Of a stretch of DNA of 64,000 nucleotides, positions 1-64,000 are shown in pieces (positions within the stretch are counted from its first letter, which is position 1; the number at the start of each line of letters is the position of its first letter). The DNA lies in the IMG/VR virus record IMGVR_UViG_3300048599_000194, positions 175,177 through 239,176 of that record. One strand, given 5' to 3'. A model generated the notes under the pieces. It did not search any database. It was not told where the DNA came from and saw nothing but the letters and a program-made list of their open reading frames with translations. Source of the stretch: a virus (lineage: Duplodnaviria > Heunggongvirae > Uroviricota > Caudoviricetes). The position numbers and the translations under genes were made by a program.

Positions 1-6777: not shown

Positions 6778-7146
6778 CCCAAAGAATCCAAAGATTCTTT
6801 TGATAGTCTCCATTACCTCTGGAGGTTCAAGACCATCTCCTTACTCACCTAACGGTATTTCAGGATAGGTACTCCGTCGTCGGTAACTTCAACAACTACC
6901 ACTCTGATGATCTATGAGTCATATGTCTTAGATCAACAACCCAGTTCTGTATTTCTCCGAGCAATAGAAATACATATTTGCTAATTATGGTATAGGCCCC
7001 TTCATCTAGATAGCAACATCTGGAAGGTCCACCGTGGGAGAATACCTTCGATCCACTGAGCCACCCCACATTCTCAGTTTCTCTAGTCAGCCACCCCTCC
7101 ATGAAGGATGACCATGTGAGACTCTGGTTTAGTCTCTCACTTCGAC
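6741..7146 (-). ncRNA. Candidate ~400-nt structured ncRNA
   Basis: Bounded by promoter 7153 and terminator 6741; stems GAGACT/AGTCTC, GAAGGT/ACCTTC, GTATTTCT/AGAAATAC, GATCTA/TAGATC, AAAGAATC/GATTCTTT; the only ORF (68 aa) lacks an RBS. Confidence 0.55.
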
Positions 7147-7152
7147 ACTATG

Positions 7153-7182
7153 AAGATACTATGAGAATCTATCACAGTCAAC
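7153..7182 (-). promoter_or_regulatory. sigma70-type early promoter driving non-coding transcript
   Basis: GTTGAC-N17-GTATCTT. Confidence 0.85.
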
Positions 7183-7198
7183 CAGTTTTTTTAGGTCA

Positions 7199-7837
7199 TT
7201 AAATTATCCAATGTTTATTTGGCTCAGTATTAAAATCTTCATGTAGTTTGCAACCAAACATGTCACGAATACATATCGCATTATTATATTCAATCGGATA
7301 CTTTCTAAGGTGGGGTAATTTACATACAAGTAAGAATAAAGAGTGTAAATTATGATATTGCGCAGTTATTATGTCAGGTAATATATTATTTTCAGTTTGA
7401 TCGATGAACACATTAAATCTATCGGTTCCAATTGAACGATCTATCTTTACTTCATCTCTCAATATCTCAATAGCTCTCTTAATACGTAATGAACCTTCTC
7501 GCAGGCGTCTATGGTAATCTAACTGAGGATCATGACGTACATTAATGTCGTATTTCGAATTCGCAATTAGAAATTCATTTATGTTAAATCCAGATCCATT
7601 TAGAACTATATTAATTTCCTCATATATTCTATTAATTGCGAAAGTATATTCTGGCTGTTGTATATATGAATTACGTATTGGATTGACATAATGAACTACG
7701 ATATGACTCCAACAATCACTAATAAAGTCTTTAATCAATCTCGATTTCCATATTACAGTAATAATTGTTCCTAATGAAATTAACAATTCGAATGCTGTTT
7801 TGTAGTGCTCTAATTGATTATATTGAAACATATTCAT
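7199..7837 (-). CDS. AT-rich hypothetical protein with N-terminal TM segment
   Basis: 212-aa ORF. Confidence 0.7.
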   Translation of the reverse strand: MNMFQYNQLEHYKTAFELLISLGTIITVIWKSRLIKDFISDCWSHIVVHYVNPIRNSYIQQPEYTFAINRIYEEINIVLNGSGFNINEFLIANSKYDINVRHDPQLDYHRRLREGSLRIKRAIEILRDEVKIDRSIGTDRFNVFIDQTENNILPDIITAQYHNLHSLFLLVCKLPHLRKYPIEYNNAICIRDMFGCKLHEDFNTEPNKHWII

Positions 7838-7842
7838 ATTGA

Positions 7843-8082
7843 TTACTTCCCTCTATGCTCTACCACATGACCTTCAGACTCTAGTAGATCAACTAAAGCC
7901 GCTAATCCAGTCTTTCCAGTCTTCCTACCAGTGCAACATGAAAAATCTGGAGTACATTCTCCTCCAATTGAATTATGCCAGCTAATCCCAATCTTCCATA
8001 ATACACTCTGTATCCTATGGCTCACTCGATACATTATTCGATGATACCATCTCCATTCACTCACATTCACTGGAACCTTCAT
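7843..8082 (-). CDS. Hypothetical protein
   Basis: ORF overlaps its neighbour by 4 nt. Confidence 0.7.
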   Translation of the reverse strand: MKVPVNVSEWRWYHRIMYRVSHRIQSVLWKIGISWHNSIGGECTPDFSCCTGRKTGKTGLAALVDLLESEGHVVEHRGK

Positions 8083-8372
8083 GGTGCTCTCCTTAGTCGC
8101 TCAACTTCTCTCTCAGCTTCTAATATGTACTCGTCTATCTTGGGATCCATTACATTCACATAGTAGCGCAATCCACCAAACTTCTCTTTTACCTGATCTA
8201 CCCTAAAGTCAATCTCAGGGTGCATAGACAAATAATACTCTATCCGAGCACTCAGACGATCTATTATCTCCAGCCACTCCCCAGGACAAAAGAATCCACA
8301 CTGAATTGGATACTTATACACTCTAGGGTATTTTAGCTTCAATTCACCCGGATCGTATATATTGTCTATCAT
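8079..8372 (-). CDS. Phage hypothetical protein (QVKEKFGGLRYY family)
   Basis: GEW...VDQVKEKFGGLRYYV motif recalled from phage proteins. Confidence 0.75.
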   Translation of the reverse strand: MIDNIYDPGELKLKYPRVYKYPIQCGFFCPGEWLEIIDRLSARIEYYLSMHPEIDFRVDQVKEKFGGLRYYVNVMDPKIDEYILEAEREVERLRRAP

Positions 8373-8394
8373 GGTAATTCAGTTCCTCCACCAG

Positions 8395-8676
8395 CTACTC
8401 GTAACAACTCAATACCCCACCATATATCTTATTGAATGTATTGCCTACAGTTCCTTCACATCCATGAAATCCAGTGTCATACAATTCTAAGGTAATACTA
8501 GACTTGCTTAATTGGTGAGTAATCAATACAGTATCTAATCGCTCCCAATTGACTGAATCCACTTCATAAATTAATTCAATCCAGTCATCATTGATATTCT
8601 TCTCCCGCGCAACACAGGAACTTAAATCATATCGGAATTCTTTGAACGTGGGTATCAAAAAACGTAATTGCATCAT
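8395..8676 (-). CDS. Hypothetical protein
   Basis: 93 aa downstream of variant promoter 8683. Confidence 0.65.
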   Translation of the reverse strand: MMQLRFLIPTFKEFRYDLSSCVAREKNINDDWIELIYEVDSVNWERLDTVLITHQLSKSSITLELYDTGFHGCEGTVGNTFNKIYGGVLSCYE

Positions 8677-8682
8677 CTATAG

Positions 8683-8712
8683 AAAATACTTTAATCTGAT
8701 TACTTTGGCAAC
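8683..8712 (-). promoter_or_regulatory. Variant early promoter abutting the DnaA-box array
   Basis: GTTGCC-N17-GTATTTT. Confidence 0.6.
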
Positions 8713-8783
8713 TGTTGATAGATTGTGGATAAAATGTGGATAGTGTATAGATTGTGGATATTTTGTTGAGATGTTGTGGATAG
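8713..8783. promoter_or_regulatory. Array of DnaA-box-like 9-mers
   Basis: TGTTGATAG 8713, TGTGGATAA 8724, TGTGGATAG 8735, TGTGGATAT 8753, TGTTGAGAT 8764, TGTGGATAG 8775 (consensus TTATCCACA on the minus strand). Confidence 0.7.
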
Positions 8784-8970
8784 TTAAAGTGTAGCCGCAC
8801 CCTTAACCCCCTCTAAAATATAAATTCAAAACATATATTAAAAAATGAAAATCAAAATATCTAATTACTTTTCGAAACAAGAATTAACCCTCGAATTTGA
8901 CCCAAAATTTACACATTTAGATCTCCGAATTCTGGGAAAATTGCAAGCATTCCTATTTTACAGAAAATAC

Positions 8971-9003
8971 AAAAAATGCCAGATTATCATAGACAATCCA
9001 GCG
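8971..9003 (-). terminator. Probable intrinsic terminator
   Basis: GCTGGATT/AATCTGGC stem followed by ATTTTTT. Confidence 0.55.
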
Positions 9004-9061
9004 TCTTTCTAGTATCTTCATGTTCTTTTAGTGTCTCTCCAGCGTCTAGGAGAATCTTATT

Positions 9062-9080
9062 ACTCACTCACTCACTCACT
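9062..9080 (-). repeat. (TGAG)n tetranucleotide tandem repeat at gene end
   Basis: ACTC x4 plus ACT; includes the stop codon of 9076..9345. Confidence 0.8.
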
Positions 9081-9345
9081 TAGGAATGTGATAGATGCCA
9101 GCTTCTATGCAATCACCTATTAGGGATTTGCTAATGCTTGCGAGTGATCCATCAGGTTCGAATTCCACGAAGGATACTAATTGTGAGATTTTGGTTATTG
9201 GCCATAGTTGACCTAGAGCGAAGATGAATCCTTTAGTATCTTCTTTAGCCATAGGCGCTATTCCTGTATATCCATCTTCTTTTACCAAGTGGAATTTGAC
9301 ATGATTGTCATTATAGTATTTGGTGAGTTTATCTAGGTCTGTCAT
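9076..9345 (-). CDS. Hypothetical protein
   Basis: ORF in packed operon. Confidence 0.75.
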   Translation of the reverse strand: MTDLDKLTKYYNDNHVKFHLVKEDGYTGIAPMAKEDTKGFIFALGQLWPITKISQLVSFVEFEPDGSLASISKSLIGDCIEAGIYHIPK

Positions 9346-9348
9346 GTA

Positions 9349-9630
9349 TTAGTCATCTTCTCGGGTGATTCGTTCTTCGTGGTATTCGTCGTCCCAATCT
9401 TCTACGGTATTGAGGTATGCGTGTGTTCTTGATAGATCCTCGGAGGTGATGTTCATATTATGTGGATCGCAGTGCCATTCTCTACGATGTCTTTCGATAC
9501 GTAGTTCTCTTTGTCTGAGGATTTCCTCGATGACAATCTTCTCAGACTTTATTTCCTGAACGAGTCTATTAAAATGCTCTTTTAGGTAATTTACGCTCTG
9601 GATATAATTGAGACAATCTGTAGTTGTCAT
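9349..9630 (-). CDS. Hypothetical protein
   Basis: ORF in packed operon. Confidence 0.75.
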   Translation of the reverse strand: MTTTDCLNYIQSVNYLKEHFNRLVQEIKSEKIVIEEILRQRELRIERHRREWHCDPHNMNITSEDLSRTHAYLNTVEDWDDEYHEERITREDD

Positions 9631-9633
9631 TTC

Positions 9634-9954
9634 TTATTCCACCGTACAGGGGAAGATGTCTCCGATTTTGATGAACGTATCTCGAACAGCTTCGACCAGT
9701 TGGATGAACCTTTCCACGTTTCCATTAAGTTGGCACTTAGCGATGGTCCACGATCCCGTGTAGGAATAATCAGCTTCGAGCCAGATATTCAGCATGAGGG
9801 TATCATCTTCGCAATCGATGACCAGTTTATCTTCGAGGATATTCCAGACATTCCGTTTGTGTAGGTAATTGAATTCGAGGGGGAATGGCATTCCGAAGTG
9901 TTCGGTAATACGGGGAGCGATCTTATTCAGTTCTTCGATAGTGTGCTTGTTCAT
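9634..9954 (-). CDS. Hypothetical protein
   Basis: GGAGG RBS; promoter 9973. Confidence 0.8.
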   Translation of the reverse strand: MNKHTIEELNKIAPRITEHFGMPFPLEFNYLHKRNVWNILEDKLVIDCEDDTLMLNIWLEADYSYTGSWTIAKCQLNGNVERFIQLVEAVRDTFIKIGDIFPCTVE

Positions 9955-9972
9955 AGTGTACCTCCTGGTGAG

Positions 9973-10002
9973 AAGATACTACTAGATGTTCAGTCTGTCA
10001 AC
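9973..10002 (-). promoter_or_regulatory. sigma70-type early promoter
   Basis: GTTGAC-N17-GTATCTT. Confidence 0.85.
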
Positions 10003-10328
10003 GACATTCCAGAGATAGTGAATTGTGATTTGTTCTTTGGATTTACAATTATTTGTTTGGGTGCGAATCTGTATAATCCATTAATTAGATTATATACGTG
10101 TAGTATGTCAACTCCGAAGTTATTAATCGAGATTAAGGAGCCTGGGTATACCTTGATTAGTTCATTTACTCGTATAGCTTTCACTGAGACATTCAGATGA
10201 TTAACGCAATTAATTTCAGATAGATGTATAGTAAATCTATCTGTTGGTTGGTCTATTAGGAAAAAGTCGGCATAGTCAATTCTAAGGTTACATTGCAGTG
10301 AGTCTAGTAGGTTATCTAGAGTTTTCAT
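9990..10328 (-). CDS. Hypothetical protein
   Basis: ORF in packed operon. Confidence 0.7.
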   Translation of the reverse strand: MKTLDNLLDSLQCNLRIDYADFFLIDQPTDRFTIHLSEINCVNHLNVSVKAIRVNELIKVYPGSLISINNFGVDILHVYNLINGLYRFAPKQIIVNPKNKSQFTISGMSLTD

Positions 10329-10336
10329 GTTCTTTA

Positions 10337-10552
10337 TTACCTTATGCGTATTGGGGTTTTATGATTCTTGAGGTATTGGAGTGATGCGTCGTACTTAGAG
10401 TTAGCTTTATATCGAACTGAAAAGCCTTTCCTAAGAACCTCCATTATTCTATTTGCGGATTCAAAAGTTCCAGTGTCTTCGATTTTATTATGAATGTTGC
10501 GAGTAATAGGATCTACAATTACGAACCATCCCCTGACATTTTCATTGCTCAT
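10337..10552 (-). CDS. Hypothetical protein
   Basis: ORF in packed operon. Confidence 0.7.
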   Translation of the reverse strand: MSNENVRGWFVIVDPITRNIHNKIEDTGTFESANRIMEVLRKGFSVRYKANSKYDASLQYLKNHKTPIRIR

Positions 10553-10779
10553 TTTTTGTTTAGTCGTTTACATCTAGGGTGAATTCCGTCATGCCTGAAG
10601 AATTGGGTATTTCCGTCTGGTAGATAGTTAATCGGGAAATCACCATCTTTACATCGCCAATAACTTGAAGGGCCTGCTGTAAATGCGTCATCGTGATCCC
10701 ATGCATCATTATATACATAAGGGCATTCGCCACACGACTTGACAATTGTCTTAGTAACAATCTCAAAAGAGTTATTCAC
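10549..10779 (-). CDS. Small Cys-containing protein
   Basis: CGECPY...WRC...IHPRC. Confidence 0.7.
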   Translation of the reverse strand: MNNSFEIVTKTIVKSCGECPYVYNDAWDHDDAFTAGPSSYWRCKDGDFPINYLPDGNTQFFRHDGIHPRCKRLNKK

Positions 10780-10788
10780 GTTAGATCC

Positions 10789-11043
10789 TTAGTCGAATAG
10801 ATCACCATCTAGCAAATCACCGACAATTCCGCCTTCGAAGCTCCCTCCCAATAGTCCACCGAGTAAAGCAGAATCAGTTGCATATCCAATTGCGGCAGAT
10901 GCAAGGAAGTCTAGGCCAGATGACGAGGAAGAGGAAGAAGATGACAGGCTTGATCGAAAATGATCCAATTCTTCTCCATACAATCGAGAGGAAATGGTTT
11001 CGACTTCTCTATCAGTCAGGTATTTTCCGTTGTAGTATGGCAT
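10789..11043 (-). CDS. Small protein with poly-Ser linker and Gly-rich hydrophobic C-terminus
   Basis: SSSSSSSSS-GLDFLASAAIGYATDSALLGGLLGG. Confidence 0.75.
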   Translation of the reverse strand: MPYYNGKYLTDREVETISSRLYGEELDHFRSSLSSSSSSSSSGLDFLASAAIGYATDSALLGGLLGGSFEGGIVGDLLDGDLFD

Positions 11044-11058
11044 TCTTAATCTTTCGTA

Positions 11059-11295
11059 TTAATGTTTAGCGAAGAATACAGTATCAACATTAGTGACTTC
11101 TGTACTCCATTGACTCATATTCTCGACGTAAATGATATTTCCGAGTGTATCTCGGAATAGATAGCGATAATCTGAAATTGGGTAGAATTCGGAATGTTTA
11201 ACTAGATCTCTAGCATTTTGTTTGCACTTGGATGGATTTAATCCACATCCTGCAAGGAAAAGAGTGGCGGCTAGAACTAGGATTGTCTTCTTCAT
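11059..11295 (-). CDS. Small lipoprotein
   Basis: MKKTILVLAATLFLAG-C lipobox. Confidence 0.8.
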   Translation of the reverse strand: MKKTILVLAATLFLAGCGLNPSKCKQNARDLVKHSEFYPISDYRYLFRDTLGNIIYVENMSQWSTEVTNVDTVFFAKH

Positions 11296-11298
11296 GGT

Positions 11299-11616
11299 TT
11301 AATTTCCCATTTGGTTGAGGGTATCTTGGAGTTTCAATTCGGCCTTATGCTTGACTGCCTGGATATAAAGATCCTTTGGCAGTCCGTACATTGGACATTG
11401 ATTTAGCTTCTTCTTGCTCATGTGGCACTTGGCTCTGGAAAACATATTAGTGGATGCCTCTTCAGAATCGGCAACAACCGTGCCGATGCATTGACTTCCA
11501 GTAATTGCGCAAGTGCAAAATTTACGACAGTCATCTGAAAACTTATATTCATAGTCCTCATTAATTAGTGCCGGGCAGGTGGTTCCATGTTCTGGAGAGT
11601 AAATGTCAAATGTCAT
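11299..11616 (-). CDS. Cys-rich hypothetical protein
   Basis: ORF in packed operon. Confidence 0.7.
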   Translation of the reverse strand: MTFDIYSPEHGTTCPALINEDYEYKFSDDCRKFCTCAITGSQCIGTVVADSEEASTNMFSRAKCHMSKKKLNQCPMYGLPKDLYIQAVKHKAELKLQDTLNQMGN

Positions 11617-12046
11617 GTTTGTTCCTTCTTAGGGTTGCGCTCCAGATTCGTATTGCGTCTTTCGGTGGGGAATATATCATTGAGAGATTGGTAATGCTAC
11701 CTTCTACATTTCTGCCATCATTCCTCATAGCCACATTAGCACGACAAGCATCTGGGTTGTTTTCGAAATAGATCTTTTCTATTTTTACTTCTCGACCAAT
11801 TTCATTATTGAGTATGTGTTCGAGAATATATAGATTGTTTTCATTGCAGAGGTTGCAATCTGCAATTACAATCAATCCTCCGAATTCTTTACAGGTATTC
11901 TTAAAGCGAATAACATCCTCAACTGCGAGGATGTCATCGAAGATTGCATTGTACTGTGGAGCAAACTGATTGATGTAGGTAGTCTTACCTGAACCGGGAA
12001 GTCCAATTAAGATGCTAACAGTCAACCAGTCGTATTTTTTTGGCAT
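11606..12046 (-). CDS. P-loop kinase (AAA_33 / polynucleotide-kinase-like)
   Basis: ILIGLPGSGKTT Walker A; CRANVAMRN lid-like motif. Confidence 0.75.
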   Translation of the reverse strand: MPKKYDWLTVSILIGLPGSGKTTYINQFAPQYNAIFDDILAVEDVIRFKNTCKEFGGLIVIADCNLCNENNLYILEHILNNEIGREVKIEKIYFENNPDACRANVAMRNDGRNVEGSITNLSMIYSPPKDAIRIWSATLRRNKHDI

Positions 12047-12438
12047 TAAATGATTCCTGCGTTAATCAGATCATTGTAAAGCTGATCGCAGGTGATGTAC
12101 TTGTATCCGTACTCGGTGTAATTACCGTAATAGTCATTACTGCAATAGTCAGTTGTCTGCCAAGTAATCTGATTTATTAGGTTCTTGTACTTCAAGAAAG
12201 TGATTTCTGGAGCGATCTCTTCGAGGAGGCGGTCGAAATCTGGAACTTCGGCGTCACTTGCATCTCGTCCAGTGGAATAGGACTGCGCAGTTCCACCCCA
12301 GCAACTTCCGCCACTGGCACCGCCAATCTCTACACTTCCGTAGATATACTTGGTGTCGTCCTTCCTGTTATAGCTGTTCAGGGCATAGCAGGTAGAAGCG
12401 TGACGATTGAAGATTTCGGTAAAAGTTTCCTTGTCCAT
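12046..12438 (-). CDS. Phage hypothetical protein
   Basis: 130 aa; AAGGAG RBS; promoter 12463. Confidence 0.8.
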   Translation of the reverse strand: MDKETFTEIFNRHASTCYALNSYNRKDDTKYIYGSVEIGGASGGSCWGGTAQSYSTGRDASDAEVPDFDRLLEEIAPEITFLKYKNLINQITWQTTDYCSNDYYGNYTEYGYKYITCDQLYNDLINAGII

Positions 12439-12462
12439 GCGAGTCTCCTTGATATATTGACT

Positions 12463-12492
12463 AAGATACTATGAGTAAGTTCATTAGTCAAC
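12463..12492 (-). promoter_or_regulatory. sigma70-type early promoter
   Basis: GTTGAC-N17-GTATCTT. Confidence 0.85.
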
Positions 12493-12700
12493 TAGATTTA
12501 ATTACTTCCAGAAACTCAACTCGATCATAAACGGTTCTATCAGTTTTTGATACAATTGCAGTTGCTTTCCATTTACTACCACAATGTCTACATGTATTTG
12601 TGATTGGCATGTTGATTAGCTTTTTGCTACCAAAAAAACCTTCTCTATAATATCTCCCGCATAATTGTGGGAATCCACATGTAGGGCATTTGTAATTCAT
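12488..12700 (-). CDS. Small Zn-ribbon-like protein
   Basis: CPTC...CRHC. Confidence 0.65.
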   Translation of the reverse strand: MNYKCPTCGFPQLCGRYYREGFFGSKKLINMPITNTCRHCGSKWKATAIVSKTDRTVYDRVEFLEVIKSS

Positions 12701-12701
12701 A

Positions 12702-12893
12702 TTACATATCGTTCCATTGATAGCTAATTGATTCCCTTGGTTCTTGAGTTGTATATGATTTCGCGGGCGCGTATGATCTATAGCTTCTAAGCCAGGGTCT
12801 ATCTAGGTGAATACACTTTACACAGGGGAAAGATTCTTCATCTACATTTCTATGTGTGCATCCACTACATTCGCCCGACTTCATTCTTCGCAC
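12702..12893 (-). CDS. Small Cys-rich protein
   Basis: CSGC...PCVKC. Confidence 0.65.
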   Translation of the reverse strand: MRRMKSGECSGCTHRNVDEESFPCVKCIHLDRPWLRSYRSYAPAKSYTTQEPRESISYQWNDM

Positions 12894-13162
12894 TCACATT
12901 CAGATTCTAGGATATATCCATTATCTCTAGCCCATTGATGTAGTTTTTCATCTGAGGCCAATTCGTCAAGATCTCTTTCTCTCGCCCAATCAAGCAATTC
13001 ATCTTCATCGAATACTTGTTCAGGCTCTAGATTTTCATTAATCCAGGGAATTACAGATTCTTCGAGGAAATTTTCTGATTGAATTTCTTCTACCGTTGAC
13101 CGGAAAATCAATTCCTCTTTGAAATTCTGGTCTTGTCTTCCGGATGTTGGGGTTGTGCTCAT
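12881..13162 (-). CDS. Acidic hypothetical protein
   Basis: ORF with RBS. Confidence 0.7.
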   Translation of the reverse strand: MSTTPTSGRQDQNFKEELIFRSTVEEIQSENFLEESVIPWINENLEPEQVFDEDELLDWARERDLDELASDEKLHQWARDNGYILESECECEE

Positions 13163-13164
13163 GA

Positions 13165-13566
13165 TTAGTCTCCTTCGTTAAGGCAAAATCCGTGTTTGGT
13201 GAATTGCTCCAAGTCCATGTGATAACAGCAATGAACTTTTCCATTTTTGAGAATGTTTACCATTACCCCATGATTCGGTTGATATGGTATTAGGATCACT
13301 TCTAATCCTGGTTTAGTCTCACTCACCATTCTAATTGCAGGGCCTTGTGAATATACAGAAACGTATTTCCCCTTGCCACAATTAGGAACGGTAAGTCCAT
13401 GAAATCCCCCAATATTCAACCCATACGCATACTTATAGAATGCAAATCGAGAGTTTCTCACGCATATGAATAGGAAATACATGAATTTCCCATACAATTT
13501 ACGGAATATGGGTTTCTTGTATTGATTATGTGCCTGCCCCAGTAGAAATGAAAGTAGCTTATTCAT
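13165..13566 (-). CDS. Hypothetical protein
   Basis: ORF in packed operon. Confidence 0.7.
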   Translation of the reverse strand: MNKLLSFLLGQAHNQYKKPIFRKLYGKFMYFLFICVRNSRFAFYKYAYGLNIGGFHGLTVPNCGKGKYVSVYSQGPAIRMVSETKPGLEVILIPYQPNHGVMVNILKNGKVHCCYHMDLEQFTKHGFCLNEGD

Positions 13567-13826
13567 TGAGCTTCCTTAGTTAGAATTGCTAAAATGTCTC
13601 TGGCTAGGCTAATTTTCCCATCCCTGAATCCATCTTTGTAAGCGTCCTTATCATTATCCCACGATGCAGTTAAATCAAATCCTTTGGTGTTTTTAAGAAA
13701 TCCTTCAATATCTAGCATCCCTCGTTGATTTGCTAGTTCAGTTATTAATTCTCTAATCTTATCTAACTTACCGTAATTGGTTTCGTCGTAGCTAATGGTT
13801 TTTTTCATCTTGCGGTCTTCGTACAT
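13563..13826 (-). CDS. Hypothetical protein
   Basis: ORF in packed operon. Confidence 0.7.
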   Translation of the reverse strand: MYEDRKMKKTISYDETNYGKLDKIRELITELANQRGMLDIEGFLKNTKGFDLTASWDNDKDAYKDGFRDGKISLARDILAILTKEAQ

Positions 13827-14008
13827 GTTTCACTCCAATGAGTCGTTTGAATTTCCTAGATCGTTAATGAATTGATCTAATCTACTTTCAATTGCATCTA
13901 ATGTGAATTTTGTGTATCCGTGGTTAATTACGACACCATTATATGTGAATTCACGGACTTCTTTAGTTAAATTATCTCGCAGTCTAATTTCTATTTGGCA
14001 TGACATTA

Positions 14009-14281
14009 TTAAGTTGCCTCTGCTAGGTTCAATAATCTTTTTAATTCTGCTATCAAAGCATCCTGATCTTCAAAATATGCAGTTATTCCTTTAACAGTGC
14101 CATCTTCGCTAAGTCCGGTCGAAATGAACATCCACGATCCGCTTTTTATGGTAGATAGTGTCATGTTGTGATGATTTCCGCTAACCGATATTAATGGAGA
14201 TGTCTCTACCGATCCTTCATCTTCGCATTCTCCGTTAGGTGAAACATTCTTATATTCCCAATATTCAGTATCTATTAGCAT
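14009..14281 (-). CDS. Hypothetical protein
   Basis: ORF in packed operon. Confidence 0.7.
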   Translation of the reverse strand: MLIDTEYWEYKNVSPNGECEDEGSVETSPLISVSGNHHNMTLSTIKSGSWMFISTGLSEDGTVKGITAYFEDQDALIAELKRLLNLAEAT

Positions 14282-14847
14282 TGTTCATCCTGATTGAGAT
14301 TATTAAGTCTAACGGTCGTCTCTTTTATTTGATCATTCAAATCGTCTATTTTCTTTTGTAGTTCATTCCGCAAATTTACAATATCATATTCAAGTTGCTT
14401 TATTAACTTATCTTTGTTTTTAAGATCTACTTGACACTTTACGTTTTTTCCAGCTTTGGATTGTCTTCCTGTTCTGGTGTTTATTAGATATGTATATTTT
14501 GGCCCATTGTTTACTACTCTATATTCAGTTCCTCGGATAATAACGACTATTCCATTTACTTTCATACAGTCAGACAACAATGCATTGAATAGATTGGTAT
14601 CTGAATTATATTCTTCTATATCATATTCGGATGGATCGGGTGCTCGATGTTTTATTGGAGTTTCATTTACACACTTATGAGGTTGATTATTTTCGTCGCA
14701 TAATCTCCAGATTGGTTTATGTGCCCAGATCCCATTATATCCATCGATGTCTTCCCAATGAAGTCTTCCGACCCCGCACCGATTGCAGGTTTTAAGGTCA
14801 AGTTCAAACTCCATCATTTCGTCAAAATCTGGTTCTGGGAACTCCAT
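14275..14847 (-). CDS. Hypothetical protein with N-terminal Zn-finger-like motif and C-terminal coiled coil
   Basis: CNRCG...LHW...PHKC; heptad-rich tail. Confidence 0.75.
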   Translation of the reverse strand: MEFPEPDFDEMMEFELDLKTCNRCGVGRLHWEDIDGYNGIWAHKPIWRLCDENNQPHKCVNETPIKHRAPDPSEYDIEEYNSDTNLFNALLSDCMKVNGIVVIIRGTEYRVVNNGPKYTYLINTRTGRQSKAGKNVKCQVDLKNKDKLIKQLEYDIVNLRNELQKKIDDLNDQIKETTVRLNNLNQDEQC

Positions 14848-14860
14848 ATAAACTCCTATA

Positions 14861-15106
14861 TTAATTTGGGCTTATGTTATTTGCCTGAATTATGCTTGGA
14901 TACATGAACATGAAACTGACATTCAATTCTCCAGTTTTTTCTCCCTTTTCATTCCGATAAATGCTAACAGGTCCAGCGGTAGTCCATTCAATCTCCTTAC
15001 CTTCATCCTGCAATCTATTAGCAATTCGTTGATAGTCTTTTCCAATTGCCTCAAAGGTTTCTTTTTCGAGGTATTTTTCTGGAATGTATGCGTCTTTTTT
15101 AGTCAT
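14861..15106 (-). CDS. Hypothetical protein
   Basis: ORF in packed operon. Confidence 0.7.
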   Translation of the reverse strand: MTKKDAYIPEKYLEKETFEAIGKDYQRIANRLQDEGKEIEWTTAGPVSIYRNEKGEKTGELNVSFMFMYPSIIQANNISPN

Positions 15107-15109
15107 TTT

Positions 15110-15373
15110 CTATTTCTTTCGTCTATTTGTTATTTGTTCGCCTAGTCGATACAATTCAATTTCATAACATCTACGAAATTCGGGTTTTGATTTATATGTG
15201 CTAATGAAATCATGCCATATGTTTTGCATTGCATCTACTCCTTCTGGAGAAACGCCATCCATTTTTGATTTAAGTCCTCCATAGAATGGAAAGTCAAATT
15301 GTGGATAGAATTTAAGGTAGTCGCGATGGCTCCAAAGATGATTTACTATCTGGATGAATTTTGCCTCTCTCAT
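15110..15373 (-). CDS. Hypothetical protein
   Basis: ORF in packed operon. Confidence 0.7.
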   Translation of the reverse strand: MREAKFIQIVNHLWSHRDYLKFYPQFDFPFYGGLKSKMDGVSPEGVDAMQNIWHDFISTYKSKPEFRRCYEIELYRLGEQITNRRKK

Positions 15374-15389
15374 GGATTATTCCCTCGTT

Positions 15390-15608
15390 TCAATGTCCTT
15401 CTCCTAGTCCAGAGTAAATGACGTAGTCACAAATCTTGCAACGTCTAACTGTAATTGTCTTATTTCCAGGATGCCTTTTATATTTGAGCGTAAATTCCCC
15501 CGTTCCTTTCCAATATAATTCACCAATGCCTATTATTCGATTACAGCTATCGCAAATATATTCCTTTCTAGCTCGCTGGTGGCTTTGAAGTCCTTTATTA
15601 TCTTTCAC
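15390..15608 (-). CDS. Small Zn-finger-like protein
   Basis: RARKEYICDSC...RRCKIC. Confidence 0.7.
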   Translation of the reverse strand: MKDNKGLQSHQRARKEYICDSCNRIIGIGELYWKGTGEFTLKYKRHPGNKTITVRRCKICDYVIYSGLGEGH

Positions 15609-15895
15609 TTGAACTTGATCTTTGCATGCGTGATAGAATTACGATATTCCTTGGAAAGAACATATCTAATGAAATGGATTGGGAAGTAAATGATATTGTA
15701 CATTCTAGTATATTTTACAATTTTATTACATAAATCAAAATCACTCTGTGTTAATAGATTGCTCTTACATTTAGGGCATTCTTTATTCAGATATTTCTGG
15801 TAATCTTCGAATGGAACACTATCGTCCCTGTAATCACAGTTATCGCATTTGATTCCAGTTACGGTACAATCTACAGCTTTGAAAATGTTAGGCAT
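15605..15895 (-). CDS. Zn-finger-like protein
   Basis: IKCDNCDY...ECPKC. Confidence 0.7.
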   Translation of the reverse strand: MPNIFKAVDCTVTGIKCDNCDYRDDSVPFEDYQKYLNKECPKCKSNLLTQSDFDLCNKIVKYTRMYNIIYFPIHFIRYVLSKEYRNSITHAKIKFK

Positions 15896-16196
15896 TGTAT
15901 TATCCTATCTTTCTTTGCAAAATTCTTGAAGTTTGAAGTCCTGTTGAACTATGCATTTATTTCCATCCCTCCATCCGCAATCTACGCACCTGTGCGGATA
16001 TTTGGGATTGATTAGATTATCTAACCAGAGGAAGAAACGCTTAATCATGCTTTCACCCATATCTTATTATCACATTCAATGTCTGTCTGCGCCCTAAAAG
16101 AGCATCTGAATTTACCTGTATGTTTTTCGAATACGCAACCTTCGCATGATTTGTAATGTATTTCTGGTATTTGCTTATATTCAGTTCCATCAAGTG

Positions 16197-16433
16197 TCAT
16201 TGGTGGCCTCCAGTCGGATAACATAAATGGTAAGATTTACATTTAGCCCCTACACACTCATTAGCATTTGGGCATTCTTCAGTCCATCCACAAGCACAAT
16301 GGAATGGCTCAACTTGAATTTCGTAAGGGTCTTTGTAAACTGACACCCAATTAGCAAACGCAAATTTACCGCATACTGGACAAATTACTTTAGGTTCATC
16401 ATATCTTGAATCTTGGATAATTTCAGGGTGCAT
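16197..16433 (-). CDS. Cys-rich small protein
   Basis: CPVC...HCACG...C...C. Confidence 0.7.
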   Translation of the reverse strand: MHPEIIQDSRYDEPKVICPVCGKFAFANWVSVYKDPYEIQVEPFHCACGWTEECPNANECVGAKCKSYHLCYPTGGHQ

Positions 16434-16440
16434 TAAGACA

Positions 16441-16623
16441 TTACCTCAATTTAGTGGGTGCTGGAGTAAAAGGCTTTGTGTATACCATTGCCTGTGCATA
16501 TACACATCCAGTATAAAAGGGTGCGCCATATGGAACTGCACCGTCTTTAATTGCCTCATTTATTTTATGATTCAACTGACCAGATGCTTCAGCAATAATC
16601 AATTCGTATTTTTCAATGTTCAT
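16441..16623 (-). CDS. Small protein, DUF1737-like
   Basis: LNHKINEAIKDGAVPYGAPF...YAQAMV pattern. Confidence 0.55.
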   Translation of the reverse strand: MNIEKYELIIAEASGQLNHKINEAIKDGAVPYGAPFYTGCVYAQAMVYTKPFTPAPTKLR

Positions 16624-16817
16624 TAGTATTCCCTTGGATCCATGACTGCTTGGTGGAATATAGTTTCAGCTTCCCTTCCATAGCCAGTGCGCATGGATGT
16701 AAAGGGTCCGCCTACCAGAGTGCCACCTTCCTTAAGGATAAGATACACATTACCTTCTAGACGGCTTATAGAGGTTTCTGATAGTATCTTGTATTTCATG
16801 TTATCCATTGTAATCAC
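16623..16817 (-). CDS. Small protein, DUF1737-like (similar to neighbour)
   Basis: KYKIL...LEGNV...EGGTLVGGPF...FHQAV. Confidence 0.5.
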   Translation of the reverse strand: MITMDNMKYKILSETSISRLEGNVYLILKEGGTLVGGPFTSMRTGYGREAETIFHQAVMDPREY

Positions 16818-17196
16818 TCAATAAGTGTTCATATTCAAACACTACACCATCGAATTGTTGCATTAATCTCTTATTGTGAATTAGCATAATACATTCTCTT
16901 GTACAATTATGCTTTACTCTACGAAGATGATATTTCTCGATTGCGTCGGATAATGAGCCTAGATTAGAAAATCGCTCAAAGTTTAATACATCATCGTCAC
17001 TATATATTAAGAAATATTCATCTGGCATTGCATCTATAGTATTTGCCATTGTATATAAATCAATTCCAAGAAGTCCATTGTCTTCGGCTTTGACAAATAA
17101 TTCAATTGCAGTTTCTGGGAATTCTGGAAATAGTTTATGTGTTTCGTGAAATTCAGAGTGATATAAACCTGAGATGTTTTGATTTAATTGTTTCAT
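16801..17196 (-). CDS. Hypothetical protein
   Basis: ORF in packed operon. Confidence 0.7.
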   Translation of the reverse strand: MKQLNQNISGLYHSEFHETHKLFPEFPETAIELFVKAEDNGLLGIDLYTMANTIDAMPDEYFLIYSDDDVLNFERFSNLGSLSDAIEKYHLRRVKHNCTRECIMLIHNKRLMQQFDGVVFEYEHLLSDYNG

Positions 17197-17198
17197 TA

Positions 17199-17414
17199 CT
17201 AGTAGCTCAATTGATATTTGTGAATGATTTGCGGATTCCCTGACAACTCAACTTCTTCAATAGTCCAGTTATGTTCAGGAAAATCAGGAAATTCTCCTCT
17301 GGCCATCTCGATTGCTTCAGTTTTATCTTCCGCTAAAATTACACAATTTGCAATTTCAGGGTAACCTTTACAGTGAAGAAAATTTTCACAGCAATATGCT
17401 TTTAGATCACTCAT
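17199..17414 (-). CDS. Hypothetical protein
   Basis: ORF in packed operon. Confidence 0.7.
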   Translation of the reverse strand: MSDLKAYCCENFLHCKGYPEIANCVILAEDKTEAIEMARGEFPDFPEHNWTIEEVELSGNPQIIHKYQLSY

Positions 17415-17721
17415 ATAGAGAAATGTCCTTATTTTTGATTGATTTCATGGTGATTGATTTATCTGTTGACCATTCATATGTGCAAACACTATCTCCAATT
17501 ACAACATTGTCTCGGTCGTTGACCTTATATCGATCATGTTCCGTGAGAATATATCTATCTGCAAATGCTCCGCAGCAAATCTCGAAATTTTTAACTACTT
17601 CGCAAGGTACCGCTTTTCTGTAATACTTCTCTTCTGGTTTGTTTTGATTCTGATTACATCCTACACAGCATATTGAAATCAATCCTATATATGCGGCATG
17701 AATTAATATCAAGTATTTCAT
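17407..17721 (-). CDS. Probable lipoprotein or membrane-anchored protein
   Basis: Hydrophobic N-terminus ending in VG-C. Confidence 0.65.
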   Translation of the reverse strand: MKYLILIHAAYIGLISICCVGCNQNQNKPEEKYYRKAVPCEVVKNFEICCGAFADRYILTEHDRYKVNDRDNVVIGDSVCTYEWSTDKSITMKSIKNKDISLYE

Positions 17722-17763
17722 ATCAAACCCTCATGTTTTTTGATGAGGCCGAGTATTTTTTCA

Positions 17764-18009
17764 CTAATCGACATTATATTCAAATCCTCTCTCCCTATAA
17801 AACAAAATAGCATCTCCATTTGGAATGTATAGAAAATCATCGCATGGAAGTTTCTCTACAATTTGAGCATATACAGCCCAAGCAGTATAAAGAGCTTCCA
17901 TGCACATTCCAACTCGATTGCAGAGATGCTTTGCATATTCAATTGCGATTTCTGGGAGATCCTTCATAGGGATTCTCATCATTTCACTTGCTCGTTGTAA
18001 TGCATCCAT
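17764..18009 (-). CDS. Hypothetical protein
   Basis: ORF in packed operon. Confidence 0.7.
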   Translation of the reverse strand: MDALQRASEMMRIPMKDLPEIAIEYAKHLCNRVGMCMEALYTAWAVYAQIVEKLPCDDFLYIPNGDAILFYRERGFEYNVD

Positions 18010-18386
18010 TAGTCAGCCAATTCTTTGTTGAGGTCTTCTAGTAAACAAAAGAAAACTTCGCATAGAGCATGTTGTTCTTCTTTCGTTCTGTGAGTAATTA
18101 GTATGCGATTAACCAATTCACCCCGCTGGTAGAAATATACTCGGTGAGGTGCAATAATGTCTTCATCTAAATCACCATCGCCAATGAAAACAGCCAAATC
18201 AAATTCTTCAAGTTCAGGTGTCTTTTCCAAGCACTCTTGAAGTGCATCATCAATTTCATTTTTAGTCACATCAGTAACCTGAACACTAACTGCTTTTCGC
18301 AGTTGATAGGTTCTCTGGTTATTCTTGTTTAACTCAAGAGATGCGATTAGTGCCATCGAAAAATTCATTGAAGTACCTCTTTCCAT
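18009..18386 (-). CDS. Hypothetical protein
   Basis: ORF in packed operon. Confidence 0.7.
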   Translation of the reverse strand: MERGTSMNFSMALIASLELNKNNQRTYQLRKAVSVQVTDVTKNEIDDALQECLEKTPELEEFDLAVFIGDGDLDEDIIAPHRVYFYQRGELVNRILITHRTKEEQHALCEVFFCLLEDLNKELAD

Positions 18387-18721
18387 CTTTCGTATAGTGA
18401 TGGAGTTCTAACTGGTTCTACGATTTTGCCTTCATTGACTAATGCAGATGCTTCAGTATTTCTTAATGCGTCAATGCAATCATGTCCATCAATGATTAAA
18501 TATGAAAACCATCCCATTGCTCCAAATTCAGAATAGAATCGTAGGCGTCTATCAGGCGTTTCTACGCCCTTACGCTCGAAGGGTAATACGAGTGAGCCTA
18601 GCACCTTGCAGATGGGTTGTAGGCCCTTCTGACGGTATTCTAGCACCTTTGCGATGACTTGAGCCTCACTCAAGTTGCCAGTAGGATATGACCGTGGCTC
18701 TCGTTTTAAGAAATTGAACAT
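18365..18721 (-). CDS. Hypothetical protein
   Basis: ORF in packed operon. Confidence 0.7.
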   Translation of the reverse strand: MFNFLKREPRSYPTGNLSEAQVIAKVLEYRQKGLQPICKVLGSLVLPFERKGVETPDRRLRFYSEFGAMGWFSYLIIDGHDCIDALRNTEASALVNEGKIVEPVRTPSLYERWKEVLQ

Positions 18722-18891
18722 TTATTTCATTTCTATAGGATTGGCCGATTGGATTCTCTCATTTACCTCTGGGTTGTAAAACTGAAACTCTTCATTTGGT
18801 ATCAATGGATATATTGAATTAATGATAATTTTTCGCATGATGGGCGATTTTGCTTCTCTAAGTATATTATTAAACTCTATAAATGAACTTG

Positions 18892-19224
18892 TCATTCCTG
18901 AGTTCTCCACGATTGCGGATTTTCTATTTTTACTTTAGTAGCCTCAGAACATTTCCATTCATAGTTATCTTTGACGTATTGAAGTCCCTTGATTAGGGCG
19001 TCTAAAAATGAACGAGTATCATCTTCCTGGGCAATTGTATGCCCATTACATCCAAGCCATACACCCCATTGATCCCTGTCAATGTTGAGGATTTCAATTT
19101 CTGTTTCTCCTGTATCTATCACCAATTTTGCAATCGGATCCTCCTCGTGTTCTAACACTTTAACATGATGAACTTTACGAGGGCGACTATATTGGTCATA
19201 TTCGAATGATAGAACTGTATTCAT
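18892..19224 (-). CDS. Hypothetical protein
   Basis: ORF in packed operon. Confidence 0.7.
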   Translation of the reverse strand: MNTVLSFEYDQYSRPRKVHHVKVLEHEEDPIAKLVIDTGETEIEILNIDRDQWGVWLGCNGHTIAQEDDTRSFLDALIKGLQYVKDNYEWKCSEATKVKIENPQSWRTQE

Positions 19225-19646
19225 AGTTCATTCTCGTCATTCTGTGCCTTACTCATAAACGCAGTTAATTCAAAGTAGTATGTGGAATCATTCAATATAG
19301 TTGCTTTATATTTGTACATGCTTCCCAGTGATTTTCTAGACATGCACTGAAAAACCTTTTCAATTCCAATGCGAAAGCATACTTGATTAGGTGGACATTC
19401 TTGAACAAGCGGATTATCTATTTGGAATTGCATGACCCCAATGTTGATGACTAAATCTATTAGTTCAGCATTTGGTGTGATGTGATATATTCCAGGAGTA
19501 TATTCATTAATATCAATGTCTTTGCTATTTGAAATGATTGAATGTGCGTTTTCAACATACCTATCAGACTCAAGATATTTGCATTGCAATGAATATGCAA
19601 CATCTGCGGTTTTGAACATGTCTCGAAATAATTTAGTTTTTGACAT
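19221..19646 (-). CDS. Hypothetical protein
   Basis: ORF in packed operon. Confidence 0.7.
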   Translation of the reverse strand: MSKTKLFRDMFKTADVAYSLQCKYLESDRYVENAHSIISNSKDIDINEYTPGIYHITPNAELIDLVINIGVMQFQIDNPLVQECPPNQVCFRIGIEKVFQCMSRKSLGSMYKYKATILNDSTYYFELTAFMSKAQNDENEL

Positions 19647-19867
19647 TATTTTACATTAATCGTAGAATCGTTGATTTTTACTATTGAATCTTGAACGTAT
19701 TCTCCGGTTTTAGAATTGTAATGCGCCAACCCGTGGGATAGTGAAAATTTTTTCAACGCCTTTTGAGGCGGATCAATTACTATAAGGCCAATAATCATCA
19801 TAACGAATAGACCAACAAAAAATCCATCCATTAATCCCTCGCTATACGACTTTGTTGAATCACTCAT
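19646..19867 (-). CDS. Small single-TM protein
   Basis: GFFVGLFVMMIIGLIV. Confidence 0.7.
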   Translation of the reverse strand: MSDSTKSYSEGLMDGFFVGLFVMMIIGLIVIDPPQKALKKFSLSHGLAHYNSKTGEYVQDSIVKINDSTINVK

Positions 19868-20180
19868 CAGTCATGTCCTTTATTTTTGACTTGTACATAT
19901 TAATGCATTCCTCAATGAATTCATCAATTCCAGTGCCTTTACGTTCTTCAAGGGTTTTAATTTTCTCTTCAATTTCCTTGATTGCTTTCCTCTTGAATAC
20001 TTTGTTAATCTTCTTCAAATCTTCTACAAAATCAGAGCATCTTGCGGCAGAGGCCCAAAACATATTATTCCCGTCATTATCATATTCTCGCTTGTAATAT
20101 CGACCCTCTTCGATGTATTTGTACATCAAAGTTTCTATGATTTGCCACGCGGGTAGTTCTTCCAAATCAATGGTGTCCAT
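19860..20180 (-). CDS. Hypothetical protein
   Basis: ORF in packed operon. Confidence 0.7.
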   Translation of the reverse strand: MDTIDLEELPAWQIIETLMYKYIEEGRYYKREYDNDGNNMFWASAARCSDFVEDLKKINKVFKRKAIKEIEEKIKTLEERKGTGIDEFIEECINMYKSKIKDMTDE

Positions 20181-20361
20181 TATTAATCTCCAGTCTTTTC
20201 CTTCAGGTAATCAGCGGCATCATAAAACCCTAACTTATTGGCGAATCGGCGAAGATCTTTTAATTGAGTGTGTAGTGAGTCTTGCCGTTGGAGACACTGT
20301 GGAATTGATTCCAGCACATTTCTCCAATTTGGATTTTCTCGATCTAATTCGCGATGTGACA

Positions 20362-20586
20362 TTACAGAATACCTTCGAAATCAGATTGGCAGTAATCAAC
20401 TCGACGCAATTCTTTAAGTAGTTCACCATTTGATTCATCAAATAGTTTAGCCCACACAATGTTAGAATTTTTGTTAAAATCCTCGGTGAATGCAGTTAGA
20501 ACTTGAAGAGGTGTTCCATAGTAGTCACTCTGATAATTAGATTTAATTCCATGACGTGATTCATGCCGTATTGAAGTGGTCCTCAT
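20362..20586 (-). CDS. Hypothetical protein
   Basis: ORF overlaps neighbour by 4 nt. Confidence 0.6.
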   Translation of the reverse strand: MRTTSIRHESRHGIKSNYQSDYYGTPLQVLTAFTEDFNKNSNIVWAKLFDESNGELLKELRRVDYCQSDFEGIL

Positions 20587-21356
20587 TCTTCAGGCCCTTC
20601 GTAAATTCCGAGAATCTCTGCCGCTTTGATCAAAGTTGCTCGTTCGATATTGACGTTGGAAATGTCTTTCTTGATCTCTTCTATGTCATTTTGCAAACCT
20701 AGAATTTGAGATGTGAGTTTTGAGATCTCAATCTGTTTCTGTTCCATATATTCAATGCGATTTCGAATTGCCTCATTAATATCAACCTGATGAGTGATAG
20801 TTTCAATCAATGATACACCTGGATAAGATACGCTACCGTAATCCTCAACAGGAGTTACATCCCATCCCTTAACATTGAACAAGTAATTGGTATGCCCTCT
20901 GTAGTCTTTAGGTTCCAATCGGCAAATGAATTTTCTGTGGTATCCATCCCATCTACCTTGACTAATCATATGGGATGGCATATTTGTATATGCATATGTC
21001 TTTCCACTATCATCAATTGCAATGAATACGTAACTGATGCTTAAACTTTCCTTCATTGAAATCGCAATTAAATGCGCCAATAGTTTAGCCTTGGACCGGG
21101 CAAATTCGCGAATATCTTTCACCGTATAATTCATTGAATTGAAGGCATTCATTTGTTTAGTTGAAATATTTCTTTTATCCAGGCGGGTCACCCATACGCT
21201 ATTATTGTTGTGATGAGCGTGAATGGCACCTCGCTTGTCGTGAATCTGAATAATAGGATTCGGATTTCCAGGAAGAATCGAAACTGGACTACCTTCTCGA
21301 ATCTCGGAAGATACTGTATTTACTAGGTAGGTGAGAACTGAACCAATGAATGACAT
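20583..21356 (-). CDS. Hypothetical protein with C-terminal coiled coil
   Basis: 257 aa. Confidence 0.8.
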   Translation of the reverse strand: MSFIGSVLTYLVNTVSSEIREGSPVSILPGNPNPIIQIHDKRGAIHAHHNNNSVWVTRLDKRNISTKQMNAFNSMNYTVKDIREFARSKAKLLAHLIAISMKESLSISYVFIAIDDSGKTYAYTNMPSHMISQGRWDGYHRKFICRLEPKDYRGHTNYLFNVKGWDVTPVEDYGSVSYPGVSLIETITHQVDINEAIRNRIEYMEQKQIEISKLTSQILGLQNDIEEIKKDISNVNIERATLIKAAEILGIYEGPEE

Positions 21357-21671
21357 TTAGAATCCCTTCATTATCAAATACGTTGCATTGTAGAATGGAG
21401 ATGTATCTTTGGCAGTCAGCATGAATGCTGGGGCATCTCTTTCCGGGTCTTGGTTGGGAGTAAACACTGGAACTTGCCGCTCTTTATGCGTAAGTTCTGG
21501 ATAGTCACGACAAATAGAACACTCGCGAGGTGCTCTCGTTGGTTGTGGTCGATGGATAGGTTCATGTATCAATCGCAATCTAATTTCTTCGTTTTCTTTG
21601 AAAGTTCTAAACTTCAAAGGCAGTTGAATTGGTTGATCGATTGAATCTAAAATATCTGCGATTTTATTCAT
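21357..21671 (-). CDS. Hypothetical protein
   Basis: ORF in packed operon. Confidence 0.7.
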   Translation of the reverse strand: MNKIADILDSIDQPIQLPLKFRTFKENEEIRLRLIHEPIHRPQPTRAPRECSICRDYPELTHKERQVPVFTPNQDPERDAPAFMLTAKDTSPFYNATYLIMKGF

Positions 21672-22117
21672 TACTTGCTATTTCCGTGGATTGTATTCCT
21701 CTTCACAGCATGAAACACTGCAGTATCAGAAGGCTTAATTTCAAATTCGTTGAGGTGAGTTCCCATAGAATTGGATACCATGTAATAATCATCGACCATT
21801 ACGCAATACTTCTGGAGTATAGCATTTGCTTGACTCTCTTTAGCTTCCTTGGCGAGCTTAATTGCGCCATTATATTCGTCATCAATGTCTTCATTTTCGT
21901 ACCGACTTCCTTTAGGGCCTCGATTCCCTAGCATGGTTGCGGTAGAACTGTCGATGATGGAATATGCCTTTGAGAGTTCTGAATTATATGCGTTCTTTGA
22001 CGAATCAGGGACGACACATTCAGTACCTCGATACTCAATATCTGCCTGCATGCCGCATGCAGTGAGCATGGAGAACAACAGTGCAAAAAGAAACAACGAG
22101 ATGTGATAGTTCTTCAT
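21671..22117 (-). CDS. Lipoprotein
   Basis: LFALLFSMLTA-C lipobox; promoter 22141. Confidence 0.8.
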   Translation of the reverse strand: MKNYHISLFLFALLFSMLTACGMQADIEYRGTECVVPDSSKNAYNSELSKAYSIIDSSTATMLGNRGPKGSRYENEDIDDEYNGAIKLAKEAKESQANAILQKYCVMVDDYYMVSNSMGTHLNEFEIKPSDTAVFHAVKRNTIHGNSK

Positions 22118-22140
22118 ACGATCCTCCGTGGTTTCCTAGA

Positions 22141-22170
22141 AAGATACGTTAAATTTTCTTAGTCGTCAAC
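22141..22170 (-). promoter_or_regulatory. sigma70-type early promoter
   Basis: GTTGAC-N17-GTATCTT. Confidence 0.85.
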
Positions 22171-22353
22171 GTCATCATGCTTTTTGCACTGCTCAAGTGC
22201 TTCGTACATATCGTTCATTGATATTTCTCTTAGTTTTTCTGCAATTTCCCAGCACCCTTCAGGTCCATATTTTGACAGCATTGCATCAAAATCAATTTCT
22301 GGGAAAATTCTACTTGAAGTTTCTTGTTTCGCACCTAAGTCGAAATTATCCAA
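22159..22353 (-). CDS. Hypothetical protein
   Basis: ORF in packed operon. Confidence 0.65.
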   Translation of the reverse strand: MDNFDLGAKQETSSRIFPEIDFDAMLSKYGPEGCWEIAEKLREISMNDMYEALEQCKKHDDVDD

Positions 22354-22567
22354 GTAAATCCTCCTCGAACGTGATGATTAGCTTCTGATCTCGTCTAGTT
22401 GTAAGATGTAGATATGCTTCAGTGCGAATAGGCTCAAATTCAAATGTCTCGCCATTTTCCAAATGCATTGTGACGCTTTTAATTGGTACATCACCGTTAA
22501 TCAATAGGGATTCAGGGGGATTTTTGCATTTTGCTTCAAAATTAACAATGTTGCGATACATTCCCAT
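22346..22567 (-). CDS. Hypothetical protein
   Basis: ORF in packed operon. Confidence 0.65.
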   Translation of the reverse strand: MGMYRNIVNFEAKCKNPPESLLINGDVPIKSVTMHLENGETFEFEPIRTEAYLHLTTRRDQKLIITFEEDLLG

Positions 22568-22568
22568 G

Positions 22569-22763
22569 TTATCTAATTTCTCCTGTTAATGCATCATGCA
22601 CTGAAATTGTGGTAGGCTTAATTTCATAGCTTTTTTCAGAGCCATCTTGATAAAATTCAGTAATTCTACCTGGATGCATTTCGCTAATATGTATTCCATC
22701 ATTAGATACACTTATGGCGCGAAATGGAAATAATATACTCCGAATAATAGGCTTCTTATCCAT
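22569..22763 (-). CDS. Hypothetical protein (start reassigned to MDKKPII)
   Basis: TAATG coupling with upstream gene. Confidence 0.55.
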   Translation of the reverse strand: MDKKPIIRSILFPFRAISVSNDGIHISEMHPGRITEFYQDGSEKSYEIKPTTISVHDALTGEIR

Positions 22764-22966
22764 TATATGAATCTCACAATTAATGTGATAATAACCAACA
22801 CAATCAGTATTACAATCATCAGAGCATTCCAGCCCTGATTTGCCAATGTAGCCTTTAATAAAACATTTTCTCCGCATGTAAGACATCGATCATCCATAGA
22901 AGTTCTATTGGATCTTCGCTTACACTTTGGACATGTAAAGGTATAATCGTATTGTTTAATTGACAC
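22763..22966 (-). CDS. Zn-ribbon plus C-terminal TM small protein
   Basis: CPKC...CLTCG; hydrophobic tail. Confidence 0.65.
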   Translation of the reverse strand: MSIKQYDYTFTCPKCKRRSNRTSMDDRCLTCGENVLLKATLANQGWNALMIVILIVLVIITLIVRFI

Positions 22967-23135
22967 TATTATCTCCTATTAATTATCTTAGTTTCTATTC
23001 TATTGCCATGCGCATGAAGTAAAGTAATGTCATTTCCATTTGAAGTATCTACTTGAGGTAGACTAATTGAATTTCCATTATTGATGCACTTTCCAATGCA
23101 TCTTTTATCTTTGCAGAATTCACAAATATACTTTG

Positions 23136-23357
23136 TCATTTATGAGGTGCGCACAAGTATGGAGATGGTGTTGTAGTTGTTACCAATTTATCTAAAGGGA
23201 TTTCTTTTATGGATTTGAACAATAACTCATTACATAGACTGCTTACTTCATATGCGTTCAAATATGTAGGAGGTGGTTTAACCTTCTTAGTTCCACATGG
23301 ATATTCATCGGATGGATCTGCATCAGATTCCATTCCACATAGAGGGCATTTATTCAT
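23136..23357 (-). CDS. Hypothetical protein
   Basis: ORF in packed operon. Confidence 0.65.
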   Translation of the reverse strand: MNKCPLCGMESDADPSDEYPCGTKKVKPPPTYLNAYEVSSLCNELLFKSIKEIPLDKLVTTTTPSPYLCAPHK

Positions 23358-23619
23358 CTTTGTTCAATTCGTTAATGAAATCCTTCAATGCCATTTCATA
23401 GAACCATTCATTATTATCTTCAAGCAAATTTTCTGCATAGGTAATGCATTCTGCAACTGAAATGGTACGGCTAGGACCATCTAGCAATTCACCTAGTCCG
23501 ATAGAATAAAGTAGTTCTAAAATAGCTCCATTGTATTGGCGTTTGTCTTGCTCATTCTGAAAAGTTTCGGCTTTGGATTTAATGAATTCTAGCGCCTTTT
23601 CGCAATGATAGTGTAACAT
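23350..23619 (-). CDS. Hypothetical protein
   Basis: ORF in packed operon. Confidence 0.7.
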   Translation of the reverse strand: MLHYHCEKALEFIKSKAETFQNEQDKRQYNGAILELLYSIGLGELLDGPSRTISVAECITYAENLLEDNNEWFYEMALKDFINELNKDE

Positions 23620-23918
23620 TATCCAAACATCTCCTTAGTCTTCTGTGTACTTTTCTACAATCAAGTCAATTTCAGATGCTCGCTTATTCGCCGCAGTCTT
23701 TGCATGTGCTGGAATATCTGGATCCATTGCCATTCCTCTCAATAGGTTAGCGGTCTTTTCAAGCATCTCTAGAAGCTCTTCCATTGCATTTCCTTAGTTT
23801 AATCGTTGACTTGAATTCTATATGCGAGGGTCAAAAATGATCCATAATAAGAAACCAATCTGCACGGCAGATCCAACCACAACCACAGATATAGCAAGAA
23901 TTTCCATCATTTGTAGGA

Positions 23919-23948
23919 AAAATACTATACCCTTGCTTGAACGTCAAC
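23919..23948 (-). promoter_or_regulatory. Variant early promoter
   Basis: GTTGAC-N17-GTATTTT. Confidence 0.7.
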
Positions 23949-24482
23949 GATCTTGATCCTAGATGGATCTAAGATAACGTATATGCGTCCACGATTATTG
24001 ATGTCATTAGCGACAAATCCATCAACTCCGCATTTAATGAATAATTTACTAGCTTCTTCTTCACCAATTAAATCTTTTGTAATATTGTATAGTGAATCTG
24101 TGGATATTGTATCACCATATGAATTCAATTCTTCTATCAATGATTCAGCGTCACTCTCGTATCCAAGCGCACTCAATGAATTAGCAACTTTCCTATATAG
24201 AAATTCATCAACATTGTCATCCCATTCAATTAGGTTCATTGAAAATCTTGGGATTGAGCATTGATAGATATAAGATTCTTTCCCATTTGCATAATATGAA
24301 GCGAGATCTTCGGTGTCCGTTAGATATACACCATATCCGAACTTGTTCAGGTTTTCACCTAAATCAGAATGCCCTAGTTCAAATCTATCAAACTTCTGAG
24401 TAGAGCCATGATATAAGACTTCTGGAATCATTTCAGGGGTAATTGATTCGTAGATGAAATTACAGTAGACTATCTTGCGCAT
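23925..24482 (-). CDS. ADP-ribosyltransferase-like protein (ART-PolyVal-like)
   Basis: LYHGS...FDRF...FGYGVYLTDTEDLASYYA...IYVILDPSRIKI. Confidence 0.65.
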   Translation of the reverse strand: MRKIVYCNFIYESITPEMIPEVLYHGSTQKFDRFELGHSDLGENLNKFGYGVYLTDTEDLASYYANGKESYIYQCSIPRFSMNLIEWDDNVDEFLYRKVANSLSALGYESDAESLIEELNSYGDTISTDSLYNITKDLIGEEEASKLFIKCGVDGFVANDINNRGRIYVILDPSRIKIVDVQARV

Positions 24483-24490
24483 TGAAGTAT

Positions 24491-24883
24491 TTATTTCTGA
24501 GCATACTTAGCAATAACATCTTCCATATATTCTTTGGCAAAGCACCAATGAACTAAACGATACTTTCTAGGAATGTCATGACTATATTGTCCTGAGATAC
24601 CATGTTTAGCTTCAGGATTGAGTTCATAGAATTTTTGTTCACTTAATAATTCATATGCAATTTCAAGCAGTGCAGTTTCGGTGTCAATTCGATCATTCTC
24701 CCCCATTAATGCATACATTGCGTTGGTAGATAAAATATCTTCAATAGATTCTCTACTAATTGATAAACTTACATCGGCTCGATTGCCAATGTACTTATTA
24801 GTTGATACATCGTATGTTACTTCAATTTGAGGTGATTCTAGATATTTTTTAAGGTGTTCTAATTCTTCCTGGCTTGGTTTCAT
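24491..24883 (-). CDS. Hypothetical protein
   Basis: ORF in packed operon. Confidence 0.7.
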   Translation of the reverse strand: MKPSQEELEHLKKYLESPQIEVTYDVSTNKYIGNRADVSLSISRESIEDILSTNAMYALMGENDRIDTETALLEIAYELLSEQKFYELNPEAKHGISGQYSHDIPRKYRLVHWCFAKEYMEDVIAKYAQK

Positions 24884-25068
24884 GATTCGTCTCCATTGTT
24901 TTCTTTTTCGATCTCTCGATATAACTCTAATATTTCAGGGCCATGCAATAATGCCAATTCTTCAGCCCTTTCTTTAGGTGACATTGCATCCCATCTCGCC
25001 ATCTCGCGAGCATATATTTCCGCTTTAGTCGATCCCGCTCTAACCGGAAAAGGTATTATGAAAAACAT
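24880..25068 (-). CDS. Hypothetical protein
   Basis: ORF in packed operon. Confidence 0.65.
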   Translation of the reverse strand: MFFIIPFPVRAGSTKAEIYAREMARWDAMSPKERAEELALLHGPEILELYREIEKENNGDES

Positions 25069-25367
25069 TATTTCAATTCATCTCCATTTAATACAGAATA
25101 TTCAATTAGATTATTGAGTAGATCTTGATATTCTTGATATGTTGGTGCATTTGGGTGTTTGCCAGCGGGAAAAATACCATATACTTCTAATGCCATGCAA
25201 ATACCTAATCCATCTTCAAGATTATCGCATTCTTCTAAGCATTCTAATAATTCAATTAATCTGTTACGGATTCGATTATAGTCTGCATCAAATTTGATAG
25301 AAAGTTCTTTTATTCTATCATCATTAGGCATGAATTCACTAGGATTGCCGTTAATCAAACGAGACAA
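25068..25367 (-). CDS. Hypothetical protein
   Basis: ORF in packed operon. Confidence 0.7.
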   Translation of the reverse strand: MSRLINGNPSEFMPNDDRIKELSIKFDADYNRIRNRLIELLECLEECDNLEDGLGICMALEVYGIFPAGKHPNAPTYQEYQDLLNNLIEYSVLNGDELK

Positions 25368-25551
25368 CTACAGTACCTCTCTCAATTAACAGTTTTCCTC
25401 CACATTCGCGAAGAATTTTCTTGACTTCCATTGATTGCCTAATTAGTGAAATGAAAGCAGATGTCACTGTGCAATTTCGTAACACTGCTTCTTCTTTGAT
25501 TTTATCTACCAATGAAGTAGGTAGGTTAACTGTGACTTTTACGTCACTCAT
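25351..25551 (-). CDS. Ribbon-helix-helix-like DNA-binding protein
   Basis: VKVTVNLPTSLVDKIKEEAVLRNCTVTSAFISLIRQSM. Confidence 0.55.
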   Translation of the reverse strand: MSDVKVTVNLPTSLVDKIKEEAVLRNCTVTSAFISLIRQSMEVKKILRECGGKLLIERGTVVVSFD

Positions 25552-25982
25552 TATGATTCTCCTTGGAGCTTCATATCCTCTTTAATTTCTTCGTAGGTTT
25601 TTCCGCCTTCTAATTCATCTCTAGCTTCCATTACACTACCAAATGCAATGTCCTTACCATTGTGTAATGAATCAATTACGTCATCAATTGAGGCATACAG
25701 CTTATCTAGAATGTCTTTTCTGACCTTCACATATTCATATTGCTTAGTATTAACTGGAATGGTTTCGCATATTGGAATGTTTAGCTTAGTGTTATATCCC
25801 TTAAGATACCATATAAGTCCAATTGGCTCTAAGAATGAATCTATTTGTTGGCTTACACCCTTGAAGGATGACCATATTGCGTATTCTTCCGCAAGCTCTG
25901 GATGTTCCGACAATACTTGCTCGGACAATTTAATGGCTTCAATTATTCGGGGAATTATTTCTTTGTTGATTATTCTGTGCAT
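25551..25982 (-). CDS. Hypothetical protein
   Basis: ORF in packed operon. Confidence 0.7.
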   Translation of the reverse strand: MHRIINKEIIPRIIEAIKLSEQVLSEHPELAEEYAIWSSFKGVSQQIDSFLEPIGLIWYLKGYNTKLNIPICETIPVNTKQYEYVKVRKDILDKLYASIDDVIDSLHNGKDIAFGSVMEARDELEGGKTYEEIKEDMKLQGES

Positions 25983-25989
25983 TTTTTAC

Positions 25990-26355
25990 CTATTCAATTC
26001 GGGTTATACGACTAAAGTCGGTATCAATTGAGTTACCGACTTCTAGCGTTAAAACGTGTTCATTCCAGAACCATCTGCCGTCTCCAGTTGACCCCGGAAC
26101 TGTGCGCTCGGCTGTCAACCATTTAGGGGCATCTAGTTCAGTGAAGAATTCATCTTTGGAGAATTCACGTTGCAATTTGAATTTCATTGGGGGTGTAGTA
26201 ATTCCATTAACTGCTCGGAAGCATTTTCTTGACTGTAAGGGTATGTCTCTACTCAAATATAATCCAGATCCACAAGTGTATACATAAAATGCAATATCTG
26301 ATTCTTTAAGATTTATTGGTTCATTGCAGAAATGACAAAAACGAGAGTAGCTCAA
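25990..26355 (-). CDS. Hypothetical protein
   Basis: ORF in packed operon. Confidence 0.7.
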   Translation of the reverse strand: MSYSRFCHFCNEPINLKESDIAFYVYTCGSGLYLSRDIPLQSRKCFRAVNGITTPPMKFKLQREFSKDEFFTELDAPKWLTAERTVPGSTGDGRWFWNEHVLTLEVGNSIDTDFSRITRIE

Positions 26356-26555
26356 GGCATTTCACCTTTCTTGAGTTTGCTTCCGTGAAATCCTCTACGG
26401 ATAATGCAATTTCCAGAATGCTTGCATGGACGGTTTTCGATTGAAGCCATGCAATCAACTACATTGATTTCTTTGTATTCGGCCTTAGAGTGTCCCATGT
26501 CCTGTCGCACTCTAAGATCTGGGCATACGATTGCCATAGAATTATTTGATTGCAT
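26352..26555 (-). CDS. Small Cys-containing protein
   Basis: ORF in packed operon. Confidence 0.65.
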   Translation of the reverse strand: MQSNNSMAIVCPDLRVRQDMGHSKAEYKEINVVDCMASIENRPCKHSGNCIIRRGFHGSKLKKGEMP

Positions 26556-26556
26556 A

Positions 26557-26784
26557 TTATGCTCCCGTCTCCATTTTTCCGTACACTAGCCGACCTCGAT
26601 GTATGACTACCTTCTCTGAAGTGTCAAAGATATGATAGCGTGCTCTACCACACTCGTCCAGTTGTTTTTCTAGATATTCAGTGCATTCCTCCACGGTATC
26701 TGCCGTGTATTCTAGGTCATCCATTCCACCTTTTGGGTAGTAGGATTCGCAGATGAAAAGATAGAATCTCTTTGAGTAATCCAT
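26557..26784 (-). CDS. Phage hypothetical protein
   Basis: FYLFICESYYPKGGMDDL motif. Confidence 0.7.
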   Translation of the reverse strand: MDYSKRFYLFICESYYPKGGMDDLEYTADTVEECTEYLEKQLDECGRARYHIFDTSEKVVIHRGRLVYGKMETGA

Positions 26785-26786
26785 GA

Positions 26787-27344
26787 TTATCCTTTGACTA
26801 GAATTCGCTTAGCGTCATTGATTAGTTTCATCTTGACAACTGCATCAGGAGACGGGTTTTTGTCTGGATGATATTTAAGCGCCATCCTACGATATGCGGC
26901 CTTGATTTCATCTTGAGTTGACCCTCTAGGAATCTCAAGTACATCGTATGCACTGATCTTGATTTTCTGCCCTGGCCTAGTATTTCGGCGAGGCTCTTCC
27001 GTTTTGGATGACTTGTTGTATCTAGAATTCTTTCTCTTCAATTCTTCTTCTTCTTTAGCTCGTTGAGCTTTTCGCATTTGATCATACATGCGTTCGAGAT
27101 TTGCGTAGAATTCTTCTTCTTTCCTACGGCGTTCTTCCCTCAAAAGGGCTTCAAGTCTATTATTATCTCTAATGTTTGTTACGATCAACGTAATAAGGCC
27201 AAACAACATGACACTCAAACATGCGCAAAGAAGTGAAGTTAATCCATTATGAGTTACTACCAATGAGAATGTAAAAACTCCCCATCCGATCAAAAAGTTC
27301 ATGAAGAAGAATGCATGGAAATCAAATTCTTTTTCTTGTTTCAT
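26787..27344 (-). CDS. Membrane-anchored DnaJ-domain protein
   Basis: Two N-terminal TM helices; C-terminal J domain YDVLEI...IKAAYRRMALKYHPDKN. Confidence 0.9.
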   Translation of the reverse strand: MKQEKEFDFHAFFFMNFLIGWGVFTFSLVVTHNGLTSLLCACLSVMLFGLITLIVTNIRDNNRLEALLREERRRKEEEFYANLERMYDQMRKAQRAKEEEELKRKNSRYNKSSKTEEPRRNTRPGQKIKISAYDVLEIPRGSTQDEIKAAYRRMALKYHPDKNPSPDAVVKMKLINDAKRILVKG

Positions 27345-27345
27345 A

Positions 27346-27606
27346 TTACTTCCTTTTGAAAATCCAGAACCCCTTATACTCTCGTACCTTAATTACAGAT
27401 CCTCTACAGATACTAGAAGGTCGTTCATTAGGTTTTGTAGTGTAATGCCACATTTCTTCATGGAATGGGTAATCTACATACCACAATTCATATCGACCGC
27501 CTCTAATCCATTGAATTAAATGTTCTATCGGAGATGGTTTCCCGAAGATGAGGCACAGTGTGGCCAGCATCAGTAGATAAAAGATGTTCAACATGCGACC
27601 CACCAA
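27346..27606 (-). CDS. Hypothetical protein
   Basis: ORF in packed operon. Confidence 0.65.
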   Translation of the reverse strand: MVGRMLNIFYLLMLATLCLIFGKPSPIEHLIQWIRGGRYELWYVDYPFHEEMWHYTTKPNERPSSICRGSVIKVREYKGFWIFKRK

Positions 27607-27851
27607 TCATCATTCTCAAAGAGTTCCATCATTGCAATTTCTTCTTCGAGAGTCGGAGGCTCTGAAATGTATTCAAAGTCAGTTTCATTGCAAGGTTCCC
27701 AGAGAACCACTTGCTTTCCGCCAACCACAGTAATGATCTTGGAGAGTTCGCCACCCTCGTCCTGACCATTTTGGATATTCGCAATGACATTCTTGATGTC
27801 ACCTTCAATCGTGATTCCGTAGCCAGCCTTGTAAATCTTTTCCATTTGCAT
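27588..27851 (-). CDS. Hypothetical protein
   Basis: GGAGG RBS; promoter 27878. Confidence 0.75.
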   Translation of the reverse strand: MQMEKIYKAGYGITIEGDIKNVIANIQNGQDEGGELSKIITVVGGKQVVLWEPCNETDFEYISEPPTLEEEIAMMELFENDDWWVAC

Positions 27852-27877
27852 ATACGAAGCCTCCGGTGTTCAATTGA

Positions 27878-27907
27878 AAGATACGTTGAACTTAGTCAGA
27901 TGTCAAC
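27878..27907 (-). promoter_or_regulatory. sigma70-type early promoter
   Basis: GTTGAC-N17-GTATCTT. Confidence 0.85.
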
Positions 27908-27926
27908 TAGGTTTGGTTGCTATAAT

Positions 27927-28142
27927 ATGAAAATGGAACCAAACAAACGAGACTATGATTTTCTAGCGGGCTGTGAAGTAGATGTTCGGAAGGACGGTAA
28001 ATTAGTATTTCGTCCAATGGCCGAACAAATCCAAACAACTGTAGAAGAATCACCTAAAAAGAAAAAGCCTCGCAATGCAAAGGCTCCAGAAAAGATAGTT
28101 CCTAAAGTGTATGTGAATTTAAGTCTCAAAAAAGTAGATTAA
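27927..28142 (+). CDS. Basic Lys-rich small protein on the plus strand (possibly leaderless from 27933)
   Basis: MKMEPNKRDYDF...SPKKKKPRNAKAPEK; fills gap; TGCTATAAT immediately upstream. Confidence 0.6.
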   Translation: MKMEPNKRDYDFLAGCEVDVRKDGKLVFRPMAEQIQTTVEESPKKKKPRNAKAPEKIVPKVYVNLSLKKVD

Positions 28143-28441
28143 GATTTATCGTACTCTCTGACTACTTCTAGAATTTCAAGCATCCATCCAATGTCTGGAT
28201 GTGGTTTCTTAGGATCTTCTCGCTTCAATTCTTTGAACCTAGTAAGCATTTTCATGGCAATGAATTCATCGTTCTTCAGTTTATCTCGCGACAATTGAAT
28301 ATCACTGAGAACTTTCATAGAATCTTCAACATCCTTCCATGCGGTATCTGGCATTGGTTGAACGGTGACAATCTTTGCGGCAAATTCATCGGGAAATCTA
28401 CGCTGACATAAGGCATGATCGAATTGCAATGGATTTTGCAT
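28139..28441 (-). CDS. Hypothetical protein
   Basis: ORF in packed operon. Confidence 0.7.
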   Translation of the reverse strand: MQNPLQFDHALCQRRFPDEFAAKIVTVQPMPDTAWKDVEDSMKVLSDIQLSRDKLKNDEFIAMKMLTRFKELKREDPKKPHPDIGWMLEILEVVREYDKS

Positions 28442-28803
28442 TACTCACCCCACTTATATGTTCTGAAAAACTTGAATGCTTTGAATTCATGAAGTTTTGG
28501 ATTAAAAGGGTAGCACATGGTTAGAATATGAGCGCCACCTAGCCTAGATTCGGTTTGCTCAATCTTTTTCAGCCCCTGTGCTTCTAGAATTTTATTGGCA
28601 TTTGCCAATTCTTTCTCATTCACCATGCAGGTGATCTTTTTGAATGAATTAGAATACCATCCTTCAAAATCAATTTCGCCCTGCCATTTTCTACCTGCCG
28701 CCATACCTCCATGAACAGCAGAATTAATAGCTACACTAGGCGGATATTCCTCTTTGACTAGGATATAAAGCCTGTATTCAGAATAGTCTTTTTGTTCACA
28801 CAT
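28441..28803 (-). CDS. Peptidyl-tRNA hydrolase Pth2-like protein
   Basis: YILVKEEYPPSVAINSAVHGG...W...FKKITC pattern of the PTH2 family. Confidence 0.7.
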   Translation of the reverse strand: MCEQKDYSEYRLYILVKEEYPPSVAINSAVHGGMAAGRKWQGEIDFEGWYSNSFKKITCMVNEKELANANKILEAQGLKKIEQTESRLGGAHILTMCYPFNPKLHEFKAFKFFRTYKWGE

Positions 28804-28963
28804 TATTCACGCATCGCAATCTTTAGAGTATACTCTAAGTCTTGGGCAGAGGGACATTCGGCCTTTTTCCAGCAACGTGAAGTTGGTGAACATGCGTGAC
28901 CTGCATCGCAAAAGATCTCGCATAGTTTATCAGTTGCGGCTTTGATGATTTCTGATTTATGTT

Positions 28964-29299
28964 TCATCGTTTTGGCTCTTTTAGAAGGTCAACGTAAATA
29001 TGCTGACTCCATTCATCGAAATAGAATTCTTCATTTGTTAGAAACGCAGATATGCTTTTTTTGTACATTGGATCTAATACCATTGCATTTGGTGGTGGTG
29101 GATAGTGTTTATAGTCATTGGTCATGACCTTGCGAAAATGAATCGAAAATGTCATTTTCCCAATACTAGCACACATCTCCATGTATTCTTTTAGCTTTTC
29201 AATTTGAAAATTGATTAGCGACTGTTCTCTGCTATTTGCTAATTCAAGACTTAGATTATATTTTTCTCTAAGTTCTGCGGCAAAAGACATTCCATTCAT
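28964..29299 (-). CDS. Hypothetical protein
   Basis: ORF in packed operon. Confidence 0.7.
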   Translation of the reverse strand: MNGMSFAAELREKYNLSLELANSREQSLINFQIEKLKEYMEMCASIGKMTFSIHFRKVMTNDYKHYPPPPNAMVLDPMYKKSISAFLTNEEFYFDEWSQHIYVDLLKEPKR

Positions 29300-29781
29300 A
29301 TGTACGACTTTCTCCTAAGTAAGTTGTATACTGCTTTGCTGGCTAATTTTTGGAAATGATTTGATTTATCTCTAGCTGAACCAAGGCAGAAAGGGTATTT
29401 ACACATCAACCCTTCAATTATCTTTATTTCGTCTGACGTGAATTTCTTGATTAATTGAAATTCCGCTTCTTCGAATAACCATCGCTCTCCTGTTGCGATG
29501 GCGTCGAAAACTTCATACGGTCTGTATGACTTGAGCTTCTCTACTGATCTGTACAGATAATAATTCCTATGCGCTTCCATTGGAATTGCAGTAAATGAGC
29601 CACCTGGATTAGTTGCACAGCAAAATCTAGTATTCTTCGGTTCAGTGTCGCCTCGATATTTTCCAGTTCGGCGTGGCCTCATTGTCTCCAGATTCTTTCC
29701 TAGTTCTGGATGACAGGTTAGATGCCATAGGTATCTTAAGCGATTATCTGGTTTGCAATTTGGATCAATTTTATAGACCAT
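29296..29781 (-). CDS. Hypothetical protein, possible ART-fold (LWHLT...PRR...RFCCAT)
   Basis: N-terminal His strand and R-x-C-x-S/T-like motif. Confidence 0.45.
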   Translation of the reverse strand: MVYKIDPNCKPDNRLRYLWHLTCHPELGKNLETMRPRRTGKYRGDTEPKNTRFCCATNPGGSFTAIPMEAHRNYYLYRSVEKLKSYRPYEVFDAIATGERWLFEEAEFQLIKKFTSDEIKIIEGLMCKYPFCLGSARDKSNHFQKLASKAVYNLLRRKSYI

Positions 29782-30388
29782 TTTTGATTATTTCACCTTC
29801 ATCCCATCTGTCATCAGTTTGAACGTGTCCTGCTCTGACGTATTTGGCGACTAGATGTTTGAATTCGCTTCTATGAAAGGAGTCAGTCACTCTTACGACA
29901 TATCCTTCCTTCCATTTTGAAGAGTCGATGGACTTGATTGCGCACTCGTCCCACAATCCACGGTAGAGGGTCTTTACAGGCTGAATGCGTAGCTCATCGA
30001 ACCAGAGGAGGGTATCATCCCATGAAAGGCACTGTAGGCCCTCCCAGACGGAAAAGCCACGGAAATATGTGACCAGTCCTTCGTATCTAATTGAATGTTG
30101 CGCAAAAAGATCTTCACCGCATACTCGGAGAGTTGGGTCAAGGAGATACGCCCTCTCATTCCACCAAGCCTTAAGCCAAGTGCGATAATGAGTAATAACA
30201 GAATCCATTGAACGAGCATGAATATGGCCGTCTGGATATAGAGTCGAATTCTCACCATCCATTTTCTCAGTTATCACTACTTCACGACCTAGAAATCCAT
30301 CGAGACTTTCTATTCTCTTATCATCCTTCGTAAGTCCAGGACTCCAAGGTAAGTGAAAAGTTCTAGGATATTTGATTCGATCTTGCAT
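29771..30388 (-). CDS. RNA ligase family protein
   Basis: KYPRTFHLPWSPG, motif I TEKMDGEN, CGEDLFA, EGYVVR, KYVR. Confidence 0.85.
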   Translation of the reverse strand: MQDRIKYPRTFHLPWSPGLTKDDKRIESLDGFLGREVVITEKMDGENSTLYPDGHIHARSMDSVITHYRTWLKAWWNERAYLLDPTLRVCGEDLFAQHSIRYEGLVTYFRGFSVWEGLQCLSWDDTLLWFDELRIQPVKTLYRGLWDECAIKSIDSSKWKEGYVVRVTDSFHRSEFKHLVAKYVRAGHVQTDDRWDEGEIIKNGL

Positions 30389-30391
30389 AAG

Positions 30392-30763
30392 TTAAGGCCA
30401 ATTACTTGCACCACAATGAGGGCAGTTGCAATATTCAGTTGCAATGAATTTTCCACATTCACAGCAATTAACGGGCCTTCTCCTTATTTTCTTAGGGGAT
30501 ACGAATTTAATTTTACTTAATTTCTTGGCTTCGGCCAAATTACAGTATTGCATGTCAACGGCAGGTCGCGTTCTAGCTTCGATGTATTCTTTCGGCCAGG
30601 GAATATCTGTACTACGCGCTAGATGCAATGATTGCGCTTCTTCAAATGTGTATAGTTGAGCTTTCCTTAAATCAGTGACATAGCCACTGCTACCAAGACC
30701 CCAAAAGAGCATGTCATTTCCAACATACCCGCGAGAATCTTGAAGATAGAAAAGATCTGACAT
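30392..30763 (-). CDS. Phage hypothetical protein with C-terminal Zn ribbon
   Basis: FYLQDSRGYVGNDMLFW...DIPWPKEYI; CCEC...CPHC. Confidence 0.75.
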   Translation of the reverse strand: MSDLFYLQDSRGYVGNDMLFWGLGSSGYVTDLRKAQLYTFEEAQSLHLARSTDIPWPKEYIEARTRPAVDMQYCNLAEAKKLSKIKFVSPKKIRRRPVNCCECGKFIATEYCNCPHCGASNWP

Positions 30764-30782
30764 GGAAACCTCGCAAAAATTA

Positions 30783-30812
30783 AAGATACTATGGAATTAC
30801 CGTGATGTCAAG
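30783..30812 (-). promoter_or_regulatory. sigma70-type early promoter
   Basis: CTTGAC-N17-GTATCTT. Confidence 0.8.
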
Positions 30813-30988
30813 AATTACCTAGAGAATCGTTGTATTCATCAAGAAGATCAGAATACTCATTGCTTGCCTCCCATTGCATCTGTACGTCCTCCACATCACC
30901 TGAAGGGCATTTCAGATTAAGCCAGCAATTGAATGCATGCTCTTCGGCTTCTTCAAATGTGAGAAATGTTTTAGCCATGAGATACCAA

Positions 30989-31579
30989 TTACTTAAACAT
31001 CATTGCAATATTCTGCAACTTCGTAGCCCTCATCAAGCTAAGAATTTCACTGAGCTTAGCCATTCTCTCGTGCATCTTCTCGAATTTGGAAGGTTCGAGG
31101 TTTTCTGCAATCAAGTTGATTTGATTAATTTCCTTGAGTGCGATAGTCATTAGCTCGTTCTTTTCCTTTGCAGTTATCCGATCTTCTTCGTCCTTGCCTG
31201 ATTCGAACTTAGTCTTATTCTTTTGAAGGTCCATCCCCCAATAGATTAACCCCTTGATTAGAGTATCAAGTGGAAGATAACCTTGGTCATATTGCCCATA
31301 AGTTACGTAATTAGGAGATAGTAATTCATGCAAAGGACAATCTGCATACCCAGGCTTAGAATTAACAAGCCCAGTATAAGTGTCGCTCAGATCCCTACTA
31401 GCATCAATGAATTCATCACAATCTCTACCTTCTTCTAGAGCTTTCATGTATTCGGCGTGATTGACTGGGAGTAGATTTTCAGTATTCCACGTCCGCTTGA
31501 TATAATCAATCACGGGCTGAATAAGAATGTCAAGGTCTGCCATTACTTCATCTTTTGACGCTCGATACATATTGTTCAT
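30989..31579 (-). CDS. Hypothetical protein
   Basis: 196 aa. Confidence 0.8.
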   Translation of the reverse strand: MNNMYRASKDEVMADLDILIQPVIDYIKRTWNTENLLPVNHAEYMKALEEGRDCDEFIDASRDLSDTYTGLVNSKPGYADCPLHELLSPNYVTYGQYDQGYLPLDTLIKGLIYWGMDLQKNKTKFESGKDEEDRITAKEKNELMTIALKEINQINLIAENLEPSKFEKMHERMAKLSEILSLMRATKLQNIAMMFK

Positions 31580-32010
31580 TGTTTGACCTCATTTATTGAA
31601 TTAAGTGCTAATTCTAGGCTTGGAGCTACTTCACATAGATCTACCCACTCACCATCAAATAGAATCTTTGTATTATAGAATCCAATTTTATCTGGATGTG
31701 GGCATTTACCAATGTGTATTGTGAATAATGGAGGATCATTACCAACACAGACGGAATAGAATTCAGGACTTGCTTTGTAAAATTCTAATTCGATGCTTTG
31801 TACATTGTGATGACTGCATCGAGTTTTTCCATGCACATATATTGTTTCTTGAATATTTTTGGCATATTGAAATTCATATTCGCCAAAGTTATCCATTACC
31901 CACTTAACTAATTCAAGTGCATCTTGGAAAAATTTAAGTCGAGGGTCAGAACTACCTTGACATGAAGGACAGTCGAAATAGTATTCAATTACAGCGGCAT
32001 ACATTGTCAA
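31576..32010 (-). CDS. Hypothetical protein
   Basis: 144 aa. Confidence 0.75.
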   Translation of the reverse strand: MTMYAAVIEYYFDCPSCQGSSDPRLKFFQDALELVKWVMDNFGEYEFQYAKNIQETIYVHGKTRCSHHNVQSIELEFYKASPEFYSVCVGNDPPLFTIHIGKCPHPDKIGFYNTKILFDGEWVDLCEVAPSLELALNSINEVKQ

Positions 32011-32840
32011 TTACACGCTGAATTCAGACGCCATTAGCGATTCCAATGGAGTCACGTCATATTTGTCAATAATGTAATAGTTCTCTCCATATTTTCCGAC
32101 AACCAAAGGATCTTCATTCTGGATAATTTCAATCTTGCTGTCTTCGATTTCCCAGCAATGAGCTTCTTCGATCACATAAATTCGGTCAAACTTAGATTTC
32201 AAATTCTTTATATTTTCAGCCACATTTCGAGGCATCAAACCTTTAGGCTCGTGAATGAACTTAATAGTTTTTTTAAGGTCTTTTTCGCACATTGGACCTG
32301 CAATGAATAACAGTCCAAATGCACTCACTCCACTTACAATGTCCATGATGTTAATGGTAGAATGAGAAAATCCAGTACATATTGAAGCAATAAAGCATCC
32401 AATAAACGACAACCCCATCAACAACATGCTCAAAATAACGGCGATTCGAGTATATTGATATGCCTTGAACTTAAATCGATCCGCTTTATCTAGGAAAGCA
32501 ATGGACGCATCATCCTTATGCGAAGTGTCGATATTTTTTCTATCTTACAAACACCATTGCCAAATACATCGTAAATTGCAAACGCAGGAACAATTCGACC
32601 ATTCATTTTCTTGGTAGCTTGATTGACAGCATCCATGTCAATCTTTCGATAATTATCGTCATATCCTTCCACGAAATTATCATTGATCTTATCTTCTGCG
32701 AGTTCTCGCAACTGAGCACGTTCAAATGGCAGTGCATGCTTCAAGGCTTCCTTAGCCACATCATTGCCTGGAATGCGACTATTCAATTCCTGAATGCTGG
32801 ATTGTTCGATTTCAGTTAGAGTCTGCATTGTGTACCTCAT
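32011..32840 (-). CDS. Membrane protein apparently split by a -1 frameshift at an A6 run (ORFs 32490..32840 and 32011..32433)
   Basis: The downstream frame is open from the GAAAAAAT run at 32533-32540 onward. Confidence 0.55.
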
Positions 32841-32864
32841 TTGATGTGGAGCATGTACTATCGT

Positions 32865-32894
32865 AAGATACTACTAATTGAATTATTCGTCTAC
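32865..32894 (-). promoter_or_regulatory. sigma70-type early promoter
   Basis: GTAGAC-N17-GTATCTT. Confidence 0.85.
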
Positions 32895-33045
32895 TACTTT
32901 TTTGGATCTATGCACTGGTAATATCCACCCAATGTCTTTGCGTATGTTCCGCCTCTCGATTCACATTCGGAGCATCCGTGAATTAATGATCCCCATAATG
33001 CAAGTAGACATATTCCAGTAAGAAGAGGGACGATTACTTCTTTCT

Positions 33046-33846
33046 TTAACATATTATTTCATTTCTTAAATCAGCTATTTTCTTCTCATTTTCTGCAATA
33101 TTTTTCAGTACATTATCATTATGTGTTTTAATTCGTCGCTCATTCTTCTCGTAGTCAACGGGAATATTGTATTTCACGCAAGTATTGTAATCAGTATTAG
33201 ATAGTTCATTCCTGGAATTAATCAATTTGGCAACGACATCTCGCGCTTCTTCATACGATTTACATGGAGTGAATATCATATCATGTCCACTACCATCTGA
33301 ATACTGATTGACTTTCCAGTCTAATGCCCGTCTTTGATTCCAGTGACCAAAAATTGAAACTAATCTAACCGACTCGAATCTTCGATTACTATCATATGAA
33401 GTCCACTCAGTATTTGTAAATAGATCAGGCGTCCATTCCTTGATTATATATTCATATCCACGTTGATATACAACGTGGGTATATACGCCAGTAATGTAAT
33501 TAGTGATCATTTCAATGATCTTTTTTACTTCTGGCTCGGTAATGCCATTAATCCATTCAAGTTTAGCTTTCATTGCCTTGACGCAGTTCTCAGTAAATTG
33601 AGAAACCTCTTGCTTCAATGCTTGCAATTCAGCGTTCTTTTTTTCGAGAGCTTCACTTATTCTAATCTCTTCACGAGACTTCCATGTCTCAGCAGGCGCA
33701 TTCAAAAGAGATTTTGCAACAAAATGCTCACCTGCTGGAATTTCAGATCCATCTACCACATAGATTTCCTGTACGATTGTTTCCTTGGAATTCAAGGCCC
33801 CAATTACAACAACCTTTTTACCGTCTGGTGTATATTTGTAGTCCAT
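33046..33846 (-). CDS. Conserved phage protein with coiled coil (YTPDGKKVVVIG family)
   Basis: MDYKYTPDGKKVVVIGALNSKETIVQEI...GEHFV motif; start reassigned. Confidence 0.8.
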   Translation of the reverse strand: MDYKYTPDGKKVVVIGALNSKETIVQEIYVVDGSEIPAGEHFVAKSLLNAPAETWKSREEIRISEALEKKNAELQALKQEVSQFTENCVKAMKAKLEWINGITEPEVKKIIEMITNYITGVYTHVVYQRGYEYIIKEWTPDLFTNTEWTSYDSNRRFESVRLVSIFGHWNQRRALDWKVNQYSDGSGHDMIFTPCKSYEEARDVVAKLINSRNELSNTDYNTCVKYNIPVDYEKNERRIKTHNDNVLKNIAENEKKIADLRNEIIC

Positions 33847-33848
33847 GA

Positions 33849-34082
33849 TTACCTCATGTATAGATTGCAGTGGCAAATACCTTCATTCTGGATGTCTTCA
33901 CTACACGCTGTAGTTCCACATCCATGAATAGTATCGTCTGGAGGATAGCATGGGCACCGCTTCCATTCAGCCTCGCCGAAGAATCGCTCCTTGGCTTTAG
34001 CGATTCGGGTTACGGTCTTTTCATTTATTGTCCAACCTTCAAGAGAGGCTAGATCTCGGATGTTTTTTTCAATTTGAGTCAT
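33849..34082 (-). CDS. Ferredoxin-thioredoxin reductase catalytic-subunit-like protein
   Basis: RCPC...GCGTTAC...GICHCNLY. Confidence 0.7.
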   Translation of the reverse strand: MTQIEKNIRDLASLEGWTINEKTVTRIAKAKERFFGEAEWKRCPCYPPDDTIHGCGTTACSEDIQNEGICHCNLYMR

Positions 34083-34284
34083 CGGATTCCGTCTTTTGTT
34101 GAGATGAGAGATTTACCATGAGGAGTAATCCCCATAGACAATGCCAACTATGAAACACATAAGCCAAACCTAATACGATTACAACAGTCATTATTAGTGT
34201 GACTATATTCTCAATTAGAATATACTTTTCGTTCCTGATTGTTTTCAAGTTAGTTTCTTTCTTTACAGGTAAATTAGTAGGCAT
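34069..34284 (-). CDS. Small membrane protein
   Basis: Two hydrophobic segments. Confidence 0.7.
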   Translation of the reverse strand: MPTNLPVKKETNLKTIRNEKYILIENIVTLIMTVVIVLGLAYVFHSWHCLWGLLLMVNLSSQQKTESDDSN

Positions 34285-34292
34285 TAATATGC

Positions 34293-34634
34293 TTATATTC
34301 GAATTGCAGTGGCTACGAAATACGGCTTGGCATTAGAAGTTCCAGACCTATTCCTAAACTGAATTTTCACATCATATATGCAATTTCCTCTTGAGTATTT
34401 CGCAATGTATTCACGGAAGCTGACATGTGCCTCTTCAATTAATTTCCTATTCTTTAGGTCATTGCATTTGAAACCTATTAGCAAGGTAATTAGTTCCGGG
34501 GTTATTTCAAATAACAAAGCACCTTTATCATCTTCTCTGAAGAAACTATTTTGCTTTACGTAATTATCAATCCTTCGACGCCATTCATTTAATTTAGCGT
34601 CTAGTAATTCATTGGCGTTTGGAATTTCAGTCAT
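34293..34634 (-). CDS. Hypothetical protein
   Basis: ORF in packed operon. Confidence 0.7.
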   Translation of the reverse strand: MTEIPNANELLDAKLNEWRRRIDNYVKQNSFFREDDKGALLFEITPELITLLIGFKCNDLKNRKLIEEAHVSFREYIAKYSRGNCIYDVKIQFRNRSGTSNAKPYFVATAIRI

Positions 34635-34641
34635 TGCTTTC

Positions 34642-35769
34642 TCACAGTGCTAAGTAAACTCGTTCAGCCGCACGAGTAACTGCGGTGTACAAATGTCTGT
34701 CAGAATGTTCTCTAAAGACTCTACTCTCATCGACAATTAGAACATTATTCCATTGACTACCTTGGCTTTTATGGACAGTCAATGCATCTCCAAAAGTAAA
34801 TTCGTCAATGTTCTTTCGGTATCGCCAATCTAACTTATCTTCACCACCGCTAAAAAATTCTTTAGGGACTCTTGCATTGAAATCAACATTATCGCCCAAT
34901 TCATCGAGAGACTTCATGTTAATTGCATATTCTCCGTTCATGGTTGCCAATTCAACAGAAGTGGCTTCCCATAATCCACCATTCAATAAGCCCTTTTTGT
35001 TATTGTTTCGTAGGCATATTAACTTGTCTCCAATTTTAGGTTCGGTTAGATCTAATGGATTTGCAATTCCCTTTGCTAATCTAATTCGACCATTAAGTGA
35101 AGTTCGAGTACGATTCATTCCGCATAATACTTGATCGACCATCTTCAAGACATTATCAAATTCTGGATTGTCCACTGCACTTCGATTGAACACTTTACAT
35201 TGATCGTAATTCTGATTAAAGAGACTTCTATGTTCTCGAATGTCAATAGATAGCCGGATGATTGGATTATCTCTGGCTTGACGATGAATCTCAGTTAGCA
35301 TAATATCCGGATTTCCGGACGTGAAAAAGCCTTCGCCTTTAACGGGAGGCAACTGGAACGGATCTCCAATGACCAATACTTTTCGACCGAAACTCAATAG
35401 GTCTTCACCTATTTCGGCATTGACCATCGAAACTTCATCAATAATAATAAGGTCTGCAGTTGCAACCATAGAATCATAATTCAATACGAATTCGACTTCT
35501 CCGGTTTTCTTATCTTCGACTGGCCTATATATCGCACTGTGTATTGTACTGGCCCCGTAGCATCCTTTTTTCTGCATGACGAGCGCGGCTTTTCCCGTGA
35601 ATGCCATGTAGACAACTTGACCTTTAACAAGCTCAGAAATTTCGCTGATTAAAGTCGTCTTACCTGTTCCTGCATATCCAAATAATCTGAATATCTGAGG
35701 GGATGTTCTTGATTTTAGCCACTTAGATATTTCAGCAATGGCAAGTTCTTGTTGAGGGGACCATTCCAT
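34642..35769 (-). CDS. SF1B Dda/RecD-like DNA helicase
   Basis: GYAGTGKTT, IIDEVSMV, GDPFQLPPV, LTEIHRQ, TVHKSQGSQW, LYTAVTRA. Confidence 0.95.
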   Translation of the reverse strand: MEWSPQQELAIAEISKWLKSRTSPQIFRLFGYAGTGKTTLISEISELVKGQVVYMAFTGKAALVMQKKGCYGASTIHSAIYRPVEDKKTGEVEFVLNYDSMVATADLIIIDEVSMVNAEIGEDLLSFGRKVLVIGDPFQLPPVKGEGFFTSGNPDIMLTEIHRQARDNPIIRLSIDIREHRSLFNQNYDQCKVFNRSAVDNPEFDNVLKMVDQVLCGMNRTRTSLNGRIRLAKGIANPLDLTEPKIGDKLICLRNNNKKGLLNGGLWEATSVELATMNGEYAINMKSLDELGDNVDFNARVPKEFFSGGEDKLDWRYRKNIDEFTFGDALTVHKSQGSQWNNVLIVDESRVFREHSDRHLYTAVTRAAERVYLAL

Positions 35770-36105
35770 TTAGTCCTCCACAAACATTAAATTGAAAATT
35801 GAAGCCAAGTGCCTGAATTTCTTTCTAAGATGATTCAGAATTTCATCATAGTCTTCCTCAGAACCAATATTTCGCTTATTCGAATAATAGCATTCCCACA
35901 TCCAACCTCTTAATTCATCAATCTCATTAAACTCACGGATTATATCAGCCTGAGTAACTGGATCCGCCGAAAGTAAGAACATTGAATATCGCGCAATATC
36001 AATTGCAACCCTTAGCTCATGGAAATTATGCCCACCTTCGCATTTCAGCCAGAATTCTAAATCAACTATTGTCTTATTTGTCTGGGTTCTTAGATAAAGT
36101 ACCAT
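35770..36105 (-). CDS. Hypothetical protein
   Basis: ORF in packed operon. Confidence 0.7.
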   Translation of the reverse strand: MVLYLRTQTNKTIVDLEFWLKCEGGHNFHELRVAIDIARYSMFLLSADPVTQADIIREFNEIDELRGWMWECYYSNKRNIGSEEDYDEILNHLRKKFRHLASIFNLMFVED

Positions 36106-36458
36106 TACACAGCATCCTTATTATAGATGGCATTAAGCGCAAACGATAGTCCCATTGAATTATTAGTGTCTGCGTCTGATTGCACGGGTGTTAATGCGGG
36201 AAATTCTGTATATGATTTTCCGGTTTCATCACAGGATCGACCAAACTGCTTTAGATATTCTCTCCTAGTTTCTAATTCTTCAGGTGTTAATACAGGTGTT
36301 TCGTTCATTGAAGGGAAATCAAATGTGACTTTTCTTAGATATTCTTCCTTCTCAGAAGGCGTCAACTTTTCATATTTTTCTTGGTTTGCCAACATTGTTT
36401 TAATGCCCCATATAATTTCATCTTTATGCGTTTCTAGGAATTGTTTGTCCGTTATCAT
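36105..36458 (-). CDS. Hypothetical protein
   Basis: Directly after variant promoter 36465. Confidence 0.7.
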   Translation of the reverse strand: MITDKQFLETHKDEIIWGIKTMLANQEKYEKLTPSEKEEYLRKVTFDFPSMNETPVLTPEELETRREYLKQFGRSCDETGKSYTEFPALTPVQSDADTNNSMGLSFALNAIYNKDAV

Positions 36459-36464
36459 ATTGCG

Positions 36465-36494
36465 AAAATACTTTAGTCATTAATGACCGTCAAC
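36465..36494 (-). promoter_or_regulatory. Variant early promoter
   Basis: GTTGAC-N17-GTATTTT. Confidence 0.7.
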
Positions 36495-36654
36495 TATTTT
36501 CTATATTGCGTTGCGGGATTTTCTGGTAATCCTACTTCATAATGAGTTGGATCTAAATCATCTTCAGGGCAATCAGGAGATGGTCTTTTCCCAGTATGCG
36601 GGCAGTAATCATCCCAATGTGATTTTCCACAATGATTGCATCGAATGATACAGG

Positions 36655-36900
36655 TCATCGGTCCTTCAAATACTCTTTAAGGCGTTTGAATTGTTGTTCA
36701 GTCCCATCAATGCACGTTTGCCACCGCACTTTATCTCCCGTTCGAGCAAATATATCTCGGGCCGTTTCTTTTTCTGTTAAGGTTCCCGAAAATCTAGTGC
36801 AGAGTCCATCTTGCATCTGAGGGCATTCTGGATCGCACATTGTTTCCGCATCATTTACCTTGATGTGAAAAACGTCAACAATACTTGAAATTAGTTTCAT
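36655..36900 (-). CDS. Cys-containing hypothetical protein
   Basis: ORF in packed operon. Confidence 0.7.
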   Translation of the reverse strand: MKLISSIVDVFHIKVNDAETMCDPECPQMQDGLCTRFSGTLTEKETARDIFARTGDKVRWQTCIDGTEQQFKRLKEYLKDR

Positions 36901-36903
36901 TGG

Positions 36904-37164
36904 CTAGGCTCCGTGTGGTCTGGAATTCTTAAGGCGCTCACGGAAACTGCATAGAGAATTCCAGAGATAATCATCGAATGAATCATGAGTTGTAGTTGCA
37001 TGATATACATTCCAATAACAACCAGCATGTGATTCTTCGAGGATTGCCAATTCAAGATGTTTAATGTCGCCATGCATGTGAAACATGTCAAGCATGAATT
37101 GACCATTTTGAATTGAAACTTCAACGTATTCGTGAATCTTACGCTCTGCATTTTCATTTAGCAT
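36904..37164 (-). CDS. Hypothetical protein
   Basis: ORF in packed operon. Confidence 0.65.
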   Translation of the reverse strand: MLNENAERKIHEYVEVSIQNGQFMLDMFHMHGDIKHLELAILEESHAGCYWNVYHATTTHDSFDDYLWNSLCSFRERLKNSRPHGA

Positions 37165-37475
37165 TGCCGATACACTCCGTCTGTTTCGGTAAACAATGCG
37201 ACACTGGCGGGAGTTTCAAGTCCATCCCAAAGCATATCTTCTTCAGTCGCGAGTTCCACTTTGCATTCATACTCTTCTGAGATCTGAGTTGAAAGTCGAA
37301 TACACTCAGTGAGAGCCTCTTCCCTGAAAACGAAACCATTGGTGTGGTGTCCAAAAGACTTATATCGAGGCACCGGGCATTCATTTGGGAGTGGATAAAA
37401 TCTATAGACAATAGGATGGAATTTCCCAGTCTGGAGATTCTTCAAGTTTGCGATGATCCAAAAAGGATTAGACAT
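37158..37475 (-). CDS. Phage hypothetical protein
   Basis: GKFHPIVY...RYKSFGHHTNGF motif. Confidence 0.7.
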   Translation of the reverse strand: MSNPFWIIANLKNLQTGKFHPIVYRFYPLPNECPVPRYKSFGHHTNGFVFREEALTECIRLSTQISEEYECKVELATEEDMLWDGLETPASVALFTETDGVYRQC

Positions 37476-37875
37476 TAATACCCTCCATCATATCAAATAG
37501 TTCACCTTGTTCTGCTCTTTGTGGATGAATATAGCGAATAGTTAGTCCATATTTACGAGCGACATCTCGTTCGCGCTGAACTCCCGAAGATTCATCCCAT
37601 GCATTTAGGCATAGAATCCACATTTCCACATTAGTTCCGAGTCCTCGACTCAAAGCCATTGCAGTAAGTAGATTCTCAGAATAGTTCAGCCAATAATCCC
37701 CATCTACATTGTCATTCTCCTGGAATGCCCAATGATGGAATAGAGGGCTAGTGACATAATAACCCTTCAGTCGAATCATGGAGGAAACTTGAGCGACCAA
37801 GTTCATCCGTTCTTCGATTTGTTCAGGCGAGCCTCGATACGGTGCCGCCAGATAGATATGTGTTTCGTTATGCAT
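37468..37875 (-). CDS. DUF1937/DUF4406-like (nucleoside deoxyribosyltransferase-fold) protein
   Basis: IYLAAPY...VTSPLFH...WDESSGVQRE; start reassigned to MHNETH. Confidence 0.7.
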   Translation of the reverse strand: MHNETHIYLAAPYRGSPEQIEERMNLVAQVSSMIRLKGYYVTSPLFHHWAFQENDNVDGDYWLNYSENLLTAMALSRGLGTNVEMWILCLNAWDESSGVQRERDVARKYGLTIRYIHPQRAEQGELFDMMEGINV

Positions 37876-38314
37876 TTTCAACCACCTTTTCTGAATTGAC
37901 AAGTTCAACAAGTCCTTCGGTCTTTCGAATTTCTTCAACCAGCCTATCCATTTCTTCGGCAGTCAAATCCCGAACCATCATATAGTCACCACACGGCGTA
38001 TTGTAGACCCGATTATTGAAATCAACACCCCAGCACACCATTGGTCCATGCCATCTTTCTTGCTTCTCCCAGGTATTCCAGAACGTGTCAACATTTCGAA
38101 ACATCTTGAATCCGCCATTAATAATATCATGGCGCATGTCATGACGATCCGAATTTGGGTTGTACTGCATTCGCAACTTTTCAAGAGCCTTATGCAGTAG
38201 ACTGAAATTGGACGCAATGAAATTCTGCTCTTTGAGCTTATCTCTCTTGAACTTCCAATTCAATATGAGATTTGCAGAAAGAACCATGCTTGCAAAAATG
38301 AGAAGAGGAATCAT
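37868..38314 (-). CDS. Hypothetical protein with N-terminal TM
   Basis: 148 aa. Confidence 0.7.
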   Translation of the reverse strand: MIPLLIFASMVLSANLILNWKFKRDKLKEQNFIASNFSLLHKALEKLRMQYNPNSDRHDMRHDIINGGFKMFRNVDTFWNTWEKQERWHGPMVCWGVDFNNRVYNTPCGDYMMVRDLTAEEMDRLVEEIRKTEGLVELVNSEKVVENA

Positions 38315-38338
38315 ATGTGTCTCCTTAGTTAATGAGAT

Positions 38339-38524
38339 TTACTTATGTGCAGAATCAATTCGAGCCTTAACAATCATCATCGAGTCATGATAACGCGCCT
38401 GCTCGATAATAAGCTGTTGCGAATTTCCAACATAGCTAATGTAGTACAAGAAACCGAGCAGAAGAAAAAAACCAATCACGACAATTGCCCAAAAAGTATT
38501 TTCATGCATGTGTAATCTCCTCAA
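38339..38524 (-). CDS. Small single-TM protein
   Basis: FWAIVVIGFFLLLGFLYY. Confidence 0.65.
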   Translation of the reverse strand: MRRLHMHENTFWAIVVIGFFLLLGFLYYISYVGNSQQLIIEQARYHDSMMIVKARIDSAHK

Positions 38525-38530
38525 TTAAAG

Positions 38531-38713
38531 TTAGAAAATTTCAGTTGCCTTAGATAATTCGAGGTCGCTGATTAGAACTCGATTCATCCGATGCAAATAG
38601 AAGTAAACATCGGTACCACGTCCAACGCGAGATCCTCGGTGAACATTGACTTCACGTCCATCTTCTAGTCGAAACCTACCCCATCGCTTAATCCTGGTGA
38701 GCTTCATATCCAT
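38531..38713 (-). CDS. Small basic protein
   Basis: ORF with RBS. Confidence 0.65.
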   Translation of the reverse strand: MDMKLTRIKRWGRFRLEDGREVNVHRGSRVGRGTDVYFYLHRMNRVLISDLELSKATEIF

Positions 38714-38724
38714 TCTCCCGGTAA

Positions 38725-39072
38725 TTAATTTACTTCATTTGCGATGAATTGAACTCCATACCATTCGTCTCCATCCTGGACCCGAATTACATATGGTTCG
38801 GCAACAATAGTCCAATACACAATCATATTTTCGCCAATGTCAACACTGAACAACTTGGATTGATGTTCTCCATTGAAAGTATCGCACACTGCCTGAAATG
38901 AATAAGTTTCAATATCAATATCTTGCTTTACTGTGAGCCATTTGTTAATGACCTCCATAATTGCATTCCCAGAAATACTCTCATTGAGACTGCAATCGGT
39001 CAATTTCCAAGAGGTAATATATGGAACGTATTCGGTGTCCCATTCGATTTCACATTTGAATGTTTTTTGCAT
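38725..39072 (-). CDS. Hypothetical protein
   Basis: GGAGG RBS; promoter 39092. Confidence 0.8.
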   Translation of the reverse strand: MQKTFKCEIEWDTEYVPYITSWKLTDCSLNESISGNAIMEVINKWLTVKQDIDIETYSFQAVCDTFNGEHQSKLFSVDIGENMIVYWTIVAEPYVIRVQDGDEWYGVQFIANEVN

Positions 39073-39091
39073 TTAGTACCTCCGTTTCATT

Positions 39092-39121
39092 AAGATACTA
39101 CAGGACGACCCAGCCGTCAAC
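39092..39121 (-). promoter_or_regulatory. sigma70-type early promoter
   Basis: GTTGAC-N17-GTATCTT. Confidence 0.85.
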
Positions 39122-39125
39122 CTCA

Positions 39126-39374
39126 TTAATGTACTCTTCGATTCTTTTCTTCATTGATCTTGCGCATTGAAGTATTATGGAGAGTATTAACAAACGTCAC
39201 AAAAGCACCTGATCGATGATATTTTCCACAATACTGACATTTGTATATTGTTTGATTTTTCTGGAATGCACTAGTTTCATTATCAAATGCAACCTTAGAT
39301 TCACACATGTTATATTTTCTTAACAACTTACGAGCTTTCTTAGCTTCTTTCGCATATTTGTTTTTGTGCATCAT
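39126..39374 (-). CDS. Basic Zn-finger-like protein
   Basis: C...YKCQYCGKYH. Confidence 0.65.
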   Translation of the reverse strand: MMHKNKYAKEAKKARKLLRKYNMCESKVAFDNETSAFQKNQTIYKCQYCGKYHRSGAFVTFVNTLHNTSMRKINEEKNRRVH

Positions 39375-39751
39375 CGTCCCATTTCTTCAATGAGCCTTTG
39401 CACTTGCTTCATGTGATTTCCGAGTTGCTTTCGAATGTATTCTCGATTATATCCATTTGCGTCGGGTGTCATTGCATGAATGACATTCTTCGAAGAAACA
39501 TCAAATGAATTTCGAAGACTGACAAGAATTGAATTAGCGATTTCTGGAATTACTTCGTATTTGCAAGTCTCGGTATCAATTAGATCATATTTCCATCGAG
39601 TGGATTCAGCGTCTCCAATTGAATCGAACTTGACAATGTATTGACTCTCAAAATTGTCAGTAAACGAATAACGAGGCGATCCACTATGTGGATTTCCTTG
39701 AGTAAATGCAAATCTAAGGTTATTTTCTGTTGCAATGATAATGAAAGCCAT
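39371..39751 (-). CDS. Hypothetical protein
   Basis: ORF in packed operon. Confidence 0.7.
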   Translation of the reverse strand: MAFIIIATENNLRFAFTQGNPHSGSPRYSFTDNFESQYIVKFDSIGDAESTRWKYDLIDTETCKYEVIPEIANSILVSLRNSFDVSSKNVIHAMTPDANGYNREYIRKQLGNHMKQVQRLIEEMGR

Positions 39752-39957
39752 TATTCTTCTCCGAACTTAGCCCGAGTCTGGGCCAGTGAATGTCCGACAA
39801 ATGAACAATCATCGAACTCCTCGCGCTTAGGGGAAAACAGAATATCGATGGCTTTTTCTTCTTCTTGGATGGTAAGCGGTTGCCATGCAGGGCGTTCCAC
39901 CTTTGCATTAGGATCCAAAATTTCCGTGAGTGTCACTGTCTGAAGTCCTTGGTACAT
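39751..39957 (-). CDS. Hypothetical protein
   Basis: GGAGG RBS; promoter 39978. Confidence 0.75.
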   Translation of the reverse strand: MYQGLQTVTLTEILDPNAKVERPAWQPLTIQEEEKAIDILFSPKREEFDDCSFVGHSLAQTRAKFGEE

Positions 39958-39977
39958 GATTACCTCCTGTTCAGAAG

Positions 39978-40007
39978 AAGATACGCCATTTGATTAGATT
40001 AGTCAAC
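39978..40007 (-). promoter_or_regulatory. sigma70-type early promoter
   Basis: GTTGAC-N17-GTATCTT. Confidence 0.85.
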
Positions 40008-40414
40008 TAGAAAGAAAATACAATTTCTTCTTTCTCGTCTTTTTTTGATTTCAGCTTAATTGAGAATCCAAGCCTCTTCAGATTCTTGGAATAATCCCTA
40101 TACGAATCAGCAATGAAGAGATTTCGATTAGGAACTAGAGAACGATACCAGAGAATATCCAAAAAGAGATTCGCTTGATAGCATTCCTGCCGACATTCAA
40201 TTACAATGATCTTGACATTACGCCTAAACTTCGGAAGGAGCTTCAAAAATAGTGCATCTAGATCTTCAACATGATGAAGCACATTTCGGAATCTAATCTT
40301 ATTGATCGAATTATCCGGAATCTCTTCAATGCTATTGAAGGTGCAATTGGCTCCAGCGTCTAGGGTTGCCCACCCTTTGGCTGGAGCAAAGCCTGATCCG
40401 AAGTCCAGTTTCAT
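40007..40414 (-). CDS. Class I SAM-dependent methyltransferase-like protein
   Basis: MKLDFGSG motif I, NVLHHVED; ATGA-coupled to the radical SAM gene. Confidence 0.7.
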   Translation of the reverse strand: MKLDFGSGFAPAKGWATLDAGANCTFNSIEEIPDNSINKIRFRNVLHHVEDLDALFLKLLPKFRRNVKIIVIECRQECYQANLFLDILWYRSLVPNRNLFIADSYRDYSKNLKRLGFSIKLKSKKDEKEEIVFSF

Positions 40415-41154
40415 TTGCAGTTCAGGTCGAGGTTGCCAATCTTCTTGCAATAGTGCTCCCAGCGGCTGAACACTCCGACCGGAGTGATAATCATGTCAGT
40501 GGCGTCATAGCCCTTGTAGGCCCCGAAAACGCCAAACTGATGCCCTTCCCACTCGTAGTCGAAGAAATTGCAACCATCGTCCTTGATCTTGGTCGCTGGG
40601 AGCTTCTCCTCGAAATCGAATTCACCATAACGACCCATGAGGTCTTCACAGACCACCGCATAGAATCCATCGGTGAGGATATGCTTGAGAATCTGAACAA
40701 GTGCATCTCCATTGGATTCATTGCACTTGGGAATGTTGATGCGAGTATTAGGAATGTACTTGCGGCACATAAGCGCCTGTTCCCGACGAGCCAAATACAT
40801 GTCCAAGGAGGAAATGGAAATGGCAACTTCACTTAGACCTGCATCTGCATAGCTAGAGATTCGCTTCTCATCAAGAAGAATTCCATTCGTGACAAGGCAA
40901 ACATCTTCCTCGACATTCTCCCGAGTCAGCTTGATGTACTCGGGGAGATTCTTGAGAATAGTCGATTCACCACCCATGATAGTCGCTCGCTTCATCTTTC
41001 GACCGCAACGACGGAAGGTGTCTCGCATGAGATCCATATCCAAAATTAGACGAGGATCCTTATTCGGCTGATAGCAGAAGTAGCAATTAGGTTGCATGTT
41101 GCAATAAAGATTGGTGATAATGCGGTAACGGAAATACTGATCCTTGATTGCCAT
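40411..41154 (-). CDS. Radical SAM enzyme (atypical CX5CX2C)
   Basis: YCNMQPNCYFC, TIMGGES, CLVTNG. Confidence 0.85.
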   Translation of the reverse strand: MAIKDQYFRYRIITNLYCNMQPNCYFCYQPNKDPRLILDMDLMRDTFRRCGRKMKRATIMGGESTILKNLPEYIKLTRENVEEDVCLVTNGILLDEKRISSYADAGLSEVAISISSLDMYLARREQALMCRKYIPNTRINIPKCNESNGDALVQILKHILTDGFYAVVCEDLMGRYGEFDFEEKLPATKIKDDGCNFFDYEWEGHQFGVFGAYKGYDATDMIITPVGVFSRWEHYCKKIGNLDLNCK

Positions 41155-41156
41155 GA

Positions 41157-41492
41157 TTATTTACCCCCTTCAACAAGTTCACCCGTTTCAGTGGAATAAA
41201 CAGGTAGCGAATCCCATCCATTAATAGTCAGTTTAACAAGACGGCTATATTTCAGCCCACCTGGAACGTGACTCCACATATGCTCTCTAACTCCAAAGCA
41301 AATTTCCTTTTCAGTGTTGTGTACTTCGGAAAGAACATAACGAGGATTGTCGATGATTTCCTGAACTTCACTGGTTCGTGAAATTCGACCAATGAGGTTG
41401 TAGTATTCGCTGTAGACCACATCTCCGACCTTCAACCCTTGATCTGGAAGTCGCGAATTCAACTTAATCTTGTTGAAGATTTCATCTACCAT
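41157..41492 (-). CDS. Hypothetical protein
   Basis: Operonic with the radical SAM gene. Confidence 0.7.
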   Translation of the reverse strand: MVDEIFNKIKLNSRLPDQGLKVGDVVYSEYYNLIGRISRTSEVQEIIDNPRYVLSEVHNTEKEICFGVREHMWSHVPGGLKYSRLVKLTINGWDSLPVYSTETGELVEGGK

Positions 41493-41494
41493 GA

Positions 41495-41719
41495 TTACTT
41501 TCCCTCCGTAGACTTCATAGCCTCGACTTCAAGTTCATACTGGAGAGTCAATTCCTCGTGAATCTCCGTTGCCTTGCGAGCGAGTAGGGGGATCGAGACT
41601 TCGGCCATGTGGCAATTCACGATCTTGATGTTGTTCGGATCAAGCCGAATAGAATCAAGAATTCGATTGAAATTCTCGATTTTCTCGTTTAGCTTGGTTC
41701 GGTCGGGTGCGTCCATCAT
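41495..41719 (-). CDS. Hypothetical protein
   Basis: GGGAGG RBS; promoter 41745. Confidence 0.7.
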   Translation of the reverse strand: MMDAPDRTKLNEKIENFNRILDSIRLDPNNIKIVNCHMAEVSIPLLARKATEIHEELTLQYELEVEAMKSTEGK

Positions 41720-41744
41720 TGCCTCCCTGTTTAGGTTCAACAAT

Positions 41745-41774
41745 AAGATACGCCATCTCGTTTTACTTGTCTAC
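41745..41774 (-). promoter_or_regulatory. sigma70-type early promoter
   Basis: GTAGAC-N17-GTATCTT. Confidence 0.85.
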
Positions 41775-41896
41775 TTCTTTATCTTTCTTCTTCATATTCT
41801 TCACGGTATCTGCACATGATTCGCCTCCCCAGAGATCACCGTATGCGCAGTCCGCTGATTTTGCTTTGCAATTGGAACAAACGGGATGATATTTAC

Positions 41897-42088
41897 TCAT
41901 GATTTGCCTTTCCGTAGTCTTTTCAATTTATCGTCAGTTCGATCAATGATCTCAATTCCTACAGATTCCAATTCACCTTCATTTAAGAAATGATCAACCA
42001 ATAAATCTCGAACAGAATCCATCTTCATATCTTTTGGAATACTAAGATGATAATCACATTCTAATCTAACATGAATTTCACGATTCAT
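41897..42088 (-). CDS. Hypothetical protein
   Basis: 63 aa. Confidence 0.65.
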   Translation of the reverse strand: MNREIHVRLECDYHLSIPKDMKMDSVRDLLVDHFLNEGELESVGIEIIDRTDDKLKRLRKGKS

Positions 42089-42094
42089 AGTTAT

Positions 42095-42316
42095 TCAGTT
42101 ACCTAAGTATTCTGGTTCGAAATAGCATTGCTGATCATCAGGCACATGCCTTCTCCTGAGGAATTTGATAATCTTCATTTCAAATTCGTCGGGATCGTTC
42201 TTCAATTCCTCTTCAATCTTGAAGAACTTGATATTGCGCTTCCACATTTCATCTCGAATGTGGGGTGCAACTTCTTTGGAAGTATCAAACACTAGCATGT
42301 CACGGTAAACGTGCAT
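42095..42316 (-). CDS. Hypothetical protein (start reassigned to MHVYRD)
   Basis: AGGAG RBS. Confidence 0.65.
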   Translation of the reverse strand: MHVYRDMLVFDTSKEVAPHIRDEMWKRNIKFFKIEEELKNDPDEFEMKIIKFLRRRHVPDDQQCYFEPEYLGN

Positions 42317-42326
42317 ATACACTCCT

Positions 42327-42363
42327 AAAAGAAAAAAGGGCAAGTGAATTCCACTTACCCTTC
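42327..42363 (-). terminator. Intrinsic terminator after the AACGQL peptide gene
   Basis: AGGGTAAGTG-GAATT-CACTTGCCCT followed by TTTTTCTTTT. Confidence 0.8.
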
Positions 42364-42386
42364 TAGATTCATCTGAATCAGGGGGA

Positions 42387-42518
42387 TTAACCCTGCTCAT
42401 TCTCCGAGATAATGGCAAGCTGGCCGCATGCGGCTCCTGCCTGCACCTCGGCATTGGTGGCAACCGCCACGGCGAAATCGAATCCGGCGCTCTCCAGCTT
42501 CTGCTTGATGTCTTCCAT
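42387..42518 (-). CDS. 43-aa peptide equal to the C-terminal catalytic segment of RlmN/Cfr (AACGQL)
   Basis: MEDIKQKLESAGFDFAVAVATNAEVQAGAACGQLAIISENEQG; AAGGAG RBS; own promoter and terminator. Confidence 0.8.
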   Translation of the reverse strand: MEDIKQKLESAGFDFAVAVATNAEVQAGAACGQLAIISENEQG

Positions 42519-42567
42519 GTGCTCTCTCCTTGGTTTAGTGTGATGTCGGCGCATCGCCGTCTGGTAT

Positions 42568-42597
42568 AAGATACGATGCACTCGATATTTAGTCAAC
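42568..42597 (-). promoter_or_regulatory. sigma70-type early promoter dedicated to the AACGQL peptide
   Basis: GTTGAC-N17-GTATCTT. Confidence 0.85.
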
Positions 42598-42601
42598 AGT
42601 T

Positions 42602-43468
42602 TTAAGGTACAATCACAGGGCCATTAAAACCAACCTTCAGATGATCAATATCGAATACTAGATTCGAATCAGCCTTCGTCATGTCACAGTAATGCCTTGC
42701 GTACCATCGATTCAAATCCCCCTCATTATCAAAAGTCACATAATTTGCACAGAAGCAAGCATTTTTGTCATTGAATGTGCAAACTCGGCGAGTATTTTTC
42801 ATCTGATTGAGATTGATCTTCATGAAATCAACATGATTTGATCTACAATACTCATTCACCTTCATCAAACTCACAAAGCCATATTCATGGAATCCGAGTC
42901 GAGAATAATGATTGATGAAATCATACATGTCATTTTCATCATCAATATAACCCTTGATTAGATTACAAGATAGATGAATTTTATCCTTAATACATTGTTC
43001 AAGCCCTTTCAGTTCCATGTCACTCAGCACATCACATTGAAAAATTTCATAATTCTGAAATTCAATTCCATGCCGGGATAGAGCAAAAGAATTGAGATAT
43101 TCGAAATTGACGTGATGTAGATTGAAACCATTAGAATTTACGATTGTGAAAATATTTTCATCTAAGCTCTTAACCAATCGAAGGCACTCATTCAGAAGTT
43201 CCCATTGAAAGGTTGGTTCTCCGCCAGTGAAACTAATCTTATTGATCCGAACTTTCTTTTTCAGTTCATGCAGAACGTAATAAAATTTGTAGAAATCGAA
43301 ACTAGTCAAATTACGATTTCGGAATTCACAAAATTCACAAGCCGCATTGCAAGTATCTGTAAGTCGAACATATAGATTGACGTAATTATCTCCGTCAGGT
43401 TTCTGCTCGACTCCATTATATGTACATGGAATGATTTTCAGCGGGACTTCACACCCGAAGAGATTCAA
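42602..43468 (-). CDS. Radical SAM enzyme
   Basis: TDTCNAACEFC, ISFTGGEPT, IVNSNG; C-terminal CFC. Confidence 0.9.
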   Translation of the reverse strand: MNLFGCEVPLKIIPCTYNGVEQKPDGDNYVNLYVRLTDTCNAACEFCEFRNRNLTSFDFYKFYYVLHELKKKVRINKISFTGGEPTFQWELLNECLRLVKSLDENIFTIVNSNGFNLHHVNFEYLNSFALSRHGIEFQNYEIFQCDVLSDMELKGLEQCIKDKIHLSCNLIKGYIDDENDMYDFINHYSRLGFHEYGFVSLMKVNEYCRSNHVDFMKINLNQMKNTRRVCTFNDKNACFCANYVTFDNEGDLNRWYARHYCDMTKADSNLVFDIDHLKVGFNGPVIVP

Positions 43469-43819
43469 TTAGCACCGTCCATTGCTGGATTGATGATTCC
43501 CGCACGATCCAGTTGCAGGCTTACTCGGAGGAGGATCACCACATCCTCGATTATTCGTGCGGGTGTTAGAAGAGCCACAGCCGCCATCGGAACTGCCAAT
43601 GGTGTACGAGGACGTTTGCGATGTCTTATTGGCCTTCTTACTCTTCCTATCCACCCCTCCGGCGATCTCAACAACCATTTCATACACATCCTTACTGACC
43701 TGATCCAGGAGATAAAGACTATTCATCTTTTCGATGAATGCCTTATCTGGCTTTCCAGCCTTTCGATGGGTGGAAAGCGCCGAGATGTAGAAGTTGAGAG
43801 ATTCGAGATCTATGCTCAT
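43469..43819 (-). CDS. 116-aa protein with low-complexity Cys-Gly repeat tail (RiPP-precursor-like)
   Basis: Helical N-terminus, then GGCG, RGCG, GSCG and terminal GRC; coupled to both radical SAM neighbours. Confidence 0.75.
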   Translation of the reverse strand: MSIDLESLNFYISALSTHRKAGKPDKAFIEKMNSLYLLDQVSKDVYEMVVEIAGGVDRKSKKANKTSQTSSYTIGSSDGGCGSSNTRTNNRGCGDPPPSKPATGSCGNHQSSNGRC

Positions 43820-44610
43820 ACCAGATTCCTCGCTTCGATGATTCCCTTACCCATGTGGTTCGACTCCGAAATGTTATTCGGATTGATGGGCGAAATCTTG
43901 ATGAAGAAATACTGAGGGTCGAAGAACGTGCGGAGCTTTTCGATGTCGAAATCGGCCTCATCCACAAGTGTCATGTTGACAGTGGTCTTAAGATTCGACT
44001 GAGTACGAATCTGCCCGAGTTCTTCGATGGTGACCTTATGCTTGAAAGGAATGAGATCATTCCGCCGAGCATCGTCCAAAGAATGGAGCGAAACCTGGAG
44101 CGTGATGTTCCCCTTGATCCACGAATAGTCGGCATCCTTAATTCCGATGGTGGAAATATAGTGATGCGTGTTCGGATACTTTTCCGAAATAATGGAAATT
44201 GCCTTCTTGACCTCATCCACGTTCAGGAAGGTATCACCCATTCGAGTATAGTTGATCTTGAATTCCTTGGAATTCCGAGGATCTCGATCAGGATTCTTGG
44301 AGATAATGAATTCGACCTGTGCTACAATTTCATCGGAGGTCAGATTTCGGAACCTCTTGAGATTTCCAGTTGCGCAGAACTTGCATCGCACGGGGCACCC
44401 GCTCGCAACCGAAACGCCGATCATCCATCGTTCATCTCGATTCCCAAGATCAGCGCAGACCAGATCATTTTGCTTTCGGCCAATTGCATCCTTCGTATAG
44501 AATGGCAGGAAGGTGTCTGTCGTTTCCAGAGGAAAGCCATCTTCGGTGTGCAGAAGATAGACGGATCCGTTGGCGAAGTGCTTGCTGGTCTTTTCGGTCA
44601 GTGCGGTCAT
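43816..44610 (-). CDS. RlmN/Cfr-like radical SAM protein lacking both catalytic cysteines
   Basis: IGVSVASGCPVRCKFCATG, RNLTSDEIVAQV, RMGD, ISTIG, QVSLHS, SPINP; no Cys after the cluster motif; start at the ATG with AAGGAG RBS. Confidence 0.9.
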   Translation of the reverse strand: MTALTEKTSKHFANGSVYLLHTEDGFPLETTDTFLPFYTKDAIGRKQNDLVCADLGNRDERWMIGVSVASGCPVRCKFCATGNLKRFRNLTSDEIVAQVEFIISKNPDRDPRNSKEFKINYTRMGDTFLNVDEVKKAISIISEKYPNTHHYISTIGIKDADYSWIKGNITLQVSLHSLDDARRNDLIPFKHKVTIEELGQIRTQSNLKTTVNMTLVDEADFDIEKLRTFFDPQYFFIKISPINPNNISESNHMGKGIIEARNLV

Positions 44611-44640
44611 ATTGAGTCTCCTTGTTAGTGGTGTGTAAGT

Positions 44641-44670
44641 AAGATACGTCAATAAACGCAATGCGTCAAC
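44641..44670 (-). promoter_or_regulatory. sigma70-type early promoter of the radical SAM operon
   Basis: GTTGAC-N17-GTATCTT. Confidence 0.85.
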
Positions 44671-44675
44671 TTAGA

Positions 44676-44888
44676 TTAGTCGTAGATTTCCTTGTAGTAC
44701 ACTCCAAGGAGAATTTTATGCCCCATGAAATCAAAATAAATTCCACCTTCTTGAGTTTCTGTATCATATCCATTATACCAATTCTCTCGATAGGTCTTAA
44801 AGAAAATGGAAATGAAGAATCTAGAAAGTGCATTGAAATGATAAGTTACTGCTTCCATATCAAGACTGCCTGAAACGACGCGAATCAA
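44676..44888 (-). CDS. Hypothetical protein
   Basis: 70 aa; start uncertain. Confidence 0.55.
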   Translation of the reverse strand: MIRVVSGSLDMEAVTYHFNALSRFFISIFFKTYRENWYNGYDTETQEGGIYFDFMGHKILLGVYYKEIYD

Positions 44889-45108
44889 TCCAAATAACCT
44901 TTACGTCATTTAGAATCATCATATTCAATCCTTCGAGTGCATTGATCACCTCTGGAAATGGATGCTTGTTGAAGTCGATGAAAGTATGCTCCTCAAGATC
45001 ATCGTCAACTTCGACAATATCCTTGAATAGCATATCAATAAATGCCTTCGGAAGTGCCCCGCAAGTATGCCAGAAAAGAACCCGATACTTCATGATATTC
45101 TCCTTCAC
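44860..45108 (-). CDS. Hypothetical protein
   Basis: 82 aa. Confidence 0.7.
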   Translation of the reverse strand: MKENIMKYRVLFWHTCGALPKAFIDMLFKDIVEVDDDLEEHTFIDFNKHPFPEVINALEGLNMMILNDVKVIWIDSRRFRQS

Positions 45109-45268
45109 TCGAATTCTCGATTACAGATGTTACAAATTCGGAAACCATATCCGATATGGTCATATTCAGTGCAGTCATGCGAGCAACGATGAGTAAGCAT
45201 TTTCCAGGCTTGTTTAAGACTGCGAAACGTCAGCTTAATTCGATTCATATACGCACCTCCACGTCATG

Positions 45269-45298
45269 AAGATACTGAACATTTTTATAGAAGTCAAC
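45269..45298 (-). promoter_or_regulatory. sigma70-type early promoter
   Basis: GTTGAC-N17-GTATCTT. Confidence 0.85.
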
Positions 45299-45316
45299 TA
45301 GAACCTAGCAAAATGA

Positions 45317-45721
45317 TTGAAGTTGGCAATAAATAAAAGAATGACCAAATACATGTATAATTCAGCAATATATGAATCAAAAGAAAAATTCGAAGTAAAA
45401 GAAAATGAGTTTATGCTAGTATTAGATGGCGTAGTAATTTCAAAGTCTGGATTTAATATTGAGTCGTCGGATGAATTTTTCGATGAGCCATATGTGAGCC
45501 TATATGACGTTGAAACAGTGAAGAAATATAGAGGAAGAGGATATGCTCATGAATTGTTTAATCATATATTCGAATTTGTGAAGAATTCATTAGAGATAAA
45601 GATAATAACATTGATAGTATATAAAGAGAATATAAAGGCTATTAAATTGTATAATAGCTTGGGATTTGAAATCTTTATGGAATATGAAGATAGCTATTCA
45701 TTGGTTAAACATCTCATTTAA
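45317..45721 (+). CDS. GNAT-family acetyltransferase
   Basis: LYDVETVKKYRGRGYA (motif A), LIVYKENIKAIKLYNSLGF. Confidence 0.85.
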   Translation: MKLAINKRMTKYMYNSAIYESKEKFEVKENEFMLVLDGVVISKSGFNIESSDEFFDEPYVSLYDVETVKKYRGRGYAHELFNHIFEFVKNSLEIKIITLIVYKENIKAIKLYNSLGFEIFMEYEDSYSLVKHLI

Positions 45722-46361
45722 CAAATGACGGAAAATCCTTATATATTACGACAGGGCGACTTTCCCATTCAATAGAATTACCATTGCGAAACTCGGCAAC
45801 TGAAGATGCAATCCAATCTTCTTCAAGTAACAAGTTGTTCCTCGCATGCATCCAAAGATTTTTACCAAGTCCAACTAGTCGATGATAACATCTTTGCGCA
45901 TTACTGTCATTAATTGGAACTTTAGATCTATTTGGAATTGTATTATCTTCATTTATGGATGACATCGCCAGCGGTTTTAGACTAAATCTGTAATATAAGG
46001 ACCACAATCTAGGGGAGTAATCGAGCAAAATTAAATCGCCATCAACCAATCCTGCTTGAAATGCTCCCCCTGACTGTCTATACTTAAACCACTCATCTAA
46101 CGTAATAGCCATCGGATACGAAGCATATTCAGGATGCACTTTTTGATTCATAAGCCAGATAAAATACTTCAGAATATCAACATAATTCAAATCACCAATT
46201 AACTCATGCATCTCACGATCAGGTCCATGTTTCCAATACATCGGAGGTTCATAAAATTCATTAAGAGGTAAGTTGAGTAGTTCAATACCACCTTTAGCAA
46301 ACTCACCCTGAAAACGATCTCTACTCAGCATTCTGGATATGCGAGCTTGTTTATCAATCAT
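45714..46361 (-). CDS. Hypothetical protein
   Basis: 215 aa. Confidence 0.75.
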   Translation of the reverse strand: MIDKQARISRMLSRDRFQGEFAKGGIELLNLPLNEFYEPPMYWKHGPDREMHELIGDLNYVDILKYFIWLMNQKVHPEYASYPMAITLDEWFKYRQSGGAFQAGLVDGDLILLDYSPRLWSLYYRFSLKPLAMSSINEDNTIPNRSKVPINDSNAQRCYHRLVGLGKNLWMHARNNLLLEEDWIASSVAEFRNGNSIEWESRPVVIYKDFPSFVK

Positions 46362-46564
46362 TATTTTCCTCTAGCCATCAATGGACACCATTCGGGTACA
46401 TTACACTCTCGAACAATATGATGAGGTCTACAAGCCTCTGTAATGTATCTCTTAGCTTCTATACAGAAAACTTTTACATCATCATCACAGAACCAATCAA
46501 ATGGATCTGGATCTGGCATGACATTGTGAGATTTACATTGCGTGCAGTTATTGTAGACACTCAT
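46361..46564 (-). CDS. Small Cys-rich phage protein
   Basis: CTQC...DPDPFDWFCDDD...VPEWCPL. Confidence 0.7.
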   Translation of the reverse strand: MSVYNNCTQCKSHNVMPDPDPFDWFCDDDVKVFCIEAKRYITEACRPHHIVRECNVPEWCPLMARGK

Positions 46565-46575
46565 TCAACACCTCC

Positions 46576-47043
46576 CTACTTAGTAGGACATGAAGCCAAT
46601 CCCTTAGCCAGAATGCTTGCGTCCTGCCCGCGAATCTTAACTCCATATTTACGAGCAACGTAATCCCAATGCCTCAAATACCAGCACTGATTCTGAGCAG
46701 GAAGATATTCAGATAGTCCCTTATCACCCTTAGAGCGATTTTCGTGCGCCGAAACCGAAACCAAATTGGAATCGTCCGTTGCCATTTGATGCTTGCGATC
46801 AGGAGAGAAATTAGCACCCCCATTATCATATGCATACTTCAAGGGGATAATATGGTCAATATCGACATTTCGGCTATTTGGAATTGATACGCCAGAATAC
46901 TTACATACCCATTGACCATTGACTTGATCTCTATCAAGAATGTGTTCACGAGTATGTTTCCACTGATTTGCACTAATCCAATCGCCCCTATTATAGGACG
47001 ATCCTGCGAGTGCCATTGCGAGTGCCATTGCGACTAACTTCAT
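46576..47043 (-). CDS. Secreted HNH nuclease, DUF1524-like
   Basis: Signal peptide; CKYSG...DIDHIIPL...SNLVSVSAHENRSKGDK. Confidence 0.8.
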   Translation of the reverse strand: MKLVAMALAMALAGSSYNRGDWISANQWKHTREHILDRDQVNGQWVCKYSGVSIPNSRNVDIDHIIPLKYAYDNGGANFSPDRKHQMATDDSNLVSVSAHENRSKGDKGLSEYLPAQNQCWYLRHWDYVARKYGVKIRGQDASILAKGLASCPTK

Positions 47044-47285
47044 TTTCTACTCCTAAGTTCCTGGTCTTCTTCATCTACCAGCTTATCTATGTTAGCATCA
47101 CATTGATAGCAGTGGTAATGCACATGATCTTCATGGTATCCAGTCATGTGATCTTTCTTACTCTTCACCTTAATTCCACATAGTGTGGTATCTTCATGTG
47201 AAATGCAAAAATGCCTGCGATTGTCAACCCCAATACATTCAAGCATATTGAGTAGCTTTACATGGGCTGATGAATTATCAATCAT
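47040..47285 (-). CDS. Small Cys/His protein
   Basis: ORF in packed operon. Confidence 0.65.
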   Translation of the reverse strand: MIDNSSAHVKLLNMLECIGVDNRRHFCISHEDTTLCGIKVKSKKDHMTGYHEDHVHYHCYQCDANIDKLVDEEDQELRSRK

Positions 47286-47662
47286 CGAGATATATTTCCG
47301 GATGTAGTAGTAACATCACCTTCGACATTACCTTTAACTCGAACATTTCCACTGTTCGTGCATACTTCACCGTGAATATCACCACCAATTTCAATCGATC
47401 CGGTTGTAGATCCAACTTCGCCCTTGACATTACCTCGGACGCTAATATTTCCGCTATTGCTGGAAACGTCTCCAAGTACATCTCCGACAATAATACATGT
47501 TCGGCATGCTTCAAATTCGAGACTTTCTAAATTTCCTTCAATCTTAATATCAATAGTCTTTCCTTCCGGTGTGACATCAACACCATTAATGAAAATCTTA
47601 TTGTCTCCAATATTGACGTTATTTCCTTCATACACCTTTTCATTGATGGTAATTTTTGCCAT
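47282..47662 (-). CDS. Beta-helix repeat protein (bactofilin/DUF4097-like)
   Basis: Repeated GDV-x-S/T-x-SG-N/S-I/V units; start reassigned to MAKITI. Confidence 0.65.
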   Translation of the reverse strand: MAKITINEKVYEGNNVNIGDNKIFINGVDVTPEGKTIDIKIEGNLESLEFEACRTCIIVGDVLGDVSSNSGNISVRGNVKGEVGSTTGSIEIGGDIHGEVCTNSGNVRVKGNVEGDVTTTSGNISR

Positions 47663-47730
47663 AAAAATTCTCGCTTTCGACAGAAATTTGAAGAATCTAT
47701 TGATGACTGTATTAACTAATGAAATACTCA

Positions 47731-48051
47731 TTATTCATCTGTCTCTTGGAAAAGAAGATCAACCATATTACCAGAATTCCCAAAAGGATGGCACATGCTA
47801 CGAGAAATCTCTCGGATGAAATTTCCGATAATGTGATTCTTCAATTCAGAATGACTGAACCATGCCACCTTGTGAGATCCTACGTTCTTAATCCAGTGAA
47901 GGGAGTAAGAGATGCAATTGTTAAATCCTTCCTGGCACTTATTGATGCTAACTTCTTTAATATAGCCAATACTACCATCTTCAAGCTGAACAATATCAAA
48001 AGGCTTGTGTGCCATTTTTGCGTATTTCTTGAGTTCTGTTTCAGTTGCCAT
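47731..48051 (-). CDS. Hypothetical protein
   Basis: ORF in packed operon. Confidence 0.7.
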   Translation of the reverse strand: MATETELKKYAKMAHKPFDIVQLEDGSIGYIKEVSINKCQEGFNNCISYSLHWIKNVGSHKVAWFSHSELKNHIIGNFIREISRSMCHPFGNSGNMVDLLFQETDE

Positions 48052-48053
48052 GA

Positions 48054-48356
48054 TTAATCCTCCACTTTAATGAGTTTTCCATACACTTTAGTAGTCCAGC
48101 CATTGATATGATGTTTGTTATTTCCAATCAATACTCCCTGACCATGTTTGGAAATAGACTTCACCAAATGCAAGTAATCGGAATTACCGACCCTACATAG
48201 AACTACATCACCTTCTCGCAATTCTGAAAGTGTGGTTGGAGTTACTGTGCATAATTGCCCAGATGATATAATCCCTTCCATTGAATTCCCAAATGGCCGG
48301 AATTTAACCGTATTGCCAAGCCCCAATTGCCGAATATATGCAGTGGCCCAACTCAT
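48054..48356 (-). CDS. S24/S26 peptidase-like protein
   Basis: GNSMEG...GDVVLCRV...LHLVK. Confidence 0.7.
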   Translation of the reverse strand: MSWATAYIRQLGLGNTVKFRPFGNSMEGIISSGQLCTVTPTTLSELREGDVVLCRVGNSDYLHLVKSISKHGQGVLIGNNKHHINGWTTKVYGKLIKVED

Positions 48357-48784
48357 TAATCAGCCTTTGGGAGAATGGTAAAATCCGCATTTCCAAGGCA
48401 CTCGCCATTTCTTCGCGCAATATCGTCAATTGTGGCGTGCCTGAGAATTCCTAGATTTGCCAGGATCATAGCTTCTCTAAGATTGGCATATTCGTATCTG
48501 AATCCTCCCTGGTACAATCGCCCATACTCCAAAATGTATTCGGAATATCGCTCAACAGGAATGTCTCCAAAAACACTATACACTGCGCGACTGGTGACTC
48601 GAATCATGTCTTCAAGTGTGAGATCCGCAGTTTTTTCGCATCCTACGTAATTGCATTGAATTGCGTGAAGATCCGAAAACAAATCAGTGCGCTTGTAATG
48701 CCCCTTGGCATATAGAATGTAGTGTCGAAATGGAGTGAGCTTCATGTCAGTCAACTTATTCACGGGGCATTCCATTAATTTCAT
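48356..48784 (-). CDS. Hypothetical protein
   Basis: 142 aa. Confidence 0.7.
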   Translation of the reverse strand: MKLMECPVNKLTDMKLTPFRHYILYAKGHYKRTDLFSDLHAIQCNYVGCEKTADLTLEDMIRVTSRAVYSVFGDIPVERYSEYILEYGRLYQGGFRYEYANLREAMILANLGILRHATIDDIARRNGECLGNADFTILPKAD

Positions 48785-49112
48785 TTACAATTGCACGCAC
48801 CCAAGAATCGGTAATATAGATAGCAGTGAAAGATTCACCGTTATCTTGCTTGATGTTATTGTCGGATGCATTCTTAAGAACAATCACCGACGCTCCAGTC
48901 CCATCGTCAAATCCGTGTGTGGCAATCGATTCGATATAGTCGATGTCTGAAACCTTCACCGTGCGAGTCGTACAAACAACTCCCTCCTCGGTGTTATCGC
49001 AAGGTTCAATCGTCCCATCTTCGGTAAGCTCAGAAATGAAATCCGAGATTGAACCGAAATGAAACACCGGATTGAATCGGTAGCCCGAGAAAGTAATCAT
49101 GTTGGCAATCAT
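48756..49112 (-). CDS. Hypothetical protein
   Basis: GGGAG RBS; promoter 49142. Confidence 0.75.
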   Translation of the reverse strand: MIANMITFSGYRFNPVFHFGSISDFISELTEDGTIEPCDNTEEGVVCTTRTVKVSDIDYIESIATHGFDDGTGASVIVLKNASDNNIKQDNGESFTAIYITDSWVRAIVNEINGMPRE

Positions 49113-49141
49113 GTAGTTCTCCCGTGTTGAAGTTCACTACT

Positions 49142-49171
49142 AAGATACTACACAACTAACCAAGAGTCAAC
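49142..49171 (-). promoter_or_regulatory. sigma70-type early promoter
   Basis: GTTGAC-N17-GTATCTT. Confidence 0.85.
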
Positions 49172-49175
49172 TACA

Positions 49176-49433
49176 TTACGGAGTTTCTACAAACTGAGGA
49201 TCTACTTTCATGGTAACAGTAACTCCTTCAGGTATGACCGTCAATTGATTTATTTGTGTATTTGTATATGCTAGAGGTACAATTGCACCTGCGTCAATTC
49301 GAAGCACATTACAAGGGGTCATGGATGCAGATCCAAGCACAATATATAGTAGTTGATTTGAATCTTTGGCCGCATATGGATATTGTAATTCTACATTTGT
49401 ATTTTCTACGTAAGTGTTTTCCATGTTGCTCAT
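49176..49433 (-). CDS. Hypothetical protein
   Basis: 85 aa. Confidence 0.7.
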   Translation of the reverse strand: MSNMENTYVENTNVELQYPYAAKDSNQLLYIVLGSASMTPCNVLRIDAGAIVPLAYTNTQINQLTVIPEGVTVTMKVDPQFVETP

Positions 49434-49454
49434 GTTTATGCCCTCGAATGATAT

Positions 49455-49799
49455 TTAGTTTTTACTGTATCGACCCTTAACATATGAATGCATTGCATCA
49501 AGTGTTTCTTCACTTTTAATTTCATGGGCACTCTTCAACAAATCAAATATTCGATTTGCAATATTTTGATGCAAATGTGCGCGAATAAACAATGCAAGTA
49601 TAGCCGGAACAAATAATACAAGCCAATTTGAACTAAGATGAAGTAAACAGAATAGTAAGACTGTAATTGCAGATGAAATATAACCAGCATTTTTCCATCT
49701 AGTCGCATAACCCTTATATCTACCAGACTCACTGAATAGTAAATGAGAGTAACTAGTTAATTTGGCATCGAATATTTCATCATTCATCTTCATCTTCAT
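49455..49799 (-). CDS. Two-TM membrane protein
   Basis: Hydrophobic hairpin. Confidence 0.7.
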   Translation of the reverse strand: MKMKMNDEIFDAKLTSYSHLLFSESGRYKGYATRWKNAGYISSAITVLLFCLLHLSSNWLVLFVPAILALFIRAHLHQNIANRIFDLLKSAHEIKSEETLDAMHSYVKGRYSKN

Positions 49800-50257
49800 C
49801 TTGTAATCCTGGGGTTAGGTTTTAGCACTGGACGTGGTGGTGTTTTAGTTTTATGGTTTGCAGGAATTACAAAACCTTGATTTCCTTGAACCCCTTGAAT
49901 TCCTTGAATTCCAGTAGGTCCAACTAAACCCTGTGGACCCATTGCGCCTAGAGCTTCAAGTGACTTAACCGCCACTTCGCGTTCTGCTCTACTAGTATTC
50001 GGATTTTCTAAAATGACGCTCCACTTATTCATTAATAATAATCTTCGATCCATTGGGATGTGCGGATCTGAATTTACAAAATCAGGTAATGGAGAATCAA
50101 GTAAATTCACCTGAGTTGATTCTAACTTATTCTTTTGAATAGCCCACCCAGAATCAACTATTGATTGATTTGTGGTATTAATTGACCCAATCGCATCTGC
50201 GAATTTACATTCGCTTTGAAATGAGTCATATGGATTGCTAAAGAAATTCTTAGCCAT
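49796..50257 (-). CDS. Hypothetical protein with short collagen-like repeat
   Basis: GAMGPQGLVGPTGIQGIQGVQGNQG. Confidence 0.75.
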   Translation of the reverse strand: MAKNFFSNPYDSFQSECKFADAIGSINTTNQSIVDSGWAIQKNKLESTQVNLLDSPLPDFVNSDPHIPMDRRLLLMNKWSVILENPNTSRAEREVAVKSLEALGAMGPQGLVGPTGIQGIQGVQGNQGFVIPANHKTKTPPRPVLKPNPRITR

Positions 50258-50379
50258 CTTCAGTTCCCTTCGTACAGATCAAACACATGGCTATTCAAAT
50301 CCTTCATTCCTTAATATTTGCTTAATTCGTAATGCATCTTCATAATTTAATACTGACACCCTAATTGAATAGTTCATAA

Positions 50380-51366
50380 TTAATGCTTCATTAGTTCAGT
50401 ATATCTAATTAATTCAGGTTTCAACTTAAATGCAGTCGATGGATTATCTGCAATACATATTTTCGAATCTGGATTAAAGTATATTACCACACCCTTTTCA
50501 TCTCCCAGGGTTTTTGCGATAATAGCTCCAATTGGTGATCGCCTAATCATTGTGTATTTTTCATCTAAACACCTACAGAACCTGATTATCATATTTAATT
50601 CTTCATCTGACGAATTACCATCAGCTAATTGCAACAAATATAGTTTCAGTTGTTTTTCCTCGAAGTAATCAAATTTCACAGGATCGTCTTTTTTAGCCTC
50701 TTCTAATCCTTTTGTAAACAATCTATCCTCTGAAGTGCGAATCATGGATTCGCCCCACTGCTTTCGTCTAGCTGAGTTGTCTCGGCGATATAGCGCCCCA
50801 AACGGGTCTTCTATCTCTTCAGCCACCTCAGAGGTGCTTTCATCTTCAGAAGGCGCTTCCTGGGCTTCCTGTGGGGTAGGGGTTGAGTTTTTATCCAAGT
50901 CGTATGCATGCGTAATGTCGTCTGCTGGACGCTCAACGTCATTGTCAATATACCATTGATACGTTTGATCTATATAATCCTCTATAAAGTTGAATAAAGA
51001 GCCTCCTCCTTTTACGTATGGAATCTCTTTATCTCCAATCTTATGGGCGCTCAACTTACAGGGTCGATAGTTAGCCAATTCAAAGGCTAATGGGATTTCC
51101 TTGGCACCCGAAGACTCTCGAATGGTTGCACATATTCCAACAACTTCAATAATGTTCTTCTCTAAAAAATATGCAATGCCTAACTGGTTTTCTCTTACGA
51201 GAACCCATTCACCTGTATGCATTCTAAGTAAATGGGTAAATTGGCGATTTGTCCCCTTAATGCGCGAAGTTAATGCGTCATGTAGGAGATCATTCATGTA
51301 ATTTTTGCCGAGTTTGCTGAGGGTCATACCCTTAAAATACTTGAGGGATGTCTGAGTGTCAACCAA
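50380..51366 (-). CDS. Hypothetical protein with acidic central linker
   Basis: 328-aa ORF. Confidence 0.8.
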   Translation of the reverse strand: MVDTQTSLKYFKGMTLSKLGKNYMNDLLHDALTSRIKGTNRQFTHLLRMHTGEWVLVRENQLGIAYFLEKNIIEVVGICATIRESSGAKEIPLAFELANYRPCKLSAHKIGDKEIPYVKGGGSLFNFIEDYIDQTYQWYIDNDVERPADDITHAYDLDKNSTPTPQEAQEAPSEDESTSEVAEEIEDPFGALYRRDNSARRKQWGESMIRTSEDRLFTKGLEEAKKDDPVKFDYFEEKQLKLYLLQLADGNSSDEELNMIIRFCRCLDEKYTMIRRSPIGAIIAKTLGDEKGVVIYFNPDSKICIADNPSTAFKLKPELIRYTELMKH

Positions 51367-51386
51367 AACATCCCTCTAATCTCTAA

Positions 51387-51587
51387 TTATTCAGCCTTTT
51401 CCAATTGATATAGGCTAACTACAGTTCTACTAATTCGTAGAAATGCCGACTGCCTATTCTTTGGATCTTGCGAATTTTCGCAGAATGATTCAATGTAGTC
51501 ATAGTCCAAAGCATCTGTATTTTCTTCAGCCCTCTTGAAAGGCTTACCCGAATGCTTTCGAACCTTATCTCCAATTGCTAATTCCAT
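51387..51587 (-). CDS. Small protein (GDKVRKHSGKPFK family)
   Basis: SH3/KOW-like start. Confidence 0.65.
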   Translation of the reverse strand: MELAIGDKVRKHSGKPFKRAEENTDALDYDYIESFCENSQDPKNRQSAFLRISRTVVSLYQLEKAE

Positions 51588-51588
51588 A

Positions 51589-51852
51589 TTAATTCCTATT
51601 GTTTTTCACTGCATCTGCAATGAAATCATTAGTTTCATGAAATACTGCGACCAGTCCTCGTTCAACCAACGTATATATGGCCCTCGCTTGTTGCTCTGCA
51701 TATTCATATTTCAAATATTCGTCTCGCTGTTTTGGCTCATTGTCTTTCGCATAGTTCAATGCGGCCCTTTGCTTACTCATTTCAATTCCTTCAATGAAGG
51801 TTTTTACTCGATTCAGAACTTCATTAGTTTTTGGCGATGGGTATTCTTGCAT
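51589..51852 (-). CDS. Hypothetical protein
   Basis: Promoter 51898 upstream. Confidence 0.7.
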   Translation of the reverse strand: MQEYPSPKTNEVLNRVKTFIEGIEMSKQRAALNYAKDNEPKQRDEYLKYEYAEQQARAIYTLVERGLVAVFHETNDFIADAVKNNRN

Positions 51853-51897
51853 TGGATGTCCTATTTGTTGAGGTTTGCACTCGTATCAGCTTAACCT

Positions 51898-51927
51898 AAG
51901 ATACGGACAGCGCGAGAGACTGTCAAC
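51898..51927 (-). promoter_or_regulatory. sigma70-type early promoter
   Basis: GTTGAC-N17-GTATCTT. Confidence 0.85.
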
Positions 51928-52538
51928 TATTCCCAGTATTTTGTCCAGTCATCTCCCTTTCGAGATTTCAACTTTTCCAGGTATTCCCAAGTCTTGATCT
52001 TAGCCATCCATAGATTGTGTCCGGATCCGCCTTTACATACAACACCTTCATTCAATTTAACGCCGAGATTATTTTCTCGAACAGCCTGAATGAATGGCTC
52101 ATTCAGATTTCCTTCATAAACCAATTCCGGAATATGAAGACCTCCAAATTGCTTCAAGAATGTCTTTGGATCTATAATCCCCTTCTTATGCACATTCATG
52201 TCGAATAGGATTACATCGTGAATATCGTTAGGGTCATGAATTCCAGCGAATGAATTAGGCCCTTCAAATTCACAAAATGAAATAGCCTCTTCAACTCCTC
52301 GATAATTATCTCGAAGAATCTTTTCGACTTGTTCCGAATACTTATTCATGAACAAATCGATAGATTTTCCAAATACGGGATGGGATTCATCGAATAGCTG
52401 ATGTCGCGTTCCGAACTTCTTCCATCCCCGTTTCTTATGCCATTCGAACCTCAAATTTGAACCGTCATGCTTATAGAAGGCATAACAGTATTCGCGAGGA
52501 GCTTTAGCTGAATGTGGAATGCTCCAATACTCTTTCAT
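51927..52538 (-). CDS. RNA-ligase-like nucleotidyltransferase
   Basis: FYKHDGSNLR (KxDG), FCEFEG, ILFDM, NEGVVCKG, MAKIKT. Confidence 0.75.
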   Translation of the reverse strand: MKEYWSIPHSAKAPREYCYAFYKHDGSNLRFEWHKKRGWKKFGTRHQLFDESHPVFGKSIDLFMNKYSEQVEKILRDNYRGVEEAISFCEFEGPNSFAGIHDPNDIHDVILFDMNVHKKGIIDPKTFLKQFGGLHIPELVYEGNLNEPFIQAVRENNLGVKLNEGVVCKGGSGHNLWMAKIKTWEYLEKLKSRKGDDWTKYWE

Positions 52539-52541
52539 TTA

Positions 52542-53750
52542 TTACTCCCAGGGAGCCTTTCGGTTCCGATTTCGAACGATTCGATGAGCCGGATTCAACC
52601 GATCAAAGAACAATCCAGTTTCTGTTCCTTCTGCATCCATCTCAACTTTCTTAAAGATTACCCATCCAATTGAAAGAAGGATTACGATGATGTATGCAAT
52701 TGCGATTGCGGTGTTAGATGGTTGAATACTAATGTATGCAAATTCCTTGAATTCACGACGCTTGAATTTCTTCACGCCTTCCTGTCCAATGAGTTCAACC
52801 ACCTTGTACGCATCGAAGGTCTTCATTCGCATGAGTGAATCTCGAATCACGATATTCGGCATCTTCTCCTTGGACCACGAAAAAACATAAGCCCACTGAA
52901 TAGTACCAGAATTATCAATTCCTACCGTGGTGACAAGCTCATTTTTCCCACCACCCTTCCAATATGCCTCCTGAGAGCGTCCAGCCTCAGGGCCTCGATT
53001 CTTGAACACCACAAGATATGCATGGCATTGCTTATTCGCTCCATACCTTCCGTTATAGTAGTTCAAAAGATCATTACCCTTGCTCTGATTCACCAAATTA
53101 GCTTCAGTTAGAATCGAAGTATTATCCAATCCATCGGCCTTCGGATATTCAAATACCTTAGTCTTTACTGGATCAACAGTCTCGAAACTGAACAGGGTAG
53201 GAACCGCTTGAACTCGATTTTCATATCCGTGCTTTTTGAAGAATGGAATCATCTTTGCAGAATCTCCATTCCAAGTGGCAACCCACTTATTTCCGTTCTT
53301 AGGCCAACTACACTCGCTATGCCGATTAAGATCAACGAACTGCTTTCCGAAAACAACCGATGCATTGTTCCATACTTCTTCACTATTGAAGAAACCGCTT
53401 CCAACCGTCGTCTCGTAGTCATAACTATCACTATGCTCACTACAATATGAACAATCGTAGCTTTCTTCTTCAACACAACGGCCCGCAGTATCGGTCCTTA
53501 CACATCGAGTGCAAGTCTTTTCAACCCACTCATTCCAAGGCTCAACATGCTCTGCAGATGTGACCCATCCTCCAAGAAATTCAGTTGCACGAGTCTGACT
53601 GTTTTCAGACGTGACGGCACAAATTCCACTGACCGCAAAGCTAATTGCGCCAAGGAGCAGAGGCTCCCACCACTTAATTCGCCTCCCAAAGAAAATCAGT
53701 GCGGCGATCAGCGTGAATACCGGAATCAGAAAAGCAAGCCAAATTCCCAT
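52542..53750 (-). CDS. Membrane protein with large extracytoplasmic region, C-terminal TPM-like segment and TM
   Basis: Two N-terminal TMs, Cys-rich hairpin, EAYWKGGGKNELVTTVGID, C-terminal TM. Confidence 0.75.
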   Translation of the reverse strand: MGIWLAFLIPVFTLIAALIFFGRRIKWWEPLLLGAISFAVSGICAVTSENSQTRATEFLGGWVTSAEHVEPWNEWVEKTCTRCVRTDTAGRCVEEESYDCSYCSEHSDSYDYETTVGSGFFNSEEVWNNASVVFGKQFVDLNRHSECSWPKNGNKWVATWNGDSAKMIPFFKKHGYENRVQAVPTLFSFETVDPVKTKVFEYPKADGLDNTSILTEANLVNQSKGNDLLNYYNGRYGANKQCHAYLVVFKNRGPEAGRSQEAYWKGGGKNELVTTVGIDNSGTIQWAYVFSWSKEKMPNIVIRDSLMRMKTFDAYKVVELIGQEGVKKFKRREFKEFAYISIQPSNTAIAIAYIIVILLSIGWVIFKKVEMDAEGTETGLFFDRLNPAHRIVRNRNRKAPWE

Positions 53751-53779
53751 GATGTCCTCCCTTGGTTGATGACGTAATT

Positions 53780-53809
53780 AAGATACTATTGAACGGTAAA
53801 TTTGTCAAC
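53780..53809 (-). promoter_or_regulatory. sigma70-type early promoter
   Basis: GTTGAC-N17-GTATCTT. Confidence 0.85.
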
Positions 53810-53810
53810 T

Positions 53811-53843
53811 ACACAAAAAAACGCCAGACCAATGGTCTGGCGT
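53811..53843 (-). terminator. Intrinsic terminator
   Basis: ACGCCAGACC-ATT-GGTCTGGCGT followed by T-tract. Confidence 0.85.
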
Positions 53844-53861
53844 CTGTCACTAGATGAAGTA

Positions 53862-54422
53862 TCAGTGACTATTCATCTGAAACGTCTCATCGTCCTTTCC
53901 GGACTCAAAAGCCTTTTCAGTTCGAGTCGAAGTCACAATCTGGACCTTAAACCTCGGAGCACCCGAAAGGAACAAAGTTCCAGGGAAGGTAGTAATGAGG
54001 TCATTATGTTCGCGATCAATATCAAGGAGTTCCTTCTGAACACCATTGAACTTGAGTCGTTTCTCCTCAATCACATTAGCCAACTTCTCATAAAGTCGGG
54101 TGTCAAAAGTAGGATTAGCCTCGGTAATGAACTTCATCAGAGATCCATCGCCCTTGGAATACCTTGCATCCATGATGTGGGAATAGATGCTGTCGAACTT
54201 CGAGGCATAAGCATCGGTAACTCCGCCGATTTCCTTGACTGTCTGCCACATCTCGGAATGAATCGTCTTGGACTCAACCTGCTTGGCCTCGAAGAGGTTG
54301 GTCAGGCGAGCGTTCTGATTACCCATCGAGATGTACTTTGCCACTCCAATTCCGCCAACCCCGAGAATAACGAAACAGAGGGCGACTGCTAGGACGATGA
54401 CGATCTTAGTCGCATTGGACAT
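53862..54422 (-). CDS. LemA-like membrane protein
   Basis: N-terminal TM, helical body, HNDLITTFPGTLF resembles the LemA YN...FP motif. Confidence 0.65.
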   Translation of the reverse strand: MSNATKIVIVLAVALCFVILGVGGIGVAKYISMGNQNARLTNLFEAKQVESKTIHSEMWQTVKEIGGVTDAYASKFDSIYSHIMDARYSKGDGSLMKFITEANPTFDTRLYEKLANVIEEKRLKFNGVQKELLDIDREHNDLITTFPGTLFLSGAPRFKVQIVTSTRTEKAFESGKDDETFQMNSH

Positions 54423-54467
54423 TGATTTCTCCTTGTTAATGTGAAGACTCCTATTGGAGGTATTGTG

Positions 54468-54497
54468 AAGATACGTTGAACCTGTTCAATCGTCAAC
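54468..54497 (-). promoter_or_regulatory. sigma70-type early promoter
   Basis: GTTGAC-N17-GTATCTT. Confidence 0.85.
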
Positions 54498-54773
54498 CGG
54501 ATTTAGAAAATACTCTTCTTGCATTTCGATCAGAATATCTTCACTGAGTTCACAATCTGAATCAAAAATCACTGCATCGATATTACAATATGGACATTGT
54601 GCCGTTTTACTATCATCATGTTCACTAATGTATTCTTTTACTTCATTTGCAGGATAAATTCTCCCGCAAAAGAAACATCCAGCCTTTTCACTAACTTGTT
54701 TCTTTTCCCAATTACTCATCGACTTTTGATGAAGCGACTCTATTTTCATCGAATTCTTTCCATCGTTCAACAT
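54486..54773 (-). CDS. Small Zn-binding protein (GCFFC...CPYCNIDAVI family)
   Basis: Two CxxC pairs. Confidence 0.7.
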   Translation of the reverse strand: MLNDGKNSMKIESLHQKSMSNWEKKQVSEKAGCFFCGRIYPANEVKEYISEHDDSKTAQCPYCNIDAVIFDSDCELSEDILIEMQEEYFLNPVDD

Positions 54774-55068
54774 GAATTTCCTTTGTTCGTTGTAGTTTCA
54801 TTTTTGCGACTTTTAGTTTCTCAATCGCTTCAGGGGTCATTGCATCATTGAAATTTTCAAGATATTTCATCAATGCCAACTGTCCATCTATTGATTCCAG
54901 TAGCATCATATCTAGTCGAAGAATGCTTTCATCACGACCCTTCAATTGAATCAGCATCTTATTATACTTAATTCTCCAAGTATCAATTTGATTGGATAAT
55001 TCAACTACAACCCAACCAAAAAAAGTAACTAATAAAATAATGCAAGCTGAAATTAGAATGTCAGTCAA
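54712..55068 (-). CDS. N-terminal TM plus coiled-coil protein
   Basis: 118 aa. Confidence 0.7.
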   Translation of the reverse strand: MTDILISACIILLVTFFGWVVVELSNQIDTWRIKYNKMLIQLKGRDESILRLDMMLLESIDGQLALMKYLENFNDAMTPEAIEKLKVAKMKLQRTKEIHVERWKEFDENRVASSKVDE

Positions 55069-55246
55069 GGGGCTTTACCTTCGCTAGGATAAAACACAAT
55101 ATAGCAGTTAGCAATGCTATTCCAGCAAGAACTAATTGAAACAAATGATCTGTGCTAAAATATGCTCTTATCAAACATAGTATAAACACCACACCATTGG
55201 TAAAAACTCCAAGAATCCATTTAGATGTCCACATACACTCCTCCAT
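55061..55246 (-). CDS. Small two-TM protein
   Basis: Hydrophobic; promoter 55259. Confidence 0.65.
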   Translation of the reverse strand: MEECMWTSKWILGVFTNGVVFILCLIRAYFSTDHLFQLVLAGIALLTAILCFILAKVKPLD

Positions 55247-55258
55247 TCATGATTATTG

Positions 55259-55288
55259 AAGATACTACATATCTTAAAATCTGTCTAC
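55259..55288 (-). promoter_or_regulatory. sigma70-type early promoter
   Basis: GTAGAC-N17-GTATCTT. Confidence 0.85.
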
Positions 55289-55304
55289 CTCTTTAATAAC
55301 CCAA

Positions 55305-56135
55305 TTACATTATTTTGAATTGAGCTTTGATTTCTCTCATTAGAGATACAAATCTAGGAATTGAATGAATGTCCTTATGCCATGCCAAGTCTTCTTCAAT
55401 CAAATCGTAGATATTCTTAATATATGCACCTGGTATAATCTTGCCATTCTCATCTCGATCACGACCCATCATCCAAAGTGTGTCTGAAATTGCGGCAGTT
55501 GAATTTACGTCATGTGATACTATGATGATGGTATTTCGCTCATCAATGTTTGAAATTTTAACCAGCATCTCACAGACCTTCTCGATCATGTTCACATCAA
55601 GGCCGCTGAAAGGCTCGTCAAGGAGCAAGAACCTCTCGGAGCATACCAACTGCTGGGCGATGGCGATGCGCTGTCTCTGCCCCCCTGAAAGCTGTGCTGG
55701 GTAGTAGTCCATGTGCTTAGTCAGGTCAAACATATCAAGAATCTCAAGACACTTATGCTTAACATCGTTTTTAGTAAGATGCTCATTTTGTTTGGCTGCA
55801 ATTTCAAGATTCTTATATACTGTGCGATGATTAAACAATGGATAATTTTGCTGAACTACACCAATTCTCCCAACCTTAACCTTTTCGGGCGGATTATTAA
55901 TCCAAACTTCGCCTGAGGTTGGCTGGATAATACCAGCAAGGATCTCAAATAGTTTTGTCTTACCTACCCCAGAAGGCCCAAGAAATCCGACAATCTGGCC
56001 CTGAATAGTATCAGGACGTACAATATCCTTAATTTCCGCATTTACATTCTTAAGAATCTGGAACCCGCCTAAATTCAATGATACATTATCGATTTTAAGA
56101 AGAGTTTCATTTTTCTGATATTTGAATTCGGACAT
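55305..56135 (-). CDS. ABC transporter ATP-binding protein (NitT/TauT-type)
   Basis: GPSGVGKT, VVQQ, LSGGQRQR, LLLDEPF, VSHD. Confidence 0.95.
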   Translation of the reverse strand: MSEFKYQKNETLLKIDNVSLNLGGFQILKNVNAEIKDIVRPDTIQGQIVGFLGPSGVGKTKLFEILAGIIQPTSGEVWINNPPEKVKVGRIGVVQQNYPLFNHRTVYKNLEIAAKQNEHLTKNDVKHKCLEILDMFDLTKHMDYYPAQLSGGQRQRIAIAQQLVCSERFLLLDEPFSGLDVNMIEKVCEMLVKISNIDERNTIIIVSHDVNSTAAISDTLWMMGRDRDENGKIIPGAYIKNIYDLIEEDLAWHKDIHSIPRFVSLMREIKAQFKIM

Positions 56136-56920
56136 TAGTTCTTCTCCTTGGTCATGGTTGCATAAGGAAACAATACATTTCTTAGATAACCAAATAGAAA
56201 ATCAAAGAATACACCGACGAGCAGAATTGTAATTTGTATCGCAAATATAGAATCGATTTTCATATATTTACTTTCATTGAGTAGTAGTGTTCCAACACCA
56301 CCTTCGGACCTACAAATACCCTCAACCATAGTAAGCATCATCCAAGCAATTGCAAAATTCTGTCTAATTACTTCAAATACCTGATCCATTTTTCCTCGAA
56401 TGATCACCTCCCACACCACCTGCCATTCAGACATTCTAAGTGTTCTGGCATGAATGAATTCGTTCTTATTAATCGATGCAATTACATCACAAAGAGAAGT
56501 AACAAAGAATACCGACATTCCAAATACAAGGATGCTAATCTTCAATTGAGATCCACTATGGGTCATCATGGTGAAAATAAAAGATAATCCGACGAGACTC
56601 AAAAATCTCATCTTTGAAACAATATACGCCAACGGGCGAAAGAATGGAATGACAGTCAAGTAGGCGATTCCCATCGAAATTACAGTGGTTATTACAACCG
56701 CCTTCAACGCCAGGAATGTACTTTCAAAAAGTTCACTCCACAGGTTGAACTTATTAGTCATATCACCAAAGGCTCTGAAAATTTCCATCGGAGATGGAAT
56801 GAAGGTGGAATGCCCTAAGGTCCAATATCCAAATACAACCACCAACTGAATAATACACATTATGATGAAATTGTGCTTGCTGATTTTTGCATTAGGTTTG
56901 AAAATATTCAAGATTTCCAT
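56135..56920 (-). CDS. ABC transporter permease (NitT/TauT-type)
   Basis: FIPSPMEI, six TMs, EAA-like HARTLRMS loop, GGVGTLL. Confidence 0.9.
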   Translation of the reverse strand: MEILNIFKPNAKISKHNFIIMCIIQLVVVFGYWTLGHSTFIPSPMEIFRAFGDMTNKFNLWSELFESTFLALKAVVITTVISMGIAYLTVIPFFRPLAYIVSKMRFLSLVGLSFIFTMMTHSGSQLKISILVFGMSVFFVTSLCDVIASINKNEFIHARTLRMSEWQVVWEVIIRGKMDQVFEVIRQNFAIAWMMLTMVEGICRSEGGVGTLLLNESKYMKIDSIFAIQITILLVGVFFDFLFGYLRNVLFPYATMTKEKN

Positions 56921-56940
56921 TTTTGTCTCCTTTATTGCTT

Positions 56941-56970
56941 ACAAAAAGGGGGAAGTTTTACCTTCCCCCA
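56941..56970 (-). terminator. Intra-operon terminator-like hairpin
   Basis: GGGGGAAG-GTAAAA-CTTCCCCC followed by TTTTTGT. Confidence 0.75.
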
Positions 56971-56995
56971 TGACTCGAAATTCTGACTAAATTTA

Positions 56996-58786
56996 TTACT
57001 TACCCATCAGAACAACAACTCGACGGTTCTTGGCGCGTCCCGCATAAGTCGAGTTATCGGCCACCGGAGACTTGTCGCCCATTCCACGAACCTCAACTCG
57101 GCTGTCAGGGAAAGAGGATCCATTGTTCTGCTGGAGCCAATTCTTCACAGCCATTGCACGTTGCTCAGAAAGAGTCTGATTCGCCTCGGGATCTCCAAGA
57201 TTATCAGTATGACCCGTAAGACGAATGCTCAATCCCGAAGAGATGATTGCCGAACTTGCAATGGAATCCAGTGTGCGTTGTGCCTTTCCAGTAAGAGTTG
57301 CCTTGCCACTCTCAAATTCAATTGCCCAGCCCTTCTCAGAGACAGTCTGAGTAATTGCCTTACTATCGTATCGCTGAACATCTGCATCAGCCAACTTAGA
57401 TGCAGGGGCCGAATTGACAACTGCCTCAAGGAAGGAAGTGACAATCACACTATCAGCCGAAGGGAAGGTAGGCATGAGAGACGGATAGAGCTTCACGTCA
57501 ATATTTCCGAAGGTGTTATACACAGTCTTCATGATATTGGTAGCACCCTTAAGTCCAAAGAGTGCGATATTATCCGAAAGGTTATTCACCTTAGATCCGC
57601 CGAGTTCGACGTTCAAGCCCTGCTTATCAGACTTGGTTTCTCCACGGTAATACTTCACCCAATATGCGCCATCCTTATCCTTGTAAACCCTGGACGATGC
57701 GGCTCCTGCAAATTCCAGCGCAGTAGAATAGCACTTGACCTGATCGGAACCCTCGGTGGTTGCGCGAATAAAGTTCTCGACCGTGGTCTTATTGTCATCG
57801 GCCCACTTCTTGATCAAAATGACCACAGAAGGCATCTGTGCAGAGTATTCCTTGGTGGAGGCAATCTTAACCAATCCACCACGGCCCTCCGCCACAATGA
57901 CATCGCCAGGGGTCCAAGTAGCCACGCCATTCACGCAAACGTGCTTAGTGGTTCCAAGGGCAACACCATTCTTCACGACCTTACGATCCTCACAGTAATT
58001 GGCGTTGTACTTATTTGCGGCGTCGATATAGTCAGACGGGTTCACGAAATTAATCGCATCCTCATCGTATGTCTTCTCATCCGGATTAACTGCGATGCCA
58101 TTATCTCCGGCCCACTTGACTGCGATATTCCAGTCACCATCACGAATGTAAGCGGCAACGAGAGAACCCTTAGCCTTCTGAGGATTAGCCCTCCACTCAG
58201 GCAGACCCATAAAGGCATCTTCGCCATAGGAATAACCAACCGAAGACACGATCACCGCTCGATACTCAGGCCCCAGCTTCGCCAACTGAGGATTGAGTCC
58301 CGCCAAGAATGCAGGAGCGCCATCTCCCATGACAATCACGCCTTGCACTCCTTCAGTGGTATTTGGATTCTTGGAATACTCGGTGGCGAACTTCAGCATG
58401 TTGTTCTGCATCTGATCGACCATGTCCTGACGATGCAGTTCCAGATTCACCTTGTACTTCTCCATGAGAGATCCCTTGGTAGGGACCGTGTCTCCGGTTG
58501 CGTACATCAGGCCCATCTGAGCATTCCATTCCCAGACATTCAGGCGCATCTTAGGGCCTGCAATGTCAGCCGCCTTGGTCGAGGGAATTGCAAGCTCAGG
58601 AACCGTTTCCTTGGCATTCGCAGGGGCAGTGGGGAGGTCGATATTCCCGACGATCTGTGTCTTTCCAACCGAGGGCTTGAACGGGCCAATGCCCTTCTCC
58701 TTCATGTAATACAGACCGGAAATTGCCGCCAGTCCGACCAGACCGAGAAACACGTACTGCGGTCCCTTCTTCATGTGAGTAGCCAT
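56996..58786 (-). CDS. Membrane-anchored substrate-binding protein fused to C-terminal OmpA-like peptidoglycan-binding domain
   Basis: N-terminal TM, SsuA/NMT1-like PBP2 body, IEFESG...GHTDNLG...LSEQRA...NRRV. Confidence 0.85.
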   Translation of the reverse strand: MATHMKKGPQYVFLGLVGLAAISGLYYMKEKGIGPFKPSVGKTQIVGNIDLPTAPANAKETVPELAIPSTKAADIAGPKMRLNVWEWNAQMGLMYATGDTVPTKGSLMEKYKVNLELHRQDMVDQMQNNMLKFATEYSKNPNTTEGVQGVIVMGDGAPAFLAGLNPQLAKLGPEYRAVIVSSVGYSYGEDAFMGLPEWRANPQKAKGSLVAAYIRDGDWNIAVKWAGDNGIAVNPDEKTYDEDAINFVNPSDYIDAANKYNANYCEDRKVVKNGVALGTTKHVCVNGVATWTPGDVIVAEGRGGLVKIASTKEYSAQMPSVVILIKKWADDNKTTVENFIRATTEGSDQVKCYSTALEFAGAASSRVYKDKDGAYWVKYYRGETKSDKQGLNVELGGSKVNNLSDNIALFGLKGATNIMKTVYNTFGNIDVKLYPSLMPTFPSADSVIVTSFLEAVVNSAPASKLADADVQRYDSKAITQTVSEKGWAIEFESGKATLTGKAQRTLDSIASSAIISSGLSIRLTGHTDNLGDPEANQTLSEQRAMAVKNWLQQNNGSSFPDSRVEVRGMGDKSPVADNSTYAGRAKNRRVVVLMGK

Positions 58787-58804
58787 GATATGTAACTCCT
58801 TTTG

Positions 58805-59791
58805 TTAGATCTTAAAACGAGATGTGGTTAGGGTTGCAATCGAGGCATCTGCTTGAGACATTCCCTTAGCGAGATTGCTCTTGCGTTCAGCTTCAATGTT
58901 CTCTGAAGTGAGAATTGTGTATTTGGACGGGTCAAATGTGTCCATGAGCTTTGCTCCAGTTTCCAGCTTAACACCATTCTTGATGTCAGCCGAAGTCAGG
59001 AATTCAGAGGAGGCATTAATAGCCATCTTGATTTCACCCATCTTAGCGTTCACATCTGAAGACATGTATTCCATCGCCATGTTGAACTGCATGTAGCTGT
59101 CACCATCCTTCTGAATGATTCTCATTGCAGATCGAATTGCGCCAGTTGCCTTATTGGTGATATTGAACTTCTTAATCGCAATATCAACCTGTTCACGCTG
59201 AGCGCGAAGATACGAAGAGGTAGCTTTCGAAACTCGCATCAAATGGGTCTTAATTGCAACAGTCTGCTGTTGAAAGGCTCGATATTCCTGATTGGCTTCG
59301 TCAAGTCCTGCAATGCGAACCAGAAGATATTGGAGATCCTGTTCGTCAACGCCAGCCTTTTGACCAGATCGATATTCCTTCTGAGCGTCAGACATTTGTC
59401 GAGTATTGCTTTCAATTTCAGCAATAATCTCTTCCTCGGCAGATGCGAGCTTGGTGATTTCGGAATCCATTTTTCGCTGTTCAGTTTCCATGTTAGCCAT
59501 GTCAATCTGAACATTCTTCACTGGATCCAGTTCAACAATCTTACAAATCAGCAAGCGACAAAAGACTTGGAAAATCCTCATTCCAATCATTGGATTGAGA
59601 ATCAAATATAGAAGTGCAACTAGAGCCACACCACTTAGTACTATTCCCGTTAGCGTATGAATGGAAGCCAGTATAAATGGCCCAATAGTGCCACCGAACC
59701 AAATCACAGCCGCAATTGTTGCGATGATGACTACAATTCCGGTTTTTCCTTCGGGTTTCTTCCAGAAGGAGATGGGAGTGCGATTTTCCAT
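58805..59791 (-). CDS. Two-TM protein with PspA/IM30-like long helical region
   Basis: TM pair, ELDP motif, then extended amphipathic coiled coils. Confidence 0.6.
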   Translation of the reverse strand: MENRTPISFWKKPEGKTGIVVIIATIAAVIWFGGTIGPFILASIHTLTGIVLSGVALVALLYLILNPMIGMRIFQVFCRLLICKIVELDPVKNVQIDMANMETEQRKMDSEITKLASAEEEIIAEIESNTRQMSDAQKEYRSGQKAGVDEQDLQYLLVRIAGLDEANQEYRAFQQQTVAIKTHLMRVSKATSSYLRAQREQVDIAIKKFNITNKATGAIRSAMRIIQKDGDSYMQFNMAMEYMSSDVNAKMGEIKMAINASSEFLTSADIKNGVKLETGAKLMDTFDPSKYTILTSENIEAERKSNLAKGMSQADASIATLTTSRFKI

Positions 59792-59794
59792 GTA

Positions 59795-60496
59795 TTATAC
59801 CTTACCCAAAAGGAACTTTTCAATGTTGGACTTATGAGCCGCCAACTTAGCTGTTTCTCTATAGAGAGCGGATTCGAAATTCTGTGAAGAGGTTTCAATT
59901 CGCTCCTGAATGACATTGGCATCATTCAGTTTAGAGATTCTCTGGGTCACCAGTTCATTCTGCTTCTCAGTCAGAGATGCAATCTGAGCGGCAATCGAAT
60001 CAATTTCGGTCTTAATCGATTCGGCTTCGGCTGAAGTCTTTTCCTTTTCGCCATTCAGAGAACCAAGATAGTTCTTGGTGAAATCGTCCTTCACATCTGC
60101 AATCACAGCATCAAACTTAGATGCAGATGCAAGAATCTGTTCAGCCGTAATCCCCGCAGTTGCCGCTGAAGTTGCAAACGCAGTTGCATATCGAGAAGCC
60201 TCATCGGGGACGAACTTAGACAGTGCATCGACGGCCAACTTGAACTTGAAAAAGTCAATTACGTCAGTGGATGCCGTCTTGAGTGCATCTTGAATAATTG
60301 CGCCATACTCCGAATCATTCGTGGTTAGAACAATTGGAGTTGTTGGCGTTACAGGACTCGTTTGGGTTGGCGACGGCATAACGGCCTTTTGAATTTCAGC
60401 CTTCTTAGCAGGCGCACCTGGAACTGCCGCATCAGGAACATCCTCAAGAATACCTGCTTTCATGCCAAGATCCTTGAGATTATCTAGTAGACTCAT
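59795..60496 (-). CDS. Hypothetical protein, Pro/Thr linker plus coiled coil; first gene of the ABC/OmpA operon
   Basis: 233 aa; GAGGAG RBS; promoter 60522. Confidence 0.8.
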   Translation of the reverse strand: MSLLDNLKDLGMKAGILEDVPDAAVPGAPAKKAEIQKAVMPSPTQTSPVTPTTPIVLTTNDSEYGAIIQDALKTASTDVIDFFKFKLAVDALSKFVPDEASRYATAFATSAATAGITAEQILASASKFDAVIADVKDDFTKNYLGSLNGEKEKTSAEAESIKTEIDSIAAQIASLTEKQNELVTQRISKLNDANVIQERIETSSQNFESALYRETAKLAAHKSNIEKFLLGKV

Positions 60497-60521
60497 TTGA
60501 ACTCCTCATTGATGTAGTGTT

Positions 60522-60551
60522 AAGATACTAAGCGGAAAGCCATCAGTCAAC
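60522..60551 (-). promoter_or_regulatory. sigma70-type early promoter
   Basis: GTTGAC-N17-GTATCTT. Confidence 0.85.
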
Positions 60552-60573
60552 TAAAACCGTAAACTTTACACAC

Positions 60574-60819
60574 TCATGCCCACAAGTTCAATTCCTTCTG
60601 CGCCTGTAGGTAAGCTAAATTGAAAAATCGATTAGATTCTTCCAGCAAATTAGCAGTTTCAATTAATCCATGTTTTCTAAATTCGGCAGGCGTGATTTTA
60701 TCTCTACGCTTTACTGCAGATGCAAATTCTCTCATTGCGATGCATTTTGGATCAAGTGATTCAAATAATGCAGAAAGAACATCTTTCATATCAGACGATT
60801 TAGGCTTAACTCGTCTCAT
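60574..60819 (-). CDS. Hypothetical protein
   Basis: ORF in packed operon. Confidence 0.7.
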   Translation of the reverse strand: MRRVKPKSSDMKDVLSALFESLDPKCIAMREFASAVKRRDKITPAEFRKHGLIETANLLEESNRFFNLAYLQAQKELNLWA

Positions 60820-61094
60820 ATGAATCTTTCATAATTTGCAACAGTTTTCCTGAGTTCAATAACTTCAGCAATTAATCGATCCCGATTCCAGTCTTTGAAT
60901 TCAAATGCCATTTTTTCAGAAAATGACTTAATTCCGTAATTTTCAGGAACATATCCCTGTAGTGTCAATTGCTGATATAAGGATTCTGGATGATCTGGAG
61001 ACAAATATTCTCTATTAACGAGCATGCTTCCATTTTTCCACCACACCGAATACTTAATGGATCCATCATCTAGCTTTTCTATATCCATTGGCAT
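60816..61094 (-). CDS. Hypothetical protein
   Basis: ORF in packed operon. Confidence 0.7.
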   Translation of the reverse strand: MPMDIEKLDDGSIKYSVWWKNGSMLVNREYLSPDHPESLYQQLTLQGYVPENYGIKSFSEKMAFEFKDWNRDRLIAEVIELRKTVANYERFI

Positions 61095-61103
61095 GTTAAA
61101 TCC

Positions 61104-61346
61104 TTACGAAAAGGTAATTCCTCTAGCAACATTCCACATGCCACAATGAGGACAGCACATCGCCAATCCGCGATCTCCGTGGTATCGGTGATAATCTCTC
61201 GATGAAAATGGACGATAGCATTTTCCGCAAATCATTTTCATCTTAGGATTCCCAAACAATGAAAATGTCCAAGTTTCCCAATCACTAGCTTCACATATGC
61301 GATCTGCGGGTATTTTAATGCTCATATTAATCCCACCACCTTTCAA
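61104..61346 (-). CDS. Zn-ribbon-like small protein
   Basis: ICGKC...CPHCG. Confidence 0.7.
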   Translation of the reverse strand: MKGGGINMSIKIPADRICEASDWETWTFSLFGNPKMKMICGKCYRPFSSRDYHRYHGDRGLAMCCPHCGMWNVARGITFS

Positions 61347-61806
61347 TCCGTTTCTCTAGAACTAGAAAGAACAATCTTCGGGTCTTAGCTTTTCTACGAG
61401 CTTCATTAGTCCATATATCTCTTAATACTTCAATAGGGGGGGAATTTATCGTTCGCATTTCTATCAACTCTGGATTATCTTCACATGGAATCCATTCATG
61501 CTTAATACTTGATAGTATGGCATTTTCTTCTTCCGTATTAAAGTCATCCTTTATTAATCGATCCAATAAAATGCGAGCAATTCGAACATACTTAACAATG
61601 TTCAATCTAGATTCATCTATTTGATATACTTTAGTGCGGTCAGAAAAAGTTTCATCTATGCATTTTAGCTTAAACTGCATGAGATAGTAAAAATACAATC
61701 CATCGAAATCCCTATCACTCCAGATAATAGGGAACCACTTAATTAGATTTAGTATTCCGCGAGTAAGTCTAATCCAAATGCTTCGGATTTTATTCAGAAA
61801 CCCCAT
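61327..61806 (-). CDS. Conserved phage hypothetical protein
   Basis: NLIKWFPIIWSDRDFD...ERWWD. Confidence 0.8.
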   Translation of the reverse strand: MGFLNKIRSIWIRLTRGILNLIKWFPIIWSDRDFDGLYFYYLMQFKLKCIDETFSDRTKVYQIDESRLNIVKYVRIARILLDRLIKDDFNTEEENAILSSIKHEWIPCEDNPELIEMRTINSPPIEVLRDIWTNEARRKAKTRRLFFLVLEKRIERWWD

Positions 61807-62072
61807 TAAAACTCCACATCCATTAGCATTGATTTCAATTGGCGAGTAAATCGTTCATGATTATCTGCATTCTCGCCTAGAAGTTGCATTAGCCGATTAT
61901 GCAAATCAACTCCACTCAAATGATCAAATCGACTACACTTTTCTTCAATTACTTCATCATCCGAATCACAAATGTCGTAAAAATATCCAAGCGCATGATC
62001 CCACCCAAAGGAAACAGTTTGAGTTAAATCGGCAGGATTAGAAAAGCAATATCGACTCATTTCCGACTCCAA
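61806..62072 (-). CDS. Hypothetical protein
   Basis: GWDHALGYFY motif. Confidence 0.7.
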   Translation of the reverse strand: MESEMSRYCFSNPADLTQTVSFGWDHALGYFYDICDSDDEVIEEKCSRFDHLSGVDLHNRLMQLLGENADNHERFTRQLKSMLMDVEF

Positions 62073-62453
62073 TTAAATTCGAGTGATAACTCCGGTCAAT
62101 TCAAAGGGATCAACGTCATGCCAATCCTCAATGAAATTACTATCAACCGGCTTTCCGATGGGGGATGTTGCAACAGTGACGTGCTTAATTCTCTTGGTAC
62201 TCGGAACGTCAGTATAAACTTCCACGGCAAGCGCCTTATTGCTAAGGCCCACTCGCACTACCTGAAGAGGACCACGCGCCCCCAGGTGATTTTCAGCCCA
62301 TTCTTGCATGTCAGAATCTCGATCATTTCGATGAGTAATCGTCATGTGATGGGCGAAAACCTTCCAGCCTTCCGGGCGAAGATGAGCGGTCTTCTCCAAT
62401 AGGAGATTATGGGACTTTTCATCAAGAACAACTGAGTAGTATTCAAATTTCAT
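62073..62453 (-). CDS. 2H phosphoesterase-like protein
   Basis: Two HxT motifs: HHMTI and KHVTV. Confidence 0.7.
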   Translation of the reverse strand: MKFEYYSVVLDEKSHNLLLEKTAHLRPEGWKVFAHHMTITHRNDRDSDMQEWAENHLGARGPLQVVRVGLSNKALAVEVYTDVPSTKRIKHVTVATSPIGKPVDSNFIEDWHDVDPFELTGVITRI

Positions 62454-62471
62454 GTAATTCCCTTTATCGCT

Positions 62472-63026
62472 TTAATTTTTTGATGGTGTTGCCGAGTTCA
62501 TATTTACTGGAGGTAGCTTGGAAATATTTCGCTTAATCACGTTTGCTAGATCGGTCTTAAACATTTCCAAAATCGGCTTATCTTCAGGTAAGAAAATGAA
62601 ATTTACGCACGTCGCGTCAATGCCCTGAATCTCAAATCTAATTCCAATCTCGCTATTTGTTCCTACTTCTAAGGAACAGCCATCAAGTCCAATTACCTTA
62701 TATGCCATACCCTTCTTAGACCCGTTTACTTTCCGGCCATAATTCACATCAAACGTATTGTAATACGAAATCAAGTTCGTCAGAATATTTTCAAAGTAAT
62801 TCAGCGTCTGATCATCGTCGCTTCCGAATGTAAATGATTTGCAAGCACCTCTGGAGCTTTCAATGACAATGATGACTTCACCATGCCTATTGAATTTAAC
62901 CCCAATTTCATCTCCATTACTATTACCATATCGCATTGACTTGGACTGATTTCCGAGGCACATATTATAGATATTCCTTTCAGTTATCGAATCCGAAAAC
63001 CATTCGATAGTTTTCTTTTGATCCAT
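62472..63026 (-). CDS. Hypothetical protein
   Basis: 184 aa. Confidence 0.75.
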   Translation of the reverse strand: MDQKKTIEWFSDSITERNIYNMCLGNQSKSMRYGNSNGDEIGVKFNRHGEVIIVIESSRGACKSFTFGSDDDQTLNYFENILTNLISYYNTFDVNYGRKVNGSKKGMAYKVIGLDGCSLEVGTNSEIGIRFEIQGIDATCVNFIFLPEDKPILEMFKTDLANVIKRNISKLPPVNMNSATPSKN

Positions 63027-63462
63027 CTCCGTGTAAAATCATTGTGTCTTCGAGATTGTTGAAAAAATAGCTCAAATCACCGTACAAATTGGCAAATCTA
63101 GGATTTTCATTTTTATACTTTTCCAGCGACAGTAAATATCTGTCACGATGCGCAAACAAAGTATCGAAGGTCTGCCAACTATATGAATGATCACCCATAT
63201 TGATGTTATCTTCACCATATTGTTTTCGATAATGAATTCCAGATGGAATTAGATGCATACATGAGCCGTCAAAATCTTCAAAAGTTTCGAAATCTTCAGG
63301 TAGTCCTTTAGGCTCTTCAATTACATAAAGACTGAAAGTACTACGAACTCCAGCAATAAAACCAAATAGCTCATAATCACGTTCCCAGTCATACGTTGAT
63401 TGAATGGTTACCCACTTACCATCAACCTTTGCCTGCATTACTCCGTGAATGTCACAGCCCAT
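62980..63462 (-). CDS. Phage hypothetical protein (MGCDIH family)
   Basis: MGCDIHG...RDYELFGFIAGVR...GDHSYSW...RMVFGFDN; start reassigned. Confidence 0.8.
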   Translation of the reverse strand: MGCDIHGVMQAKVDGKWVTIQSTYDWERDYELFGFIAGVRSTFSLYVIEEPKGLPEDFETFEDFDGSCMHLIPSGIHYRKQYGEDNINMGDHSYSWQTFDTLFAHRDRYLLSLEKYKNENPRFANLYGDLSYFFNNLEDTMILHGDGSKENYRMVFGFDN

Positions 63463-63547
63463 GTCTTCCTCTAATTTCTCTGAAAACTTCAAATAAACTC
63501 GAATATCTTGTTCGCAGTAAGGAAGATACTTCCTCCATTCAGAATCG

Positions 63548-63883
63548 TCAACCTTTTTTGGTGTAGTTTGCCATTCGAGCTTCACGCCCTCGTTCCCACT
63601 TCCAATCAGAGTAACAACCTCGGATCCAGCAATACGTGTATTGCCGTATGAAATACCACATTCTACGTCCAAGGGGGACTCCTTCCTTAAATCGAGAAGG
63701 CATGAATAGAAGTATATCCTTCAATGCTTTTCGATTGTATTCCTTGATTTGATCAGCGGGCCATTCAACCCATTGATTAGGTACAACAACTTCCTTCTTC
63801 AATTCTTGATCGTATTTTGTGATTTCAAATCGAGTTAAAACACCGAGTCGATTGAAATGTAATACAATAGATCCATTATACAC
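63548..63883 (-). CDS. Hypothetical protein
   Basis: 111 aa; start uncertain. Confidence 0.55.
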   Translation of the reverse strand: MYNGSIVLHFNRLGVLTRFEITKYDQELKKEVVVPNQWVEWPADQIKEYNRKALKDILLFMPSRFKEGVPLGRRMWYFIRQYTYCWIRGCYSDWKWERGREARMANYTKKG

Positions 63884-64000
63884 CGAACCCCAAGAATTAC
63901 CCGCACTGAGGTATAATTTCCTATTTCTAAGGATAGCGAATGCATCAAATGGAATATGCTTTGTTCTGCCAAGATTTCCATAATTCTTAATAGTATATCT

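Follow-up and report, generated by a model that had tools for sequence, protein, structure and literature searches.

RlmN, Cfr and related proteins

To our knowledge, no class A radical SAM methylases other than RlmN and Cfr have been characterised, and two cysteines are considered indispensable in both. RlmN (TIGR00048; 3RFA, 4PL1, 5HR7, 6FZ6) methylates C2 of A2503 in 23S rRNA and of A37 in tRNA, and Cfr (TIGR04432; 9P0P) methylates C8 of A2503 in 23S rRNA. The methyl-carrier cysteine (C355 in RlmN and C338 in Cfr) is found in the AACGQL motif of the C-terminal tail, and the resolving or general-base cysteine (C118 in RlmN and C105 in Cfr) is found seven residues before the first cluster cysteine. 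C118 and C105 are essential in both characterised enzymes (PMC9692996; PMC2836569). The C118A mutant of RlmN and the C105A mutant of Cfr have no activity and trap a Cys355-CH2-adenine crosslink (PMC9692996), and the trapped protein-RNA state is represented by the structure 5HR7.

One-piece mini-RlmN proteins are carried by phages (the 319-aa protein of Stenotrophomonas phage BUCTxx99; P0187 and P0244), some of them among tRNA genes. These proteins are short and without the RlmN N-terminal domain, like the phage core protein described below, to which their profile-level identity over the entire core is 28%; unlike the split pair reported here, they carry the two cysteines (VICCS and GGGCGQL) on a single chain. 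No published description of a two-piece phage RlmN-like system was found.

Analysis of the core protein

The window analysed in this study is a stretch of 64,000 nucleotides from a giant phage of the Caudoviricetes (positions 175,177 to 239,176 of IMG/VR record IMGVR_UViG_3300048599_000194), and all genes and signals given below with coordinates are on its minus strand. The first-pass annotation had proposed a naturally split RlmN/Cfr-like enzyme, and our analysis supports a natural two-gene enzyme whose methyl-carrier cysteine loop is supplied in trans. The gene at 43816-44610 encodes a 264-aa RlmN/Cfr-like radical SAM core that ends 20 residues past SPINP, without the tail cysteine. As had been described from the sequence, no cysteine follows the CxxxCxxC cluster motif: the core contains C51, C72, C76 and C79 only, the last three forming the motif CPVRCKFC. 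Gly65 (in MIGVSVASGC) stands seven positions before C72, and HMMER alignment to PDB RlmN confirmed that it occupies the Cys118 position, where alanine is present in the C118A structures 4PL1 and 5HR6.

Comparison of the core with the NCBIfam models revealed TIGR00048 (RlmN) as the best match, at 74.4 bits and thus below the equivalog cutoff of 290; the Cfr model TIGR04432 gave 47.8 bits, also below its cutoff of 550, and the top eight matches were all RlmN/Cfr models. Consistent with this, the best PDB matches in a profile search were RlmN (E 5e-24) and Cfr (E 2.5e-19), and the top 11 Foldseek matches of the AF2 model (pLDDT 91.6) were all RlmN/Cfr. RlmN is the closest protein in both sequence and fold, and Cfr, a member of the same class A family, matched the core with a Foldseek E of 3e-7. 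The core also contains GCPVRCKFCATG in the RlmN-type CX3CX2C context, and the cluster and SAM residues that are invariant in canonical relatives are all kept (GCxxxCxFC, the MGEP block, SxHS and R183). RlmN and the phage pair share their strand order, the cluster loop GCxxxCxFCxTG, the blocks MGEP and SxHS, and a tail module that has AACGQL at its end.

Compared with RlmN, the core chain is without a methyl-carrier cysteine on its own C-terminal tail, which is encoded as a separate gene product, without the resolving cysteine, which is replaced by glycine, and without the N-terminal helical accessory domain that binds RNA (RlmN residues 1 to about 60). Alignments of the core begin at TIGR00048 position 101 and at PDB chain residue 95-117, and only the beta-extension is present. 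In addition, an insert of about 20 residues (TDTFLPFYTKDAIGRKQN...) that precedes the strand carrying the C118 position is conserved in the phage family. Cfr C105 and C338 likewise have no counterparts on the core chain, the other differences being the same as for RlmN, and nothing at the phage locus points to antibiotic resistance. No RRE or SPASM domain was found in the core with Pfam and NCBIfam, and comparison of net charge and pI between the cores and canonical relatives did not discriminate an RNA-binding from a non-RNA enzyme.

The peptide as the missing RlmN tail

The peptide gene at 42387-42518 starts 1297 nt downstream of the core stop codon and encodes 43 amino acids comprising a helix, a beta-strand (FDFAVAVA) and a loop (GAACGQLAII) that holds the sole cysteine, Cys31. 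The peptide is acidic, its variation is confined to the last few residues, and a dN/dS of about 0.10 indicates purifying selection. The peptide profile alone found no RlmN match among PDB sequences up to E 10, because the query is too short, and the relation is visible only by profile-profile comparison. In such a comparison (hhalign), the peptide matched the tails of canonical mini-RlmN with 91.5% probability and E 8.6e-7 over columns 254-291 of 319, with CGQL aligned, and the core matched columns 9-247 of the same 319 (E 3e-58). Judged by these alignments, core and peptide tile the one-piece canonical enzyme, which bears out the claim that the separate ORF encodes the missing tail.

Co-folding of the two chains, proposed earlier as a check of the split, was carried out with the core, a 4Fe-4S cluster, SAM and the peptide. 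The complex model reached an ipSAE of 0.80 against 0.00 for the best control, a result to be read as likeness of assembly and not as measured binding, since the halves of a split gene may pass by their likeness to solved RlmN. In calibration, the mark for such models was reached by 58 of 80 solved complexes and by two of 110 mismatched pairs. At least 34% of contacts agreed between runs, and the partner pLDDT was at least 68. In the model, peptide residues 30-36 contact core residues 70-71, 79-85 and 123-124, and the cysteine loop lies at the cluster/SAM site; the predicted seat of the phage peptide is the tail site of RlmN.

Expression signals and gene order

A phage promoter-like site (TTGACG-N17-TATCTT) is present before the core at 44641-44669, and a second copy of the motif at 42568-42596 is dedicated to the peptide gene. 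The motif TTGAC[GT]-N17-TATCTT occurs 18 times in the window, always on the minus strand, against 0.04 copies expected. Both genes have an AAGGAGA Shine-Dalgarno sequence 6 nt ahead of the ATG, and a hairpin of 14 pairs followed by a T-run, resembling an intrinsic terminator, is found at 42334-42364, 23 nt past the peptide stop codon. The dedicated monocistronic unit proposed for the peptide therefore stands as far as its own promoter, Shine-Dalgarno sequence and terminator are concerned; it is not strictly monocistronic, because no terminator was found between core and peptide, and the core's operon thus also ends with the peptide gene. The peptide promoter is kept at the same distance before the gene in the related phages L003, L004 and L006. 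A recognisable promoter dedicated to the peptide is absent from most lineages, where the peptide gene simply closes the operon. A search of 39800-45400 with Rfam found no RNA family. Two wastewater libraries of RNA type contain error-free 151-nt pieces over 42310-42460 and 42358-42508; DNA carry-over is possible in these libraries, so the pieces are not proof of transcription.

Analysis of the genes between core and peptide revealed an inserted cassette of two genes. The first (43469-43819), whose start overlaps the core stop (ATGA), encodes a protein of 116 aa, helical in its N-terminal half, whose Gly/Ser/Cys-rich tail contains three x-C-G motifs and a terminal cysteine; it had no match in Pfam, NCBIfam or PHROG, and homologues occur at the same place in L003-L006. 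The second (42602-43468), which is AT-richer than its neighbours, encodes a 288-aa radical SAM protein (CNAACEFC; PF04055 at 1.5e-9) with an extra C-terminal cysteine. Its best NCBIfam matches, a YydG-type epimerase, MoaA and HxsC, are all far below cutoff, and homologues are present in L003, L004, L006 and L023. Downstream of the peptide, a gene at 40411-41154 encodes a 247-aa viperin/MoaA-like radical SAM protein (CX5CX2C), which is regarded as an accessory partner of the system because a homologue lies between core and peptide in about half of related loci. Coupled to it is the gene for a 135-aa class I methyltransferase-like protein (40007-40414), a homologue of which is joined to the peptide in one 500-kb phage.

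Distribution and conservation of the split pair

A downstream peptide on the same strand is kept in 78 of 80 viral loci, and one of the remaining two is cut by the contig end. Co-occurrence of a core without C118 and a stand-alone peptide, which the first-pass annotation had suggested as a check, is therefore almost complete. Homologues that are without the peptide or carry a different conserved cysteine, which it had named as evidence against its proposal, are essentially absent. The peptide is always downstream of the core, either adjoining it or behind inserted genes, which are a second radical SAM gene with a methyltransferase gene or, as here, a gene for a Cys-rich protein with a radical SAM gene. 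The pair occurs without tailoring genes in 31 loci and five complete genomes.

The end point of the core is common to more than 2000 clusters of 260-265 aa. The core family was found in crAss-like gut phages, giant phages and phages of Vibrio, Yersinia, Pectobacterium and Moorella, and the two-piece system is abundant in the human gut virome. Both genes are present in eight cultured phages, and complete cultured-phage genomes with the split pair represent four host groups (Bacteroides; Moorella; Vibrio; the enterobacteria Yersinia and Pectobacterium). Used as single-protein queries against viral contigs, the distant members P0127 and P0161 retrieved no locus and one locus, respectively. Longer core forms are explained by inteins, which are retained within the cluster motif in at least 21 core clusters, or by fusion to a GIY-YIG endonuclease; they offer no hint of the substrate. 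Rosetta-stone fusions are rare, comprising peptide-core (P0126), peptide-core-radical SAM (P0142) and methyltransferase-peptide (P0273); just one fusion emerged from a scan for longer proteins that include the peptide. In Vibrio phage D479 the peptide module is doubled in tandem. The genes near the pair vary and include counter-defence types (NAD salvage, Tad2, and RtcB, the last in L027 and L076), and neighbour clustering found no gene kept beside the pair in more than three of 21 non-redundant loci.

The missing resolving cysteine

Among 34 diverse cores the three cluster cysteines are the only invariant cysteines, and the Gly65 position is glycine in at least 90% and never cysteine, so the absence of the resolving cysteine noted for this locus extends throughout the family. 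In these 34 cores, no Cys, His, Asp, Glu or Tyr that might substitute for Cys118 was conserved in a family-specific way; the ionisable residues conserved solely in the split family (R123, K208 and K238) fall in the predicted peptide interface. When 50%-identity representatives were tallied, the tail cysteine was fused in 21 of the 24 with a C118-equivalent, and 44 of the 59 without one had no tail in cis. Thirteen representatives of a bacterial one-piece family (e.g. P0175 and P0268) keep the tail cysteine without C118; enzymes without C118 thus do occur in unsplit form, and they may have some other means of resolving the adduct. For the distant C118-less bacterial families P0176 and P0200, gene contexts were not informative.

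Since the core has no Cys118 equivalent and the reactive cysteine is on a separate peptide, RlmN's way of finishing the reaction is closed to the phage enzyme. The core shares the defect of the C118A and C105A mutants, no thiol at the resolving position, and these mutants are therefore the closest mechanistic analogue of how it may act. The mutants are engineered one-piece dead ends, whereas the phage state is natural, conserved and provided with a detachable cysteine carrier.

Proposed mechanism and alternative explanations

Our main reading, to which we assign a probability of roughly 0.4, is that the pair constitutes a self-contained phage module, a class A (RlmN/Cfr-type) enzyme of two polypeptides that would end its reaction in a peptide-S-CH2-acceptor adduct and use the peptide stoichiometrically. 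The core would bind the 4Fe-4S cluster and SAM, and the peptide, according to the complex model, would dock as the missing C-terminal element, its beta-strand extending the last strand of the core (residues 235-239) and its loop setting Cys31 beside the cluster/SAM site. By analogy with RlmN, we infer that Cys31 would be S-methylated by one SAM, that a 5'-deoxyadenosyl radical from a second SAM would generate a Cys-S-CH2 radical, and that this radical would add to an sp2 carbon of an adenine-type acceptor, candidates being RNA (tRNA or rRNA) or an adenine nucleotide of NAD or signal type. Because the product-releasing general-base cysteine is absent from every member, with glycine in its place, and has no visible substitute, the reaction would most likely stop at the adduct, and peptide-to-target crosslinking remains plausible for the same lack of a conserved substitute. 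A cysteine loop on a separate small peptide would let the core leave and reload. The role of such a module is likely to be host takeover or counter-defence. More tentatively, and with considerable doubt, the detachable 4.5-kDa peptide may be a one-shot methylene donor that the core grafts via S-CH2 onto the adenine of host RNA or of an immune signal (NAD-derived or oligoadenylate) before reloading. Suicide or stoichiometric alkyl carriers of the Ada/MGMT type, in which a protein cysteine is used once per one-carbon unit transferred, offer an analogy only, since they are unrelated in fold and chemistry and accept alkyl groups rather than donating a methylene by radical chemistry.

Hints of stoichiometric use are the extra peptide promoter and the tandem module of D479. 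Against the adduct, a fused peptide-core or methyltransferase-peptide protein would attach the whole enzyme to its target or be single-turnover, and glycine at the C118 position may leave room for water or a substrate group as base. The rare fused forms and the bacterial one-piece family also speak against an obligately free, consumable peptide. Absence of the RNA-binding domain of RlmN and of a peptide promoter in most lineages was counted against the main reading. It is quite possible, although we stop short of calling it probable, that the same two-piece enzyme is a catalytic C-methyltransferase (making, for example, m2A or m8A in tRNA, rRNA or a nucleotide), in which water, a substrate group or an unrecognised residue resolves the adduct and the peptide is a stable subunit, regenerated in every cycle, after a neutral fission. 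Such an enzyme is consistent with the full set of cluster- and SAM-binding residues, with P0126 and P0142, which fit a 1:1 subunit, with the bacterial relatives that have a tail cysteine but no C118, with the canonical one-piece version among tRNA genes in BUCTxx99, and with RtcB close to the pair in L027 and L076. It must be set against the essential nature of C118/C105 in RlmN and Cfr and the lack of a conserved substitute, and it gives no reason for the split and the loss of C118 going together, for the doubled peptide module or for the extra promoter.

A RiPP-like precursor, raised as an alternative in the first-pass annotation, would have its cysteine modified by the core, and perhaps also by the accessory radical SAM protein and methyltransferase, the modified peptide being the product. 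The small separate gene, always downstream of radical SAM genes, the repeated insertion of radical SAM, methyltransferase and Cys-rich small proteins beside it and the tandem module in D479 would suit this explanation. We consider it improbable, since the conserved part of the peptide matches the strand and the loop, which are structural elements in the RlmN tail, instead of a variable core peptide; the peptide is acidic and varies in its last few residues only, the core is without an RRE or SPASM domain, no protease or exporter was seen near the pair, and the pair often stands without tailoring genes. Finally, decay of the gene or an artefact (a frameshift or break in rlmN, or an assembly error) has nothing to recommend it beyond the first impression of a truncated RlmN and is refuted by conservation: the shared end point of the clusters, purifying selection on a peptide 1.3 kb away behind two intact genes, complete genomes from four host groups and inteins persisting in the cluster motif leave it virtually no probability. 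A link between core and peptide by frameshift, read-through or splicing was rejected on account of the same distance and intervening genes.

Significance

Results from this study describe a very large phage family, of more than 2000 protein clusters, in which one of the two RlmN/Cfr cysteines has been removed and the other moved onto a separate peptide. Since the system is present in cultured phages of easily grown hosts, the question of its chemistry is directly testable. Either the textbook resolution step is done differently or phages form covalent peptide-nucleobase adducts, and each would be new enzymology. If true, the one-shot peptide graft would amount to a novel type of enzymatic peptide-nucleobase conjugation, serving host takeover or covalent counter-defence.

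Core and peptide as two parts of one enzyme

Analysis of the 264-aa radical SAM protein (44610-43816, minus strand; hereafter the core) revealed a clear relationship to RlmN and Cfr. Its eight top NCBIfam matches were all RlmN/Cfr models, every one far under its cutoff (TIGR00048, 74 bits; cutoff 290), and a profile built from 34 members of its family matched solely RlmN and Cfr in the PDB (E 5e-24 to 2.5e-19). With the AlphaFold model of the core (pLDDT 91.6), the 11 top Foldseek matches were RlmN/Cfr (E 8e-13 to 3e-7) and the next fold was PFL activase (3e-4). Database annotations of the core are 'hypothetical' or '23S rRNA methyltransferase'. Consistent with the first-pass annotation, the core possesses the RlmN motifs up to SPINP and no cysteine after CxxxCxxC; apart from the cluster triad C72/C76/C79 its only cysteine is C51, and it ends 20 residues past SPINP, short of the tail. 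The glycine claimed at the position of C118, the resolving cysteine of RlmN, was also found: Gly65, seven positions ahead of C72, aligns with C118 (Ala in C118A structures). Unlike RlmN, the core is without the N-terminal helical domain. A conserved insert of approximately 20 residues (TDTFLPFYTKDAIGRKQN...) lies ahead of the C118-position strand.

The first-pass annotation took the 43-aa ORF (42518-42387, minus strand) for the missing RlmN tail, and profile comparison agreed. The lone peptide, too short on its own, gave no RlmN match in the PDB. A profile of 21 peptides matched the tails of 16 canonical one-piece relatives, in which the tail Cys is on the same chain as the core, with 91.5% probability and an E-value of 8.6e-7, spanning columns 254-291 of the 319-column canonical alignment with CGQL upon CGQL. 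The core profile spans columns 9-247 of the same alignment (E 3e-58); hence the two gene products tile one canonical enzyme.

Co-folding, proposed along with the HMM alignment, pointed the same way. The complex model (core, 4Fe-4S, SAM and peptide) gave an ipSAE of 0.80 in three runs (contact agreement at least 34%, partner pLDDT at least 68), whereas the best of three controls reached 0.00. Of 80 solved complexes 58 attained that mark, as did 2 of 110 mismatched pairs, and split-gene halves may pass this test through likeness to solved RlmN. In the model, residues 13-16 of the peptide form a strand that pairs with the last core strand (235-239), and peptide residues 30-36, around its single cysteine Cys31, contact the cluster loop and the MGE block that binds SAM (core residues 70-71, 79-85 and 123-124). 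By prediction rather than measurement, core and peptide can assemble like RlmN. Overall, we consider this a real two-piece enzyme with its Cys loop supplied in trans (probability about 0.9). A full-text literature search found no paper on a split or phage RlmN-like enzyme.

Locus organization and expression signals

The phage genome from which the window comes is 306 kb long and has terminal repeats; nearly all genes of the window are on the minus strand. The split-enzyme locus as a whole runs from 44669 down to 42334 (minus strand). A promoter-like site and an AAGGAGA Shine-Dalgarno precede the core gene, which is followed by a 116-aa gene whose ATG overlaps the core's stop (43819-43469). Next come a 288-aa radical SAM gene (43468-42602) and another promoter-like site (42596-42568), then the peptide gene behind an AAGGAGA of its own; a 14-bp hairpin and T-run (42364-42334) close the locus. 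The window has 18 copies of the motif TTGAC[GT]-N17-TATCTT, all of them minus-strand, while 0.04 would be expected by chance, and the motif therefore represents a genuine promoter class of the phage. Written as TTGAC[GT]-N15-[ACT]G-TATCTT, with copies at, for example, 45297, 44669, 42596, 40006 and 39120 (minus strand), it is evidently the early or middle promoter consensus of this phage.

One copy belongs to the peptide gene itself; the separate ORF does have its own promoter, RBS and terminator. The dedicated unit is not strictly monocistronic, however: no terminator was found between the peptide gene and the upstream genes, which places the peptide at the end of the core's operon as well. 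The peptide's 5' leader (42519-42567) could form a short GC hairpin (CGGCG-ATG-CGCCG), which may be stabilising; at the equivalent place in viral loci L003 and L006, the leaders likewise have stretches that are self-complementary but differ in sequence. A GNAT acetyltransferase gene (45317-45721, plus strand), just upstream of the cluster, is the sole clear plus-strand gene in that part of the window.

Conservation, layouts and accessory genes

A word-indexed search with the core returned 2008 clusters (E up to 1e-5), the best 120 of which were 260-303 aa long (all but six 260-268 aa) with identity of at least 67%; an exhaustive HMMER search gave 2566 representatives. The peptide is downstream on the same strand in 78 of 80 viral loci, and core homologues without it are thus essentially absent; the two exceptions are L005, which ends at the contig end, and L038, rearranged after a truncated accessory gene. 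Peptide dN/dS is approximately 0.10 where dS is unsaturated. Both genes occur in eight cultured phages: Kehishuvirus 'tikkala', Moorella phage MTATph1, Yersinia phage P778, Pectobacterium phages Arno18, Arno162, Wc4 and Wc4-1, and Vibrio phage D479.

Three layouts were observed. The peptide lies 10-100 nt past the core in 31 loci; a 255-aa radical SAM and a 148-aa methyltransferase separate them in 43 loci, which include many near-identical crAss-like genomes of one sample; and a Cys-rich protein and a radical SAM intervene in the window, L003, L004, L006 and L023 (L005 partial). Five genomes in which the peptide lies next to the core, all complete or nearly so, lack any homologue of the radical SAM of the second layout; the positive control of this search worked. 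Core and peptide therefore form the minimal system.

The cassette inserted between the enzyme halves (42602-43819, minus strand; also in L003-L006 and L023) encodes a 116-aa protein with a helical N-terminal half and a Gly/Ser/Cys-rich tail bearing three x-C-G motifs, and a 288-aa radical SAM with extra C-terminal Cys. The cassette resembles either a precursor and maturase of RiPP type or a further Cys-carrier serving the core. L023 differs in that its radical SAM is apparently frameshifted and is preceded by a different protein, 127 aa long and Cys-rich in its tail. Homologues of the gene pair of the second layout are present in the window 1.2 kb further downstream (41154-40007, minus strand). 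This pair, a small viperin/MoaA-like radical SAM coupled to a minimal class I methyltransferase (also L012, 4789-5977; L097, 3286-4594), accompanies the split enzyme in about half of the loci; the first two cluster cysteines are spaced CX5C in the window, CX11C in crAss-like L012 and CX3C in L097. Between the peptide terminator and this third radical SAM, a 45-aa Cys-rich ORF (41763-41900, minus strand) was noted, with approximately 62% identity to ORFs at the equivalent position in L004 and L006.

Fused forms were also identified. P0126 (two contigs) carries the peptide module at the core N-terminus, a circular permutation of the RlmN order; P0142 is a single peptide-core-second radical SAM chain; and P0273, a methyltransferase-peptide fusion, closes an operon of core, radical SAM, 75-aa and radical SAM genes in a 500-kb phage. 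In Vibrio phage D479 (L086, 4282-4563), one peptide ORF contains two tandem whole modules (...GFDAGLAIATDAEV.AGAACGQMAIL, twice). At least 21 clusters (P0124, P0274-P0294) have inteins with LAGLIDADG domains within the core's CxxxCxxC cluster motif; in P0278 a GIY-YIG homing endonuclease ORF is joined upstream.

Loss of the resolving cysteine and reaction outcome

RlmN C355 and Cfr C338 bear the methyl group, their methylene radical attacks adenine C2 or C8, and C118/C105 is the general base triggering release; in RlmN C118A the protein-RNA crosslink is trapped (review, PMC9692996; Cfr mutagenesis, PMC2836569). Across 34 diverse cores the cluster ligands alone are invariant cysteines, and no other resolving Cys is conserved. 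Of the representatives at 50% identity whose core is near-complete, 24 have a C118-equivalent, and in 21 of these the tail Cys is fused; the 59 without a C118-equivalent comprise 44 with no tail in cis, two with the tail at the N-terminus and 13 fused, the last being the bacterial 'CDAG' family. The split thus accompanies C118 loss, yet C118 loss is not confined to split enzymes.

Tentatively, at somewhat under even odds, we suggest that the reaction would end as a stoichiometric peptide-S-CH2-acceptor adduct. This accounts for the coincidence of fission with C118 loss, and for the doubled module and the extra promoter of the peptide. Slightly less probable is catalytic methyl transfer in which another base replaces C118; the fused forms speak for it, as does the bacterial family whose one-piece enzymes lack C118. 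No substitute base was apparent among the conserved residues of the 34 cores, and the family-specific conserved ionisable residues R123, K208 and K238 sit in the predicted peptide interface. That the peptide is a RiPP-like substrate appears improbable, and an artefact is hardly credible.

Genomic neighbourhood

Beyond the accessory genes no conserved neighbour was found, no cluster occurring in more than three of 21 non-redundant loci. The surrounding regions are accessory and counter-defence flavoured. L009 has a translationally coupled NAMPT gene upstream and a PARP-like gene downstream, and L034 has NAPRTase upstream. Immediately downstream come Nudix and NAMPT in L097 and a Tad2-like gene in L065; RtcB is also on the downstream side in L027 and L076, whereas an SPFH protein lies upstream in L010 and Kehishuvirus. 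In L089, a distantly related core-peptide pair (47% identity) has upstream of it a 205-aa protein (2100-2714) with no Pfam match on record, whose KxDG-type motif, FDKLDGRN, is reminiscent of RNA/DNA ligase. By association only, the context is compatible with an RNA target, given RtcB and the occurrence of canonical phage versions among tRNA genes, and likewise with an adenine-nucleotide target, given NAD salvage and Tad2.

Follow-up and report, generated by a model that had tools for sequence, protein, structure and literature searches.

A conserved phage gene pair encoding a small cysteine-ended protein and a radical SAM enzyme that looks like an enzyme-substrate system

The window, i.e. the whole stretch of 64,000 nucleotides analysed here, is part of a complete phage genome of 306,252 bp with direct terminal repeats. 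Four genes lie in a row on its minus strand. The first encodes the N piece of a RlmN/Cfr-like radical SAM (rSAM) enzyme (264 aa, 43816..44610), which was assigned from its cluster motif and a profile match. It is followed by an ORF of 116 aa with an ATG start and a TAA stop (43469..43819), recognized as an ORF with homologues. The third gene encodes a radical SAM enzyme of 288 aa (42602..43468), with a TTG start and a CxxxCxxC motif formed by C40, C44, and C47. The last gene (42387..42518), with an AAGGAG ribosome-binding site of its own, encodes a 43-aa protein that carries the RlmN C-terminal motif AGAACGQLA. For the RlmN-like gene, the ATG at 44610 is the most likely start, since AAGGAG precedes this codon and the resulting protein has the same 264 aa as in the relatives; a start at the TTG at 44661 is unlikely. 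The ATG of the small gene overlaps the TGA of the RlmN-like gene (ATGA, 43816-43819), and its TAA (43469-43471) directly abuts the TTG start (43468) of the 288-aa enzyme gene. The features from which the earlier note set out, including the 116-aa ORF, its four Cys residues, the terminal GRC, the 4-nt overlap, and the abutting rSAM gene, are all present in the sequence.

A terminator-like hairpin on the minus strand (42334..42364), with a 14-pair stem and then a T run, lies directly 3' of the 43-aa gene and marks the 3' end of the four-gene unit. Two promoter-like sites were located on the same strand: one upstream of the RlmN-like N piece (TTGACG, 17 nt, TATCTT; 44641..44669), and one between the rSAM gene and the 43-aa gene (TTGACT, 17 nt, TATCTT; 42568..42596). 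Both are consensus matches only, and such sites are no commoner than in shuffled sequence. Two further minus-strand genes are loosely associated with the module: a third radical SAM gene (247 aa, 40411-41154) and a small SAM methyltransferase gene (40007-40450). This segment (40007-41154) is linked to the module only in the close relatives and in the loci L008/L014. Scanning of the four-gene unit and its neighbours found no protease, exporter, or RRE/PqqD-like domain. A product of such a unit might be released at lysis, or might remain a protein.

In the 116-aa protein, three of the four Cys residues lie in the motifs GGCG, RGCG, and GSCG; the fourth is the C-terminal residue of GRC. The AlphaFold2 model shows helices at residues 5-20, 25-37, and 43-53 with pLDDT >90, followed by a disordered tail (residues 54-116). 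The three well-conserved helices make up a head domain (residues 5-53; 43661..43807, minus strand), as delimited by AlphaFold2 and by the complex model described below. The helical N-terminus described in the earlier note is borne out by the predicted structure. The tail (43472..43660, minus strand), delimited by alignments, is rich in Gly, Ser, Asn, Pro, and Arg, and its length and sequence differ among the relatives. Its conserved end reads RGCGDPxPxKxxTGSCGNHQSS(SS)NGRC, and the terminal Cys codon occupies 43472-43474 on the minus strand. The window protein belongs to no family in Pfam, NCBIfam, or PHROGs. A Pfam scan of all 30 members of the family alignment gave scattered chance matches, with no family matched by more than 2 of the 30, and a Foldseek search of the small protein against the PDB and the protein atlas returned nothing meaningful. 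The idea that the head derives from RlmN, as an N-terminal domain separated from it, was also considered; a profile search of the PDB sequences gave no such match, and its best hit was an unrelated protein with an E-value of 0.08.

The 116-aa ORF is a real and conserved gene. It is no chance ORF, as it has five close homologues, 10 representatives found by profile, and positional equivalents in about 20 further phage loci. The five homologues came from a word-based search and share 60-93% identity with the window protein. The exhaustive profile search gave the 10 representatives, 9 of which were retrieved. All nine end in Cys, eight contain the motif GSC[GSE]G, and some have an additional middle domain of about 80 aa. 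A broader alignment of 30 sequences (A3), in which identity to the window protein falls as low as 14%, was then analysed; Met1 and the terminal Cys are its only invariant positions. Most members have D-P/G-C or G-S-C at 9-13 residues ahead of the end; both L008 copies, copy 2 of L028, and L017 have only the terminal Cys. Of the CG motifs in the window protein, the first two are lineage-specific, and most relatives have a tail with just one or two Cys. The earlier note had named the protein after its Cys-Gly repeat; it is the terminal Cys, and not this repeat, that is invariant. As for the conservation of the Cys motifs in general, GSCG and the terminal Cys are both kept in the close and the profile-found homologues, whereas across all 30 sequences only the terminal residue is kept.

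The genomic context was compared in loci gathered through the neighbouring rSAM enzyme (>447 homologues, with 27 loci in IMG/VR). In 21 of the 23 distinct phage loci, the gene immediately upstream of the rSAM gene is a small ORF ending in Cys; the rSAM enzymes share 31-82% identity across these loci. None of the outcomes of sequence comparison that the earlier note had named as refuting its reading was observed. The two exceptions are L024, where the small protein ends in Cys-Ser, and L030, where a 353-aa protein is encoded upstream. Tandem paralogous small genes occur in L008/L014 and in L028, an arrangement that is usual for precursor genes. Translational coupling of the small gene to both of its neighbours had also been suggested. 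The coupling to the downstream rSAM gene is conserved; the coupling to the upstream RlmN-like gene is not, as L002 has a 118-nt gap on that side. The small gene and the rSAM gene are a conserved and tightly coupled pair.

Two trivial explanations of the terminal Cys were considered and rejected. The codon might be a by-product of the ribosome-binding site of the next gene (AGGTGC). However, the terminal Cys is encoded by TGT 16 times and by TGC 11 times, the preceding codons and the spacing to the next start vary, and paralogues located 149 and 369 nt from the enzyme gene still end in Cys. The use of both Cys codons, together with the varied preceding codons and the varied spacing, indicates that selection acts on the protein. 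The in-frame abutting of stop and start in the window and in L002 might also suggest readthrough or fusion of the small protein with the rSAM enzyme. This idea is contradicted by the TAA-ATG junction in L002, and by the other loci, where the two genes are spaced by -7 to +21 nt and frequently lie in different frames.

The only Pfam matches of the 288-aa enzyme are the generic Radical_SAM and Fer4_12 families; no SPASM (PF13186) match was found in Pfam, and there is no twitch domain. Every NCBIfam family scores far under its curated cut-off (bits vs cut-off: YydG, 34/300; MoaA, 31.1/284; viperin, 29/180; PapB, 18.6/340; SkfB, 13.1/300), and AlbA and CcpM are also far below. Among the PDB sequences, the enzyme profile matches YydG best, and this match is confined to the core region. 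The AlphaFold2 model of the enzyme has a pLDDT of 90.8, and its nearest solved folds are MoaA, GDGT-MAS, viperin, BlsE, and SkfB, with TM-scores of about 0.5-0.6. The C-terminal half is a β-sheet with a single CxC motif (C238 and C240). Among the 35 phage and bacterial sequences compared, C15, C238, and C240 never vary, and C168 is conserved in 34. These three or four extra Cys residues may ligate an auxiliary [4Fe-4S] cluster, in which a site might stay open as it does in MoaA. MoaA, the GTP 3',8-cyclase, has an auxiliary cluster held by three Cys, which leaves a free site for the substrate. No fused forms of the rSAM enzyme of >505 aa were found, although this is weak evidence. Only in L020 do the rSAM enzyme and the AACGQL piece seem to be fused; this may be a 1-nt assembly error, since TAA TAA stands in the +1 frame at the junction.

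The complex of the small protein and the 288-aa enzyme was predicted in three runs, with alignments for both chains. The ipSAE values were 0.82, 0.84, and 0.81, and the best of three controls reached 0.00. The ipSAE is the model's own confidence and not a measurement. Of 80 solved complexes, 58 attain the mark used, as do 2 of 110 mismatched pairs; since own alignments were supplied for the runs, these counts apply only approximately. The runs have ≥40% of their contacts in common, and the partner has a pLDDT of ≥58. The predicted interface involves residues 6-41 and 115-116 (Arg-Cys) of the small protein, and residues 194 and 225-254 of the enzyme. The invariant C240 and N242 of the enzyme fall inside the latter range. 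In the model, the head is predicted to dock on the C-terminal β-sheet of the enzyme, and the last two residues of the tail would touch the enzyme too. As a prediction, the complex model supports binding of the small protein to the enzyme.

The pair is flanked by the RlmN-like N piece and the AACGQL piece in 19 of the 23 phage loci. In RlmN, the AACGQL motif holds the methyl-carrying Cys, and a resolving Cys lies seven residues before the cluster motif. The N piece in the window has the CxxxCxxC cluster motif and matches the RlmN profile at 74 bits, against a cut-off of 290. The site of the resolving Cys is occupied by Gly (MIGVSVASGC vs TVCVSCQVGC of 6fz6), and the AACGQL Cys is carried in trans, by the 43-aa protein alone. 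The two units also occur separately. The small protein and its rSAM enzyme are found without the RlmN pieces in four phage loci (L017, L018, L029, and L033). The split RlmN pair is found without a Cys-ended protein in 2 of the 32 phage-collection records that carry the RlmN-like N piece. These are Kehishuvirus 'tikkala' and Moorella phage MTATph1, in which the N piece adjoins a 40-43-aa piece; neither has a homologue of the 288-aa enzyme (rSAM-290) anywhere in the genome, or a Cys-ended neighbour. Since the split RlmN pair stands alone in these two phages, the way it encloses the pair could reflect history rather than function.

Homologues of the 288-aa enzyme were also found in cellular genomes, with 26-35% identity and a gene order different from that in the phages. 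In 21 of the 22 cellular loci, the enzyme gene is adjoined by a gene for a HemN-like rSAM enzyme of about 430 aa. The best profile of these enzymes is the STM4012 family, and their scores lie below the STM4012, HemW, and HemN cut-offs. Seven cellular loci encode a neighbouring protein of 117-164 aa with a helical head and a Ser/Gly/Arg/Cys tail, which also ends in Cys. These loci are attributed to Firmicutes-type lineages (Clostridia, Bacilli, Bacillota, and Christensenella), with L041 labelled as Muribaculaceae. The Bacteroidota loci have a different, larger upstream protein. Comparison of the phage and the Firmicutes small proteins with hhalign gave a homology probability of only 17%, so that the parallel between them rests on architecture and gene position. 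Both RlmN-like and HemN-like enzymes add one-carbon units via methylene radicals. The replacement of the RlmN-like enzyme by a HemN-like one therefore suggests, without proving, that a one-carbon step might be part of the pathway.

The pair shares some features with the known systems and differs from each of them. As in the clusters of rSAM RiPP maturases (the sactisynthases AlbA, CteB, and SkfB, the ranthipeptide enzyme PapB, and the epimerase YydG/EpeE), a precursor-like gene adjoins the rSAM gene, and its product resembles a leader in its N-terminal part and carries Cys in its C-terminal part. The extra Cys residues of the enzyme could form an auxiliary cluster that leaves a site free for the thiolate of a substrate, as in CteB. 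However, the 288-aa enzyme has neither SPASM/twitch nor RRE and shows a MoaA/viperin-like fold; the 'leader' is a folded three-helix domain; and the conserved site is the very last residue, which is not known to be a feature of those classes. In mycofactocin biosynthesis, by established knowledge, the rSAM enzyme MftC modifies the C-terminal residue of MftA, which ends in Val-Tyr, and the position at the very end therefore matters; this logic is all that the two systems share. MftC, however, is an rSAM-SPASM enzyme and needs the RRE chaperone MftB, whereas neither SPASM nor PqqD/RRE was found here; the terminal residue is Cys instead of Tyr, and no peptidase or other Mft genes are present. The mycofactocin rSAM profile scored only 21 bits on a bacterial homologue against a cut-off of 265. 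MoaA and viperin are the nearest folds, are among the best profile matches, and have a similar size. The extra Cys residues are placed differently in the 288-aa enzyme (C15 at the N-terminus, C168 on a strand, and the CxC at 238/240), and its genomic partner is a small Cys-ended protein and not a Moco or nucleotide gene. The flanking enzymes resemble RlmN/Cfr (class A) in the phages and the HemN-like class C enzymes (TbtI, NosN, and ChuW) in the bacteria. Unlike RlmN/Cfr, the flanking phage enzyme is split, carries the AACGQL Cys on the 43-aa protein, and lacks a resolving Cys.

Taken together, these analyses suggest that the 116-aa protein is a substrate (precursor or scaffold) of the adjoining 288-aa rSAM enzyme, a reading that we consider somewhat more probable than all others combined. 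Most likely, such a substrate protein would be modified at its terminal Cys in a RiPP-like manner. A folded head of 53 residues with a long linker would, however, fit an accessory subunit too. In that case, the head would anchor on the rSAM enzyme and the tail would serve as a swinging thiol or dithiol arm, which may supply reducing equivalents or a hydrogen atom, or act as a ligand of the auxiliary cluster, while the true substrate would be another molecule such as a nucleotide or RNA. Class I ribonucleotide reductase uses a C-terminal Cys pair as a swinging dithiol arm of this kind. The folded head that is docked with high confidence in the model, the nucleotide-acting MoaA and viperin among the nearest folds, the two Cys residues 9-13 residues apart near the end of most members, and the unit without a protease or exporter are all compatible with such a role. 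Against this, the dithiol is not general, as several members have the terminal Cys alone; a redox arm would not need a strictly terminal position; and precursors typically show tandem paralogues and hypervariable tails in which Cys units recur, as seen here. An accessory role is judged rather unlikely, although it is the strongest of the rivals. It is considerably less probable that the small protein serves the split RlmN-like enzyme, either by providing the resolving Cys in trans or as an alternative methyl acceptor. The Gly at the resolving-Cys site of the N piece would invite such help, and the small gene lies between both RlmN pieces in 19/23 phage loci. The idea is weak because each unit occurs without the other: the split RlmN pair lacks the small protein and rSAM-290 in 'tikkala' and MTATph1, and the small protein and rSAM pair lacks RlmN in four phage loci and is accompanied by a HemN-like enzyme in the bacteria. 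Moreover, the interface that was modelled and passed is the one with the 288-aa enzyme. The earlier note had compared the CG motifs with the AACG acceptor context; this likeness to AACGQL is trivial, and the CG context is not conserved and is absent in most relatives.

The earlier note had also recognized the layout of a sactipeptide or ranthipeptide cluster, in which Cys sulfurs of the tail would form thioethers to C-alpha, C-beta, or C-gamma positions. The layout itself stands, with the leader-like head, the Cys tail, and the adjoining rSAM gene conserved across distant phages, and the spacing of the tail Cys residues by 9-12 residues would suit it. The weak PapB, SkfB, and YydG profile matches lie in the rSAM core. 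Membership in these classes is unsupported, because the defining SPASM/twitch domain is absent from an enzyme whose scores are far below the family cut-offs (18.6 vs 340 for PapB, and 13.1 vs 300 for SkfB). In addition, the C-terminal half of the enzyme is a β-sheet with only the CxC motif, and the tails of most relatives have one or two Cys. A true sactipeptide or ranthipeptide cluster is thus very improbable. Equally small is the chance that the adjacency is historical only, and that the small gene is an unrelated accessory gene travelling with the rSAM gene. Phage gene order is kept by descent, and the small protein matches no known family. However, the two genes stay together even where the enzymes are only 31-35% identical and the surrounding genes differ, and they recur in cellular genomes under another gene order; the terminal Cys does not vary in the family alignment, and the predicted complex passes its controls.

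If the small protein is indeed the substrate of the adjoining enzyme, a possible mechanism may be outlined. The head would act as a folded leader that docks on the C-terminal β-sheet of the enzyme, as in the complex model. C15, C238, and C240, with or without C168, would hold an auxiliary [4Fe-4S] cluster resembling the three-Cys site of MoaA. The tail would carry the terminal Cys, thiol and free carboxylate included, to the active site, where the 5'-deoxyadenosyl radical would modify this residue or its neighbourhood. The strictly terminal placement of the Cys suggests that the free carboxylate matters: it may serve in recognition, it may join the thiolate in chelating a cluster iron, or it may be lost in the reaction. 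Candidate reactions may include oxidative decarboxylation, as performed by MftC on the C-terminal Tyr; cross-linking, by a thioether or otherwise, with the Cys that lies 9-13 residues upstream or with an aromatic tail residue; and the addition of a one-carbon unit by a second enzyme. A second radical enzyme that adds methyl or methylene groups probably acts in the same pathway. It would be the split RlmN-like enzyme with the 43-aa AACGQL piece in the phages, and the HemN-like enzyme in the bacteria.

A more far-reaching proposal can be offered tentatively, and we hold it at somewhat less than even confidence. The small proteins might represent a new class of rSAM-modified proteins, in which an encoded C-terminal Cys is the site and its thiol and carboxylate are offered to a MoaA-like enzyme at its auxiliary cluster. 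The residue might be rebuilt by this enzyme together with a one-carbon radical enzyme, which is split RlmN-like in large phages and HemN-like in gut Firmicutes. The resulting new terminal moiety or cross-link might then be used in infection.

No curated family covers the small protein or the 288-aa enzyme. The literature on phage split RlmN, phage rSAM RiPPs, C-terminal-Cys precursors, STM4011/4012, and HemN-like RiPPs, as far as it was covered, does not describe this module; this coverage is incomplete. To our knowledge, enzyme-modified peptides are rare in lytic phages, and we know of no class among the rSAM peptides compared here that is defined by a strictly C-terminal Cys. The module is spread over 27 IMG/VR loci, uncultured phage genomes of 635-735 kb, and many metagenomic contigs, and it has a counterpart in gut bacteria. 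The pair has the look of a new system of enzyme and substrate that serves peptide modification. Should the terminal Cys be modified, this would represent new radical chemistry, and it would give the split RlmN-like enzyme of phages a protein-linked role. It would also point to an as yet unrecognized role in the phage, for example in host takeover or counter-defence, or as a cofactor or a released peptide.

The split RlmN-like enzyme consists of an N piece of roughly 262-274 aa, which lacks the resolving Cys, and a 40-43-aa AACGQL protein. In the window the two pieces lie at 43816-44610 and 42387-42518, and 32 phage-collection records contain homologues of the N piece. The two genes also stand side by side, with zero genes intervening, in the crAss-like Kehishuvirus 'tikkala' and in Moorella phage MTATph1 (L005:3744-4666; L038:3480-4442).

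Window 40007-41154 holds a small class I methyltransferase gene coupled to the third radical SAM gene, whose profile matches are viperin/MoaA-like. Outside close relatives, this pair accompanies the module only in L008 and L014. A GNAT acetyltransferase gene (45317-45721), the sole plus-strand gene of the surrounding stretch, is found near minus-strand genes for an HNH/GmrSD_C-like nuclease (46576-47043) and a bactofilin-like protein (47282-47731; weak likeness). In related phages, NAD-salvage and repair genes are situated near the module (L006:395-2454; L008:5047-8577), encoding NAMPT, NADAR, nucleoside 2-deoxyribosyltransferase, and Tpt1-like RNA 2'-phosphotransferase.

In genomes of Bacteroidota, among them the isolates Bacteroides bouchesdurhonensis and Xylanibacter ruminicola KHT3, a larger protein of 290-600 aa takes the place of the Cys-ended small protein and precedes the pair of rSAM-290 (the MoaA/viperin-like radical SAM family) and HemN-like genes (L042:3172-4992, L045:4112-4993, L054:2693-3955). 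Several of these larger proteins carry SCGEGKGPNR(Y/D)PY close to the C-terminus, and one has a weak tubulin/FtsZ-like match. At L040, a Clostridia MAG locus, the three-gene set is followed immediately downstream by genes for a B12-binding radical SAM enzyme and a radical SAM-SPASM enzyme (L040:2768-4156 and 4708-5649), an arrangement suggestive of a more extensive peptide-modification cluster. The Bacilli MAG locus L044 has the HemN-like version, and about 1 kb upstream (1741-2528) it carries an 80-aa ORF containing GGGCGQL together with an RlmN-N-like stretch; therefore, RlmN-like and HemN-like one-carbon radical SAM enzymes may coexist at this locus.

At L020:5977-6969, the AACGQL piece is joined in frame by readthrough to the rSAM-290 homologue, giving a fusion of 330 aa. 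An assembly error of 1 nt is possible, because the +1 frame contains TAA TAA at the junction. A genuine fusion would link the 43-aa piece with the rSAM-290 enzyme.
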